From contig JBDRRF010000038.1 of assembly GCA_043825875.1 (NCBI GenBank), positions 26,830-90,829 of the forward strand: a DNA stretch of 64,000 nt, in the 5' to 3' direction. The position numbers and the translations under genes were made by a program. This DNA comes from Pseudomonadota bacterium. GTDB taxonomy: Bacteria > Desulfobacterota > Desulfobacteria > Desulfobacterales > RPRI01. The stretch's first letter is position 1. Every line of letters starts with the position of its first letter. Shown here piece by piece: positions 1 through 64,000 of this stretch. The notes under the pieces were generated by a model, which did not search any database, was not told the origin of the DNA, and was given only the letters and a program-made list of their open reading frames with translations.

Positions 1-525
1 CCCGGAAAACACGAAAAAGAAAGCAAATATCAAAACAATTACATGAACGGACATAAGAAGAAAAAATATTGAACGGATAAGCCGGTTAATGTCATCTCTG
101 GTACACAACACAGCCGGAAGAAGAACAAGTATGGCTATAGTTTGAAGTGCTCTATGCATAACCGGGTTTTGTGTGAATGTAATAGGAATACCATCTCTGA
201 CAGGGTAGAATAATGGGCTTAATGCAGCCCATAGTGCGATTATGAAGGCAAAAACTACGGCTATATTGTAACGCCTTTTCGAAAGAGCATCGGCTATCTG
301 TCTTGCATATCTTAATAAAAGCACTGCCGCCAATGGATAGATCGGATAAACTGTAAGCAATGGCTTGAAAGAGGCAGACCACGGAAATTCCGTATAAATA
401 CATAGCATTGCTATTGCCAGATAAGGACGAACAATAGCAATGACTACAAAGAACAAACTCAATGCCAACAAACCCATGAGGGAGCCGTCTAAATTCAAAA
501 AATTAATATAGTCAAATGCTTCCAT
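1..525 (-). CDS. Polytopic membrane protein, probable O-antigen polymerase/ligase (Wzy/WaaL-like); 3' part runs off the window
   Basis: Not in ORF track. Read by hand from ATG at 525 (MEAFDYINFLNLDGSLMGLLALSLFFVVIAIVRPYLAIAMLCIY...), open to base 1, several hydrophobic helices, lies in a polysaccharide locus. Confidence 0.55.
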   Translation of the reverse strand, partial: MEAFDYINFLNLDGSLMGLLALSLFFVVIAIVRPYLAIAMLCIYTEFPWSASFKPLLTVYPIYPLAAVLLLRYARQIADALSKRRYNIAVVFAFIIALWAALSPLFYPVRDGIPITFTQNPVMHRALQTIAILVLLPAVLCTRDDINRLIRSIFFLLMSVHVIVLIFAFFFVFSG

Positions 526-661
526 ACAGACATAATTCCATAACTGACATTGCACCAATTATTATATAGTTCATGTTATAATTCAGGCCACTAATTTCTT
601 AGAGACGAGTCTTACAACATGAGTTGTTTGATTTGGTATAAGTTGTTTTCAATGAATACAT

Positions 662-1825
662 TTAGTTAGGACAGATACTACGTCTCAAATATGATAGCGA
701 CTTCTCTCTTTCAAACTGCAGCTTGGCATGAACTTCATCGTAAGCTATATGAATATCTTTTTCTACAGGAAACTTGTCCATATACTTGTATAATCTGTTA
801 CTCAAGGAAAAGAGGCTCAGCACACTTTGCAATCGAGAGTTTCTTGAATTCGCGCCCAAGATAGGCGAAGCAACGGAAAAAAAAGGTTTTTCCATATTGA
901 GTGACAAAACAGTTCCATGAAAAGAGTTGGTAATAACTATTTCGGCATTTGCGATATATCCAATAAATTCTTGAGGACCGGCATCAACAACTGTTTTGAC
1001 TCTTCTGTCCCACATATCGTTCACATTACCGATCTTATAGACTGTGTATCCTGTTACTTCTTGTATATGATAACAAAGATCCATAAGGCCTGGCACATCA
1101 CCCAAAGCATAACAAAAGATATATGGGCTCTTATTCTTAGTTTCCTTAACGATTTCCTTCCATTCTCCCATTGTTAAAAGTAGTGTCGGGTCCAAAACAA
1201 CCTCTGCAACACGTCCTGTAAGTTTATAAATTAATTCTGCACCTTGTGTTTCACGCACAGATAAATAATGTATTTCATTCAACCACTGGCCATATAGTAG
1301 CTCAACCTCTTTATTCACCTCGCTAACACCAAAACTTGGCGCATAAGCAATTCGTGGAATTCCCTGAGGTACAAAAGTAAGAAAATATGGTTCCGGACTA
1401 TAAGGGTAAGTGGGATTCCAAACTTGATCACTTCCCGTCACAAAACAATCATAATCAAGTTTGGCAGCATAAAGATCATCACTACAACAAAAAGATCTAT
1501 CTGAAAACCTAATATGTGACTGTTCAAATTTGTGAAATCTTGAGCGTTTCCGAATATATACCAAAGACTCCAGCAACAATCTGGCGGAAGATTTAATCCT
1601 TTTCTGCAAACTGATTTGCGGTTCTTTTAATGCATTTATCGCATACTCTTTTAAAGGAGCATTTCTCTTTGTATATTTATAGTCTGTATGAACAGGCCTA
1701 AGAAGATCTATTACTTCACAGTCAACCCCTACTAATGCGGCTATAGACCGTTGTAATGCATATGATTGAAGAACAGCACCGTAGTTTGTTGATCGTTGAA
1801 ATGTTAAGATAGCAACTTTAGTCAT
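662..1825 (-). CDS. Polysaccharide pyruvyl transferase family protein
   Basis: Start moved to MTKVAILTF (1825); motifs NYGAVLQ, GSDQVWN, SVRE, DPTLLL, TNSFHG. Confidence 0.9.
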   Translation of the reverse strand: MTKVAILTFQRSTNYGAVLQSYALQRSIAALVGVDCEVIDLLRPVHTDYKYTKRNAPLKEYAINALKEPQISLQKRIKSSARLLLESLVYIRKRSRFHKFEQSHIRFSDRSFCCSDDLYAAKLDYDCFVTGSDQVWNPTYPYSPEPYFLTFVPQGIPRIAYAPSFGVSEVNKEVELLYGQWLNEIHYLSVRETQGAELIYKLTGRVAEVVLDPTLLLTMGEWKEIVKETKNKSPYIFCYALGDVPGLMDLCYHIQEVTGYTVYKIGNVNDMWDRRVKTVVDAGPQEFIGYIANAEIVITNSFHGTVLSLNMEKPFFSVASPILGANSRNSRLQSVLSLFSLSNRLYKYMDKFPVEKDIHIAYDEVHAKLQFEREKSLSYLRRSICPN

Positions 1826-3023
1826 GCTTTGTCTTTTTGAAATACCTTTTAAGAAAAGCAACACCATTAGGACCAATTGCCTGTAGGATGGTTCTTGCCA
1901 ACTTTTGAAACATATTGATTTTTGCTGAAAGTTCATACTTTGAGCACAGCGCTTCAATTGACATTAACGGCATATCCATTAAGAATGTATCTCTATCTGG
2001 TGGATATACACTTGTTTCATAAAGACGATGGTTCTTTTTCTTCGCTTCAGATAACTGTCGCTCCTCAAGGAATAGATCTTTCTTGCAAGCCTGCAAAGCA
2101 GTCTCACCGCGGCTGGAATTGACGAGCAAAACGGAAACCCCCTGGGTGATATCATGATGAAACGGGATATCCTCACCAATGCCCCAGAAATCCCCCAAAG
2201 TAACGTCCCCAATTCTGGGAATATGGGCATATTTACATGAATAACATGATCTTCTACTAACCAACCCCTTTAAGAAAGCTTGTTGATAGTAATCATGCCG
2301 CCCATTCAACAAATACTCTTTTTCCGGTGTGGAATGGACAGTAAGAATTGTAGCACGTTTCCATGTCTTTTTGTCCCTGAATCTTATATCATCAAACTTG
2401 TTATACCCCTCTTGCCCTAAAAACTGTAGGTACTCATCAAAGAAGCGTTGTGATGGAACACCATGACACACCAGATCGCAAGTCAGCAAATTATCATAAT
2501 CCTTTTGAAGATAACCATACAGACCTGCAACTTGACATGGCGTACCAGAAAACATGACAGGCAATCCGCCATCTAAATAATTAGCAACTTTAGCATAAGC
2601 ATCACCTATAAAACTTTGTAGATATTTAGCTCCACGTAGCTTGTGTAAATCAGCAAGATTTTTTACCGCATGATGCCTAAGTTTGAAGTCACTATCAAAT
2701 GCCGCTCCAAAGACGACTCCTGATTGGTTTAATATATAATCCGCAAAAACTGTAAAGATCCCACCGGAACTACTGTCCGTTCTGATTGGTTTGTCTTTAC
2801 TCCAAGCTGCATAAACTGTAGGTGCATCAAATCTTAATTTATGAACATCTGTTACTAATGGGCATGTATCAAGGCACATGTCACAGTTCGTACATTTCTC
2901 TGCATTTATCTCAGGCACAAGAAAACCTTCATGGTTTTCGTGCAGAGTAATAGCCCCAGACGGACAAATACTCACACATGCTGCACATCCAGTGCATTGA
3001 TTTTCAGAACATAACATAGCCAT
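1818..3023 (-). CDS. 4Fe-4S ferredoxin + coenzyme F420 hydrogenase beta (FrhB) C-terminal domain protein
   Basis: Two CxxCxxCxxxCP motifs; SSSGG, GTPCQV, CHGVPS, CYSC, GDFWG. Confidence 0.88.
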   Translation of the reverse strand: MAMLCSENQCTGCAACVSICPSGAITLHENHEGFLVPEINAEKCTNCDMCLDTCPLVTDVHKLRFDAPTVYAAWSKDKPIRTDSSSGGIFTVFADYILNQSGVVFGAAFDSDFKLRHHAVKNLADLHKLRGAKYLQSFIGDAYAKVANYLDGGLPVMFSGTPCQVAGLYGYLQKDYDNLLTCDLVCHGVPSQRFFDEYLQFLGQEGYNKFDDIRFRDKKTWKRATILTVHSTPEKEYLLNGRHDYYQQAFLKGLVSRRSCYSCKYAHIPRIGDVTLGDFWGIGEDIPFHHDITQGVSVLLVNSSRGETALQACKKDLFLEERQLSEAKKKNHRLYETSVYPPDRDTFLMDMPLMSIEALCSKYELSAKINMFQKLARTILQAIGPNGVAFLKRYFKKTKHD

Positions 3024-3069
3024 TTATAAACTGTACATTAATAAATGTATGTGCCACTGTAATAAAGAT

Positions 3070-4191
3070 TTAGGCATTAAGTGCATTAGTAAGGTATTGA
3101 AGAGATTTTTTCCTCATATCGTTAAGCCGCTTGTTAACAACATCGTAGTCAGGCTGAATGCGGGACAATTCAGGTAACTCTGAATTTATCGGAAGTATTT
3201 GGTTAGGCATTTGTAGTCCCTCAAGCAAGTTTCTCTGACGGCAATCTGACGTTGGTTTTTCACTTACCAGAGAAACAAAAGTCTTCTCAAAGCTAATAGC
3301 AAAAACGCTGCCATGAAAGGAAGTTGTGAGAACAATTTCCGCATTGGCAAACCAACCGAGAAATTCTCGCGGGCCTGCGTTAAAAATCGCATGAATCTTA
3401 GAATTGAGTATTTTCTTTATTGTATAGGGCAACAGAATCACGAGTTCATATCCGGTATTCTTTTTGAGATTCATTGCTAATATTTCAGCATAGGGTTGTG
3501 GGTTGAAGCTATATTCCAGGAAATAACATAAAATATACTTTTTCTTCAAACGAGGTTGGATTGCAAGCCTTCTCCATTCATCAGATGTAAGTAAAAGGGT
3601 CGGATCAAGAACCTCTTCAGAAGAACGCCCGATCAGATCAGCAATAATATGAGTTCCAGACCGCTCCCGGACCGACAAATTGGAATACTTTCTTAAGTGT
3701 TTTTTATACAATTCCGCATAGTGCTGATCAAAACTGTCATTTCCAAAACTGGCAGCATAGGCTATTCGTTTGGCGCTTTCAGGGGCAAACTCAAGGAGAA
3801 AAGTTGGATCGGCAAGCATGTACTTCGTATTCCACACTTGGTCACTTCCGGTAATGTAGATATCATACTCGGGCTTGCATTCATGCAAGGATGACATGGT
3901 TTTATATTGATCATTTGATAATATAATATAGTTGGTAAGAAATTCGGCAAAAGCTTCTTCTCTTCTCCTTCTTCCTGTAATCATGTCAGCAATTATCAAT
4001 TTTAATTTGCTATATAGAGAGGATTTTTCAGAATTAGGGGGCTTTGGTTTTTGATGATAGTTATTGGGGTAAAGATAATCGATAACTTCACAATCATATC
4101 CTATATTTATTATGCTTCTCTGCAGAGCATATGTCTGTAAGATTGACCCGTAATTCGGAACACGATGAATTGTGACCATACCGACTTTCAT
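3070..4191 (-). CDS. Polysaccharide pyruvyl transferase family protein
   Basis: NYGSILQ, GSDQVWN, SVRE, DPTLLL, TSFHG. Confidence 0.9.
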   Translation of the reverse strand: MKVGMVTIHRVPNYGSILQTYALQRSIINIGYDCEVIDYLYPNNYHQKPKPPNSEKSSLYSKLKLIIADMITGRRRREEAFAEFLTNYIILSNDQYKTMSSLHECKPEYDIYITGSDQVWNTKYMLADPTFLLEFAPESAKRIAYAASFGNDSFDQHYAELYKKHLRKYSNLSVRERSGTHIIADLIGRSSEEVLDPTLLLTSDEWRRLAIQPRLKKKYILCYFLEYSFNPQPYAEILAMNLKKNTGYELVILLPYTIKKILNSKIHAIFNAGPREFLGWFANAEIVLTTSFHGSVFAISFEKTFVSLVSEKPTSDCRQRNLLEGLQMPNQILPINSELPELSRIQPDYDVVNKRLNDMRKKSLQYLTNALNA

Positions 4192-4292
4192 GAAATACTC
4201 CTATCATGATAATAACTAATTCTTCAATAGTAGATGTTCTTCAAATATTTTTAGCTAATTTTCGCTAAATATTCTGGCATTAGATGCTCGTG

Positions 4293-5819
4293 TCACTTTT
4301 TGCTACGGGTTACCCTCCTCCAGCTTTCAACTATAAATACACGCTCTTGAGCATCAGTCCCAAAGAACCAAGTAACCAACATAACAGTGAAAGCGCTAAA
4401 GAAAAAGACTAAGGCAAGGCGTAATAACGAAGTTGGCATGATATATCTCGGAATATGAGCCATTGTTATAGACGCGACAGCAACAATAAGACTAGGTCGA
4501 ACAACAACTTTCAGCCATTTATAGATAGGTACACCAAGATGATGACGTAACCATAGCACCCGCCCATATGAGCATATCGTCATGGTTATGACAAATGCCA
4601 CACCGACACTCGTAGGCGGATAACCAAGTTTGATGAAAAGCCAAGCCAAAGGCAGGGTCAAAATTAATATCGTTCCCAGTGTTGCCTGGTAGCCGGCTAT
4701 TTTGCCATAGGCGTTGATAGCGGACATATATCCGGCAGTCAGTCTGTCGAGGAGAAATGTTACTATCATCAATTGGCAAAATAGGGCTGTATGTATAGGT
4801 GGCTCAAGTAGCCATAGCTTGAGTATATAATGCATCTCAACTATAAGCGGAATAGCAAATAACAATACAAGAATAGTACTGAACTTACTGGCACGATGGG
4901 AGAGGGCAATCATGCGGGCCCTATCACCACGGCCTTCGCTGGCGGTAATTTCCGGGGAAAAAGCTGCGAACATTGCTGTTGCAAGATTCCCGGTCTGAGT
5001 AGAAAGTTGATTAGCAATACCATAAGAAGCATTAGCCTTGGGTCCAAAAAAAAGATTGAGGAGAATATTAGAACCATGATTACGAAGAAGGCCCCCCAAT
5101 ATCCCTATAAAACTCCAAGACGCGAAGTTAAAGATTTCCTTAAAACGCTTAAAATCAAACCAATAATCATATTTTATGCGACACTCACGAAAAATAAATA
5201 AAGAACGGCAGACTTGCACAGCTTGTACAAATATATTCACGATAACCATACCAATGGCATAGAACAGCAATCGATCACCCGAAACCTGTGTAAGTAACCA
5301 AGCTATGGTAAATGCAAGAACTGCCTGGAGCATTTCCCATATAGAAAGTTCGGCAATGTTTTGCTTGGCCCTAAACATAGCGATGAATGGCGCAGATGCC
5401 ATGCCTGTTGAGGCCGAGACAAGCGAAAACCGGAAAACCCATACGCAGGCTTGAATACGTTCCGGTGGAATAGTGAGAAATCGGCGGATGCAAAGTTCAC
5501 CGATCGGCCAGCCAAGCAAAACCAGTAAGATAGGTATAATCAAGTGAGTGCTAAGTGCGGCATTAAACCACTTGTTGACTTCGCCAATATTGCCCTGGCC
5601 AATGGCGTAGGCAAAGTGTCGGGCTGCGCTGCTCGCCATAACATTGTTAATAAAGGCAACGAATATAATGAGTGAGCCGACCAAACAGAACAAACCATAA
5701 TCTGTTTGCCCCAAAGCATTGAGCACCCAACGGCTACTAAATAAAGCAAGACCTGCGGCAATTAAAGAGCGCGTATATACCGCAATAGTGTTAAAAATAA
5801 TGCGTTGAGCTGGAGTCAC
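4293..5819 (-). CDS. Wzx/MATE-like polysaccharide flippase
   Basis: 508 aa, many TM helices, SRWVLNALGQTDYGL N-terminus, locus context. Confidence 0.85.
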   Translation of the reverse strand: MTPAQRIIFNTIAVYTRSLIAAGLALFSSRWVLNALGQTDYGLFCLVGSLIIFVAFINNVMASSAARHFAYAIGQGNIGEVNKWFNAALSTHLIIPILLVLLGWPIGELCIRRFLTIPPERIQACVWVFRFSLVSASTGMASAPFIAMFRAKQNIAELSIWEMLQAVLAFTIAWLLTQVSGDRLLFYAIGMVIVNIFVQAVQVCRSLFIFRECRIKYDYWFDFKRFKEIFNFASWSFIGILGGLLRNHGSNILLNLFFGPKANASYGIANQLSTQTGNLATAMFAAFSPEITASEGRGDRARMIALSHRASKFSTILVLLFAIPLIVEMHYILKLWLLEPPIHTALFCQLMIVTFLLDRLTAGYMSAINAYGKIAGYQATLGTILILTLPLAWLFIKLGYPPTSVGVAFVITMTICSYGRVLWLRHHLGVPIYKWLKVVVRPSLIVAVASITMAHIPRYIMPTSLLRLALVFFFSAFTVMLVTWFFGTDAQERVFIVESWRRVTRSKK

Positions 5820-7003
5820 TAAGAAAGTATTCCTTTTTTCAGCCTACGCCAAATAAAACCGAGAGCCCGGCGCCAAAAAGGCTTCCTCGGGTTCGGATAG
5901 AGCCGGTATTTACTTCGTAGATCCGCGACAGAGGTAGAAACCATATCCTGTAAAAATGTATCACGCTCGGGGGGCTTACGGGCTGAGCGACTCAAAACAG
6001 GATTACCTGCAACAGCAGTTTCTATATCTCCCTTGCCTAAGAAAAGCCGATCTTCAGATAGTTTGAGCCAACCTTGTCCTTTTATGGTATTGATCAACAA
6101 TAGAGATGTACCCTTATCATCCCTATCATACTGCGGATATTTGTTCGCAACTCCCCAATAGTCGGCAATCGTTATATCGCCTTGACGAATAGTTTCAGTG
6201 AATTTGCAAACATAACAGGTCTTTCTAAGGCAATAGTTTTTCAGAAAGGATGACATATAGGGATCGACATGCATTTCGTCAAAGCAAGTACTACCGTCAC
6301 GCCATGTTTTCATGATTTTGAATTGTTTCCATCCCTTGAGTTTATGGCGGAATGCAAGCTGAATCACTTGAGATGCACCCTTTTGAAGGGACATAAGATA
6401 CTTTTTAAACCAAGCTGGCGATGGAACTCCATGACAGAGAATATCACAGCAAAATATATTCTCATATTCCCGACCTAAATAGTTACGCAACGCGGCAACT
6501 TGACAAGGAGTGCCTGAGAAAAGAACGTACCGCCCTTCATTAGCTAATGATTGAATTTGCTGATACAGTTCAGGCGTGATAATGCTTTGCACATATTTTG
6601 AGCCGCGCAAAAATGATAAGCTATCATAATCCTCAATCAGTAAATGACGAACGACCATAGATTCGTCGAATGCAGCACCGACAACTGCACCGCCATGCTT
6701 AATAATATCTTCGGCGAGAGCTGTAAACACACCCCCTGATGAGCTTTCATGGCGAACGTCTTTATCAAGATGCCAAGATGCATATACCAACGGTGGGTCT
6801 ATACGATATTCAACGTCACACACGGCACATAACGGACATGTGGTGATACACAACCCGCAATCTTCACAGCGAGTTGAGTCAAGTTGTGGATATAAAAATC
6901 CCTCAGTATCAGCCAGCATCTGAATGCAGTCGTTGGGGCAAACAGCCATACAGACACCACATCCGCAACAATCTTCAGGCCTCTTAATATCGATATGGGG
7001 CAT
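5819..7003 (-). CDS. 4Fe-4S ferredoxin + FrhB C-terminal domain protein (paralog of 1818-3023)
   Basis: CCGCGVCMAVCP, CEDCGLCITTCP, SSSGG, GTPCQV, CHGVPS. Confidence 0.88.
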   Translation of the reverse strand: MPHIDIKRPEDCCGCGVCMAVCPNDCIQMLADTEGFLYPQLDSTRCEDCGLCITTCPLCAVCDVEYRIDPPLVYASWHLDKDVRHESSSGGVFTALAEDIIKHGGAVVGAAFDESMVVRHLLIEDYDSLSFLRGSKYVQSIITPELYQQIQSLANEGRYVLFSGTPCQVAALRNYLGREYENIFCCDILCHGVPSPAWFKKYLMSLQKGASQVIQLAFRHKLKGWKQFKIMKTWRDGSTCFDEMHVDPYMSSFLKNYCLRKTCYVCKFTETIRQGDITIADYWGVANKYPQYDRDDKGTSLLLINTIKGQGWLKLSEDRLFLGKGDIETAVAGNPVLSRSARKPPERDTFLQDMVSTSVADLRSKYRLYPNPRKPFWRRALGFIWRRLKKGILS

Positions 7004-7099
7004 AGATCAATGCCTCGTTAAATATTGGCAAATGGATAGCACTTTGCTTATCTATCAAGTTACTTTATGATAAACCCATGCCGGGGGCAGGGTGAAACG

Positions 7100-8122
7100 C
7101 TAATTACTTTTTGTTATACGCACCCTCACTCTTACAAGCCAACATACAAAAAGGATCAATAGAAATTGCTTCTTCATAAAAAGGTTAAATAAAATAAATG
7201 GTTTGGGCCGTAGGCCATCCATTGAATTACAATTTTGATAAAATAATCTTGATTCAGAAAACAGCAATTTGAGCATCTTATATCGTTGAGCTATGCTCTT
7301 ATATTCCATATTGCAGATGTTTTCACAAATAGTAACAATGAAACCGGTGATCTTAAAAAGATAATTGTAACAAATACCAAAGCAATCTTCTAATTGTAAT
7401 TGATATAAATAATCAATCACTTGTTTGTGCGACATGATTTTCTTTTCCAATTTGTGCCTTTTGCTTCTCTCAAACTCATTATAAGAATAATTATAAAAAG
7501 GTCTCCCATCAATATATACTATGGTGGCTTTCGTTAGTGAACTTAGGACGAACACAAGATCTTCATGATAACCTATATTGGTGTTGAATAGGATGCTTTG
7601 TGGCTCTAACAAATCTCTTTTATATACAAAACGCCCAATGTGTGTGTTCAGGGGGGAAATGCTGTTTGGCCCGCCTAAAATATCTACAATTAGATTTTTG
7701 TGAATTTGTTCGGGCTGGCTTAGGACATAGTCAAACCTGCGAAGATCGTAAACAGCTTCACCATTAACGCAATATCCAGAAACACCAATATCCGCTTCAT
7801 ATGCTTGCATCTTGGCGAGTATTTCAGCATACATGGTATTGTCAACACTATCATCCGCATCTACGAAGGCGATATAATGTCCTTTAGCCACTCTGAGGCC
7901 ATGATTTCTTGCCGCACTAACCCCACTGTTTTCCTGCTGGACTACTACGACGCGATTATCTGTTTGGCAGATTTTTTTTGCAATTAAAAGACTATCATCT
8001 TGGGACCCATCATCTACAAGAATAACCTCTAAGTCTTTGAGATTCTGCGACAAGATGGAATCAACGGTACTACGCAGGGTAGAAGACGCATTATAAAACG
8101 GGACAATAATACTGATAACCAT
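7100..8122 (-). CDS. Family 2 glycosyltransferase
   Basis: ISIIVPFYN, VDDGS, GVSAARN, FVDADD, ED motif. Confidence 0.92.
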   Translation of the reverse strand: MVISIIVPFYNASSTLRSTVDSILSQNLKDLEVILVDDGSQDDSLLIAKKICQTDNRVVVVQQENSGVSAARNHGLRVAKGHYIAFVDADDSVDNTMYAEILAKMQAYEADIGVSGYCVNGEAVYDLRRFDYVLSQPEQIHKNLIVDILGGPNSISPLNTHIGRFVYKRDLLEPQSILFNTNIGYHEDLVFVLSSLTKATIVYIDGRPFYNYSYNEFERSKRHKLEKKIMSHKQVIDYLYQLQLEDCFGICYNYLFKITGFIVTICENICNMEYKSIAQRYKMLKLLFSESRLFYQNCNSMDGLRPKPFILFNLFMKKQFLLILFVCWLVRVRVRITKSN

Positions 8123-8195
8123 AAAATAAGCTTTCTGTTCTCCTTACATAATAGTCAAGAGTGGGTTCTAAATTCTGACAATAAATCTACTCGCC

Positions 8196-8392
8196 TTACA
8201 AATTGGGACCGGCAATACCAAGACACCAGGCAATTTAAAGGCAACTGTTCTATCCTTGTTCCAGCACCAGATTGACGGCATCTTGTTTAAATTCTTTTGT
8301 GTAATTTGGTTTATTTTGTTTTTTGTTCATTGGACACATCGCTTTCTTGCTTTTAGCTATTAGCATAGTGTCGTTTAAATTAAACCCCTTCA
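8196..8392 (-). mobile_element. IS3-family remnant: left inverted repeat and degraded orfA
   Basis: Minus strand starts TGAAGGGGTTTAATTTAAACGACAC; from ATG 8330 reads MNKKQNKPNYTKEFKQDAVNLVLEQG*NSCL*IAWCLGI, an OrfA HTH-like sequence with stops. Confidence 0.7.
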
Positions 8393-8424
8393 ACTTTGTT
8401 AAGTTTATTAAAAACATAGTACTT

Positions 8425-9792
8425 TTAGAAATCTGAAACCGATTCCTTTATCAGGATAGCTCCCCTGTGTGCTGGCAGAATGAGCATATCAACTATTGGA
8501 TCAACAAACGGATTCGATATGTTTTGGTGTGTAATCTGCCTACAGGGGGCTGGAAGCAGAATCCCGCTCACATTGGTATTTGAAAGATTGGCGTACACAT
8601 ATCCCTTTTCATACTCTCGCCAGTAAATGTTAACAGACTCATATTGCGCAACCTGATAAGTACCGACAGCTTTTCCCAGATCAATATCAAACTCATCAAA
8701 CCACCTAAGCTCCTTATTACTGTCATGCCAGGAAAAACAACTATTATCGGCAACAGTATTCTTCCCTAATAGAAAACAGCTGAGACCAAAATAAAATGCA
8801 TCCCAATAGGTGACTGGTTTTCCAAAATTATCCAGGCCTATGTCACCTGGCAAACCTTTTACGTGTGAAGACATGGCGACACGAACATTTTTGACAGATT
8901 GCATGGTATCAATAGAAGTTCTGCATGCAGATTCGGAATGGAATCCTGCAAAGGCACGAGAATATGATGTAACAAATGCACCTTCATCCATTAGAATATC
9001 TGGGTAGTCAGAAGATTGATCGAGCAAGATCCAACATGCCTGACCAATCGACGTATGAGTTTGTCCCATGTTAAACCAAACTTTTACGCCCTTTTTATGG
9101 AGAGCCGATGTTACTTGAAGAACAAATGTTTTAGCAGCAGAAGCCCACGCACTATTTGTTGGGTATTTAGCAGGATATGCTGTCAGGGTATAAGAATGTA
9201 TCAAGGAAGGGCCATCGACAAAAATACCATCTGCCTTGCATGGCTTGTTGACTATGTCAGTTAAGGTTGCCTCCACCCAGTAATCGATATAGGCCTGATG
9301 GCCGATATCCATTAACCAAACTCCATATTTATCATGAATCCTTTCCCCCTTGTTATCAAGAAGAAAAAGCTCTGTATGATCAATGTTCAGGTTGCCCATG
9401 GAGTGTCCACGGGCGTCATTCCATCGGGATATCGTGTTGATTTTTACGGCTAACTTGTTGTCCTGAGAATCATAAGCTCCAAACGAGAATTGGTAAAGAT
9501 ATACCTCATGCAACGAATTGAAAGATTTCAAGACCTGCCAACTATCACGGCCCAGTTTATCTTTGTAGGAACGTCTATTAAGATCTGAGAAGCTGAACTT
9601 TGCAAGCAAGGCTTCTTGGGCAGAAGTTAGTTCAGCGCCATAGTACCATGTAAAAACCGGAATAAACTTCTGAGATGCCTGTTTTGGTATTGGGGGTGTA
9701 GAAATTACCACATCCCCCATTGCAGTTCCGGCAAAACCGAAAAAAGATATCAACAAGTAAAGTATTGGAATAAAGGATAGACTTGAGGACAT
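8425..9792 (-). CDS. Secreted putative glycoside hydrolase (GHL15-like TIM barrel)
   Basis: Signal peptide from M at 9792; WLMDIGHQAYIDYW, DGIFVD, C-terminal DLGKAVG...YWREYEKGYVYAN. Confidence 0.6.
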   Translation of the reverse strand: MSSSLSFIPILYLLISFFGFAGTAMGDVVISTPPIPKQASQKFIPVFTWYYGAELTSAQEALLAKFSFSDLNRRSYKDKLGRDSWQVLKSFNSLHEVYLYQFSFGAYDSQDNKLAVKINTISRWNDARGHSMGNLNIDHTELFLLDNKGERIHDKYGVWLMDIGHQAYIDYWVEATLTDIVNKPCKADGIFVDGPSLIHSYTLTAYPAKYPTNSAWASAAKTFVLQVTSALHKKGVKVWFNMGQTHTSIGQACWILLDQSSDYPDILMDEGAFVTSYSRAFAGFHSESACRTSIDTMQSVKNVRVAMSSHVKGLPGDIGLDNFGKPVTYWDAFYFGLSCFLLGKNTVADNSCFSWHDSNKELRWFDEFDIDLGKAVGTYQVAQYESVNIYWREYEKGYVYANLSNTNVSGILLPAPCRQITHQNISNPFVDPIVDMLILPAHRGAILIKESVSDF

Positions 9793-9805
9793 TCTATATT
9801 CCTTA

Positions 9806-9855
9806 GGGACGACGAGGGGACGCCCTTTATATTTATAGTTACTATGCATTAACGA
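9806..9855. repeat. 50-bp direct repeat copy 1
   Basis: 47/50 identical to 10803-10852. Confidence 0.9.
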
Positions 9856-9860
9856 AAAGC

Positions 9861-9921
9861 TGTGTTATAAAAACGGTTCGCAGTTTACGGTTCGCAGTTC
9901 AAGGTTCAAGGTTTTAAGTTT
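9861..9921. repeat. TGTGTTATAAAAA box followed by seven degenerate heptamers (NNRGTTY)
   Basis: ACGGTTC GCAGTTT ACGGTTC GCAGTTC AAGGTTC AAGGTTT TAAGTTT; related units at 10142 and 11540. Confidence 0.8.
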
Positions 9922-9935
9922 TAAACGAATATTTA

Positions 9936-10121
9936 TCATTGTGCTGATGAATGCTTTTCCTCTTTGACTCTTTCATGGAGCCAGATCTTTATTAAGGCCG
10001 CACGATCAACGCCAATCGACATTCTGATTTTATCTATTTCTTTTACAAGCTCTTCCGACATATCAAGGGGGAACTTAGAAATATTTAGGTCACATCTTGA
10101 ATTGTGAATTAAGTTTTTCAT
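9936..10121 (-). CDS. CopG/ribbon-helix-helix antitoxin-like protein, probably N-terminally truncated
   Basis: FPLDM...EIDK...IGVDRAALIKIWLHERV; no partner toxin adjacent. Confidence 0.6.
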   Translation of the reverse strand: MKNLIHNSRCDLNISKFPLDMSEELVKEIDKIRMSIGVDRAALIKIWLHERVKEEKHSSAQ

Positions 10122-10141
10122 AATCTATCATTATATAAAAG

Positions 10142-10234
10142 ATTGTTTTGTGTTATGAAAATAGTTTACGGTTTACGGTAAGAAAAAATAATAGCTCATA
10201 AGTTCGTAAGATGTTGATCCAGGATTCAAGGGTC
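10142..10234. repeat. TGTGTTAT box + heptamers + AGGATTCAAGGGTC unit
   Basis: First 25 nt 22/25 identical to 11540-11564; same terminal motif. Confidence 0.7.
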
Positions 10235-10253
10235 GAGATATAAGATCATCTCC

Positions 10254-10520
10254 TCAATTGTAATGGCCACGGAATGAAGTAATATCTATTTCTTTAAGTG
10301 ATTCATAAATAGTATAAATAATACGGTCTTTATGGTTTACACGACGGCTGTATACTTCCTTTTCAAAATATTTAAGTCGTTCCGGCTTACCAGTACCGCC
10401 TCTTGGATTGCTGATCAATTCTCGTACCAAATCAAAACATTTGACATAACTGCTTCTATCATTTTTCCTAAACCAATCCAAATCGTCTTGAGCTTTCTTC
10501 AAGATTGTTATTCTATACAT
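10254..10520 (-). CDS. Txe/YoeB family toxin
   Basis: GTGKPERLK, YSRRVNHKDRIIY, C-terminal RGHY; start at MYRITIL overlapping the antitoxin. Confidence 0.9.
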   Translation of the reverse strand: MYRITILKKAQDDLDWFRKNDRSSYVKCFDLVRELISNPRGGTGKPERLKYFEKEVYSRRVNHKDRIIYTIYESLKEIDITSFRGHYN

Positions 10521-10779
10521 CGTCAAATGCTTCCTCAGGGCTGATGCCCTTTGGTCTCTCACCTTTATCCCGAATAGCATGCGATTCAATCAAGGCGGTC
10601 AATGATTCTTTGTCGTTAAGCAGTTTAAGAGTTTCTTTTATATGTAACCACTCTGTTTCATTCAAGATAACCACAGAGCCTTCATCTGTCGCAATAATTG
10701 TTTCATCTTTATCCTTTATTGCCTTAAGAATAACATTTTTAAGGTTTTTGGATGCCATATCAAATGTAATTGTTTGCAT
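10513..10779 (-). CDS. Phd/YefM family antitoxin
   Basis: ASKNLKNVI...VVILNETEW...ETLKLL; directly upstream of the YoeB toxin. Confidence 0.85.
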   Translation of the reverse strand: MQTITFDMASKNLKNVILKAIKDKDETIIATDEGSVVILNETEWLHIKETLKLLNDKESLTALIESHAIRDKGERPKGISPEEAFDDV

Positions 10780-10802
10780 TTTTTACTCCCATGAATCTTG
10801 AC

Positions 10803-10852
10803 GGGACTACGGGGGGACGCCCTTTATATTTATAGTTACTGTGCATTAACGA
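10803..10852. repeat. 50-bp direct repeat copy 2
   Basis: 47/50 identical to 9806-9855. Confidence 0.9.
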
Positions 10853-10918
10853 GACAACAACCTAAGAGATAATGTTTTATGTCTTGAGTAAGCCCCATTC
10901 TGTGAGTTCGGAATTTGT

Positions 10919-11206
10919 TTAATACACCTCATCATGCTTTCCGATATCCACAAGAACAATCAAATCTTTCCCGCTGTCAGGATCTTTGGCAAATGTAAAT
11001 ACAATACGGCAATCATACTCGACCTGGCAGGCCCAAAGTCCAAGCAATTTTCCATGAAGTTTATGAGCCTTAAGTGAAGGATCAAATGGTTCTCTTGAAA
11101 GCTTTTCCAGTGCAGAAAAAATCTTCTCCTGTAAAACCGGATCTTTTCGGGTAGCCTTATTAAACCCGCGACAAAATCCATTTGACCATGATAGAGTGTA
11201 CATCAA
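10919..11206 (-). CDS. RelE/YafQ family toxin
   Basis: LKAHKLHGKL...W.C.VEYDCRIVF...DIGKHDEVY. Confidence 0.88.
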   Translation of the reverse strand: MMYTLSWSNGFCRGFNKATRKDPVLQEKIFSALEKLSREPFDPSLKAHKLHGKLLGLWACQVEYDCRIVFTFAKDPDSGKDLIVLVDIGKHDEVY

Positions 11207-11427
11207 CCTTTTAAGAGATCCTTTTTTAAATCTTCCACTGTTCCGAATTTTGCCCGCTTTTCTTGCACAGCTTGCAATGCTTCCTTTGCATTGGCTGCGA
11301 TTTCATCACGCCTCTCTTCGGCAACACGCATTCTAAGAATCTCAAGAAGTTCCTCACGATCATCAAATGGAAGAGACTCCACTGCATCAATAGCCTTTTG
11401 AAAAGATGTTTCCTGATGGGAAATCAT
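11203..11427 (-). CDS. Putative antitoxin
   Basis: 74 aa, overlaps toxin start, C-terminal GTVEDLKKDL. Confidence 0.75.
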   Translation of the reverse strand: MISHQETSFQKAIDAVESLPFDDREELLEILRMRVAEERRDEIAANAKEALQAVQEKRAKFGTVEDLKKDLLKG

Positions 11428-11539
11428 ATTATCCTCTGCAATTCTCTTTCAATAAATACTTATTATATAAAAACTTTAATAAATTTTATGATATTTCAAA
11501 CCACCCTGTTTGTCAACATTCGGCAAAAACTATGATTTC

Positions 11540-11602
11540 ATTGTGTTGTGTTATAAAAATGGTTCAAAGTTCACAGTTTACAGTTCAAGGATTCAAAGGG
11601 TC
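11540..11602. repeat. TGTGTTAT box + heptamers + AGGATTCAAAGGGTC unit
   Basis: ATGGTTC AAAGTTC ACAGTTT ACAGTTC AAGGATTC AAAGGGTC. Confidence 0.75.
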
Positions 11603-11772
11603 AATCCCTCTGATATATGTAAATCGTTCAGATTTACTGAAGAACTGCTGTTTCTGCGTTCTTGTATGATACCATACAAATACACTTGCTCAAGAATCTC
11701 TTTCGCTTTCTCTGTTCGCTCCTATTCATCAAATGTCACAAGAGACACCTTTTTCTTTCCTTGTGCATCTGT
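11602..11772 (-). pseudogene. Antitoxin-like fragment in frame with the 3' end of the YdcF gene
   Basis: TDAQGKKKVSLVTFDE*RRTEKAKEILEQVYLYGIIQERRNSSSSVNLNDLHISEGL read through the TAG at 11722-11724. Confidence 0.45.
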
Positions 11773-12360
11773 CTGATGATACATTAAAAACCAGGCAATT
11801 TTGATATATTCGCTTCCCAGATTCTTCCAATCCGATGCTGAAAATTGCCATATTTTGTTATGCGCTGTCTCAAAGCGGGTCGGTACAAAGACGATTTTTG
11901 AGGATTTTTTGCCAAAGACTTTCTCTGTAATCAATTTTATACGGCGCATGTGAAAAGGGGAACTGACAAATATAGCGGACTCAAACCCGTATTTGTCCAT
12001 AATATTTTTCGCTATCAGTGTTTCGATATGCGTATCTTCAAAATAGGATTTGAATTTGAGGCCGGGTAAAAATGGTTTTTGTCTCAACGTTTCAAGCTTT
12101 GTGCTGAATGAAGTTGCAGACGTATCCAGAATTTGCCTGTAGGCAGGGATAAGAAGCAAACCGGCAAATCCTTGTCTGATGATCAAATCCACTTCCTTTT
12201 TACGTGCCTTGTTATCTGACTCTGTGCCAATAAACAGTACAATAGCATCAGCCTTGACCGGCTTGTCTGCATAGGCGAGATATTTTGGGGCATACCAGAG
12301 TCCCCCTAAGGCAATTGCAACAACAAGTAAAACTGTTACTAGTTTTATCTTATTGCGCAT
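11722..12360 (-). CDS. YdcF/DUF218 family protein
   Basis: N-terminal TM, KADAIVL, EDTHIE, FVSSPFHMRR. Confidence 0.85.
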   Translation of the reverse strand: MRNKIKLVTVLLVVAIALGGLWYAPKYLAYADKPVKADAIVLFIGTESDNKARKKEVDLIIRQGFAGLLLIPAYRQILDTSATSFSTKLETLRQKPFLPGLKFKSYFEDTHIETLIAKNIMDKYGFESAIFVSSPFHMRRIKLITEKVFGKKSSKIVFVPTRFETAHNKIWQFSASDWKNLGSEYIKIAWFLMYHQTDAQGKKKVSLVTFDE

Positions 12361-12386
12361 ATGCAGCCAGGGGGATGTTCTTCAGT

Positions 12387-12494
12387 TCAAAAATGGGAGT
12401 TAAGTAAATTTGAGCATTCTTCAAAGGTCTCGACATTTTTCTCCATCCTCGCATACAGCTCCGCCTTCTCAGTTACAGCGTGAATCCTTTGCAT
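12387..12494 (-). CDS. Possible 35-aa small ORF or gene fragment
   Basis: AAGGGGGG SD then MQRIHAVTEKAELYARMEKNVETFEECSNLLNSHF. Confidence 0.25.
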   Translation of the reverse strand: MQRIHAVTEKAELYARMEKNVETFEECSNLLNSHF

Positions 12495-12521
12495 AACGCC
12501 CCCCTTAAACCAATGAGCGGT

Positions 12522-12548
12522 GGTTAGCGCTTACGCTTCACTTCGTAC
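12522..12548 (-). repeat. Free-standing 27-nt mini-unit GTACGAAGTGAAGCGTAAGCGCTAACC
   Basis: 23/27 identical to 15115-15141; related to inserts in the MITE copies at 19025 and 21678. Confidence 0.8.
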
Positions 12549-12561
12549 CATTAACACGACT

Positions 12562-12619
12562 GGGCTAAAATCTCATTTGCCGAAATAATCGAAGTCTTCC
12601 TGTGGTTGAGATTATAGCC
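12562..12619. repeat. Diverged hairpin related to the MITE-1 core, without TIRs
   Basis: GGCTAAAATCTCA / TGAGATTATAGCC stem (12/13); shares CGAAATA and TTCCTGTGGTTGA with MITE-1. Confidence 0.65.
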
Positions 12620-12627
12620 TTTCTTAT

Positions 12628-12770
12628 GAGCCAGTTTCAAAACGCACCATTTTGGCCGATCTTAAGCGTTGGGCTCAAATTTCAATCCTCGAAATACTAT
12701 ATGTATTCCTGTGGTTGAAATTTTCTCCCGCCTTGAGCTTGACCAAACTGAAACGTTTTGAAAGTGGCTC
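12628..12770 (+). mobile_element. MITE-1 copy A (143 bp, no insert)
   Basis: TIR GAGCCAGTTTCAAAACG / CGTTTTGAAAGTGGCTC (16/17); TSD TTAT. Confidence 0.92.
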
Positions 12771-13196
12771 TTATACTTAACCAAAATATGGCATTCTTCT
12801 AATGTCTTGAAACATGATACCGGATTAATGCAAAACCCTTATACCCTCAAATTTCCTAAGCATGGTCTTATAACAAATATTCGATTGTAAAACAATGCAA
12901 TAGTTCTAAAATGTTATATTTTTTTTGCAATTTACTTTCTGTTTATCAACAGAAGAAGCAATATCTTAAAATATACTTTTATATAGTACGAAAACTGTGG
13001 GGTTTTGAAAATAATAGGAGAAAATTATAGGAGAGTTTTGAATAACTACCCGAAAATTATTTTCCTGTAATATTTGCTTTGCTTTTTAAATCCATAAAAG
13101 AAGTAATATAATAAGATTGGTTTCTATCATCGTAAGGTAATTTTTAATATCTCAACCTGATTATACAAATACTGCAATACTACTATCGTATAAGCT

Positions 13197-13229
13197 AAAA
13201 AAAGGGCAGGACCACCCTTGATCCTGCCC
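13197..13229 (-). terminator. Rho-independent terminator
   Basis: GGGCAGGATC-AAGGGT-GGTCCTGCCC then T7, just after the 13251 gene. Confidence 0.8.
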
Positions 13230-13250
13230 ATGCTTCCCTTCAGACAATTC

Positions 13251-13775
13251 TTATTTTTTAATTTTTCTCTTTATACCAACTAAGCCTAGCAGGCCGGAAC
13301 CAAAAAGTAAAACAGCTCCGGGGATTGGAACAGCAGGCGCTGCCTGTGTTGCGTCAAAGTGCCAGGTATACATTTCCTGGCCACCAAATGGGCTTAAAAT
13401 AAATGTACCGGTATTTGCCACAGTATCAAGAGTAAATGCTCTCAAAGTTGCTAAATAAACTGAACCGAAAGCTTCAACATCGTAATCTTGGCTGGCATCC
13501 ACACTCAGAACACCGGCAGCCATCGTGCCCGGCCCGGTCATTGGTGCAGGCCATGCCCATGTAGTCAAACTATCTTCAGTACCTAGGTTAGTCGTGCCAA
13601 TCGTTACCATATCCGGGGTCGTAAGATCGCCAGCTATAGTTAAATCGAATGTAAAAGGCCCAAGAGTTGCCGTATTTGTCTCTGCCGGCTTTGAACAATT
13701 ATAAACGATTGAAGCATTTGCTGAACCCACAACAAACAAAAAACATACCATGGTCAAAAAAATAACTTTCTTCAT
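13251..13775 (-). CDS. VPLPA-CTERM (PEP-CTERM-type) surface protein
   Basis: Signal peptide; C-terminal VPIPGAVLLFGSGLLGLVGIKRKIKK. Confidence 0.9.
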   Translation of the reverse strand: MKKVIFLTMVCFLFVVGSANASIVYNCSKPAETNTATLGPFTFDLTIAGDLTTPDMVTIGTTNLGTEDSLTTWAWPAPMTGPGTMAAGVLSVDASQDYDVEAFGSVYLATLRAFTLDTVANTGTFILSPFGGQEMYTWHFDATQAAPAVPIPGAVLLFGSGLLGLVGIKRKIKK

Positions 13776-14000
13776 TCTTTTCTCCTTTTCCTTTGCATGT
13801 CTGGTTATTAGCTCTGCAATAGATATTGATTTTGAAGGGAAGCACTTGCAGAACCAAGGAATGTCTTGCCTTTTTTGCTTATACTATCTTAAGAAAAGTA
13901 ATTTACTTTTAATATAATTTTTTGATATTTGCTTTTAACAGTGATCTGTTAAGATTTTTAAAGCTCTTTATATTCAGTGAAATACGCAGTATTAGACATT

Positions 14001-14132
14001 GATGGCCTCGTAAAAAGTCTGATAACTCCTGTTTCGTCATGCCGGACCTGATCCGGCATCCAGTAATTTCAATAGGTTCTGAATACCAGCTTTCGCAGGT
14101 ATGACGATTTGGGGACTTTTTGCGAATTCAAC
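14001..14132. mobile_element. MITE-2 with internal REP-like palindrome
   Basis: Ends GATGGCCTCGTAAAAAGTC / GACTTTTTGCGAATTCAAC; flanks GACATT/AACATT; internal CGTCATGCCGGACCTGATCCGGCATCCAG...CTGAATACCAGCTTTCGCAGGTATGACG. Confidence 0.7.
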
Positions 14133-14373
14133 AACATTAAGAAAACTTGCATTACCAATTAATCTTATCTATTGATTGCAGTAAAAGGTACCAGAACACT
14201 TCGTTTAATTTTTTCTTTTGCTGCCGATCTCAAAGATTTGGGCATTACAATACTATACTATATTATACTATTGCCAAGAGAGTATTGGCAGGCGTAAAAT
14301 ACTATCGGAGCAATAACAAACGACACATCATTTGTTATTTATATCTTAATGATATATATTTGAGTGCTAAAAG

Positions 14374-14901
14374 TCAGCATTGTTTCCGGGTACGATAACC
14401 GGCCAGACAAAGGATGCCCGAGCCAAGAAGCCAAAAAGCGCCAGGCAGAGGTGCATGAACCGGCATAAGGTTGTCAACTCCATTTTGGTTTGAAATAAAA
14501 TCAATTTTTACGGGTAAACTTGAAAGCGCTGTCCAATAAATACTAAGCGAATCGTAGTGGTTTGTAAGATTCTCACCTAAGAACTCAATACTATAAGGTG
14601 AATATAGATAGCTATCATCATCTTTCATGACTGCCAACTCAACACGAGTTTTCCAATCTGAAGCGGCAGTAGTTGGCACTTCAACCAGCGGGGTTACAAA
14701 TGGAAACCACTCAGTACCTAGTTTGTAGAATAATTGCCCCAAACCGCCTGCAAGAGGATCGTTGATATTAATATCAGTGATTTCAATATCTGCTTTTCCA
14801 TCATGATCCTCATCTATTGCATAAAACTGAACTGCCGCAGCCATTGACGTAAGGCCAAAAACAATAAACGCCGTCATGCCAACCAATAAGACTTTTTTCA
14901 T
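14374..14901 (-). CDS. VPLPA-CTERM surface protein
   Basis: Signal peptide; C-terminal APLPGAFWLLGSGILCLAGYRTRK. Confidence 0.88.
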   Translation of the reverse strand: MKKVLLVGMTAFIVFGLTSMAAAVQFYAIDEDHDGKADIEITDININDPLAGGLGQLFYKLGTEWFPFVTPLVEVPTTAASDWKTRVELAVMKDDDSYLYSPYSIEFLGENLTNHYDSLSIYWTALSSLPVKIDFISNQNGVDNLMPVHAPLPGAFWLLGSGILCLAGYRTRKQC

Positions 14902-14993
14902 TGCTTAGTTCCTCCTTAGGGCTATCTGGTTTAAGTACTACCGCAAAATTATAAAAATAAATTTTTATTAGCAGAATATTGGGTAGAAGTTTT

Positions 14994-15440
14994 TGGAATG
15001 TTCAAATGAAAAAACAGACTACCACATTTTAAGCTGCCTTTAGACAGTGGAGCCAGTTTCAAAACGCCCCATTTTGGCCGATCTCTTCGTTGGGCTCAAA
15101 TTTCGCACGAAGTGACACGTAGTGAAGCATAAGCGCTAACCTTTAGCGCTATCCTCGAAATACTTAATGTATTCCTGTGGTTGAAATTTTCTCCCGCCTT
15201 GAGCTTGACCAAACTGAAACGTTTTGAAAGTGGTTCAGTGTTCTTTTTCATAAGTAAATGGGCTTTTATAACCCAAGGTTTAATGAGGTCTAATGAAATT
15301 GCAATACGAGATATAATCCAACACTTCATGATTTGCTAAGTGTTTTGCTATAAATCGATAATGCGATAACCTGTAAGGCTCCAGGCTGCGAAGAAACCGT
15401 TCTGTGAGGTAATTATCCCAACAGTTTTTTTCGGCTCATG
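14994..15440 (-). mobile_element. IS3-family remnant: orfB C-terminus and right end, interrupted by MITE-1 copy B
   Basis: MSRK/CWDNYLTERFLRSLE...EVLDYISYCNFIRPH*TLGYKSPFTYEKE; removing the MITE and one TSD restores ...EKEHCLKAA*; degenerate IR ends in CA at 14994. Confidence 0.8.
15050..15236 (+). mobile_element. MITE-1 copy B (187 bp, double nested insert at 15105-15150)
   Basis: Same TIRs; TSD AGTG. Confidence 0.92.
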
Positions 15441-15489
15441 CCTGGTAGTATTCAATACTGTTCGCTTTTTATTTTAAATTATTTAACCA

Positions 15490-15505
15490 TGCAATACATG
15501 GACCA
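15490..15505 (-). promoter_or_regulatory. Sigma-54 -24/-12 promoter
   Basis: TGGTCCATGTATTGCA (GG-N10-GC); IHF-consensus TATCAATATATTA at 15523-15535; repeated GGTAAANNCATACA at 15609 and 15664. Confidence 0.65.
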
Positions 15506-15782
15506 ACCGTGGCCATTTAGCATAATATATTGATATCATTCATTATATAAATATTATGGGTTATAATCTAAATGAAGCAATTGAAGGGTATTTCATACGC
15601 AAAGGTTAGGTAAAGACATACATTGTTTTTTAACAGCTTGAAATAATACAAATATTATTCGGAGGTAAACTCATACACTTTTTTACTCTAGTAAAATTTG
15701 TTTGATCTATATCATGCATTATTAATATCTTCAGAAGTACAAAATAATACTTGAATACGCAAAAAGAGAATCTTATCTATCT

Positions 15783-16856
<1,074 letters not shown>

Positions 16857-16953
16857 TTATGGTATATGAAACGAGATTGCCATCTGCTTTTGCTGATGCT
16901 TTGAGGATTCAAGCCTAAAATACAAGCTGATTTTCCTTGGCCACAGGAGCCCT

Positions 16954-17095
16954 GAGCCAGTTTCAAAACGCCCCATTTTGGCCGATCTCTGCGTTGGGCT
17001 CAAATTTTAATCCTCGAAATACGCCATGTATTCCTGCGGTTAAAATTTTCGCCCGCCTTGAGCTTAAACAAACTGAAACGTTTTGAAAGTGGCTC
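16954..17095 (+). mobile_element. MITE-1 copy C (142 bp, no insert)
   Basis: Same TIRs; TSD CCCT. Confidence 0.92.
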
Positions 17096-17195
17096 CCCTG
17101 TTTATCTATTACCAGATATATAGCATTTGTCAAAATAATGTTCCGAGTTAATATGTAATTGTTTGGTTATGACATTTGCTATAAAGAACAGGCAT

Positions 17196-17224
17196 AAAAA
17201 AAGCAGGGTCGTTTCCGACCCTGC
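17196..17224 (-). terminator. Rho-independent terminator
   Basis: GCAGGGTCG-GAAA-CGACCCTGC then T7. Confidence 0.8.
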
Positions 17225-17409
17225 CGGTATTTTTACAAAGAGGCTTCACAGAAGCCTTTAGCCGATTTTTTACAATTCGCATACACACCAATAACCAAAT
17301 GGAACAAACTTATAACCTTTGTGCTACAGCTCCTACTTTCTTAAATAAAAAAATGGAATAGCAAAGCTGCAAAAAATACTCTGCTATCCCATCTCACTTT
17401 TGTGTTATT

Positions 17410-18702
17410 TTAACTCACATGTACCGCTATCCGTCGCCTTACCCCCACAAGCCCGATCAATCCGGCAGCTAACAACCATAGCGAAGCAGGAATAGGAACC
17501 GCAGAAAGAAACATTGAGTTGCCTGATGTAACAAATTCAAAACCGGTAACAGGTCCTGCGAGAAGACTTCCGGTTAAAGTATACGCTGTAAAGGGATTCG
17601 TGATGCCGCCGGTCGCAGTTATGATTTCAAATTGATCACCTATCGCAAGACTATAACCTGGCAATAATTCGATTTGCAGAATAGCTCCGCCAAGGTCGGC
17701 GGTTCCGTCAATATTAAGCTGATCATAATCGCTTATACTAGATAACTGGATATTAAGTATTCCTCCAGATTGAATATAATCACCCGTGACTGAAAGCATG
17801 CCAGGTGAGTTACCCGGCCCGACATTTCCACCGCTAACAGATACGTCTCCAATTATTGAACCACTGCCCTGCAAGATACCTCCGCTCATAGAAACCGGAG
17901 CAGTCAGAGTACCGTTTACTATTGTCATACCATCAGTCTGCGTATAACTTGTTGCACTGGCATTGCTGCCATTCTGAATATCGAACGTTCCGGTGTTGGT
18001 AACTGCACCGGTAATATTTCCACCGGCAGCGCTTAATGTCGAAGTCCCGGAATTATTAAGAGTCGAAGTCATGGCCCCACCGGAGAAATTGAAAGCACCA
18101 CTGTTAGAGGTAGTATCGGCAGTCAGTGAACCACCACTCAGGTTATATATTTTGCCATTGTTTATGGTAAGAATACTGCCGCTGTCCGTAAATATACTCG
18201 TTCCGTTTGTCTGATTAAAGGTGTCGAAGTTTAATGTGCCACCGGTTCTATTGAAGGTACCATTGTTAGTAAGCGTCCCTGCAGAAAGCGTTCCGCCACT
18301 TAAGTTATAAGCACCTAAAGTACTGATTGTGCCGGCATTCATGTTCAATGTCCCAGCACTTTGATTTAAGGAACTTAAATCATTAACAGTGAGAATGGTT
18401 GATTGGAGAGTTGTGCCAGATGTTGTTAAGTTAAGATTGCTACCAGTTAGCGTTAACGATGATAAATCACCATTAGCCTTTTTATCATAATTGACCGAGT
18501 AGCCAGAACCAATGGATACAACATCTCCTCCCGTTGGCACACCATTAGGGTCCCAATTCTTTTTTTGGCTCCATTTATCAGACCCACCACCATCATCCCA
18601 TGATACCAAGTCTGCACTTGCCTTCATCGGAAATCCGAGAGCAACCAAACTTATTGTTGCCAAGGTAACCGCCAGAATAATCATTGTTCTTTTATTTTTC
18701 AT
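17410..18702 (-). CDS. VPLPA-CTERM protein with Gly/Thr/Asn-rich beta-helix repeats (autotransporter passenger-like)
   Basis: Signal peptide, WDDGGG..W...NW motif, repeated YNLSGG/FNQTNG, PGNSPG, C-terminal VPIPASLWLLAAGLIGLVGVRRR. Confidence 0.88.
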   Translation of the reverse strand: MKNKRTMIILAVTLATISLVALGFPMKASADLVSWDDGGGSDKWSQKKNWDPNGVPTGGDVVSIGSGYSVNYDKKANGDLSSLTLTGSNLNLTTSGTTLQSTILTVNDLSSLNQSAGTLNMNAGTISTLGAYNLSGGTLSAGTLTNNGTFNRTGGTLNFDTFNQTNGTSIFTDSGSILTINNGKIYNLSGGSLTADTTSNSGAFNFSGGAMTSTLNNSGTSTLSAAGGNITGAVTNTGTFDIQNGSNASATSYTQTDGMTIVNGTLTAPVSMSGGILQGSGSIIGDVSVSGGNVGPGNSPGMLSVTGDYIQSGGILNIQLSSISDYDQLNIDGTADLGGAILQIELLPGYSLAIGDQFEIITATGGITNPFTAYTLTGSLLAGPVTGFEFVTSGNSMFLSAVPIPASLWLLAAGLIGLVGVRRRIAVHVS

Positions 18703-18772
18703 TATATCTCATCACCTTATATTTATAATCTCATACGCATAACTTATTTATTATTTATATAGCCAGCAATTA

Positions 18773-18788
18773 TACAAACCTCATGCCA
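18773..18788 (-). promoter_or_regulatory. Possible sigma-54 promoter (GT instead of GC at -12)
   Basis: TGGCATGAGGTTTGTA; IHF-consensus TATCAGTATATTA at 18840-18852. Confidence 0.5.
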
Positions 18789-19024
18789 ACAGGTTGAGAT
18801 AGAGTTATTAACTGTTTTTATAACACATTTTATACATATTAATATACTGATATAACGACAATAATATATCTATTTCATACAGCGGGAATCCTATGGGATA
18901 AGAACCCCAAAAGAGAAAACTATATGGGAAAAGCATTAAATATATTTATAGAACCATTAAATAATTTAATAGCAGAAAGGGGAAATAATTTTCATAAATG
19001 CTCCGATTCAATTTGTAATTGTTT

Positions 19025-19189
19025 TAGCCGGTTTCAAAACGTTTCAGTTTGGTCAAGCTCAAGGCGGGCGAAATTTTTAACCGCAGGAATACATGGCGTA
19101 TTTCGAGGATAGCGCTAATGCTTCACTTCGTGCGAAATTTGAGCCCAACGCAGAGATCGGCCAAAAATGGGGCGTTTTGCAATTGGCTC
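19025..19189 (-). mobile_element. MITE-1 copy D (165 bp, single insert, inverted)
   Basis: Reverse complement of the family, slightly degenerate TIRs; TSD GTTT. Confidence 0.9.
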
Positions 19190-19231
19190 GTTTGGCTATG
19201 AGTGCGTATGTAATTTTCAGGAAGAAAAAGA

Positions 19232-21661
19232 TTAAGAAGATATATTCTCCGGTAGTTTATAATCCTTGAAAAATTGCCATATGATCTCATTGGCATCAAG
19301 ATTGACTGCTGTTTTGCCGAATATTTTTTCCGGAAAAAACTTAGGCCTTCCGGGCCATGTATGGCCGCCTTCTTCTATTTTGTAAAATACTACTTTTACT
19401 TCTTCACTACCTTTTCCATACATATAGCATTTTATCGAAAGATCCGATGGCCCTTTTTCCAGTTCGGTATAAACAGGTTCCGAATCACAGCCGTTTTTAT
19501 CTACCCACCATTGCACAAATTCTTCGGAAGACAAACTCGCTCCCTTATAAGTACCGGCAGTTCCGCCTTCATAATAAGCAAATACATCGTTTGTCCCATG
19601 AAAATAGATTACAGGCACAGGACGATCAGGGTGCCACTTTTTGTCCATATCTTTAAATATTGTTGCGGAAACAGGAGCTATAGCCGTTATCTTATTTGCA
19701 AATGCAGCTGCCAAATAAATGGCCATGCCACCGCCGTTAGAATATCCGGTTACATAAACACGCCTTGGATCGATGGGCGCTTTTTCTATCAATTTATCAA
19801 TTAATGCCGATAAGAACGAAACATCGTCAACTTCCGGTATCCGGCAATCATTCCAATGCAACCTGCCTTTATATGTTCCTATCGCATCGGGATATACCAC
19901 AACAAAGTTTTTTTCATCGGCAATATCGGACCAACCTGAAATTCTCTCCATTTGCAGTCCTGTCATTTGGCCGCCATGAAGCATCAGTACTAAAGGCAGG
20001 CGATTACCGGGTGTAAAGCCAACAGGCATATGAACACGGTATGTACGCTTTCGATCATCGAACATCATTGAACAATCATACTTGCCGGAAGATTCAATTA
20101 CTTCTTGTAATGCATATTGCTCTCGAAGCACACGTTTTAATTTCTTTCCCGAAGTTGAAGAAGGAATCTCATCTATAAATATTACTTCTTTCGGCTTTTT
20201 ATGTGATGCAAGCTTATCTTTAACATAATCTATGATATCTTGTTCGCTTACCATTGCATTTTTTTTGGGAACCACATAGGCAACAAGCCTTTCTCCCCAA
20301 TTCTGATCAGGTACCCCTATTACCGAAGAATCGTAAACATCCTTATGAGTGTGCAGTACTTCTTCTATTTCGGCAGGATAGATATTTACGCCCCCGGATA
20401 TAACCATATCAACATCCCTGTCCGCGATATAATAATAACCGTCCTTATCCATACTAGCCATATCGCCTACCGTAAAATAGCCGTCATAATAAATTGCTTT
20501 TGTTGCTTCTGGTTTTTCATGATAGCCGCTTAGCAGAAAAGAGCTCTTTACATATATTTTACCAATTTCTCCGATTTGCACCTCAGTATTATTTTCATCA
20601 AGCAACTTGATTTCTACACCTGGGGCCGCTTTTCCGCAGCTTCCCGGCTTTTTTAATTGGTCTTCAGGTATCATAAATGTCACACAGCTAAGCTCGGTTC
20701 CTCCATACATTTCATAGATCTTATCGTTTCCGAATATCTCAACCGCTTTTTTCTTAAGAGCAAACGGGAAAGCCTCTCCGGTTACTATTATCAGGCGAAG
20801 AGAAGAAAAATCATATTTTTTTAATATTTCTTCAGGCAAACTACAAATTCGATTCAACATGGTAGGAACTACAAAAGTAGTTGTAACACGATGTTTTTGT
20901 ATAAGTTCAAGAAAATTTACGGCATCAAATTTCGGCATAATTACAACGGGGTTTCCAAAAAGAAAAGAACAGCTTGCAAAACTCAAAGGAGCGGTATGGC
21001 ACAAAGGGCCTGCCACAATGTGTTTATCGCTAAAATCCCAACCTGTTATGAATGCATACAAAAGCATCATGTTCAATCTGTTTTTACTGTTTCTGACAAC
21101 ACCCTTTGGTCTGCCTGTTGTGCCGGAAGTATATATCAATGAAGATGCCATTCCAAGAGAAGGATTTTGCAAACCCGGATCAGTATCATTATCAGCATTG
21201 ATAAGATCTTTAAATCCAATTGAGTCTGATTTTACAGGCCCGTTCGCACAAACATATATCAGATCCGGATTTTCGATTTTATCCTTAACTCCGGAAATTA
21301 TCTTTTCAAATTGATGATCGTAAATTAAAATCTTTGATTTAGAATCATTTACGATATGGGCTACTTCATCTTCTTTAAAACGATAATTAATAAATACAGG
21401 CGTAGTATAAATCTTACCACATGCATGCCATATATATATCATTTCAGGGCAATTGGACATGAGAACCGAAACCCTGGAATTGGCTGCAATTTTATGCTGC
21501 AATAAAGAATTAGCTAAAATATTACCGGTTCTATCAAGCTCTTTATATGAGACAGTAATATCTTCCATAATAATAGCCGGATGTTCCGGGGTTCTTTTTG
21601 CGTGATTTGCTATCCCAAGCTTTTCTGTGCCAATGTTTTTTATATAATCATCAAGATCCAT
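19232..21661 (-). CDS. Fusion: AMP-dependent acyl-CoA synthetase + LpqC/PHB-depolymerase-like esterase
   Basis: YTSGTTGRPKG, YGGTE, GD..MD.DGY, GGVNIYPAEIE; then LHGG, VVVYPD, GYSNGG, GGHTWPG. Confidence 0.88.
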   Translation of the reverse strand: MDLDDYIKNIGTEKLGIANHAKRTPEHPAIIMEDITVSYKELDRTGNILANSLLQHKIAANSRVSVLMSNCPEMIYIWHACGKIYTTPVFINYRFKEDEVAHIVNDSKSKILIYDHQFEKIISGVKDKIENPDLIYVCANGPVKSDSIGFKDLINADNDTDPGLQNPSLGMASSLIYTSGTTGRPKGVVRNSKNRLNMMLLYAFITGWDFSDKHIVAGPLCHTAPLSFASCSFLFGNPVVIMPKFDAVNFLELIQKHRVTTTFVVPTMLNRICSLPEEILKKYDFSSLRLIIVTGEAFPFALKKKAVEIFGNDKIYEMYGGTELSCVTFMIPEDQLKKPGSCGKAAPGVEIKLLDENNTEVQIGEIGKIYVKSSFLLSGYHEKPEATKAIYYDGYFTVGDMASMDKDGYYYIADRDVDMVISGGVNIYPAEIEEVLHTHKDVYDSSVIGVPDQNWGERLVAYVVPKKNAMVSEQDIIDYVKDKLASHKKPKEVIFIDEIPSSTSGKKLKRVLREQYALQEVIESSGKYDCSMMFDDRKRTYRVHMPVGFTPGNRLPLVLMLHGGQMTGLQMERISGWSDIADEKNFVVVYPDAIGTYKGRLHWNDCRIPEVDDVSFLSALIDKLIEKAPIDPRRVYVTGYSNGGGMAIYLAAAFANKITAIAPVSATIFKDMDKKWHPDRPVPVIYFHGTNDVFAYYEGGTAGTYKGASLSSEEFVQWWVDKNGCDSEPVYTELEKGPSDLSIKCYMYGKGSEEVKVVFYKIEEGGHTWPGRPKFFPEKIFGKTAVNLDANEIIWQFFKDYKLPENISS

Positions 21662-21677
21662 ATTATATTCTCAATTC

Positions 21678-21841
21678 GAGCCAGTTTCAAAACGCCCCAT
21701 TTTGGCCGATCTCTGCGTTGGGCTCAAATTTCGCACGAAGTGAAGCATTAGCGCTATCCTCGAAATACTTAATGTATTCCTGCGGTTGAAATTTTCTCCC
21801 GCCTTGAGCTTGACCAAACTGAAACGTTTTGAAAGTGGCTC
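21678..21841 (+). mobile_element. MITE-1 copy E (164 bp, single insert)
   Basis: Same TIRs; flanks ATTC / ACTT(C), so the TSD is imperfect. Confidence 0.9.
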
Positions 21842-21844
21842 ACT

Positions 21845-24568
21845 TCATTTGATATTCAATCCAGACCGGCGTCTGAACAGTTTTTCCGCTTCAACAGCTA
21901 AAAATATCACCATGCTGTTTGCCAAAACCATGCCCCAATCCAAAAGGCCCATTGGAACACTATCAAATATTTCGTTAAAAAAAGGCGAATAAGTATAAAT
22001 AATCTGAAGCAGTGTCATGATCAATACACCCGGCCAGATAAATTTGTTGCTCCAAAGGCCCAGCTTCCAGAAAGGTTGAGTTATGGAACGACAATTAAAC
22101 AGGTAAAACATTTCGCCGAATACGAATATATTAACCGCCAGTGTACGGGCCAAATCCTCGCTTTTTCCTAAAACATTAATTTCCAGATTGAAAACTCCGA
22201 AGGCTCCGATAACTAAAAGAACCGTAACCAATGCTATTCGCTGTATCATCGGCTTAGTAAGAATAGGCGTCTTGGGATCACGGGGTGGCCTTTTCATTAT
22301 ACCAGGCTCCTTGGGTTCGAATGCCAGCATCAAACCCAGGAGAAGGGCTGTTGTCATGTTAATCCACAGAATCTGTAGAGGCAGTATAGGCAGTTTGCTT
22401 CCTGATAATACGGCGGCTAATATGACCAAGCCCTCCCCACCGTTTGTCGGAAGAGTCCAGGTGATAAATTTGATCAGGTTATCGAACACCCCCCGGCCTT
22501 CTTCAACTGCAGCTTTAATGGTTGCAAAATTATCGTCAGTAAGCACCATATCCGCCGATTCCTTGGATACTTCTGTACCCGTTATGCCCATCGCAACACC
22601 AATGTTTGCCTGGCGCAGGGCAGGAGCATCATTTACCCCATCACCCGTCATGGCCACTACATATTCCCGTTTTTGCAAAGCCTCCACCAGCCTAAGTTTC
22701 TGCTCGGGTGAAACCCTGGCAAATACTGCCGTGCGATCGGTCTGTTCCTCAAGGTCTTCATCACTTAACATGGCAATATCTTTTCCCGTTAAAACTTCAC
22801 GGGTATGATAAGAACAGCTTTCCCCGCACAAACCTATTTGCCGGGCAATGGCCGCAGCCGTTCCCGCATGGTCTCCTGTTATCATTTTAACACGGATTCC
22901 TGCACTCTGACATCCCTCAACTGCTTCTATTGCTTCGGGCCGTGGAGGATCTATCATTCCCTGAAGACCCAAAAACTCAATACCTTGTTCAACATCTGCA
23001 TGGATAATACCGGCTTTATCGACTCCGACCTGTTTTCGCGCAAAGGCCAGCACTCTTAGACCTTTATCGGCCATTGAATGAACCCAGTCCATGATTGTAT
23101 CATGTCCGGGAAGATCCGGCTGCCCGTCCGGCCCCAACATTATATTGCATTCAACACAAAGACTTTCAACGGAACCCTTGATGTAGATAGTCCGGTGCTT
23201 GTCATTTGCCCTGCTGTGAAGAGTTGCCATATACTGACGTTCGGATTCGAAAGGTATTGTGTCAAGGCGAGGCATTTCATTTTCCAGATTCTTTATATCA
23301 TACCCGGCTTTGACAGCAGATGTAATCAGTGCACCTTCTGTGGGATCACCATCAACTTTCCATAAATCGTCAGTTTTTTTAAGACTTGAATCATTGCACA
23401 ACATGCCGGCTTTCAGCAATTCCTGAAGAGCTATATTTGATTCAAGATCAAAACCGCCGTTAGCATCTTCTATCCTGCCTTCGGGTGCATAGCCAACACC
23501 CGTTGCCATATATAGTTTCCCACCTGCAATTATCTCCTGTACCGTCATCTGATTTTGTGTAAGGGTACCTGTTTTGTCCGAACATATAATCATGGTTGAA
23601 CCCAGAGTCTCTACCGCAGGCAATTTGCGTATGATAGCATTGCGATCGGCCATGCGCGAAACACCAATTGCCAAAGTTATGGTAATTGCTGCCGGAAGGC
23701 CTTCCGGAATGGCACCTACAGCCAGGGCAACAGAGGCCATAAACATTTCTACAAGGTCATTACCACGTAAAAATCCCACTGCAAAAGTCAGTACAGCCAT
23801 TGCCAAAATGGCATAAAGCAATACCTTTGAAAAACTATGAATTTTTTTAGTAAGCGGAGTCTCAAGGATTTTAGCTGATGCAATCAATTCGTTTATTCGG
23901 CCTATCTCGGTACTGTCACCTGTGGATACCACAATCCCCCGTCCACCACCGTAGGTCACAAGGGTGGAAGAATAAGCCATATTGCGCCTATCGCCTACCG
24001 CCATATCGGCTGGAAGCACTGTGTTTTCCTTATGCGTGGGCACACTTTCTCCCGTAAGGGCACTTTCATCAATATGTAACTCACGTGTATGGATCAGGCG
24101 TATATCAGCCGGGACCTTGTCACCCGATCCAAGCATAACAATGTCACCCGGCACAAGCCGGTTTGACGGAAGGCGATGCTTTTGCCCGTCACGTAAAACA
24201 TTAGCCTCGCTTGTCATTGCTTTGCTTAAGGCCTCGATAGCTTTAAGCGCTTTTGCCTCCTGCACAAAACCGATAAAAGCGTTCACTATAACTACGCCAA
24301 AGATTACCGCCGCATCCACGTATTCCTTAAGGAAAAAAGCAATAATTGCCGCCACAAGAAGGATATAAACAAGCGACTGGTTAAATTGCAAAAAGAACCG
24401 GGCGAAAAGCCCCTGGCCTTTTTTCTGTGTAAGTTCGTTTAAACCGAATATTTCCGTTCTATGCAATGCTTCCTGGTCGGACAGTCCCTTTGTTATATCG
24501 GTTTTTAAAACCGTGACTAATTCCTCAACTTCAAGGCCGTGCCAGTTCTTTTCCGTTGATATTTTCAT
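21845..24568 (-). CDS. Cation-transporting P-type ATPase (type IIA, Ca2+-ATPase-like)
   Basis: TGES, IPEGL, DKTGT, TGDGVND, QILWIN. Confidence 0.93.
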   Translation of the reverse strand: MKISTEKNWHGLEVEELVTVLKTDITKGLSDQEALHRTEIFGLNELTQKKGQGLFARFFLQFNQSLVYILLVAAIIAFFLKEYVDAAVIFGVVIVNAFIGFVQEAKALKAIEALSKAMTSEANVLRDGQKHRLPSNRLVPGDIVMLGSGDKVPADIRLIHTRELHIDESALTGESVPTHKENTVLPADMAVGDRRNMAYSSTLVTYGGGRGIVVSTGDSTEIGRINELIASAKILETPLTKKIHSFSKVLLYAILAMAVLTFAVGFLRGNDLVEMFMASVALAVGAIPEGLPAAITITLAIGVSRMADRNAIIRKLPAVETLGSTMIICSDKTGTLTQNQMTVQEIIAGGKLYMATGVGYAPEGRIEDANGGFDLESNIALQELLKAGMLCNDSSLKKTDDLWKVDGDPTEGALITSAVKAGYDIKNLENEMPRLDTIPFESERQYMATLHSRANDKHRTIYIKGSVESLCVECNIMLGPDGQPDLPGHDTIMDWVHSMADKGLRVLAFARKQVGVDKAGIIHADVEQGIEFLGLQGMIDPPRPEAIEAVEGCQSAGIRVKMITGDHAGTAAAIARQIGLCGESCSYHTREVLTGKDIAMLSDEDLEEQTDRTAVFARVSPEQKLRLVEALQKREYVVAMTGDGVNDAPALRQANIGVAMGITGTEVSKESADMVLTDDNFATIKAAVEEGRGVFDNLIKFITWTLPTNGGEGLVILAAVLSGSKLPILPLQILWINMTTALLLGLMLAFEPKEPGIMKRPPRDPKTPILTKPMIQRIALVTVLLVIGAFGVFNLEINVLGKSEDLARTLAVNIFVFGEMFYLFNCRSITQPFWKLGLWSNKFIWPGVLIMTLLQIIYTYSPFFNEIFDSVPMGLLDWGMVLANSMVIFLAVEAEKLFRRRSGLNIK

Positions 24569-24767
24569 TTATTACTCCTAATAAAATATCTGATTATATG
24601 AACTTATTTTATAAATATTATGTAACAAACCCTGATATGGTCAAGAAAAAACCCGCCTGCCAGGCAAAACGTGATTATTCTTATTATATTTCAACTATTG
24701 AAAATCCAGAGATAAAGTAATACATATATGAAATTGAAGGTAATGCTAAGAAAAAAAGGAAACCAGG

Positions 24768-26261
24768 ATGAAAAAACAGGTTGTTGTTAGATTTGCACCA
24801 AGCCCTACCGGTTATTTGCATATTGGAGGTGCGAGAACTGCGATCTTTAACTGGCTTTATGCAAGAAAAACCGGCGGCAAATTCATATTAAGAATTGAAG
24901 ATACAGATGCCGAAAGATCCACGGAAAATTCTATAGAAGGAATAATTGAAGGATTAAAATGGCTCGGACTTTTATGGGATGAAGGCCCGAATTTTCAGAG
25001 CCAATACATTGAAGAACATCAAAGGACTGCACAAAAACTTCTTGAAACCGGATATGCGTATAAATGTTTCTGCACTAAAGAAGATATAGAAAAAAAACGT
25101 GAAGAAGCGGTTAAAGCTAAAAAAACTTACTCCTATGACAGGACATGCCGGAATCTGACCTGTGATCAGACTGCAAAAAAAGAAGCAGATGGATTGCCTT
25201 ATGCAATCAGGCTGAAAGTTCCTGATGGTTCGGGTAGCGTAGTTTTTAATGATGCGGTTTATGGAACAATAGAAAAAAAATATGCAGATATGGAAGATTT
25301 TATAATTGTGCGTTCAAACGGCAAACCTTTATATGTGCTGTCAAATGCGGTTGACGATATAAGAGATAAGGTTACACATATCATCCGTGGCCAGGACGGC
25401 CTTGCCAATACGCCCAAGCAGATACTCTTGTACAATGCTCTTGGTGCGACTTTGCCAGTTTTTGCGCACATGTCTTTAACCCTTGATCCTAAGAAAGCAA
25501 AAATATCCAAACGGAATCATGGCGAACTTGTAGCCGTGCATTTTTACAAACAACACGGCTTTTTGCCCTGGGCCCTTGTTAATTTTCTGGTGCTTTTAGG
25601 CTGGGCAACACCTGAATCAAAAGAAATTTTTTCAAAAGAAGAGCTTATCGAAGCGTTTTCTTTAGAGGGAATAAGCCGGGCAAATTCCGTTTTTAACATT
25701 AACAAGGATGATCCAAAGTACTTTACCGATCCCAAAGCTATAAATGTCAATGCCCATTATTTAAGAACAATTCCTGTACAAGAGCTTTTGCCTTATGTAA
25801 AAAAGCAGCTTGAAGGCGGGGGTTTGTGGAATGACGAATTTGAAACAAATCGAAAACAGGAATTTATCGATATAATTGAACTTGTCCGCAGCAGGTTTCA
25901 TATATTAACTGATTTTACAACAACAGGCAGGGCATTTTTTTCTGATGATTACTTGATAGATGCCGGTGCATTAAAGAAGAATATCCTTAAACACCCTGAA
26001 CTTGCAAAATGGCTTTTATGTCTTGCTGACAGGTTCAATACATTAGAAGATTACAATGCCTCAACAATAGAAACAGTAATTATGGATATGGCTGGTGATG
26101 TAAGCGTTAAACCCGGAATTCTTGTAAACGGTATTCGCATTGCCATAACAGGCCAGGCTGTTGGGCCAGATTTTATAAAATCTCTTATTACAATCGGACA
26201 GAATAAAGTGACGGAACGTCTGGCAAAAAGTCCTTTGTTATTTAAAGATGCAATTTCTTAA
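24768..26261 (+). CDS. gltX: Glutamate-tRNA ligase
   Basis: RFAPSPTG, HIGG, LRIEDTD, KISKR. Confidence 0.92.
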   Translation: MKKQVVVRFAPSPTGYLHIGGARTAIFNWLYARKTGGKFILRIEDTDAERSTENSIEGIIEGLKWLGLLWDEGPNFQSQYIEEHQRTAQKLLETGYAYKCFCTKEDIEKKREEAVKAKKTYSYDRTCRNLTCDQTAKKEADGLPYAIRLKVPDGSGSVVFNDAVYGTIEKKYADMEDFIIVRSNGKPLYVLSNAVDDIRDKVTHIIRGQDGLANTPKQILLYNALGATLPVFAHMSLTLDPKKAKISKRNHGELVAVHFYKQHGFLPWALVNFLVLLGWATPESKEIFSKEELIEAFSLEGISRANSVFNINKDDPKYFTDPKAINVNAHYLRTIPVQELLPYVKKQLEGGGLWNDEFETNRKQEFIDIIELVRSRFHILTDFTTTGRAFFSDDYLIDAGALKKNILKHPELAKWLLCLADRFNTLEDYNASTIETVIMDMAGDVSVKPGILVNGIRIAITGQAVGPDFIKSLITIGQNKVTERLAKSPLLFKDAIS

Positions 26262-26284
26262 AAAGTTAAACTTGAGTCTTATTT

Positions 26285-27799
26285 ATGAACATTTCATATC
26301 TTCTGCTAAACAGTGCAGGAAAATATCCGGATAAAACAGCAATTATTTCGGAAGATAAAGTATTTTCGTATAAAGCATTTAATACAAGAGTAAACTGTCT
26401 GGCTGACGCTATGAGGCAACACGGTCTTAAAGCAGGAGACAGGGTTGCAATTATGTTTTTCAACAGCCATCAGTTTGCAGAAGTATATTTTGCCGTTGTA
26501 AAATCCGGAGCGGTTGCAACACCGGTCAATTTTCGTTTTGTGGCTGATGAGATCGAATATATTATTAATCATTCAAAAGCCTGTTTCTTTTTCTTTGGAA
26601 AAGATTTTGAAGAAACAATATCAATTGCTTGTCACACACTGCCGACAGTAAAGCATTTTGTATGCGTGGATGCACAAAAAGATGGTTTCGCCCATGATTA
26701 TGAAATGTTTTTGTCTTCCGGAAAAGCGGATGATAATTTATTTGATGCAAAAGAAAACGATCCCTGCCAAATAATGTATACATCAGGGACAACTGGAAAA
26801 CCTAAAGGTGCAGTTATTACACACGGCAATATCTTCTGGAATCTTTATAATACAATTTTAGGAAGAGAAGACCACAGCGGTGAAGTATCTCTGATCATCG
26901 GCCCTATGTATCATACGGCCGGTTTGAATAATCATTTTACCATACAGATAGCCTTAGGCGGTACATGTATTCTGATTAAAAAATTCGAGCCTGAAACTAT
27001 TTTAAGATATATCGAAGAAAAAAGTGTGAATGTTATATCCGGCGCCCCCTCTATGTTTAACATACTACTCCAATATCCGAAGCTTGAAGATTATAACACT
27101 TCCTCTATTACCAAATGCACATCAGGAGCAGCCATATTGCCTGTTGAGATCAAGAAAAAACTTTTAAAGGTTTTTCCCAATTCAAACGGAGTTTATGATG
27201 TGTATGGGTGTACCGAGGCATCTCCAACTATTACCATATTAAATGGAAATGATTCTTTTAGAAAGCACGGATCAGTAGGACGTGCCGTAAATTTTTTGCA
27301 GGTCAGAGTGGTTGATGAAGATGGAAATTCCATGCCTGCGGATCAAGCCGGAGAGCTTATCTGCAAAGGTCCGAATATAATGCAGGAATACTACAATGAC
27401 AGCAAAGCAACAAAAGAAGCGATTAAAAACGGATGGCTTTATACCGGAGATATGGCAAAAATTGATAACGAGGGCTATTTTTATATAGTGGATAGAAAGA
27501 AAGACATGATTTCAAGCGGAGGGGAAAATATTTATCCGCGAGAGATTGAAGAAGTACTTTTCGGACATCCGTCTGTTGCTGATGTTGCCGTTATCGGAAT
27601 TCCAGATGCCGTTTGGGGTGAAACCGTCAAGGCTTTTGTGGTTTTGAAAACAGGAGTGACTATGAGTGAGCAGGAAGTAATCAATTATTGTAAAAAGCAC
27701 CTTGCAAGCTATAAAAAGCCAAGAGCAGTAAGTTTTGTTGAATCCATTCCTAAAAATCCGTCAGGAAAAGTTTTAAAGAGGCTGCTCAAAACAATGTAA
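26285..27799 (+). CDS. Long-chain fatty acid-CoA ligase family protein
   Basis: YTSGTTGKPKG, YGCTE, TGD, DRKKDMI. Confidence 0.9.
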   Translation: MNISYLLLNSAGKYPDKTAIISEDKVFSYKAFNTRVNCLADAMRQHGLKAGDRVAIMFFNSHQFAEVYFAVVKSGAVATPVNFRFVADEIEYIINHSKACFFFFGKDFEETISIACHTLPTVKHFVCVDAQKDGFAHDYEMFLSSGKADDNLFDAKENDPCQIMYTSGTTGKPKGAVITHGNIFWNLYNTILGREDHSGEVSLIIGPMYHTAGLNNHFTIQIALGGTCILIKKFEPETILRYIEEKSVNVISGAPSMFNILLQYPKLEDYNTSSITKCTSGAAILPVEIKKKLLKVFPNSNGVYDVYGCTEASPTITILNGNDSFRKHGSVGRAVNFLQVRVVDEDGNSMPADQAGELICKGPNIMQEYYNDSKATKEAIKNGWLYTGDMAKIDNEGYFYIVDRKKDMISSGGENIYPREIEEVLFGHPSVADVAVIGIPDAVWGETVKAFVVLKTGVTMSEQEVINYCKKHLASYKKPRAVSFVESIPKNPSGKVLKRLLKTM

Positions 27800-27919
27800 T
27801 GCAGAAAAGAGCATAAAAATCCGTCTTGACAATATAGTTGTCATCCGGTAGCAAATTCCGTAAGTTAAATTAATGAAGCTAATTGCATCTTAATTAAATA
27901 TCTTAAAGCAGGATAAAAA

Positions 27920-28789
27920 ATGAAAAAACTAACATCAATAGGTACAGGGACTAAACTGTGCGCAGTTATAGGAAATCCGATTTCTCACAGCCTTTCGCCC
28001 GCTATACATAACGCAGGTTATGATGCACTTGATCTGGATTTTGTTTATGTGTCATTTAAGGTTGAAGATGTAAAAAATGCATTGTCCGGTATGAGAGCGC
28101 TTGAGAATTTCAGAGGGATGAGTGTTACTATTCCACATAAAATTGCAATAATTGATCTTGTGGATGAAATATCTGATCTGGATAGAAATATTGGTTCCAT
28201 AAATACGGTAATAAATGAAAACGGCAAACTGTTCGGTTTGGGTACAGATGGTCCTGGCGCTCTTAAGGCAATCCGTGATGCAGGTGTGAATCTTGAAGGG
28301 CTAAATGTATTGATGCTTGGTTCAGGCGGTGCAGCACGCGCTATAGCATTTACTATAGCACATAATACAGGCCTTGCTAAACTTACTCTTCTTGATATCG
28401 ATGCTGACATGCTAAAAAAACTGGCTTCTGATCTTAAAGCAGGTACAGATGCGTCTATTGATTCGGATATGCTTACAGATGAAACTTTATCTGCAAATAT
28501 GAAAGACGCAAATCTTGTTATACACTGCACACCAATCGGAATGCATCCAAAAGAAAATGCCTCGCTTGTTCCGGCAGATCTGTTTAAACCAGGACAGGTA
28601 ATTTTTGATGTTGTTTATACGCCGCTTAAAACAAAACTGTTGAAAGACGCAGAATCTCACGGTCTTAAAACTATTTCCGGGGTAGAAATGTTTATTAATC
28701 AGGCAGTACTTCAATTTGAACGCTTTACCGGTGTAAATGCCCCGGAAGAAGTAATGCGCAAAGTTGTTATGGAGCGTCTTAACTCATGA
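27920..28789 (+). CDS. aroE: Shikimate dehydrogenase
   Basis: HSLSP, SVTIPHK, GSGGAARA, VYTP. Confidence 0.93.
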   Translation: MKKLTSIGTGTKLCAVIGNPISHSLSPAIHNAGYDALDLDFVYVSFKVEDVKNALSGMRALENFRGMSVTIPHKIAIIDLVDEISDLDRNIGSINTVINENGKLFGLGTDGPGALKAIRDAGVNLEGLNVLMLGSGGAARAIAFTIAHNTGLAKLTLLDIDADMLKKLASDLKAGTDASIDSDMLTDETLSANMKDANLVIHCTPIGMHPKENASLVPADLFKPGQVIFDVVYTPLKTKLLKDAESHGLKTISGVEMFINQAVLQFERFTGVNAPEEVMRKVVMERLNS

Positions 28790-29295
28790 ATATTGTATTA
28801 ATAGGATACCGCGGAACAGGAAAAAGCGAAGTTGCAAAAATTCTTTCCGAAAAACTCAAAATGAAAAGCATCGGAATGGATGCCGAAATTGTTAATAAAG
28901 CAGGTCTTACAATTCCGCAAATTGTTGAAAAATACGGCTGGGATAAATTCCGCAGCATAGAAACAGAAGTTGCCCTTGATGTTTCAAAGCTTGATAATGT
29001 TATTGTTGATACCGGAGGAGGTGTTATTGAACGGACGGAAAACATTGAAGCTCTTAAAAAAACCGGAATCATATTCTGGTTAAAGGCTTCTGTGGATGTT
29101 ATTGTTGCGCGCATTGAATCAGGAACCGATCGGCCTGCTTTAACTCAAGGGAAAACATTTACCGAAGAAGTTGCAGAGGTTCTTGATAGAAGAACAGCTA
29201 AATATAAAAGCTCTGCTAAGCATGAAATAGATACTGACCAAATAACTCCAAATCAGGTTTCAGACAGGATTGTTGAAATCTTGAATAAGAAATAG
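28786..29295 (+). CDS. aroK: Shikimate kinase
   Basis: GYRGTGKS P-loop, GWDKFRSIE, TGGG. Confidence 0.92.
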   Translation: MNIVLIGYRGTGKSEVAKILSEKLKMKSIGMDAEIVNKAGLTIPQIVEKYGWDKFRSIETEVALDVSKLDNVIVDTGGGVIERTENIEALKKTGIIFWLKASVDVIVARIESGTDRPALTQGKTFTEEVAEVLDRRTAKYKSSAKHEIDTDQITPNQVSDRIVEILNKK

Positions 29296-29697
29296 CAAAT
29301 ACTCGTTTCTGGTCTGGTGTTGAACTTTTATTACGAGTTAATAAATCCTGCATTTGTAAATTTCCACCTTTTCAATTTATCACTCAACCATCTTACAATT
29401 ATATCTATTTTACTACCCAAAGAAACTTCATCACATGATAATTTTCCCGCCAAAATAAATGATCATTATTTTGGCACAGCCGTCAATTTAATGACGCAAA
29501 ATCCCCTCCTGGTTAGCTTATAGATGTTAATTTGCAGGAGGAATAATTTATTTTTACTTTTTTTAAAGTTTGCTTATATGAGTTATAAACATTCATCCAA
29601 CTAACAGGAATAATATCTATTAATTTTTACTAAACAAACATCGTTACTATCATTAGCAGTAAAACCTTAATTGCCTTAATAGACATACCTTATATTT

Positions 29698-29713
29698 CGG
29701 CATCCAACTTGCT
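29698..29713 (+). promoter_or_regulatory. Sigma-54 promoter
   Basis: CGGCATCCAACTTGCT (GG-N10-GC). Confidence 0.6.
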
Positions 29714-29836
29714 TTATGTAGATTCAAATTGCCTGTGGTTACTACGAGAGCTCTGATTAACTTTGGTTTGCCATATCAGGTGAGGGAACAAAAAATTTAA
29801 TTTGAATGGATGCAAAGCAAAGCTTTCACTACAGGC

Positions 29837-29864
29837 TAAAGTTATCAAGCTTTGCTTCCGATAA
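29837..29864 (+). promoter_or_regulatory. Sigma-28 (FliA) promoter
   Basis: TAAA-N16-TCCGATAA upstream of an MCP operon. Confidence 0.6.
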
Positions 29865-29993
29865 TAGAAGGTAACAAAAGCTGATTTATTAAATCAAGCT
29901 AAATCGAGGCAGAAAGGTGTGACACAGATTGGTCTGATAATTTTGGGTTATTATCTATAGCATCAGGCAATTATTATTATTTAAGGAGGAAAC

Positions 29994-30020
29994 ATGGTTA
30001 AAAGGAGGAAAACATTATGA
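29994..30020 (+). CDS. 8-aa leader ORF MVKRRKTL coupled to the next gene
   Basis: Own AAGGAGG SD; contains a second AAGGAGG; ATGA overlap at 30017-30020. Confidence 0.45.
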   Translation: MVKRRKTL

Positions 30021-30451
30021 AAGTAAAAGGTTTAATGGGAATTTTTATCATTGGGTTGGTTTTACTCGTTCCGGTTGCAGGAGCAGTATCGGCAGGCGAT
30101 GTGCAAATCATTGCAAACAAAAATGTGTCCCTGAGTTATATTTCATCGAATATGCTCAAGGATATTTTTCTTGGCAAGAAAAATACATGGGACAATGGGT
30201 CGAGCATAAATTTTGTGACTTTGGATTCCGGTCAGTCACATATTGATTTTCTTAAAGACTATCTTCAAAAATCCGATGCTCAGTTTAACAACTACTGGAA
30301 AAAGCAGGTATTTACCGGCCAGGGCCAGATGCCCAAAGCCTTTAGTTCGGACAAAGCCATGATAGATTTTGTTGCAGGAACTAATGGGGCCATTGGATAT
30401 GTTTCTAGTACAGCAGACACCGGATCGGTTAAAACCATTACAGTAAAATAA
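30017..30451 (+). CDS. Small secreted periplasmic-binding-protein-like (PstS-like) protein
   Basis: Signal peptide, DIFLGKK..W, YWKKQVFTGQGQMPK, GAIGYV. Confidence 0.75.
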   Translation: MKVKGLMGIFIIGLVLLVPVAGAVSAGDVQIIANKNVSLSYISSNMLKDIFLGKKNTWDNGSSINFVTLDSGQSHIDFLKDYLQKSDAQFNNYWKKQVFTGQGQMPKAFSSDKAMIDFVAGTNGAIGYVSSTADTGSVKTITVK

Positions 30452-30468
30452 GAGGAGGAACCTATATA

Positions 30469-31662
30469 ATGAGAAAAATATTAATATTTATAGCAGCATT
30501 TATGACAATTGGATTTTGCTCTAATGCTTTAGCTGTGGAAGCTGATGTGCTGGGCGGTGTTTCAATTCACGGTTTTATATCACAGGGGTATTTATTAAGC
30601 AGTGAGTATAATTATCTTACCCACAACAGCAGGACAGGAAGCTTTGAATATAATGAAATGGGCATAAATTTCAGTAAGCAGGTAAGCGATAAACTACGAA
30701 TAGGAGTACAGATATTTTCCAGGGACTTAGGAAATGTTGCCAATAATAAAGTTGCTATAGACTGGGCCTATGCAGACTATAAATGGCAAGACTGGCTTGG
30801 AATAAGAGCCGGCAAGCTTAAAATGCCCTTAGGAATATTTAACGAAACACGTGATATCGATATGCTTCGCACTTGCATAATATTGCCCCAGAATTTTTAC
30901 CCTGATCTTATGAGAGATGTTACCGTAGGCTTAAACGGGATAGGCCTTTATGGCTATATTCCTGTTGGGCCTGTAGGAAGTTTGGATTATGTAGCTATTG
31001 TTGGTTCAATGAGCATAGATAATGCGAGCGGCGTCGAAAAATATATGAACAGTACTATGACTGGAACACCTTTGGTTATGAATGGTGAGATTGATGCAGA
31101 TACCGCTATTACTGGCCGCATCAAATGGAATACACCGCTTGACGGGTTGGGACTTTCAGCTAGTATGTTGAAATTTAAAGCTGTAATGCCTCTGCTTGTC
31201 AGCGGCGTAGTTTCCACAGCAATGGAAATGGATCAGATGATCTATGGTATGGGCGTGGAATACACCTGGGATAATCTGTTTCTGGCAGGTGAATACAGAA
31301 TAAGTGATGTGGACAGTACAGTGTTTGGAACAACAACAAATAAAAAGACAGAAAATTATTATGTAATGGCTTCTTACCGGTTTAACGACTGGTTTGAACT
31401 GGGATCATATTATACTATTTCTTATACAGACAAAGATGACAAGCACGGTGATAATATTGTTGAGACTGCTACACTCAAGGATCACTCAGCCTGGCAAAAG
31501 GATCTGGCCCTGTCTGCCCGTTTTGATATAAATTCAAACTGGATATTTAAAGTTGAAGGTCACAAAGTAAACGGCACCTCAAATGTTCTGGCTGTGGATA
31601 ATGCCGACAGATCAGAAAAAGACTGGTATTATGGCGCAGCAAAGCTGACATTTAGCTTCTAA
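30469..31662 (+). CDS. Outer-membrane beta-barrel, porin-like
   Basis: Signal peptide, DWAYADY, IRAGK, C-terminal aromatic LTFSF. Confidence 0.75.
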   Translation: MRKILIFIAAFMTIGFCSNALAVEADVLGGVSIHGFISQGYLLSSEYNYLTHNSRTGSFEYNEMGINFSKQVSDKLRIGVQIFSRDLGNVANNKVAIDWAYADYKWQDWLGIRAGKLKMPLGIFNETRDIDMLRTCIILPQNFYPDLMRDVTVGLNGIGLYGYIPVGPVGSLDYVAIVGSMSIDNASGVEKYMNSTMTGTPLVMNGEIDADTAITGRIKWNTPLDGLGLSASMLKFKAVMPLLVSGVVSTAMEMDQMIYGMGVEYTWDNLFLAGEYRISDVDSTVFGTTTNKKTENYYVMASYRFNDWFELGSYYTISYTDKDDKHGDNIVETATLKDHSAWQKDLALSARFDINSNWIFKVEGHKVNGTSNVLAVDNADRSEKDWYYGAAKLTFSF

Positions 31663-31676
31663 CCGCCTATCACATA

Positions 31677-31713
31677 GATTCAGTTGCAGGGAATATTTCC
31701 CTGCAACTGAATC
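31677..31713. terminator. Perfect 17-bp intercistronic hairpin, no U-tract
   Basis: GATTCAGTTGCAGGGAA-TAT-TTCCCTGCAACTGAATC. Confidence 0.6.
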
Positions 31714-31772
31714 GAAAATCTAATTGTTAACAGCTTCCGGTAAAGCCGGATTAAGGAGGCTATAGATCAATT

Positions 31773-33314
31773 ATGCGCAACTTAAGTATGTCAAAAAAAA
31801 TATGGCTAAGCATGAGCATTCTGGTTATAGGCTATTTTTTAACCATGGTCTTCGGGTTCGGAATGGGAGCCCGCATGGAATCCAGAATGCTAAGTGTTTC
31901 AGATTATCTCTTCCCAGCGTCAAACCTTGCTCAGGAGGCACTGACAGCCTTTAAAGATCAGGTACGTCTTTATAATGACGGTATTATGCTGGGTGACAGT
32001 GAAACAATTGCCCGTGCAGAAAAAGAATCCGAACTTGTTCAAAAAGATTTAGGTGATATATTAAATATTGCCGGTATAGATGAAGTATCTGCTGCTCAGG
32101 TAAGAGAAACTCTTGCGACACTTAAGGCATTTACACAAGAGGCTCAACCGATTTATCTGTCTATGAGCAAAGGAGAAAACCAGTCGGCAAGTGCCGGGCG
32201 TCTGGCAGGCCAAACCGATGCATTGCGTACCAAACTTTTAAAAATTCAGCAAATGTTTGCAGACCGCCTGAAAGAAGAGCTTATGGCCAATATCCAGATC
32301 AGCAAAAACCAGCGTTTTATAAATATAGGGGTTTTTGTGGCTGTAGTGTTATTGGGAATTACCATAACCGGACTTATCATCAGTCGTTCTATCACAGGCC
32401 CTATCGGCAGAATCATCGGGGGGCTTACCGAAGGGGCTAGCAAAGTCAACGATGCGTCTGATCAGGTATCCAGCGCAGGCCAGACTATGGCTACAGGCAC
32501 ATCACAGCAGGCATCATCTATAGAGGAAATTGCGTCTTCACTTGAAGAAATGACTTCCATGATCAAACAGAATGCAGAAAACTCCACAGAAGCCAACCGG
32601 GTAATGGCAGATTCGGATCGGACGGTATCGGAAGCTCACAATGCCATGGAGCAACTCAGCAAATCTATGGATGATATTTCAAATGCAAGTAAAGAAACCC
32701 AAAAGATCATTAAGACTATTGATGAGATTGCATTCCAGACTAATCTTTTAGCCTTAAACGCTGCTGTTGAAGCTGCCAGAGCTGGTGAAGCAGGTGCAGG
32801 TTTTGCGGTGGTAGCTGATGAAGTTAGAAATTTGGCGATGCGTGCTGCCGATGCTGCCCGCAACACAGCAACTCTGATAGATAATACCATTAATGCCGTA
32901 AAAAATGGTTCTGTATATTCGGAAACCACTTTGAGTGCATTTACAAAAACCATGGAATCCTCAAAGAAAGTCAGCAGCCTGGTATCTGAAATCGCTGCCG
33001 GTTCGCAGGAACAGGCACAAGGCATTCAGCAGGTTAACAGCGCCATGTCCGAAATTGATACAGTAATTCAAAAGACTGCCGCTATCGCTGAAGAATCCGC
33101 TTCTGCAGGTGAGGAGCTTAACGCCCAGTCAAAAGCAATGAAGGACTATGTCGAACAACTTGTGGTTCTTGTGGGGCTTAGCAATAACAATAATAATGGA
33201 AACAGACAAGCTAAGACTACTGCAACAAAGTCTGAGGAAAAAGGATTCATCAAAGCCGGTCAAAACAATTTTACACCTGATCGGTTAATTACACATCATG
33301 ACAATGATTTTTGA
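31773..33314 (+). CDS. Methyl-accepting chemotaxis protein
   Basis: Two TMs; [37 protein letters not shown]. Confidence 0.95.
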
Positions 33315-33398
33315 TAAATTCTTTTTGTTAGTAAAACGAAAAACAAGCAAAGCATAGCTCATAACAAAGGCATGCGCCATATATGCTTGTTACAGAAG

Positions 33399-33442
33399 TA
33401 CAAAACTTGATGGGTTCCAAAAAAACTCCATCAAGCTTTGTA
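33399..33442. terminator. Hairpin between convergent genes
   Basis: TACAAAACTTGATGGGTT...AACTCCATCAAGCTTTGTA. Confidence 0.55.
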
Positions 33443-33458
33443 ATTTCTTTAAATTGAA

Positions 33459-34085
33459 TTATTCGATTCTAACAAATGGATTATACTTTTTTTCTATAGC
33501 AATAGAAGTTTCAGGGCCGTGACCTGTAAGTACTCTTATATTATCTCCAAGCACAAATAGTTTGTTTTTTATACATGATATAAGAGTATCATAATCACCG
33601 CCGGGGAAATCCGTGCGCCCTATCGATCCTGAAAAAAGCGTATCTCCTACAAAAACGCATCCATCAGTATAAAGCGAAATACCGCCCGGTGAATGCCCTG
33701 GAGTGTGGATAACCTTAAAAGTAATATCTCCGAATTTAATCTCATCACCATCTTCCAACATTCGATCAGGAGGGGGGGAATCCTCCACATTAAGTCCCCA
33801 TGCTGCACCGGTAGCCGCAATACGGGCAAGCATTGGCGCATCAAGGCCGTGTATCAAAAGATCTGCGCCTGTGGCTTCCTTCAATTTTTTGTTACCGCCC
33901 ACATGGTCAACATGACCATGTGTATTTATGATGTATTTAACTTGCAATTTATGTTTTGCAAGCACCATCAGAATTTTGTTGGGCTCATCTCCCGGATCAA
34001 TAACTACAGCTTCTTTTGTGTTTTCACATCCGACAACAAAACAATTTGACATTATCGGTCCTACAACTATGTCTTCTATAATCAA
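33459..34085 (-). CDS. MBL-fold metallo-hydrolase (glyoxalase II-like)
   Basis: THGHVDH, TPGHSPG, GDTLF, GRTD. Confidence 0.9.
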   Translation of the reverse strand: MIIEDIVVGPIMSNCFVVGCENTKEAVVIDPGDEPNKILMVLAKHKLQVKYIINTHGHVDHVGGNKKLKEATGADLLIHGLDAPMLARIAATGAAWGLNVEDSPPPDRMLEDGDEIKFGDITFKVIHTPGHSPGGISLYTDGCVFVGDTLFSGSIGRTDFPGGDYDTLISCIKNKLFVLGDNIRVLTGHGPETSIAIEKKYNPFVRIE

Positions 34086-34102
34086 AACAACCTCCGATTA
34101 TA

Positions 34103-34534
34103 TTAATTAGTTTTTGGTTTAATTATTTCTGTTTCAACAGCATTTCTGATACTGTCAAGAATCCCATTTATAAAAGGTCCGGATTCATTAGTTCCATATT
34201 TTTTCCCTACGTCAATTGCTTCATTTATAGAAACCTTAAAGGGAATATCATTGCACCAAACAAGCTCAAAAACGGCAATCCTCATGATATTTCTGTCAAC
34301 ACAGGACATACGGCTTATTTTCCAGTTACTGGAAAACTGCTCTATTATAGTATCAATTTCCGATCCGGAGCTTATAACTCCTCTTACAAGCCTGTAAAAA
34401 AAAGGCAGGATATCTTCGGATGGATTAAAATTATCCCGGAAGTTCTCTAAAACCTCTTCAGAATTATCATGGCATTTATCCATGAAGAAAAGAACCTGCA
34501 TTGCAAGTTCCCGTGACTTTCTGCGACTACCCAT
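34103..34534 (-). CDS. nusB: Transcription antitermination factor NusB
   Basis: RRKSRELAMQ, DRNIMR, INEAI, FINGILD. Confidence 0.95.
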   Translation of the reverse strand: MGSRRKSRELAMQVLFFMDKCHDNSEEVLENFRDNFNPSEDILPFFYRLVRGVISSGSEIDTIIEQFSSNWKISRMSCVDRNIMRIAVFELVWCNDIPFKVSINEAIDVGKKYGTNESGPFINGILDSIRNAVETEIIKPKTN

Positions 34535-34538
34535 ATTG

Positions 34539-35012
34539 CTATACTTTATCTACAAGTTCAATCAGATTTGCCATTTCAATTGCAGAAACTGCGGCACTCC
34601 ATCCTTTGTTACCAGCCTTAGTTCCGGCACGTTCTATCGCCTGCTCAATAGTATCTACCGTAATTACTCCGAAAATTACAGGGATTCCCGTTTCCAATCC
34701 AACCATGGCAACTCCCTTTGTAACTTCAGCACTAATGTAATCAAAATGCGGAGTTGCCCCCCGTATAACAGCACCAAGGCATATTACAGCATTATATTTT
34801 TTTGTTTCAGCCATTTTTTTGGCAACAAGAGGAATCTCAAAAGCACCCGGAACCTTTATTATATCAATATCCGAGTCCATTGTTCCTGAACGCAGTAAAG
34901 CATCAACAGCACCTCCGACAAGCTTGTCGGTAATAAAATCATTAAACCGGCTTGTAACTATCGCAAATTTCTTGCCTTCAGCAATAAGCTTGGCCTCGAT
35001 TATTTTAGGCAT
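34539..35012 (-). CDS. ribH: 6,7-dimethyl-8-ribityllumazine synthase
   Basis: [25 protein letters not shown]; start MPKII. Confidence 0.96.
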
Positions 35013-35057
35013 ACTATCCTCCCAAATTTTAAAAAAACTCAAAAAAGAACAACGGAT

Positions 35058-36272
35058 TTAAGGTATTTTATCTACGTTAATCAGGTGGCCCATTTTATAT
35101 TTCTTACATGATAGATATTTTTCATTAAATTTATTAGGCCCAACCTCAATCCCGACCTGCTCAACAACACTTAATCCATACCCTTCAAGTCCGACTATTT
35201 TTTTTGGATTGTTTGTTATGAGCCTCATCTTTCTTACACCAAGATCAACCAGGATCTGCGCACCTATACCATAATTTCTCAAATCAGGCTTAAATCCCAG
35301 TTCTGCGTTTGCTTCAACGGTATCAAACCCCTGATCCTGCAAGGCATAGGCTTTAATCTTGTTGACAAGTCCTATACCACGACCCTCTTGGCGTATGTAC
35401 AGAAAAACTCCCGATCCTTCAGTTTCAATCATTTTCATAGCCTCCTGAAGCTGATCACCGCAATCGCATCTAAGAGATCCGAATATATCTCCCGTAAGGC
35501 ATTCTGAATGAACCCTCACGAGAACCGGCTTTTCAGAATCAATTTCTCCCTTTATCATCGCGATATGAAGAAATCGGTCAATATCGTTTTCATATACAAC
35601 AGCCCTGAACTCACCTGCAATAGAAGTAGGAATTACAGTTTCAGCGGATCGCCTTACAAAACGCTCATTCGCCAAACGGTATTCTATGAGATCCGCTATA
35701 GAGCAAATGCCTATCCCGTGTTTTTCACTGAATTTTTCAAGCGAAGGCATTCTGGCCATTGTACCGTCGTCATCCATTATTTCACAAATTACCCCGGACG
35801 GTCTCAAACCGGCAAGGCGCGCAAGGTCTACCGACCCCTCAGTCTGGCCGGTTCTTACAATTACTCCACCGTCTCTTGCTCTTAAAGGAAAAATATGGCC
35901 GGGCCTCACCAAATCACCAGGCCTGGCATCTTCGGCTGATGCGGTCAGAATTGTAGTTGCCCGGTCGGCTGCGGATATTCCCGTTGTTACTCCGCATCTG
36001 GCTTCTATTGAAACAGTGAACCCTGTTTGGAAAGGGGAAGTATTGTTTTCCACCATTGGCGGAAGAAAAAGGGAATCAGCTTTTTCACTTGTCATAGAAA
36101 GACATATAAGTCCTCTTCCGTATTTTGCCATAAAATTTATGGCTTCAGGCGTTACTTTTTCAGCGGCCATTGTGAGGTCACCTTCATTCTCACGGTCTTC
36201 ATCATCAACAAGGATAACCATGCGCCCTTCACGTATATCCTTGATTGCTTGTTCAATTGAAATTATCGGCAT
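35058..36272 (-). CDS. ribBA: Bifunctional DHBP synthase / GTP cyclohydrolase II
   Basis: [32 protein letters not shown]. Confidence 0.96.
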
Positions 36273-36326
36273 TTTTAAATATTAATCTCCTAAAAATTTA
36301 TATTACTACCTGGAACAATTATTTTC

Positions 36327-36992
36327 TTATATATATCCGGTTTTTGATAAAAAGGCCATATCTATGGATGACTTTACATCTTTTTTAGCACCGGGAGTTT
36401 TTTGAGTACCAATAAATCGTTCTATGTATTTTCCTATCATATCGGTTTCTATGTTTACAAAATTATTTTCTGCTTTTGTACCAATTGTAGTCAGTTTTGC
36501 AGTATGAGGTATTATGCTTACTTCAAACCATCCTTCATCGCAATTGTTTACCGTAAGGCTTACACCATCGATAGCAACAGAACCTTTTTTTATTATGTAA
36601 CGGGAAAGTGATGCAGACACTTCAAATGTAAATATCACTGCATTACCTGTTAATTTTTTACTGCTTATTTTGCCGATTCCGTCAATATGACCTGAAACCA
36701 GATGACCGTCCAGCCTATCCGATAGGCGTAAGGCGCGCTCGATGTTTACCCTGTCTCCTGTTTTTGTATTGCCCAAGGTTGTTTTATCAAGGGTTTCAGG
36801 AGAAACGTCAACATCAAAACGTTTTTTGTCGATTTTAACAACTGTAAGACATGCTCCGTTCACCGCTATACTGTCTCCGATTTTGGTTCCATCAAGATCA
36901 GTATCCGTTTCTATGGCAAGTTGCTTTCCTATCCTGCCTGAAGAACGAATCGAAGAAATAGTACCAAGGCTTTCTATTATACCTGTAAACAT
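36327..36992 (-). CDS. ribE: Riboflavin synthase
   Basis: MFTGII, GDSIAVNGACLTV, GHLVSGHID. Confidence 0.95.
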   Translation of the reverse strand: MFTGIIESLGTISSIRSSGRIGKQLAIETDTDLDGTKIGDSIAVNGACLTVVKIDKKRFDVDVSPETLDKTTLGNTKTGDRVNIERALRLSDRLDGHLVSGHIDGIGKISSKKLTGNAVIFTFEVSASLSRYIIKKGSVAIDGVSLTVNNCDEGWFEVSIIPHTAKLTTIGTKAENNFVNIETDMIGKYIERFIGTQKTPGAKKDVKSSIDMAFLSKTGYI

Positions 36993-36993
36993 A

Positions 36994-38094
36994 TCAGATA
37001 TAGCCCTCTATCAAAATATCGTCTCCGAACTTTTGAATATCAACCTCTTTTACCATAACAGAATCACGCATGAGAACCGGCCCTGGACCACTGCAAATAC
37101 TCACACCATCGCCGCCAAGAATTTTGGGCGCATAGAAAAAAAATATTTTATCGACAATCTTGTTAGAAAATGCGGATGAAATCACACGACTTCCACCTTC
37201 TATAAGAAGACTTGTAATACCCATTGAACCCAACATATCCATCAGTATATCAAGATTTATCAGATTATTTTTGGAAGGTGCCTTTATAATCTTTATACCT
37301 TTTTCTTCAAGTCGCATCTTTTTTTGCAAAATTGCTTTATCAAGAGCAAGATCGCTTATGACTACTATCGTATCAGAACCAACATCCTGATTCAACACAA
37401 ACGCGTCTTCAGAGATTGAAAGTCTGGAGTCAAGCACAATTCTTACAGGATTAAGGCCATTTATGCCATTAATACGTGTTGTTAGATTGGGATTATCCCT
37501 TTTTACCGTGTCAATGCCAACCATTATAGCATCGGTATAATGTCTTAATTTGTGAACAAATTGCCTTGATTCTTCATTTGTAACCCATTTTGAATCTCCG
37601 GTTTTAGTGGCAATTTTACCATCTAAAGTTGAAGCGCATTTTACTATGACAAACGGACGTTTTGTCTTTATATATTTAATAAAAATTTCATTCTGTTTTA
37701 ATGCTTCTTTTTCGCAGACCCCAAAAGTCACTTCCACACCGTTACTTCTTAATAATTGTTCTCCGTTTCCTTTAACATCAGGATTGGGGTCTTTGATTGC
37801 TGCTACAACCCTCTTTATGCCTGATTCAATAATTTTATTTGTGCATGGAGGTGTTTTTCCAAAATGGTTGCATGGCTCAAGTGTAACATAAATAGTCGCT
37901 CCGGATGCGTGCTCTTTAGCATCATCAATGGCATTTACTTCTGCATGAGCTTTACCGTAAGCTTCGTGATAACCCTTTCCAACAACCTTGCCGTCTTTTA
38001 CAACAACTGCGCCTACCATAGGGTTTGGAGAAGTATGCCCGCGGCCATTTTCAGCAAGGTCGATGGCCATTTTCATATATAATAAATCGTCCAT
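36994..38094 (-). CDS. ribD: Riboflavin biosynthesis deaminase/reductase
   Basis: PNPMVG, HAE, TLEPC, TPPC, IEGG; start MDDLLYM. Confidence 0.95.
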   Translation of the reverse strand: MDDLLYMKMAIDLAENGRGHTSPNPMVGAVVVKDGKVVGKGYHEAYGKAHAEVNAIDDAKEHASGATIYVTLEPCNHFGKTPPCTNKIIESGIKRVVAAIKDPNPDVKGNGEQLLRSNGVEVTFGVCEKEALKQNEIFIKYIKTKRPFVIVKCASTLDGKIATKTGDSKWVTNEESRQFVHKLRHYTDAIMVGIDTVKRDNPNLTTRINGINGLNPVRIVLDSRLSISEDAFVLNQDVGSDTIVVISDLALDKAILQKKMRLEEKGIKIIKAPSKNNLINLDILMDMLGSMGITSLLIEGGSRVISSAFSNKIVDKIFFFYAPKILGGDGVSICSGPGPVLMRDSVMVKEVDIQKFGDDILIEGYI

Positions 38095-38102
38095 ATAAGA
38101 TT

Positions 38103-38558
38103 CTACTGTTTGCTTAACAGTTTCTTTAATTCCCAAATAAAATCATTAATATCTTTAAACTCCCTGTAAACAGATGCAAACCTGACGTATGCCACATCAT
38201 CAATTTCATGAAGCTTTTTCATAATCTTTTCGCCAACTATGTGAGCAGGAGTTTCTTTTTCTCCTGTTTCTTTAAGGTCGCGTTCAAGTTCATCAAGAAA
38301 ATCTTCAATAGCATTCATGCTTACTTTGCGTTTTTCACATGCCTTGAGAATACCGGTACGTACTTTGTCTTTTGAAAACACCTCCCTGCGTCCGTCTTTT
38401 TTTATTATCATAACAGGGAGTTCTTCAATCTGCTCATATGTTGTGAAACGTCTGCCGCAACCTATACATTCCCTGCGTCTGCGTATCACTGTTCCTTCCT
38501 TGTTTAATCTGGAATCAATAACCTTGTTATCAAGCTCGGCACAAAAAGGACATTTCAT
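38103..38558 (-). CDS. nrdR: Transcriptional repressor NrdR
   Basis: [21 protein letters not shown]. Confidence 0.97.
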
Positions 38559-38572
38559 AAAAACCCTCCCGC

Positions 38573-39034
38573 TCAGATAATTTCCAGCTTAATTACCTCA
38601 ATACCTGCCTCCTCCAACATTTCCGATGACATTTCATCTGCATATCCATCCAGATAATATATTTTTACTATACCGGCATTTATAATCATTTTAGCACATA
38701 TGGAACAGGGAAGATTTGTGCAGTAAAGTACGGCCCCTCTTATGGAAACACCATGAAAGGCAGCTTGAATGATAGCATTCTGTTCTGCATGAATTCCTCT
38801 GCAAAGCTCATGTCTTTCCCCTGATGCAATCTTTCTTTTTTCACGGAGACAACCGATTTCAAGACAATGCTTCAAACCGGTGGGCGCACCGTTATATCCT
38901 GTTGTAAGTATCCTTTTGTCTTTTACTATACTAGCACCCACAAAACGTCTTAAACACGTTGACCTCTTGGCAACAAGAGTTGTAATGTCCATAAAGTATC
39001 TATCCCACGCAGGGCGGCAGCTCTTATCCGGCAT
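38573..39034 (-). CDS. dCMP deaminase (ComEB-like)
   Basis: RSTC, GYNG, HAEQNA, PCSIC. Confidence 0.9.
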
Positions 39035-39124
39035 TTTATCTGATACTCTCCTTTCTCAAGTCAGGTTCTTTTTTATTAAATCGAAAGAAACTGTTTTTGG
39101 ATTTCCAACTCTTTTATATAGGCA

Positions 39125-40378
39125 CTAATTCATATTATCATTATATATTGGAAATGCTTCACAAAGCTTTTGCACTTTTTCTGCTGTTAGCTTTATAAGT
39201 GATTCATCATTTTGCTTTTTCAAAAGATCAGCTATGAGCTTTGCAATTGTTTCCATTTCCACCTCTTTCATGCCTCTTGTAGTCAAAGAAGGTGTTCCGA
39301 TTCTGATTCCGCTTGTAACAAATGGGCTTTGCGTATCAAATGGGATGGAATTTTTGTTTACAGTTATTCCGGCTCGCCCCAAAATATTTTCGGCATCTTT
39401 TCCTGTAATCTTCAAATTTCTTAAGTCAACAAGCATCATATGATTATCAGTTCCGCCTGATACAAGATTGATACCTTCATCCATTAATACATTGGCCATT
39501 TTCTTTGCGTTTTTGACAACGCTGATCTGATACAGTACGAATGATTCACTAAGGGCTTCTTTAAAACAGACTGCCTTTGCTGCAATTGTATGCATAAGCG
39601 GGCCACCCTGAATCCCGGGGAAAATTTCCTTGTTAAGCTTTTCCCCGAATTGAGTTTTGGCAAGTATCAACCCTCCTCTTGGCCCCCTTAATGTCTTGTG
39701 AGTAGTTGCCGTAATAATATCTGCATACGGCACAGGAGAAGGATGTTCACCCGCTGCAACAAGCCCTGCTATATGAGCCATATCAACCATAAGGTATGCA
39801 CCTACAGATTCTGCAATTTCGGCAAAAGCTTTAAAGTCTATAGTTCTGGGATATGCGCTTGCACCTGCTACTATCATTTTTGGCTTGTTCTTTAAGGCTA
39901 ATTGACTAACTTCGTTATAGTCTATAGTTCCGGTTCTTCGGCCCACCCCATAATGAACGAAGTTAAAAAACCTGCCGGAAAAACTTGCAGGACTACCGTG
40001 AGTCAGATGACCACCATGTGCAAGATTCATCCCAAGCACCGTATCTCCCGGTTCAAGCAATGCAAAATATACCGCCATATTGGCCTGTGAACCGGAATGA
40101 GGCTGTACATTTGCATACGAAGCCCCAAATAGTTTTTTTACTCTTTCAAGAGCCAGCTTTTCGGCAACATCAACGTTTTCACATCCGCCATAAAAACGTT
40201 TGTCGGGATAACCTTCTGCATATTTATTAGTTAAAATGCTTCCCTGTACAGCCATAACCGCACGACTGGCGATATTTTCAGATGCTATCAACTCCAGGGT
40301 GTTGTTTTGCCTTTCAAATTCACAGGCTATAACCTTTGCTATTTCCGGATCTGTTTCTTCAATATATTCCAACTTCAA
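39125..40378 (-). CDS. glyA: Serine hydroxymethyltransferase
   Basis: [26 protein letters not shown]; probable TTG start just after the rpiB stop. Confidence 0.96.
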
Positions 40379-40379
40379 C

Positions 40380-40838
40380 TTATTTTCCCTTATTTCCCAA
40401 ATCATTAAATTTATCAATCCGTTTCTGATGGCGCCCTCCTGACTCATATGCGGTTTCAAGCCAGGATTTTAATATTTCGAGTGCAAGCACATCCCCGATA
40501 ATTCGGGCTCCCATCACCAGGATATTTGAATTATTGTGTTTTCTGCTGATAATAGCAGAAAAAAGATCATTGCAAAGAGCAGCTCTGACATTGGAAAACC
40601 TGTTTGCAACAATAGACATCCCTATTCCGCTGCCGCAAAGAAGTATGCCACGGGCAAATTCTTTTGAGGAAACAAGCGAAGCTACCTTTATCCCATAATC
40701 CGGATAATCCACAGAGCTTTCATTGTGAGTCCCGATGTCCTTAACTTCAATATCGTTATCAATAAGATAATTTTTTATTTGTTCCTTAAGCTGATATGCA
40801 GCATGATCATTTCCGATAACAATAGGTGTATTATCCAT
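40380..40838 (-). CDS. rpiB: Ribose-5-phosphate isomerase B
   Basis: DHAA, DYPD, CGSGIG, HNNSN, GRH. Confidence 0.95.
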
Positions 40839-40919
40839 CTACAACTCCATGTTAAAATTATAACTATAATAAATGTATTGTTTATAATAAATTATGGAGG
40901 ATACATATATTATTGCATA

Positions 40920-41177
40920 ACCGCAAGAAAAAAATCAGCTCCTGAAATTATTTGTGCTATACAGCCTTTATCAAAAATAAAAAAAATGCTTTTGTGAATG
41001 GTTGAAGAAAATATCGAACTAAGAACATTTCTTGCCACAAACTTAGGACAGATAGAAGCTGATATCAGTCAAACCAAACAGGTAATAATGAATCTTATTG
41101 TAAATGCCGGGGATGCCATGCCTGAGGGTGGAAAAATAACATTGGAAACCGAAAATGTGGATATAGATGAGAAGTAA
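40920..41177 (+). pseudogene. Histidine kinase HATPase fragment
   Basis: KMLL*MVEENIELRTFLATNLGQIEADISQTKQVIMNLIVNAGDAMPEGGKITLETENVDIDEK* (N-box region of hybrid kinases). Confidence 0.8.
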
Positions 41178-41269
41178 TTGATAAATAGAGGAAAGAGAAA
41201 ATATGAATTAAGCATAAAACTTCTTAAACAAGACTAGTGGTTATATTGATATAAAAACAGGGGCAAATT

Positions 41270-41497
41270 TCAGCGGGAGCTTATATAAGCTATAACATCT
41301 TTAACAGTGACAAGCGTTTCTGCGTCATCATCTGAAATCTCCATTTCGAATTCTTCTTCCATTGTCATAATAAGTTCAACCAGATCAAGAGAATCCGCTC
41401 CCAGATCATTTACAAAAGACGCTTCAGGCAAAACATCGGAAAGATCTACCCCAAGTTTATCTACAATAATTTTTTTTACTTTATCTTCAACTGACAT
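41270..41497 (-). CDS. acpP: Acyl carrier protein
   Basis: [12 protein letters not shown]. Confidence 0.96.
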
Positions 41498-41667
41498 CGA
41501 ATCTATTCTCCTAAAATTATCTTACATTTCACGTAACATTCAATTTCATTCTATATCAAGATAAGCTTATCGGATCAATTTAAAGGTGTGCTTTGAAGTA
41601 TTTTAAGAATAGTGCAGTTTTAACACTGCCAAATATTTTCTTACAAGACGGGTTATAACAAAAAGAA

Positions 41668-42426
41668 TTACATATACATTCCTCCATTAACATGAATAAC
41701 TTGCCCAGTAATATAAGAAGCACCTTTTGATGCAAGGAAAATAACTGCTGCTGCAATATCTTCCGTTTTACCAATACGTCCAAGCGGAATACCGTTTATC
41801 AAGATTTCTTTAGCTTTTTCAGAAAGTGCTCCAGTCATGTCAGTTTCTACAAAACCGGGAGCAACGGCATTAACTGTTATATTTTTTGATGCAAGTTCTT
41901 TTGCAACAGCCTTTGTAAACCCTATTATACCGGCCTTTGAAGCAACATAATTAGCCTGCCCCGGATTTCCGCTTGCACCGACAACTGAAGATATATTTAT
42001 TATCCGGCCATATCTTTGCTTTATCATAGGCTTGGCAGCTATTTTAGTACACAGAAAGGCACCTTTCAAATTGGTATCAAGTACATCATCCCAATCTTTT
42101 TCTTTCATTCTAACCAATAGGCCATCTCTTGCAATACCGGCATTATTAACAAGAACATCAATTCTTTTGCTTTCTTCAAGTATTTTGCCGAAAAAAGATT
42201 CTACCTCTTGTCCCGACAACACATCAACCTGCATTCCTTTTGCAAATCCGCCTGCCTCACCAATTGTCTTTTCAAGTTCTTGTGCAGCAGAGGCAGATGA
42301 AGAATAGTTAAAATAAATGCGGGTATCAGGTCCTGCAAAAGCAAGACAAATTGCTCTTCCTATGCCTCTTGTTCCTCCGGTAATAACTACTGTTCGAGTT
42401 GTCTTGTCTGTTATATGATCAGGCAT
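41668..42426 (-). CDS. fabG: 3-oxoacyl-ACP reductase
   Basis: TGGTRGIG, NNAGI, YVASK, next to acpP. Confidence 0.93.
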   Translation of the reverse strand: MPDHITDKTTRTVVITGGTRGIGRAICLAFAGPDTRIYFNYSSSASAAQELEKTIGEAGGFAKGMQVDVLSGQEVESFFGKILEESKRIDVLVNNAGIARDGLLVRMKEKDWDDVLDTNLKGAFLCTKIAAKPMIKQRYGRIINISSVVGASGNPGQANYVASKAGIIGFTKAVAKELASKNITVNAVAPGFVETDMTGALSEKAKEILINGIPLGRIGKTEDIAAAVIFLASKGASYITGQVIHVNGGMYM

Positions 42427-42428
42427 TA

Positions 42429-44093
42429 TTATCTTTCAAAAATTATATCTGCCAATTTATCCATATCTGCCAGAATATTTTCATAACTTTGCATAAGCTC
42501 ATTATATGAAATGGCTTCCATAAAATCCGAGATTTGATTTTTATCAAAAATACCCGAACCAATTAAAATCTTATCTATATTATTTAGTATCAACCTTACG
42601 GTTTCATTGGCAAATATTCTTGATATAATCCTAAACTTTTCGGCCTCCTTGCTGCCATTTTGTATAAGTAAGGCAGATTTTCTGGCAAGGCTTGCGCCAA
42701 CTTCAACATGGGCCATCATATCGGAAAGCAAAAACATGATATACTGCTGTCTGGTAAGTTTATTTTCATGAACAAAGTTTATGGTATCGTTAAGAGCTTT
42801 AGCTGAAAGGCCGTAATAGCGAAATCCTGCATCTGTTATAGAGGAATTCAGTTTATCCATCTCATTTTTTATGGAAAGATAAAATTCACCTTTTGTTTTC
42901 CTCGACTTTTTCCAGCGGAATGTGCTTATAATATTTTGCTGAATTTCACTCGTTCCTTCGTATATACGAGTAATTCTAACATCTCTTTTAATCTTTTCAA
43001 TTTCATATTCAGCTATATACCCATATCCGCCAAGACCCTGAATTGCATCATCTGCTGCTTTATCAGCTGATTCAGTTGTAAAAAGCTTAGCGATTGAGCC
43101 TTCAACCTGGAGATCTTTTTCACCGGAATCAAGACGATGTGCAACTTCATCAATATATGCGGCAGCCGCTTCGGCTCTTACAACATGAGGAACAACGAGT
43201 TTATGTGTATACCCCTGTTTTTCGGAAAGAGGGGAACCAAATTGAATTCTTTGTTGTGCATAAGGGATAAGAATATTAAGAGATGCCTGTGCTGCGCCAA
43301 GCGCCATGGCTGCAACCATAACTCTTGTATATCCGAAAACCTTATTTGCCTGTTTTAAACCCTGCCCCGGAACCCCGCCGATAAGATTTTCAACAGGTAC
43401 AAAAACATCCTCAAACAAAAGAGGGGATGTATTCGATGCGCGTATTCCGTGTTTTTCTTCACCTTTACTCTGAATAAAACCTTTGGCTCCTTTTTCTACA
43501 ACAAAAAAAGCAGGGCCTTCCGGGGTATTGGCAAGAAGTGTGATAAAATCGGCATATCCACCGGTTGAAATAAACTGTTTGGTGCCATTGATTATATAAC
43601 CTGTAATCTTGCCATTCTCAGTTACTGGCTCAGCCTTTGTTTTCAAGGCTGCAAGATTACTTCCGGCATCTGCTTCCGTAACAGCGTATGCAACCAGAGA
43701 TGATCTGTTTGCAATTGCGCCAAGCCATTTCTCTTTCTGCTCTTCGGTACCCCCTACAAGCAGAGGATCTGCACCAAGCTGAAGAGCAAAAAATGCCGTT
43801 GTTATACCAAGGCAGATTTTTGACATCTCGAGTGTTAAATAACAGATGTCACGAGCTCCACCGCCCATACCGCCATAAGCTTCAGGAATTCCCAAAAGCT
43901 GCAAGCCTATTTCCGGGCTAAGCAATTCTCTTATCGTCTCTTCAGGAAAGAATTCCTTTTTATCAAATTCCAGAACTTTTTCTTTAGTAAGAACCCTGTT
44001 CCTTAACCGGTTAACAGTGTCCAAAATCATTTGTCTTGATTCGAGATCAAGCCCATAGAGTTTGATTTCTTTACCAGTTTCAGGTGAAACCAT
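42429..44093 (-). CDS. Acyl-CoA dehydrogenase family protein with C-terminal extension
   Basis: YAVTEADAGS, NGTKQFIS, QGLGGYGY, IYEGTSEIQ; 554 aa. Confidence 0.9.
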   Translation of the reverse strand: MVSPETGKEIKLYGLDLESRQMILDTVNRLRNRVLTKEKVLEFDKKEFFPEETIRELLSPEIGLQLLGIPEAYGGMGGGARDICYLTLEMSKICLGITTAFFALQLGADPLLVGGTEEQKEKWLGAIANRSSLVAYAVTEADAGSNLAALKTKAEPVTENGKITGYIINGTKQFISTGGYADFITLLANTPEGPAFFVVEKGAKGFIQSKGEEKHGIRASNTSPLLFEDVFVPVENLIGGVPGQGLKQANKVFGYTRVMVAAMALGAAQASLNILIPYAQQRIQFGSPLSEKQGYTHKLVVPHVVRAEAAAAYIDEVAHRLDSGEKDLQVEGSIAKLFTTESADKAADDAIQGLGGYGYIAEYEIEKIKRDVRITRIYEGTSEIQQNIISTFRWKKSRKTKGEFYLSIKNEMDKLNSSITDAGFRYYGLSAKALNDTINFVHENKLTRQQYIMFLLSDMMAHVEVGASLARKSALLIQNGSKEAEKFRIISRIFANETVRLILNNIDKILIGSGIFDKNQISDFMEAISYNELMQSYENILADMDKLADIIFER

Positions 44094-44099
44094 TAGACC

Positions 44100-44282
44100 T
44101 TACACCTCTTTTTGTTTGATAACTTCACGCTTATTGTAATATCCGCATTCCGGGCAAACCCGGTGTGCAGGTTTTGCCTCACCACACTGAGAGCATTTAG
44201 ATAAATTAATAGCTTCAATTTTCTGATGAGTACGACGTTTGTCACGTTTAGATTTGGATGTTTTGTGTTTTGGTACAGCCAT
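44100..44282 (-). CDS. rpmF: 50S ribosomal protein L32
   Basis: MAVPKHKTSKSKRDKRRTH, Zn ribbon. Confidence 0.97.
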   Translation of the reverse strand: MAVPKHKTSKSKRDKRRTHQKIEAINLSKCSQCGEAKPAHRVCPECGYYNKREVIKQKEV

Positions 44283-44656
44283 AAATAAAATCCTAATATT
44301 AAAAAATCATTATTAAAAACCATTAACCTGCAATAGTACAAATTATCAAGATTAAGTAATTTAAATACATAAGATTGTCAAGAAATTTTGCATTTTATTT
44401 ATGGTTGATATTTTTTTTCGATAAGGTTCCATTTAGTTTTAAACCAATTCAAATGATTATAAGAACTTCAATTATATCTGACCACAAATCAATGGAGTAC
44501 TTTTAGACATATTATAAATATATACAAGAATATTGCTCCAAAATATTTTATATTGCATATTCTTTTTTTTTATTATAAATACACATATATTCATATTATA
44601 TGTTGATATATACCTTATTTTATTATGTTTTTACCTTATAACAAAGGAACCCTGAA

Positions 44657-46408
44657 ATGAAGGGAAAGAAAGAAACAAAGGCCGGGCTTCTTTCAGAACA
44701 TTCAGATCTTGACACAAACAACCCGGCCCCTGCAAAACTCAAACAAAATACTCCTGCATGCTCCTCTAATGAAAAACAAGAATGGTATTATCTTTTGTTT
44801 AATAATATCAGCGATATCGCATTTGTAAATGAATGGCCTGATAAAACATATTTTCCGGGAAATTTTATTGAAGTAAATGACGCTGCCTGCGAGCAGTTAG
44901 GTTATACCAAAGATGAGCTTTTATTAATGACTCCTCCTGATATTGACAAAAAATTTGAGGCCACTTTTAATAAATCTGATATTCCGGAACTACTTTTAAA
45001 AAATAAGCAGGCTATATGGGAAGGCTTGGTTATAAACAAAGATGGCCGGGAAATGCCCGTAGAAATATATAGTAGTTTGTTTTATAAAGATAAAAAAACG
45101 TTTATTCTGTCAACTATAAGAGACGTCGGAGATCGAAAACAAGCGGAAGAAGCACTTAAAAAGAGTGAAGAAAGATATCATGACCTTTTTGAAAATGCAA
45201 ACGACGCAATCTATCTAACGGATGCAGATGGCAATATAAAAGAAGTCAATAATAAAGCGCTTGAATTACAGGGATATTCGCGTGAGGAGCTAATAGGAAC
45301 GAGCCTTTACGATCATATATCAGAAAAAAATTTGCCCTATTTTAAAAAGATTGTAATAAAATTTAAAAAAACCGGCACACACGATAGTTTTCTTGCAAAT
45401 ACAATAGCTAAAGACGGGCGGACACTTATTTTGGAACTTAGCGCATCCGCCATAAAAGAAGGAGACAATTATGTTGGTGCACTAACAATTGTGCGGGATA
45501 TTACTGATCGCATTATGGCTGAAAAGGCGCTGCGTGAAAGCGAACAGCGTTATAGAGATTTGGTTGAGAATTCACCAAATATTATTTATTCTTTTTCTGA
45601 TAAGAGGGGAGTAATCTTTTGCTCTTCACTCTACCAGGATATTTTGGGATATTCTGCAGAACAATTTACAGAAAACCTTTTTATATGGCGAACATATATT
45701 CATCCGGAAGATCATTATATAGTTTCTCAGGTTATTAAGTGTTTTTCAGAAGGCAAGCATTTTAATGTAGAATACCGTATTAAAGACAAGCAAGGAAAAT
45801 GGCATTGGTTTGAGGACAAATCTATAAGCATACGTAAAGAAAATGACGAATTTATTGTAAATGGCCTTATAACAGAAATCACTGAACGCAAAATGATGGA
45901 GCAAGAGATACGTGAATTGTCTATGCGTGACCAGCTCACTGAATTATATAATAGACGTGGATTCATCACCCTTGCTGAGCAGCAATTAAAATCTGTTAAA
46001 AGGACAAAAAAACAGATGACACTTTTATTCCTTGATGCGGATGATCTTAAAACAATAAATGATACCCATGGACATGAAGAAGGAGACAAAGCACTGTATA
46101 ACACGGCAGATATTCTCCGTCAGACTTTTCGTGAATCAGATATAATTGCCCGTATTGGCGGTGACGAGTTTGCGGTATTAGTCGTTGATTCAACAGATAT
46201 GAATTCTAAAATAATTACGCAACGACTTTGGCAAAATATAAATAATTTCAATACAAGCAAAGTTAGAAAATACAAACTTTCCCTGAGCTGGGGCTCCGCT
46301 ATTTACGATCCTGATTCCACACTCACATTGGACAAGCTTATGTCTATAGCCGACGGATTAATGTATACTCAAAAAAGAGCTAAAAAAAATATAAAAGATA
46401 ATAATTAA
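44657..46408 (+). CDS. Diguanylate cyclase with three PAS domains
   Basis: PAS/PAC repeats, DQLTELYNRR, RESD I-site, GGDEF. Confidence 0.93.
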   Translation: MKGKKETKAGLLSEHSDLDTNNPAPAKLKQNTPACSSNEKQEWYYLLFNNISDIAFVNEWPDKTYFPGNFIEVNDAACEQLGYTKDELLLMTPPDIDKKFEATFNKSDIPELLLKNKQAIWEGLVINKDGREMPVEIYSSLFYKDKKTFILSTIRDVGDRKQAEEALKKSEERYHDLFENANDAIYLTDADGNIKEVNNKALELQGYSREELIGTSLYDHISEKNLPYFKKIVIKFKKTGTHDSFLANTIAKDGRTLILELSASAIKEGDNYVGALTIVRDITDRIMAEKALRESEQRYRDLVENSPNIIYSFSDKRGVIFCSSLYQDILGYSAEQFTENLFIWRTYIHPEDHYIVSQVIKCFSEGKHFNVEYRIKDKQGKWHWFEDKSISIRKENDEFIVNGLITEITERKMMEQEIRELSMRDQLTELYNRRGFITLAEQQLKSVKRTKKQMTLLFLDADDLKTINDTHGHEEGDKALYNTADILRQTFRESDIIARIGGDEFAVLVVDSTDMNSKIITQRLWQNINNFNTSKVRKYKLSLSWGSAIYDPDSTLTLDKLMSIADGLMYTQKRAKKNIKDNN

Positions 46409-46427
46409 TTATAATAATGAGCTGCAT

Positions 46428-46901
46428 ATGCTTACAAGAGTGTTTATTCATGGCCTCGAAAGCTCCGGAAAAGGGACAAAGGGAACATTTTTCAAGAAAA
46501 CATATCCTGACATGATAGTTGAGGACTTTTTAGGTAATTTTGAAGAAAGAATGCTAAAGCTAACTGCTGTTTTATCGAAAAAGGATGATCTTGTCATAGT
46601 CGGTTCCAGCTATGGGGGATTAATGGCTACTGTTTTTGCAAGTCGTACTTTAAATAAAATCAGAAAGCTTATTCTATTGGCGCCAGCCTTAAACCATATG
46701 CCCTTTGAATTTTTTCCTGAAAAGAGCTTGGATGTCCCTGTTTACATATATCATGGAAATCATGATGAAATTATCCCACATGGTCCGGTCCGTGAAATAG
46801 CTAATAAAATATTTTCTAGCCCTTTCTGGAATTTGGTTGATGATGACCACTCCCTTCATAAGACCTTTTTTAGCTTGAACTGGAATATTCTTTTATCCTG
46901 A
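46428..46901 (+). CDS. YqiA-like alpha/beta hydrolase
   Basis: HGLESS, GSSYGG, DDDH. Confidence 0.8.
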   Translation: MLTRVFIHGLESSGKGTKGTFFKKTYPDMIVEDFLGNFEERMLKLTAVLSKKDDLVIVGSSYGGLMATVFASRTLNKIRKLILLAPALNHMPFEFFPEKSLDVPVYIYHGNHDEIIPHGPVREIANKIFSSPFWNLVDDDHSLHKTFFSLNWNILLS

Positions 46902-47107
46902 AATACTTTTTTTAAATCAACTAAATTTTTGATATGTAATGATATTCTAAAATATCATAAAAATTCCTGCGATTTGTGCAATTTTTTTTTGATATTTCAG
47001 AATTAATGTTATATCGTATTAAATATCATAAAAATATCCAGCAAATTTTTTGGTATTTTATAAGTCTATTTTTTTTGATGATATCTGAAATACATATGAG
47101 GTTTTAA

Positions 47108-48673
47108 ATGAATATTAATGAAAAAGATTTTTTTCATCAGGCTACCATTCGTATTTGCGGCAGTCTTGAGATAGATCAGGCATTGATGAATTCTTTTCTG
47201 TATCTGAAAGATTTTATTCCCTTAGATGACATGTGGCTTGCCTTATTTGATAAAGATATTGGAGCGTTGCGTGCTATAGCAATAGCTGATTTTTCAGGTG
47301 TAAAAAAAATGGATACAGTTATTCCACTTCCTCGCAATGTGAGAACTGAGATTGACAAGCAGGATTTCACTCCTAAAAAGGTTACAATAGTAAACCGGAT
47401 GGAACTGAATCCAATGGCACTGAATTTATCAAATATTCTTGGGTATCCTGAATCGTCATGCATGATTTTTCCTCTTTTGACAGACAACGCAAGAATTGGG
47501 GTTTTAGTAATGAGGGCCGGGGGCAGAGACAGATATCTGGATTCACACGCAAGATTGGTTGCAATGCTGCACGACCCTTTTGCGGTTGCCATGTCTAATG
47601 CTTTAAGGCACGAAGATGTTCTTAAACTAAAAGATATGTTGGCTGATGACAATCAATATCTGATCCGCGAACTCCGACAGTTAGCTGGAGATAAAATTGT
47701 AGGAGCGGATACCGGCCTTAAAAATGTTATGGATATGGTACATCAGGTTGCACCTCGTGATAATCCGGTACTGCTCATGGGTGAGACCGGGGTTGGCAAA
47801 GAAGTTGTCGCAAACGCCATTCATTATACCTCACCCCGCAAAGAAGGCCCATTTATTAAAGTAAACAGCGGCGCTATCCCGGAAGGTCTTATTGACAGCG
47901 AATTGTTTGGACATGAAAAAGGTGCATTTACCGGTGCGGTATCTCAAAAAAGAGGTCGATTTGAAAGAGCAAACGGTGGAACGATATTTTTAGATGAAAT
48001 CGGAGATCTGCCCATGCAGGCGCAGAGCAGATTGTTACGGGTAATTCAGCAAAAAGAACTTGAACGTGTTGGTGGAACAAAAACAATTACTGTTGATACG
48101 CGCATCATTGCCGCTACTCATCGTAATCTGGAGCAGATGGTAGGAAACAATAAATTTCGCGAAGATCTTTGGTACAGGCTAAGTGTTTTTCCTATCGTCA
48201 TACCTCCTTTAAGGCAAAGAAAATCCGATATCCCTGCACTTGTAGAGCACTTTTTAAAACGTAAAACAAGAGAGCTTAATTTTCGAGGTATTCCGCCTAT
48301 TGTGCCAGAAGCAATTGAACGACTTATGGATTATCCGTGGAAGGGGAATGTAAGAGAACTTGAAAATATGGTCGAAAGAGCATTGATCCAATATAGCGGC
48401 GGATTATTAAATTTCGGCCACTTCATATTTTCTCAGGAAAATGATGTTCCTGCTTTTTCAAGCAGAAATGGCAGGAAACTCAAACTGGATGAAGTTATTG
48501 CAACTCATATCAAATCTATACTTGAAGAAACTCAGGGGAAAATCAGTGGCGCAGGAGGCGCCGCAGAACTCCTTGGTATAAATTCCAATACACTCAGGTG
48601 CAGGATGGATAAGCTAGGAATAAAATATGGGAAAAAGAAACGGGAAGTTCATGCAAATAGCTCTCAATATTAA
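47108..48673 (+). CDS. Sigma-54-dependent transcriptional regulator (GAF-AAA-HTH)
   Basis: GETGVGKE, GAFTGA, FLDEIG, WKGNVREL, C-terminal HTH. Confidence 0.93.
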   Translation: MNINEKDFFHQATIRICGSLEIDQALMNSFLYLKDFIPLDDMWLALFDKDIGALRAIAIADFSGVKKMDTVIPLPRNVRTEIDKQDFTPKKVTIVNRMELNPMALNLSNILGYPESSCMIFPLLTDNARIGVLVMRAGGRDRYLDSHARLVAMLHDPFAVAMSNALRHEDVLKLKDMLADDNQYLIRELRQLAGDKIVGADTGLKNVMDMVHQVAPRDNPVLLMGETGVGKEVVANAIHYTSPRKEGPFIKVNSGAIPEGLIDSELFGHEKGAFTGAVSQKRGRFERANGGTIFLDEIGDLPMQAQSRLLRVIQQKELERVGGTKTITVDTRIIAATHRNLEQMVGNNKFREDLWYRLSVFPIVIPPLRQRKSDIPALVEHFLKRKTRELNFRGIPPIVPEAIERLMDYPWKGNVRELENMVERALIQYSGGLLNFGHFIFSQENDVPAFSSRNGRKLKLDEVIATHIKSILEETQGKISGAGGAAELLGINSNTLRCRMDKLGIKYGKKKREVHANSSQY

Positions 48674-48722
48674 ACGGCCTCTTAATGGGCTTTTTACGAG
48701 TCCATTAAGAGGCCGTTTTTTT
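48672..48722. terminator. Bidirectional terminator between the regulator and rplQ
   Basis: AAACGGCCTCTTAATGGGC-TTTTTACGA-GTCCATTAAGAGGCCGTTT, T-tract. Confidence 0.8.
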
Positions 48723-48753
48723 ACTTGTCAGAATAGAGCAGTTAAATAGTGGC

Positions 48754-49248
48754 TTAAACCGTACCTGCGTTGTTTTCTTCCGGTGCAGGCACTGCTTCTT
48801 CCTTAGCTATATCCGTTACTGGGTTTTTTGCACTTATCTTTTTTTTCTTTGCAGCAGTCTTTTTCTTCTTTACATCTTTCTTTTTGTCCTCACCTGAACC
48901 GACAAGTTCAACCATAGATATAAGGGCAGCATCTCCGGGGCGAATTCCAATTTTTACTACCCTCGTATATCCGCCGGTAATTGAACCAAATCGTTCGGAA
49001 GCTTCTTCAAAAAGCTTATGGACAACATCTTTTTCTCTGACTATTGACAAAGCCTGCCGTCTTGCACTTAGATCGCCCTGTTTTGCAAGCGTTATAATTT
49101 TATCCGCCCACCGTTTCAATTCTTTTGCTTTAACATCGGTAGTATGTATTCTGTCATATTTGAATAAAGAAGTTACCATGTTCCTAAACATGGCATTCCT
49201 ATGACTGCTTGTTCTTCCTAATTTCAAACCTGCATTTTGATGTCTCAT
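48754..49248 (-). CDS. rplQ: 50S ribosomal protein L17
   Basis: [17 protein letters not shown]; Lys-rich tail. Confidence 0.97.
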
Positions 49249-49256
49249 ATCACTTT

Positions 49257-50279
49257 TTATTCTCCTTCTGCTTCGTCTTCTTCAGGAAGTACAAATTCTT
49301 CCAGTTTCATTCCTAGAGAAAGTCCCATTTCATTCAATACTTCTTTGATTTCATTTAATGACTTTCTTCCAAAATTTTTAGTTCTGAGCATTTCTGCCTC
49401 AGTTTTATTTACTAGCTGGTAAATCTTAAATATATTAGCGTTTTTAAGACAATTTGCGCTTCTTACCGAAAGTTCTAATTCTTCAACGCTCCTATACAGA
49501 TTTTCATTAAATTGCGGTTTCTGTCGCTTATCTGTTTTCTTCTCAACCTCCGGCTCAAGTTTTTCATCGAAATCTATGAATATTGACATCTGCTCTTTTA
49601 ATATTTTTGCAGAATATGAAAGTGCGTCTCTTGGAGAAACACTTCCATCCGTCCAGACTTCAAGCGTAAGCTTGTCGTAATCGGTTCTTTGGCCGACACG
49701 TGCATTTCCCACCACGTAGTTAACCCGTTTAACAGGAGAAAAAACTGCATCTATAGGAATAGTTCCTACAGGATCTTCTTCACTCTTATTGTTTTCAGAT
49801 AAAGTATAGCCTTTACCGACTTTAATGGTCATATCAGCTTTTAAAACAGCGTCTTTCGATAAAGTTGCAATATGGATATCAGGATTTAATGCTTCACATT
49901 TACCATCATCACTTATTATATCGCGTGCTGTTATCTCACACTCACCTGCTGCATCTATGCGAACTGTTTTTGGTTCATCGTCTGCCGTCTTGAATCGCAC
50001 ACCTTTAAGGTTAAGGATAATCTCAGATACATCTTCGAGCACACCCGGTATCACGCTGAATTCATGAAACACTGACTCGAATTTCACAGATACGACAGCG
50101 GCGCCATACAGCGAAGACAACATTATGCGCCTTAAAGCATTACCGATAGTTAATCCAAATCCTCTTTCAAGAGGTTCACAAACGAACTTGTCATAGTTGG
50201 GCATATTGGTGGTAACCTGAACTTTATCAGGCATAATCATCTCTTGCCAGTTCATGTACATAAGTTCATTTGAAGCCAT
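49257..50279 (-). CDS. rpoA: RNA polymerase alpha subunit
   Basis: [30 protein letters not shown]. Confidence 0.98.
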
Positions 50280-50420
50280 AATTATTTTCTCCAGATTTTT
50301 TCAGGGAACAATTTATATGAATGTATATAGTAAAACTATTCAAATATATAATGGTGCTGCATCTTATACTTAAAATATGCATATTTTGCAAAGCACTGTT
50401 ACAAGTGCCATGTAGGTATA

Positions 50421-51050
50421 TTATTTAGAATAAAGTTCTACTATTAGCTGCTCCTGGATAGGCATAGTAATATCTTCGCGAACAGGAAAACTTTTAACTT
50501 TTCCTTTAAAGTTTTCTTTTTCCAATTCGAGCCATTGCGGTATCCCCCTACGAGCAACAGCATCCAAGGAATCACTTATCGCCTTAACATTACGACTATT
50601 CTCATTTAGCTCCAATATATCCCCAATTTTTATCAGATAAGATGGGATGTTATTTTTTTTACCGTTTATCTTAAAGTGATTATGTCTAACAAAATGGCGG
50701 CCCTGAGAACGTGAGGAAACAAAACCAAGTCTATATACTACATTATCAAGCCTTCGTTCCAGCATCACAAGAAGATTAGTTCCGGTTATATCCCTTTGCC
50801 GTTCTGCTCTTTCAAAAAAAAGACGAAACTGCTTTTCCGAAAGGCCATATAATCTTTTTGTTTTTTGCTTCTCCCTTAGCTGCACCCCATAATCGGAAAA
50901 TTTCCTGCCTCGCCGCTGTCCATGCTGTCCTGGTGCATAGCTTCGCCTGTCAAAAGCACATTTATCCGAATAACAGCGATCACCTTTAAGAAACATTTTT
51001 AAATTTTCACGCCGGCAAAGCCGACATACCGCACCTATATATCGTGCCAA
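50421..51050 (-). CDS. rpsD: 30S ribosomal protein S4
   Basis: [23 protein letters not shown]. Confidence 0.98.
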
Positions 51051-51210
51051 ATCTTCCTCCTTTTAAAACTTATAACACACTATGTTTAACTCGAGTTGGC
51101 AATAATTGCTTGTTATAATCGATGACTATACAAATAACCCATTGGTAATATTTAAGATAAGAAACAGATGTTATTCAAAACGGGGCCTATATTTATAGCC
51201 ATTATCAATT

Positions 51211-51597
51211 TTACACTCTTCGTCTTTTTGGTGACCGGCATCCATTGTGTGGAATTGGTGTTACATCCTTAATCATCAAAATATTAAAACCGGCGGCCTG
51301 AAGCGAACGAAGCGCTGATTCCCTTCCAGGGCCAGGTCCTTTGACATATACATCTACATTTTTCATTCCATGTTCCATCGCCTTTTTTGCAGCATCTTCA
51401 GCCGCAAGCTGCGCAGCAAAGGGCGTGCTTTTTCTTGAGCCTTTAAAACCCTGAACTCCGGCACTCGACCATCCGACAACATTGCCTGCAGGATCTGTAA
51501 TTGAAATTATGGTATTATTGAAAGTAGAATAAATATGGACTACTCCGCTGGGAATATTCTTTTTTTCTTTCTTTTTTACTCGGGTTTTTTTCGCCAT
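51211..51597 (-). CDS. rpsK: 30S ribosomal protein S11
   Basis: [16 protein letters not shown]. Confidence 0.98.
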
Positions 51598-51623
51598 ATA
51601 ATGTAAAGCCTCTGTATATTAAT

Positions 51624-52007
51624 TTACTTCTTTTTGGTTACAGCCTTTTTCCTTACCGTAGAACGTTTCGGGCCCTTTCTGGTTCTTGAATTTGTTTTTG
51701 TTCTCTGACCCCGCACGGGAAGTGATTTTCTATGGCGAAGACCGCGGTAACAACCAAGATCCATAAGTCTCTTGATATTCATCGAAATATCGGTACGGAG
51801 TTCACCTTCAACTTTATATTCTGTAGTTAATATCTTACGGATACTGTTGATTTCTACTTCAGATAACTGATCCACTTTAGTATCCGGATTAATATTAAGC
51901 TTTGAGAGTATCGCTTTTGACATAGATCTTCCGATGCCGTAAATATATGTCAGGCCGATTTCAACTCTCTTCTGCTTAGGTAGATCTACGCCTGCAATTC
52001 TTGCCAA
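51624..52007 (-). CDS. rpsM: 30S ribosomal protein S13
   Basis: MARIAGVD, YRGLRH, RGQRT. Confidence 0.98.
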
Positions 52008-52022
52008 AGCTTATCCTCCTTA

Positions 52023-52136
52023 TTATCCCTGCCTTTGTTTGTGTCTTTTGTTTTCACAGATTACCCTTATAACACCTTTTCTGCGAACAATTTTGCATTT
52101 ACTGCATATTTTTTTTACTGATGCCCTGACTTTCAT
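52023..52136 (-). CDS. rpmJ: 50S ribosomal protein L36
   Basis: Read by hand: [37 protein letters not shown]. Confidence 0.97.
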
Positions 52137-52190
52137 TTACGATACTCCTTCTATGCTCTGGGCTATTATCTACTATAAATATTTAATCTT

Positions 52191-52409
52191 TTACTTTGTT
52201 CTATATGTTATTCTGCCACGAGTAAGATCATAAGGCGACAGTTCGACAGTAACTTTATCTCCTGGAAGTATTTTAATAAAATGCATCCGCATCTTCCCTG
52301 AGATATGTGCAAGAACCTGATGTTTGTTTTCAAGTTCAACCTTGAACATCGCATTGGGCAGCGTCTCAAGCACTGTTCCTTCCACCTTGATCGCTTCCTC
52401 TTTTGCCAT
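52191..52409 (-). CDS. infA: Translation initiation factor IF-1
   Basis: [20 protein letters not shown]. Confidence 0.98.
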
Positions 52410-52412
52410 AGC

Positions 52413-53168
52413 TTAGCTCCCAATTCTTTCGCTTAAAATAGCAGGCTTATTATCAGTAACCGCTATCGTATGTTCAAAGTGTGCGGATAACCCGCCATCT
52501 TTTGTTATAGCTGTCCAACCGTCTTCTAAAATATCTACTTCACAACCTTTTTCATTAACCATTGGTTCAATTGCTAAAGTCATCCCAGTTTTTAACATAA
52601 TTCCAATTCCGGGTTTACCATAATTTGGAATCTGCGGGTCCTCATGCAGACTACTTCCTATCCCATGCCCGACAAAAATACGAACAACTGAATATCCGGC
52701 AGCTTCTACATGAGACTGAACAGCATGCGATATGTCTGATAGTCTTCCACCCGGTACCGCTTTTGTAATGCCTTTGTATAAAGCCTCTTTTGTAATCAGA
52801 ACAAGTTTCTTTGCTGATTTGGATATTTTACCAACAGGAACCGTTATGGCAGAATCACCATAATATCCATCAAACAAAACTCCAAAATCAAGGCTAACAA
52901 TGTCACCTTCTGCAAGAGGTTTTTTAGAAGGCAAACCATGCACAACAACATTATTAACTGAGGTGCAAAGGGAATATGGATATCCCTTATAACCCTTAAA
53001 TGCCGGTACAGCATCCTTTTCAAGAGTCAGCTTCTCTGCAACATCATTTAGATATAAAGTAGTTATACCTGCTCTTACTTCTTTTTCAAGTCTTCCAAGT
53101 ATATCAGCTACAATCTGGTTGCTAACCCTAATTTTTTCAATTTCTTTAGGTGATTTAAAAACCACCAT
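52413..53168 (-). CDS. map: Methionine aminopeptidase
   Basis: GHGIG, HEDP, AIEPM, SAHFEHT. Confidence 0.97.
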   Translation of the reverse strand: MVVFKSPKEIEKIRVSNQIVADILGRLEKEVRAGITTLYLNDVAEKLTLEKDAVPAFKGYKGYPYSLCTSVNNVVVHGLPSKKPLAEGDIVSLDFGVLFDGYYGDSAITVPVGKISKSAKKLVLITKEALYKGITKAVPGGRLSDISHAVQSHVEAAGYSVVRIFVGHGIGSSLHEDPQIPNYGKPGIGIMLKTGMTLAIEPMVNEKGCEVDILEDGWTAITKDGGLSAHFEHTIAVTDNKPAILSERIGS

Positions 53169-53169
53169 A

Positions 53170-54486
53170 TTAGAAACGCCCTTTAATTTTTGCCCCGCCT
53201 TTTTTAAGAAAACCTTCGTAATTACGGGAAATCATATGTGATTCTATCTGCGACACAGTATCAATTGCAACACCTACAACTATTAGCAAAGCAGTCCCGC
53301 CAAAATAAAACGGAACACTAAGTTTACTGATCAATATAGATGGAAGTACGCATATGGCTGAAACATAAATTGCACCTCCCAAAGTAATTCGCGTAAGTAC
53401 TTTGTCTATGTAATCGGCAGTTCTTTTTCCTGGTCTTATTCCTGGAATATAACCTCCCTGTTTTTTCATATTTTCTGCAACATCAACAGGGTTAAATGTA
53501 ATAGCCGTATAAAAATAGCAGAAGAAAATAATCATTCCTACAAAAATAATTTCATAAATCAGGCTACCCGGCGTAAGAGCTTTAGCAAAATTCTGCATCG
53601 ACTCTATTTTAATAAAGCTTGCAATAGTTGCAGGAAACATCATTATAGATGATGCAAAAATCGGAGGAATAACTCCGGACGTATTTAACTTAAGCGGCAG
53701 ATGTGTGCTCTGCCCACCGTACATTTTTCTGCCTATTATCCTTTTTGCATATTGAACAGGAATTCTCCTCTGACCCTGCTCGCAAAATATAATAACGGCA
53801 ACTACTGCTACCATAAACACCAGCAGTAAGATAGCCAGAAATATACTCATTTCACCGGTGGAAACCAGTTTGAATGTATTGGCTATAGCATTCGGCATCC
53901 GGCATATGATACCGGCAAAAATAATAAGTGATATTCCATTTCCAATACCGCGTTCTGTGATCTGCTCTCCAAGCCACATTATAAAAGCTGTTCCGGCAGT
54001 AAGTGTAATTACAGTTACCAATCTGAATCCCCAGCCCGGATCTAATACAATAGCCGCGCCGCCCGGAGAAGTCATGCTTTCAAGACCTATGCTGATACCA
54101 AAGCCCTGTATTATGCTTAATACTACTGTACCATACCGGGTATATTGGGTAATCTTTTTACGGCCCTGCTCTCCTTCCTTTGAGAGCCTTTCCAGATGCG
54201 GAACAGCAACAGTTAAAAGCTGTAAGATAATAGATGCGCTGATATAAGGCATTATACCAAGTGCAAATACGGATAATTTTTCAAATGCGCCGCCGGAAAA
54301 CATATCAAAGAGACCAAGCAAGGTTCCCTTTGCACTAGCAAAAAAAGATGCAAGAGCAACACTGTCAATGCCAGGAACCGGGACATGCACACCGATCCGG
54401 TAAACAACAATTAATGCCAGAGTTACTATTATTCTTTTTTTTAGCTCAGGTATTTTGAATATATTCTGGAAGCCGCTTCCAACCAT
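53170..54486 (-). CDS. secY: Preprotein translocase SecY
   Basis: [26 protein letters not shown]. Confidence 0.98.
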
Positions 54487-54926
54487 TATATAACCTCGAT
54501 TTTACCACCGGCTTTTTCAATCTTTGCTCTTGCGCCGTTGCTTACTCCGTTAACTTTTATCGTCAATGAATAACTTATATCACCTTGCGCAAGAAGCTTT
54601 ATACCATCGTGTCTTCTCTTAACAATCCCAGAGCTTATCAGAAGATCATGATCTACTACTGATCCGCTTTCAAACTTTAAAAGATCACGTATATTAATAA
54701 TGGCAATGTCCTTCTTAAAAATATTTGTAAAGCCTACCTTGGGAAGACGCCTTTGAATAGGCATTTGCCCGCCTTCAAATCCCGGTCTAACACCTCCACC
54801 TGAACGGGCTTTATGACCTTTATGACCTTTCCCGGCAGTCTTGCCTGTTCCTGACCCCGGTCCGCGCCCAAGCCGCTTACGCGGACTTCTTGACCCCTTG
54901 GCTGGTGATAATTCATTTAGTCTCAT
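54486..54926 (-). CDS. rplO: 50S ribosomal protein L15
   Basis: [14 protein letters not shown]. Confidence 0.98.
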
Positions 54927-55111
54927 CTATCTTTCTCCTCAGTCTTGACAAGATGTGATACCTTGCCGATCATGCCTCGAATAGAAGGGGTATCAATTAA
55001 CTCAACTGTTTTGTTGAGCTTTGTAAGGCCCATACCAGTCAACACTTTTCTGTGTTTTTCAGGTCGCCCTATCATGCTTTTTACAAGTGTAATTTTCAGT
55101 ATCCCAGACAT
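54923..55111 (-). CDS. rpmD: 50S ribosomal protein L30
   Basis: [15 protein letters not shown]; operon position. Confidence 0.96.
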
Positions 55112-55140
55112 TTACAATATTCCCTGTTATAGCTCACTAA

Positions 55141-55635
55141 TTATAGGTCTTCTATGGTTTTACCCCGCCGCTCAGCCACCTGCTCACGGCTCTGAAGTTT
55201 TTTCAATCCGGCAATGGTCGCTTTTACGACATTATGAGGATTATGAGATCCCATGCACTTCGTAAGAACATTCTGAACACCAACAGCTTCAAGAACTGCA
55301 CGGACTGCACCACCGGCAATAAGTCCTGTACCTTTGGATGCCGGCTTTAAAAGAACACGGCCTGCCCCAAATTTACCTATAACTTCAAAAGGAATCGTTC
55401 CTTCCACTAGCGAAACGCTTACCATATTTTTCTTTGCCTGGTCTACGCCCTTACGTATAGCCTCCGGAACTTCTCCGGCTTTTCCAAGACCATAACCAAC
55501 ACTTCCTTCACCATCTCCGACAACAACGATAGCGCTGAAACTGAATCTGCGGCCACCCTTAACTACTTTGGCTACTCTGTTAATATATACTACTTTATCT
55601 ATTAACTGATTTTCGCCTGTATCTCGTTTGAACAA
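55141..55635 (-). CDS. rpsE: 30S ribosomal protein S5
   Basis: [14 protein letters not shown]. Confidence 0.98.
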
Positions 55636-55665
55636 GGCCCTGCCTCCTTCACTATAATTAAAAAC

Positions 55666-56034
55666 CTAGAAATCCAAACCGGCTTCACGCGCACCTTCAG
55701 ACAAAGCCTTAACGCGCCCATGATATAAAAACCCACTACGGTCGAAAACTACTTTTTTACAACCTTTTTCAATAGCACGAACACCTATGGTCTTTCCCAC
55801 CAAACTTGCAACGGAGCATTTTTTTTTCGCATCAGCTTGGCTTGTAACCGCTTTGTCAGTACTGGAAGCGGCAACAATTGTATGACCTTTTGTATCATCA
55901 ATTAATTGAGCATAAATATGCTTCGCGCTTCTAAAAACGCACAACCTGGGGCGCTCCGGTGTGCCGGACATTTTTTTTCTAATTCTTTTTTTTCTTTTTA
56001 ATCGTGCCTGATATTTGATATCTGTTGACCCCAT
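55666..56034 (-). CDS. rplR: 50S ribosomal protein L18
   Basis: [14 protein letters not shown]; start MGSTD. Confidence 0.97.
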
Positions 56035-56119
56035 ATTTATATTTCCTTGTTTTATCAACGATTATGAGATCGAAACGCTTATTTCTTTCATCATCAAATC
56101 GCAAAATATAAAACTATAA

Positions 56120-56659
56120 TTATTTAGTTCCCGTTTTCCCTGCTTTCTTGCGTATTTTTTCCTCAGCGTATTTTATTCCCTTACCCTTGTAAGACTCAGG
56201 GGGCTTTAATCTTCTTATTGTTGCAGCAGCCAATCCAAGTTTTTGTTTGTTAATTCCTGAAAGCTTGATAACCGTGTTTTTTTCAATTGCAGCAGTAATC
56301 CCCTCAGGAAGATCAAAAACAACAGGATGTGAAAATCCAAGATTTAGTATTATGCTTTTATCTTTGAGTTCAGCTCGATATCCTATACCGTGTATTTCAA
56401 GAATCCGCTCAAATCCTTTATTAACTCCGGTTATCATATTACTGACAAGGCTTCTCGTCATGCCATGCAAAGCATTTCCTGTCTTATTATCTAAACTTGT
56501 TGATACAGTAATAATACCATTTTCAATATTCAAATGTATATCCGGATGGATCGTCTGGGTGAGAGAACCCTTTTCTCCCTCAACGGTTATTACTTTATCC
56601 TCATATAATATTTTAGTCTTATCAGGAACCTGAATCGGTTTTTTTCCTACGCGAGACAT
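56120..56659 (-). CDS. rplF: 50S ribosomal protein L6
   Basis: MSRVGKKPI, YKGKGI. Confidence 0.98.
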   Translation of the reverse strand: MSRVGKKPIQVPDKTKILYEDKVITVEGEKGSLTQTIHPDIHLNIENGIITVSTSLDNKTGNALHGMTRSLVSNMITGVNKGFERILEIHGIGYRAELKDKSIILNLGFSHPVVFDLPEGITAAIEKNTVIKLSGINKQKLGLAAATIRRLKPPESYKGKGIKYAEEKIRKKAGKTGTK

Positions 56660-56691
56660 CTGTTACTCCTATATTCTTACCGGATATTATC

Positions 56692-57090
56692 TTACCAAAT
56701 TTTACAGAGGACTTCGCCCCCCAAATTTTCCTTAGCAGCTTTTTTATCAGTCATTACACCTTTTGAAGTGGACAAAACAGCAACACCCATCCCATTTAGA
56801 ATCGGCTTTATTTTATTGCTTTTTACATATGTTCTGCGTCCCGGCTTGCTGACCATTTCTATCCCGTAAATAGCACTGCTCTGATTCTGACCGTACTTAA
56901 GATAAACCCGCAAAATACCCTGTTTATCATCTTTTATATATTTGTAGTTTTTTATAAAACCCTCGTTTTTGAAAACTCTGGCCAACTCGGCTTTCAACTT
57001 CGAGGCGGGTATATCAACGCTGTTTAATTTTGCCTTTCCGGCATTCCTTATCCGAGTTAACATATCCGCAATTGGATCAATTATTGCCAT
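56692..57090 (-). CDS. rpsH: 30S ribosomal protein S8
   Basis: DPIADMLTRIRNA, STSKG. Confidence 0.98.
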   Translation of the reverse strand: MAIIDPIADMLTRIRNAGKAKLNSVDIPASKLKAELARVFKNEGFIKNYKYIKDDKQGILRVYLKYGQNQSSAIYGIEMVSKPGRRTYVKSNKIKPILNGMGVAVLSTSKGVMTDKKAAKENLGGEVLCKIW

Positions 57091-57149
57091 TCTTCTCTCC
57101 GATCTTTATAAACATATAAACCAAAAACCACCCCGAAAGAACCCATCTT

Positions 57150-57335
57150 TCACCAACTAGATTTGGTAACTCCAGGAAGTTTGCCTGCTGAGGCAAGATC
57201 TCTAAAACAAATACGGCAAATTCCAAACTTTCTGATAAACCCACGAGGTCTACCACAAATCGGACATCTGTTATAAGCCCTTACATCAAACTTAGGTTTT
57301 TCCTTCGCTTTATTTCTTAGCGCCTGCTTCGCCAA
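57150..57335 (-). CDS. rpsN: 30S ribosomal protein S14 (zinc-binding type Z)
   Basis: RCPICGR, CRICFR, KSSW. Confidence 0.97.
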
Positions 57336-57447
57336 CTCATCCTCCTTGAGACCTTATTACAAAAGAATGTTTTCAAAGGTCTGTAATTATGTCTTTCATG
57401 TCGATATCTTAAGCTTTTTATTTTGCCGTTTATGACATTAATTTTAA

Positions 57448-57987
57448 TTAATTTTTAAATGGCACTCCAAGAAGTTTTAATAGCTCTTTTCCCTCTTTAT
57501 CGGTCGTTGCAGAAGTCACAACACAAATATTTAACCCTTTAATTTTTTCTATCTTATCGTAGTCAATTTCCGGGAAAATTATATGTTCTTTAATACCTAA
57601 TGTATAATTTCCAGAACCATCAAACGCTTTGCCGGATACTCCCCTGAAATCTCTTACCCGTGGGAGTGTAATATTTACAAGCTTGTCAAAGAAATCATAC
57701 ATACGATCTTTTCTAAGTGTAACCATACAGCCGATAGGCATACCTGCCCTTAATTTGAAAGCGGCGATTGATTTTTTTGCTCTGGTAATAACAGGTTTCT
57801 GGCCTGTTATAATTTTCAGTTCCTCAACTGCAGAATCAAGCAGTTTAATATTATGAATTGCTTCTCCAAGACCAATATTAACCACAACTTTTTCTATTTT
57901 CGGAACCTGCATTCTGTTCTTATACTGAAAGGTTTCAATCAGTTTAGGAACAACATCTTCATTGTAATATTGTTTTAGCCGTGCCAT
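57448..57987 (-). CDS. rplE: 50S ribosomal protein L5
   Basis: [14 protein letters not shown]. Confidence 0.98.
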
Positions 57988-58024
57988 TATTTTCCTTTCA
58001 AAAACAAAAACCCTTTATCTGACA

Positions 58025-58351
58025 CTATTTATCAATTATCTCGCTACACTTTGGGCAAACGCGGACTTTTTTTTCATTTTCGAGATATTGCTTCTTAATG
58101 CGAACAGGCTTGATACAGCTGTTGCACATCAACATAGCATTTGACACATGAATCGGAGCTTCAACGGAAATTATTCCGCCCTGCCTGTTCTTTGCAGAGG
58201 GTTTAGAATGCCGCTTTATTATATTAACATTCTCAACAACAATTCTGTTGTCTTTTTTTACTACTTTGACAACCTTGCCTATTTTGCCCCTATCCTTGCC
58301 GGCAATTATCTTAACCTTGTCATCTTTCTTAATACTTATCATATTTACCAT
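58025..58351 (-). CDS. rplX: 50S ribosomal protein L24
   Basis: KOW motif IAGKDRGKIG, EAPIHVSN; exact start uncertain. Confidence 0.96.
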   Translation of the reverse strand: MVNMISIKKDDKVKIIAGKDRGKIGKVVKVVKKDNRIVVENVNIIKRHSKPSAKNRQGGIISVEAPIHVSNAMLMCNSCIKPVRIKKQYLENEKKVRVCPKCSEIIDK

Positions 58352-58379
58352 AAACCACTTCTCCACGAACGGGATTATA

Positions 58380-58748
58380 CTATAATACTTCCGGAGCCAA
58401 CGAAATGATTTTCATAAATTTTTTCGCTCTGAGTTCTCTTGCAACAGGCCCAAAAATTCGTGTTCCAATCGGTTCTTTGCTGGCTGAAATCAATACAGCC
58501 GAATTATCGTCAAATCTTATATAAGATCCGTCCGGCCTTTTTATTTCTTTTTTGGTGCGCACTACAACCGCTTTAAGCACCTCACCTTTTTTTACCTTGG
58601 AATTAGGAATCGCTTCTTTCACAGTAACGACAATAATATCGCCAATACTGGCATAACGCCTTCTTGAACCACCAAGGACTTTAATGCAATAAACAACTTT
58701 CGCACCGGAGTTATCGGCTACCGTCAACCTCGTCTCTGCCTGAATCAT
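58380..58748 (-). CDS. rplN: 50S ribosomal protein L14
   Basis: [15 protein letters not shown]. Confidence 0.98.
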
Positions 58749-58766
58749 TGTAATTTTCCTCTAAAA

Positions 58767-59036
58767 TCAAACAGCTTTTTCAACTATCTCGCTGATACGC
58801 CATCTTTTTGACTTGCTTAAAGGCCTGGATTCGGTGATCAAGACCTTATCTCCGGCTTTGCAAGAATTTTTTTCATCATGAGCGGCAAATTTAGTCCGTC
58901 TTCTTATATACTTATGGTAAAATTTATGTTTGACCAGTCTTTCAACCTGGACAACAACCGTTTTATCCATCTTGTCGCTTACAACAGTTCCGACCATTTG
59001 TCTTTTTATTCCTCTTTTATTCATGGCAGCAATCAT
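58767..59036 (-). CDS. rpsQ: 30S ribosomal protein S17
   Basis: [16 protein letters not shown]. Confidence 0.97.
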
Positions 59037-59239
59037 TCTTTATCTTTGTTTGTGAGTTCAAATTCCCGAATAATAGTCTTTATTCGTGCAATTTCGAGCT
59101 TATTAAGCTTCAACTTGCCGGGACTTTCAAGCTGACCGATTCCATGCTGAAAGCGCAGATTAAACAGACCTTCTTGCATCTCACTTAATTTATTTAAACG
59201 CTCTTCCTGGCTAAGATCTCTTATTTCACTCGCTTTCAT
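59033..59239 (-). CDS. rpmC: 50S ribosomal protein L29
   Basis: LFNLRFQ, IARIKT. Confidence 0.97.
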
Positions 59240-59240
59240 C

Positions 59241-59654
59241 TTATATATTACTCCTGTCTATGATTCTTGTTTTCACAGAAAGTTTATGTGATGCAAGTCT
59301 CAACGCCTCCCTGGCAAGATCCCTTGAAATACCTTCCATCTCATATAGTATTCTCCCGGGACGAATGATTGCAACCCAACCTTCAGGGGCACCTTTTCCC
59401 TTGCCCATTCTAACTTCAGCAGGTTTTTTTGTAAAAGGCTTATCTGGAAAAATTCTTATCCACATTTTGCCGCCTCTCTTTACATGCCTTGTGATAGCAA
59501 TACGGGCAGCTTCAATTTCCTTGGAACTGATTTTACCACATTCTATCGCCTGCAATCCATATTCGCCGAAATTCAAACTCGACCCACGGTCTGCAATACC
59601 TTTCATTCTTCCTTTTTGCTGTTTTCTGAATTTAACTTTTTTGGGGCTCAGCAT
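59241..59654 (-). CDS. rplP: 50S ribosomal protein L16
   Basis: RMGKGKG. Confidence 0.98.
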
Positions 59655-59674
59655 CTGATTTTCTCTCCCGCAGG

Positions 59675-60328
59675 TTAATTTTTACCCGCTTCAATTTGAT
59701 CCTTTCCAAGGATCTCTCCTTTAAAAACAAAAACTTTTATGCCTATTATTCCATAGGTTGTCAGAGCTTCAGTAAAGCCGTAATCAATATCGGCTCTTAA
59801 GGTGTGCAGTGGAACACGACCTTCACGGTACCACTCCCTCCTTGCCATTTCTGCTCCCCCAAGCCGTCCGGAACATATAATTTTAACACCCATTGCACCA
59901 AATCTCATGGCCGATGCAACCCCACGTTTCATAGCTCTTCTGAAAGCTACCCTTTTTATAATCTGCTGAGCAACACTTTCGGCAATTAACTGGGCATCTA
60001 TTTCAGGCTTTCTTACTTCCTGAATGTCTATCAGTACTTCATGAGATATCTGTTTCTCAAGCTCCTGCTTAAGCAACAGTATTTCCGAACCTTTTTTGCC
60101 TATTATTATACCGGGCCTTGATGCATAAATCCGGAGTCTTACCCGCTTGGATGACCTTTCAATTTCAATCCTTGATATGCCAGCACTATTAAGCTTCTTT
60201 TTCAAGAACTTCCGAATATTGGAATCTTCCAGTATATAATCGGCATAATTTTTGCCGGCGTACCATCTTGATTCCCATGTTTTTACTATACCCAATCTAA
60301 GCCCAATAGGATTTACTTTCTGACCCAA
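59675..60328 (-). CDS. rpsC: 30S ribosomal protein S3
   Basis: [22 protein letters not shown]. Confidence 0.98.
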
Positions 60329-60343
60329 GCTTTTTCCTCCTTT

Positions 60344-60682
60344 TTAAGACGAACTGTCCGCCAAAGTTACAGTAATATGTGTAGTTCTTTTAAGTATGCG
60401 TGTTCCTCTGCCGCGTGCTCTTGCTGCAAATCGTTTCAATGTTGGACCGCTGTCTGCAACAACATTGCTAACAACTAAGGAATCAACATCCATATTTGCG
60501 TTTTGATTAGCATTAGCAACAGCAGATCTTATTATCTTTTCAAGTATTCCTGCAGATTTTTGCGGCATGAATTTAAGTTCATTCAAAACTGCCTCAACCT
60601 TTTTCCCCTTCACCGCACCAACCAATTTTCGAACTTTCTGAGGGGAAATTCGCATATATCTTGCTAACGTCTTGACCTCCAT
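60344..60682 (-). CDS. rplV: 50S ribosomal protein L22
   Basis: SPQKVR, RARGR. Confidence 0.98.
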
Positions 60683-60704
60683 AGCAATTATTCCTTTTTC
60701 TCTC

Positions 60705-60986
60705 TTACTTCTTCAGTTTAGTTTTCTTATCACCCGCATGTCCGTAAAAAGTCCTTGTTGGAGAAAACTCTCCAAGCTTGTGCCCAACCATATTTTCTGA
60801 AATAAAAACCGGGATAAACTTTTTCCCGTTATGAACAGCCATTGTGGCTCCAACCATTTCAGGAATAATAGTTGAACGCCTTGACCATGTTTTTATAACT
60901 TTGGCACCCCGACTTTCACTAACAGTCATAACTTTTTTTAATAAACTTTGTTCTATGTATGGACCTTTTTTTAACGACCTTGGCAT
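60705..60986 (-). CDS. rpsS: 30S ribosomal protein S19
   Basis: [16 protein letters not shown]. Confidence 0.98.
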
Positions 60987-61053
60987 ATATTCTCCTGCAA
61001 AATAAAATATAGCTTACCTTTAATAAGATATAGAAGATAAATAACGCCTGACT

Positions 61054-61881
61054 TTATTTCTGTGTGCGCTTTTTTACTATATAAGAATTTGTTTTTTTAT
61101 TCTTTCGTGTTTTATATCCTTTTGTCGGCATACCCCATGGACTGCAAGGATGACGTCCACCCGATGATCTGCCTTCTCCTCCACCCATCGGATGATCAAC
61201 AGGGTTCATAGCAACTCCTCTGACTTTCGGCCTTCTTCCAAGCCATCGTTTTCGTCCGGCTTTACCGATGGATATATTCTCATGAACAACATTGCCAAGC
61301 TGCCCTATCGTTGCCCTACAGTTCAAAAGCACCATCCTGACTTCTCCTGATGGCAATTTTACCAGAGCATACTTATCTTCTTTCGCCATAAGCTGAGCAA
61401 ATGTACCGGCGCTTCTTACTATCTGGCCGCCTTTACCTATACGCAGTTCAATATTGTGTATATGAGTACCTAACGGTATACTGTTCAATGGCAGTGAGTT
61501 GCCCGGTTTAATATCAGCATCCGGACCGGATATAACAGTATCATCAACATTAAGATTCAAGGGAGCAAGAATATAGCGTTTTTCCCCATCAATATAATGA
61601 AGCAGTGCAATTCTGGCAGTCCTGTTTGGATCATACTCAATTGCCGCAACCCTTGCAGGAATCCCTGTTTTATCCCGCTTAAAATCAATTATCCTGTAAT
61701 GCCTCTTACTTCCACCACCAATGTGTCTGCTGGTAATACGACCATGAACGTTACGGCCCCCACTTTTATTTAAGGCCTTGACCAGGCTTTTCTCCGGTTT
61801 TGAGCGAGTAATTTCCTCAAATGATGAATAAACCTGGAAGCGTCTTCCGGGAGATGTTGGTTTTACTTTCTTTACAGCCAT
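61054..61881 (-). CDS. rplB: 50S ribosomal protein L2
   Basis: [16 protein letters not shown]. Confidence 0.98.
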
Positions 61882-61896
61882 GCTATACTCCTAAAT

Positions 61897-62184
61897 CTAT
61901 ACCCCTTCAAAAAATTCAATACGCTCACCAGGCATGAGTTTGACAACAGCCTTTTTGTAATCATTACGTTTTCCAAGGATTCTGCCCCTGCGTTTGAATT
62001 TTCCCATAACCTGAATCGTTTTTACACCAGCTACTTTAACCTTAAAAATATCTTCGACCGCTTTTTTAATTTCGACCCTGTTTGCTTTACGGTCAACTTC
62101 AAAAGTAATCTGGTTGGCTAACTCTTTTTGAATCGTGCTTTTTTCAGTAATCAAAGGCCTTTTTATAATATCGTAACGAATCAT
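61897..62184 (-). CDS. rplW: 50S ribosomal protein L23
   Basis: PLITEKS, KKAVV. Confidence 0.97.
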
Positions 62185-62804
62185 GCCGATAACCTCCCTT
62201 CAATACCTTTTATTGAAGACTCAAGCAAAATAAGTTTTTCGTACTTCAAGATATCATAAACATTTAAGCCTTCGAATCTCATTACCTTAATATCAGGTAC
62301 ATTCCTCGAAGAAAGTTCAAGGCTTTCATTTGTTTTTTCTGTAACAATCAATGCTTTTTTGACCTTAAGAATGTCAAGAACAGAAATAAAACTTTTTGTT
62401 TTTGCTTTCTCAAGTTCAAATTTATCAAGGACAAGAATATTATTATTAATTATCTTGCTGCTCAACGCCATCTTAAGAGCAAGTTTTTTTATTTTCTTGG
62501 GAACTTTGTAAGAATAAGATCTTGGATCGGGCCCAAATATCGAACCTCCTCCTCTTAACAAGGGGGATTTGATATCACCTCTACGCGCCCTGCCGGTTCC
62601 TTTTTGCCGAAAAAGTTTTCTTGTACTACCCCTGACATCGCTGCGATGTTTTACAGAAGCACTGCCTGCACGTTTACAGGCAAGCTGCATAGTAACAACT
62701 TCATGCAGCACACTGGATTTAACAGGAATATTAAATATACTCTCTGCAAGCTCAAGCTGCGAAACTTTTTCCCCGTTTAAATTGTAAACATCTATAAGTG
62801 ACAT
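62181..62804 (-). CDS. rplD: 50S ribosomal protein L4
   Basis: RQKGTGRAR. Confidence 0.98.
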
Positions 62805-62860
62805 AATCTATCCGTCCTAATCAATTTGCTTTTTAACTCTTTATCCTAAAGCAAAATTCA

Positions 62861-63502
62861 TCATGCTAATTTATCTAAAATATTTGGCTTTAAGACAGAA
62901 ATCAGGCCTGATTTTGGCCCCGGCACAGCTCCTTTAAGCAATATTAAATTATCGTTTTCCCTGATATCAATGATCTCTAAATTCCGCATAGTCTGCTTTG
63001 TGCATCCATAATGGCCCGGAAGTTTTTTGCCTTTAAAAACCCTTGAAGGCCAAGCACTCGCACCTATAGAACCTGGAATTCTATGGCTGTGACTACCATG
63101 CGTTTTCCTTCCGCCGGCAAATCCATGCCTTTTAATTACACCGGCAAAACCCCTTCCTTTTATGATACCTGTTACATGCACCAAATCGCCGACATTAAAC
63201 ATTTCTACATTTAATACCTGGCCCAACTTATACTCTTCCGGGTTTTCAACAGAAAACTCACGAATGTATTCACAGGATTCAACTCCGCCTTTTTTTAATT
63301 GACCTTTAACCGGCTTATTAATACGCGTTTGCTTTTTTTCACCAAAGGCAACCTGAAGCGCATTATAACCATCTGTTTCATTGGTCTTTATCTGGGTTAC
63401 CACACATGGCCCGACCTTTAATACAGTTACCGGCACACATTTTCCTTCTGAAGAAAAAGTGACAGTCATCCCTAATTTCTTACCTATCAATCCTCTACAC
63501 AT
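62861..63502 (-). CDS. rplC: 50S ribosomal protein L3
   Basis: GKKLGMT, KGRGFAG, PGSIG. Confidence 0.98.
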
Positions 63503-63522
63503 AGCTATTACCGTTTCCTACG

Positions 63523-63834
63523 CTATAGTTTTATCTCGACATCCACTCCCGGAGAAAGGTCAAGTTTCATCAGGGCGTCAACTGTCTGCTGCGTTGGGTC
63601 TATAATATCGAGTAACCTTTTATGTGTTCTCATTTCAAACTGCTCTCTTGATTTCTTATCAATATGAGGTGAACGTAGAACACAATATTTATTTATTCTT
63701 GTCGGCAACGGAATCGGCCCGATAACCTTCGCACCGGTCTTATTTGCTGTATCAACAATATCTGATGCCGACTGATCCAACAGCTTATGATCATAAGCTT
63801 TAAGCTTGATCCTGATCTTGGTGTTCATTATCAT
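63523..63834 (-). CDS. rpsJ: 30S ribosomal protein S10
   Basis: [22 protein letters not shown]. Confidence 0.98.
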
Positions 63835-63849
63835 AAGTTATCTTTCTTT

Positions 63850-64000
63850 TTATCCTATAATATTGCTTACAACTCCTGCACCGACCGTCCGTCCGCCTTC
63901 CCTTATCGCAAACCGAAGCTCTGTCTCCATTGCTATAGGAGTTATCAACTCCGCCGATATCGCTACATTGTCTCCGGGCATTATCATCTCTATCCCTTCG
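63850..64000 (-). CDS. tuf: Elongation factor Tu, 3' end
   Basis: [11 protein letters not shown]...[17 protein letters not shown], stop at 63850-63852. Confidence 0.97.

What the first reader, a model, noticed from the sequence alone, without database searches (positions are those of the whole stretch)
12522..21756. A 22-27 nt mini-hairpin unit that inserts into MITEs, into itself and stands alone: candidate micro-mobile element
Seen: MITE-1 copies A and C read CAAATTTY-A-ATCCTCG. Copies D and E have GCACGAAGTGAAGCATTAGCGCT in place of that A (+22). Copy B has a second unit, ACACGTAGTGAAGCATAAGCGCTAACC (15115-15141), nested inside the first (+45). A free copy, GTACGAAGTGAAGCGTAAGCGCTAACC, lies at 12522-12548 (minus strand, 23/27 to the nested one). 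There is no TSD and no TIR. The unit folds as CAC-GNA-GTG plus AGCR-TWAG-CGCT, and the GAA/GTA change hits only the N of the loop. Established: C-GNA-G triloops form exceptionally stable ssDNA mini-hairpins, and HUH transposases recognise small ssDNA hairpins and insert without TSD. Inference: a very small element propagated in trans, or the footprint left by a larger element.
Basis: partly seen in the sequence, partly recalled or inferred. Interest (0 to 1): 0.85.

Follow-up and report, generated by a model that had tools for sequence, protein, structure and literature searches.

The report
Tiny self-nesting DNA insert in repeats
A 22-base piece of DNA shaped like two small hairpins has been pasted again and again into transposon remnants, palindromic repeats, tandem repeats and its own copies in one order of sulfate-reducer-type bacteria, so it behaves like the smallest known mobile elements of cyanobacteria, moved by machinery that is still unknown.

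Summary
The insert is real. The core CACGNAGTGAAGCNNNAGCGCT occurs 4 times in the window (0 expected) and 51 times in the genome: 43 at one MITE site, 7 in unrelated CGTC-type REPs and 1 in a decayed sister MITE. Across Desulfobacterales-type genomes (34 of 151 in the order, 0 of 291 outside it) it fills 15 distinct sites in MITEs, REPs, tandem arrays and itself, on both strands. There is no TSD, and 1-3 target bases are rewritten (AAT to G-unit-AT; AAG to A-unit-AAC). Nested stacks run up to five deep, and inner and outer right loops differ in 31 of 31 loop combinations, which excludes slippage. Four of 13 MITE loci shared with a close relative differ in unit state. No parent element or co-occurring enzyme was found. 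Closest known: the small dispersed repeats (SDR) of Nostoc; I could not read the original paper. This scan noted similar micro-inserts in several other genomes before. Verdict: new member of a known, mechanistically unexplained kind.

The parts
21734..21755 (+). Unit core (22 nt; GAA triloop, ATTA loop) in MITE-1 copy E; the G at 21733 replaces the A of the empty site
19111..19132 (-). Unit core in MITE-1 copy D (same variant as E); carried G at 19133
15105..15150 (+). Nested stack in MITE-1 copy B: G + outer left hairpin (GAA loop) 15105-15114, A 15115, inner core 15116-15137 (GTA / ATAA loops), rewritten junction AACC 15138-15141, outer right half (TTTA loop) 15142-15150
12526..12547 (-).
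12482..12808 (+). Decayed sister MITE (MITE-2) that hosts the 12526-12547 unit and is interrupted by MITE-1 copy A; also present, without copy A, in relative G008
12628..12770 (+). MITE-1 copy A, empty site AAT at 12684-12686, 4-bp TSD TTAT; absent from the orthologous place in G008
15050..15236 (+). MITE-1 copy B (187 nt, nested unit), TSD AGTG
16954..17095 (+). MITE-1 copy C, empty site AAT at 17009-17011, TSD CCCT
19025..19189 (-). MITE-1 copy D (165 nt, single unit), TSD AAAC
21678..21841 (+). MITE-1 copy E (164 nt, single unit), no intact TSD
14035..14106 (.). CGTC-tagged REP pair without the unit; this repeat type is the unit's second host elsewhere in the genome (7 loci)

Best explanation
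A gene-less micro-element of the SDR kind: a 22-nt core (CAC-GNA-GTG, one A, AGC-NNNAGC-GCT) that travels with a few fixed end bases (G...AT, or A...AAC/AAT/CAT/CAA). SHOWN: it has entered many unrelated selfish repeats and itself independently, at purine-rich AAT/AAA/AAG steps, without duplicating the target and while rewriting 1-3 target bases. Within a host family it also spreads by riding with the MITE and by in-place change at fixed loci. INFERRED: the strand that carries C-GNA-G folds as two abutting mini-hairpins (a nicked dumbbell). A protein encoded elsewhere cuts that strand at fixed ends and patches it into single-stranded or extruded repeat DNA. An HUH/Y1-type cut-and-join enzyme is my first guess; none was identified. 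My odds: independent insertion into unrelated hosts about 0.9; a dedicated trans-acting ssDNA enzyme about 0.55-0.6.
For: Hosts. 7 of 51 genome matches are in CGTC REPs, and 4 of those are nested. Fifteen sites were defined across held sequence; 11 show both empty and filled states. Both strands of one MITE are used. Fixed ends. G-unit-AT recurs where the empties read AAT: MITE site 1 (50 of 54 filled; AAT in 67 of the 77 empties listed), GGAATAATG arrays (13 of 13; AAT in 25 of the 33 listed), CCCCTCG arrays (3 of 3). It also recurs where the empties read AAA or GAA (site 2, 6 of 7). In REPs with the GTCATTC arm, empties read AAT or AAA in 12 of 12 and filled copies have G in 55 of 66. TGAAGC becomes TGA-unit-AACC both in the unit itself (AACC in 59 of 65 occurrences) and in a MITE (2 contexts). 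Nesting. Of 31 loop combinations, right loops differ in 31 and left loops in 25; stacks of three and five occur. Turnover. Four of 13 loci shared by G008 and G000 differ. L254 (single vs empty) and L261 (single vs nested) match on both flanks and share private host variants. Decoupled from the MITE: 9 of 34 unit-bearing genomes lack the MITE core, and 6 genomes with 30 or more cores lack the unit. Specificity. AATCC occurs 13,265 times in the genome, yet all 51 matches are in repeats. DNA signature. Outer left loops, which no search pattern fixed, are GNA in 26 of 31 combinations; GNA closed by C:G is an unusually stable DNA loop (PMC3201870, passages). Architecture. HIP1-splitting 21-mers on a Nostoc plasmid also read as two abutting 3-bp C-GNA-G hairpins (4 similar copies among 14 matches).
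Against: No enzyme was found. There is no co-occurrence with four-helix-bundle genes (20/23 vs 17/25), integron integrase (13/23 vs 15/25), reverse transcriptase (16/23 vs 13/25) or one RAYT-like protein (4/23 vs 3/25); all p > 0.15. No mobile gene was among the 92 of 225 neighbouring ORFs scanned. The fold has no energy support (z +0.82; circular form +0.9 kcal/mol, matched by 9% of shuffles) and no covariation. Stem and GNA invariance in fetched loci is partly built in by the search patterns. Within-family differences can be gene conversion: at L259 flanking host markers changed too, and two of the 13 shared loci match on one flank only. A looser REP pattern finds 7 empties that already read GAT, so selection of rare G^AT targets is not excluded for REPs. 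No empty state was found for 4 of 15 sites. The unit is still associated with the MITE core across genomes (25/34 vs 38/117, p 3e-5, kin not independent).
Confidence: 0.58

Rival explanations
1. No dedicated enzyme. The unit is a structure-prone patch that host replication or repair copies between repeats by template switching or microhomology-guided gene conversion (shared GG on the left, ATCC or ATAT on the right). The rewritten bases are donor flank carried along.
For: Donor-like end bases overwrite the target. Conversion among MITE copies is visible (L259; the unit occurs on several backbone types). No partner gene was found. A rare loop variant clusters on one G008 contig (3 copies within 20 kb).
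Against: The ends stay within 1 nt on the left and 3 nt on the right across 15 sites with little flank similarity. Only 13 half-only or damaged hits were found against 351 full contexts. Serial nesting at one exact phosphodiester with different variants. Patchy distribution despite abundant hosts.
Confidence: 0.25
2. RNA intermediate. A short structured transcript is reverse-transcribed and patched into the target, as I recall was suggested for the Nostoc SDRs.
For: Replacement of a few target bases resembles cDNA-guided homing (recalled). RT genes are present in 16 of 23 unit-rich genomes.
Against: RT genes are also in 13 of 25 unit-free genomes and were not found in 7 unit-rich ones at E 1e-20. 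The conserved loop is C-GNA-G, a DNA-type triloop. RNA folding shows nothing special (z +0.73).
Confidence: 0.1
3. Footprint or minimal derivative of a larger IS200/IS605-like or integrative element whose left and right ends are the two hairpins.
For: Two hairpins back to back, no TSD, and the nested insertion point lies exactly between them. IS608-type enzymes bind 20-25-nt hairpins (PMC6006769, passages).
Against: No separated halves around cargo in the genome plus 477 loci. None beside the Y1, GIY-YIG or RT genes fetched (36 loci, two isolated left-hairpin 9-mers). No match in viral contigs, phages or plasmids.
Confidence: 0.05
4. Not mobile: an ancestral part of the MITE, deleted in most copies, with the +45 form made by two slippage duplications.
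For: Formally, +45 equals a 10-nt and a 13-nt tandem duplication. Six of 31 nested combinations have identical inner and outer left loops.
Against: Unrelated hosts. Right loops differ in 31 of 31. The AAG-to-AAC junction also arises in a non-self target. Genomes carry the unit without the MITE core.
Confidence: 0.02

Closest known systems
Small dispersed repeats SDR1-8 of Nostoc and relatives (Elhai et al. 2008, Genome Res 18:1484). Paper not held; seen only through passages of PMC4390886, PMC5861425, PMC13756078, PMC2884548 and PMC3116915; the rest is recalled
   Same: Size about 21-27 nt (SDR5 is 21 nt per PMC13756078). Precise insertion into a short target (SDR5 between bases 3 and 4 of HIP1 per PMC4390886). 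Restriction to one clade (PMC5861425). No known mover. Recalled: residence in heptamer repeats and mini-transposons, and self-nesting. Tested here: HIP1-splitting 21-mers on a Nostoc plasmid have the same two-abutting-mini-hairpin build with C-GNA-G loops, and like the G-type unit they land before ATC.
   Different: Other phylum; no sequence likeness to those 21-mers; not tied to HIP1. It rewrites 1-3 target bases, whereas those 21-mers split HIP1 cleanly. No compensatory changes were seen here. I read the loop as pointing to DNA, not RNA.
REP/REPIN with RAYT (TnpA-REP) and IS200/IS605 ends (PMC3733652, PMC6006769, PMC3116915; passages read)
   Same: Small single-strand hairpins, no TIR and no TSD, intergenic, non-autonomous.
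   Different: No GTAG or CGTC tag, no doublets, and no transposase gene flanked by the unit. It is a passenger inside REPs, not a REP. Stems are 3 bp, and target bases are rewritten.
IS-derived MITEs (the host, MITE-1)
   Same: Non-autonomous and multi-copy. Filled MITEs jump whole (L251, L253, L262 are absent from G000).
   Different: MITE-1 has about 16-bp TIRs and a 4-bp TSD (87 with 4 and 7 with 5 matching bases, of 134). The unit has neither and is a seventh of the size.

Membership tests
SDR kind (Nostoc small dispersed repeats) | Dispersed multi-copy repeat of about 21-27 nt (21 nt for SDR5 from PMC13756078; range recalled) | tested here: met
   22-nt core, 23-26 nt with carried ends; 51 matches in G000
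SDR kind (Nostoc small dispersed repeats) | Embedded at exact positions in other repeats (tandem heptamers, mini-transposons; recalled) with empty counterparts | tested here: met
   15 sites, 11 with empty and filled states
SDR kind (Nostoc small dispersed repeats) | Found inside copies of itself (recalled for two families) | tested here: met
   49 distinct stacks, depth up to five
SDR kind (Nostoc small dispersed repeats) | Confined to a coherent clade (PMC5861425) | tested here: met
   34 of 151 genomes of the order; 0 of 291 outside it in the phylum sample
SDR kind (Nostoc small dispersed repeats) | Secondary structure backed by compensatory mutation (recalled for three families) | tested here: not met
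   Stem 1 unchanged in 312 of 317 contexts, no paired alternative; stem 2 likewise; patterns partly force this
SDR5 itself | Inserted in HIP1 (GCG^ATCGC) and alike in sequence | tested here: not met
   Targets are AAT/AAA/AAG steps in repeats; the HIP1-splitting 21-mers share the build, not the sequence
SDR kind (Nostoc small dispersed repeats) | Moves through an RNA intermediate (suggested in the paper, recalled; not proven there) | not testable with these tools
   No RNA holder listed; RT does not track the unit
REP/RAYT and IS200/IS605 non-autonomous elements | No target-site duplication | tested here: met
REP/RAYT and IS200/IS605 non-autonomous elements | Cognate Y1 transposase gene flanked by the repeat | tested here: not met
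   No full unit beside 12 Y1 loci fetched from five unit-rich genomes; none among 92 neighbours scanned
REP/RAYT and IS200/IS605 non-autonomous elements | Guide tetranucleotide 5' of a 20-25-nt hairpin (GTAG or CGTC tag) | tested here: not met
   Only one base 5' of the core is constant as a purine (348 of 351); stems are 3 bp
REP/RAYT and IS200/IS605 non-autonomous elements | Cleavage and strand transfer of the ssDNA by an HUH enzyme | not testable with these tools
   Needs biochemistry
MITE | Terminal inverted repeats and TSD | tested here: not met
   The unit has neither; the host has both
Integron cassette / attC | attC-type paired boxes and dependence on IntI | tested here: not met
   22 nt with no paired boxes; IntI in 13/23 vs 15/25 genomes; the attC-like look near 12490 is the TIR of the decayed MITE-2

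The most novel reading that the evidence does not exclude
The unit moves as a 23-24-nt single-stranded DNA dumbbell, nicked or closed: a GNA-capped 3-bp stem and a second 3-bp stem joined across a purine-A mismatch, as the circular fold predicts. One unknown, widespread enzyme swaps this dumbbell for 1-3 bases of extruded repeat DNA. The same pathway would move the cyanobacterial SDR5-like 21-mers, which share the build, and the micro-inserts this scan noted in other phyla: a distinct minimal transposition chemistry whose elements are smaller than a primer.
Probability: 0.2. Interest if true: 0.85.

Novelty: new member of a known kind. Interest (0 to 1): 0.56.

Why it matters
How elements of 21-27 nt move has stayed open since they were described in Nostoc; a 2026 paper still calls SDR5's function unknown (PMC13756078, passage). 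This family gives a defined donor, a junction rule drawn from 15 sites, stacks that record serial insertion of different variants, and loci that differ between two close relatives. That is enough to build donor and target reporters and to hunt the enzyme by comparing unit-rich and unit-free genomes. It also shows that bacterial MITEs and REPs carry their own parasites. A precise, duplication-free insertion of about 22 nt could be a useful tagging chemistry if an enzyme exists.

Tried and rejected
Rfam scan of 11500-22500: six weak hits, all far below gathering and none on the unit. attC reading of the 12490-12550 region: it is a MITE-2 end. Parent element with separated halves: none. Neighbour genes: 92 of 225 ORFs (those up to 260 aa or overlapping) were scanned; the Pfam hits were housekeeping or regulatory, none a transposase, recombinase, nuclease or RT, and many had no hit. 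Candidate movers by co-occurrence: Y1 family (139/151; none of the 12 Y1-negative genomes has the unit, p 0.07), a RAYT-like protein (87), four-helix bundle (74), IntI (88) and RT (89); none discriminates. GIY-YIG was only looked up in five unit-rich genomes (all positive), not in controls. Folding energy, linear and circular, is not beyond shuffles; covariation is absent (95). Viral contigs, phages and plasmids: no match. Sequencing runs: no RNA holder listed; contigs laid on the region say nothing on unit gain or loss. Rule of a pure insertion at G^AT targets: it fits some copies but not the many sites whose empties read AAT or AAA; not fully excluded. A tree of MITE backbones was prepared but not built, because 142 nt with evident conversion would not resolve gains. 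Orientation against replication was only eyeballed in one near-closed genome (both strands mixed). An autonomous IS for MITE-1 was not identified (output of 79 cut). Elhai 2008 could not be read. Paper searches found no account of this unit; most subscription papers and bioRxiv supplements are outside the library.
Full report
OBSERVATION. The five MITE-1 copies measure 143 (A), 187 (B), 142 (C), 165 (D) and 164 nt (E), so the +22 and +45 states are as described. MITE-1 is an ordinary IS-type MITE: of 134 full copies with flanks, 87 have a 4-bp and 7 a 5-bp target duplication. One point is wrong. The 'free' copy lies inside a decayed sister MITE (about 12482-12808; local alignment 152.5 against shuffle maximum 80.7), on the opposite strand and at another site. 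MITE-1 copy A later landed in it and is missing at the orthologous place in relative G008.

THE GENOME. With up to three substitutions the unit matches 51 places: 43 at MITE site 1 (30 single, 13 nested), 7 in CGTC-type REPs (3 single, 4 nested) and the one in the decayed MITE. A host-anchored count finds about 198 empty sites against 29 single and 12 nested among 245 matches, six of them chance hits. A few more copies with indels or decay appear. The REPs share nothing with the MITE but ATCC right of the site; an empty REP (C18:13462) and filled ones (C92:3298, C96:28646) are directly comparable. The five-letter target AATCC occurs 13,265 times, so sequence alone does not explain the confinement to repeats.

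RELATIVES. The unit is in 15 of 16 genomes of the genus and 34 of 151 of the order. It was not found in the 291 genomes sampled outside the order, nor in viral contigs, phages or plasmids. It is associated with the MITE core but separable from it: 9 of 34 carriers lack that core, and six genomes with 30-114 cores lack the unit.

SITES AND JUNCTIONS. I defined 15 sites by hand: four in the MITE-1/2 family (two per strand), five in three other MITE-like repeats, the 3' arm of CGTC REPs, four kinds of tandem array, and the unit itself. Eleven show both empty and filled states; for four no empty was held. Empties read mostly AAT, AAA, GAA or AAG. Filled sites read G-unit-AT (net +22) or A-unit-AAC/AAT/CAT/CAA (net +23), with some plain A-unit-AT. 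G-unit-AT follows AAT in the MITE (50 of 54 filled), in GGAATAATG arrays (13 of 13) and in CCCCTCG arrays (3 of 3), and it follows AAA/GAA at MITE site 2 (6 of 7). In REPs with a GTCATTC arm, 12 of 12 empties have A where 55 of 66 filled copies have G. So the unit most likely brings its end bases and overwrites 1-3 target bases. Against this, a looser REP pattern finds 7 empties that already read GAT. End type is linked to loop type (pyrimidine-start right loop in 109 of 143 G-type against 6 of 57 A-type contexts), though these contexts are not independent. Caveat: the scan required an A after the core, and most loci were fetched with patterns that fix the stems.

NESTING. The unit inserts between its own two hairpins, turning GTGAAGC into GTGA-unit-AACC (AACC in 59 of 65 occurrences). 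The same change occurs at a TGAAGC in a MITE, where slippage cannot apply. Among 31 distinct loop combinations, inner and outer right loops differ in all 31, left loops in 25, and both are never the same (19 of 19 in the smaller set). L062 stacks three variants and L094 five left halves. This is serial insertion of different family members.

TURNOVER. Of 98 full G008 MITE-1 copies examined (of about 200), 13 share a locus with G000. Nine are empty in both, and four differ: L254, L259 and the one-flank L238 are single against empty, L261 single against nested. L254 and L261 keep private host variants on both sides. L259 also changed nearby host markers, which points to gene conversion. Filled MITEs also jump whole (L251, L253, L262). 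Within a host family, hitchhiking and conversion are therefore enough; the case for the unit's own mobility rests on unrelated hosts and on nesting. Short-read misassembly cannot be excluded, but unit and unique flank are only about 55 nt apart.

STRUCTURE. Variation falls in the N of GNA and in the right loop. Outer left loops, which no fetch pattern fixed, are GNA in 26 of 31 combinations, TTTA in 2. GNA closed by C:G is a very stable DNA triloop (PMC3201870, abstract and passages); that TTTA is a special DNA loop is recalled. Only one strand carries this motif, which I take as a hint at a single-stranded DNA form. Standard energies give no support (z +0.82 DNA, +0.73 RNA), and stems show no compensatory change. 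Folded as a circle, G plus core gives a dumbbell with a G-A mismatch, but 9% of shuffles do as well. The dumbbell is a hypothesis.

MOVER. Not found. No half-unit pair encloses cargo in 5.76 Mb. The neighbours scanned are housekeeping genes (92 of 225). No full unit lies beside the Y1, GIY-YIG or RT genes fetched. Four candidates fail to separate 23 unit-rich from 25 unit-free genomes, and Y1 is too common to tell. My best model is a trans-acting enzyme that cuts the folded strand at fixed ends and patches it into extruded or single-stranded repeat DNA (0.58). Enzyme-free template switching or conversion is the main rival (0.25), then an RNA route (0.10).

KNOWN SYSTEMS. Earlier notes of this scan pointed me to the small dispersed repeats of Nostoc. 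I could not read Elhai et al. 2008. Passages of citing papers give: SDR5 is 21 nt and its function unknown (PMC13756078); it inserts between bases 3 and 4 of HIP1 (PMC4390886); none was found outside the Nostocaceae among HIP1-rich cyanobacteria (PMC5861425); such repeats 'might be mobile' (PMC2884548). Self-nesting and residence in heptamer repeats and mini-transposons are recalled. As a test I searched a Nostoc plasmid for HIP1 split by 21 bases: 4 of 14 matches are near-identical 21-mers built of two abutting 3-bp C-GNA-G hairpins; calling them SDR5 is my inference. The unit works like an SDR and shares that build, but it is not SDR5. It fails the tests for REP/RAYT, MITE and attC (PMC3733652, PMC6006769 and PMC3116915, passages; PMC2703918, passages, added nothing). 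Eight searches found no description of this unit; the library lacks most subscription papers and bioRxiv supplements.

VERDICT. Real and independently inserted into unrelated repeats; a new family of a known but unexplained kind, outside cyanobacteria; similar micro-inserts were already noted by this scan in other genomes. Interest 0.56.

Noticed in passing
MITE-1/2 family in loci L056, L087, L114, L126, L139, L165, L215, L222, L371, L433, L500, L505: The same MITE family hosts at least eight other small inserts (14-36 nt) at fixed positions, several palindromic and some apparently duplicating a few bases; it is a landing pad for a zoo of micro-elements.
   Followed up: partly
G000 C79:22053 and C95:15737; L298: A second insert of about 16-28 nt sits in the other REP of the same REP pairs that carry the unit.
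   Followed up: no
G000 C75:28525, C95:15960, C57:7662, C79:142670: A larger element with its own inverted ends has inserted into the GAA loop of CGTC REPs, so these REPs are hit at three places.
   Followed up: no
L185:900-2500: A small GIY-YIG gene is flanked on both sides by arrays of CGTC-type repeats. PMC3733652 (passages) says CGTC REPs lack a dedicated transposase; seven other small GIY-YIG loci showed no such arrays.
   Followed up: partly
window 16954-19189: MITE copies C and D face each other around a PEP-CTERM gene (17410-18702); the whole block is missing in G008 and in related contigs of three other runs.
   Followed up: partly
G000 C110:35071 (L477:738): A MITE-2-type terminal repeat lies about 760 nt upstream of a DDE_Tnp_1 transposase fragment, a candidate parent family for the sister MITE.
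   Followed up: no
G000 C12:27850: One MITE-1 copy reads G instead of A at the empty site, which is what exact removal of the 22-nt core would leave; a point mutation explains it equally (1 of about 198).
   Followed up: no
G000 C31:43304-43435: An element with MITE-1-like terminal repeats encloses a CGTC REP pair instead of the usual interior.
   Followed up: no
window 10254-10589 (-): YoeB-type toxin-antitoxin toxin gene.
   Followed up: no
G368: 45 reverse-transcriptase matches, most with identical scores, suggesting a recent retroelement burst.
   Followed up: no
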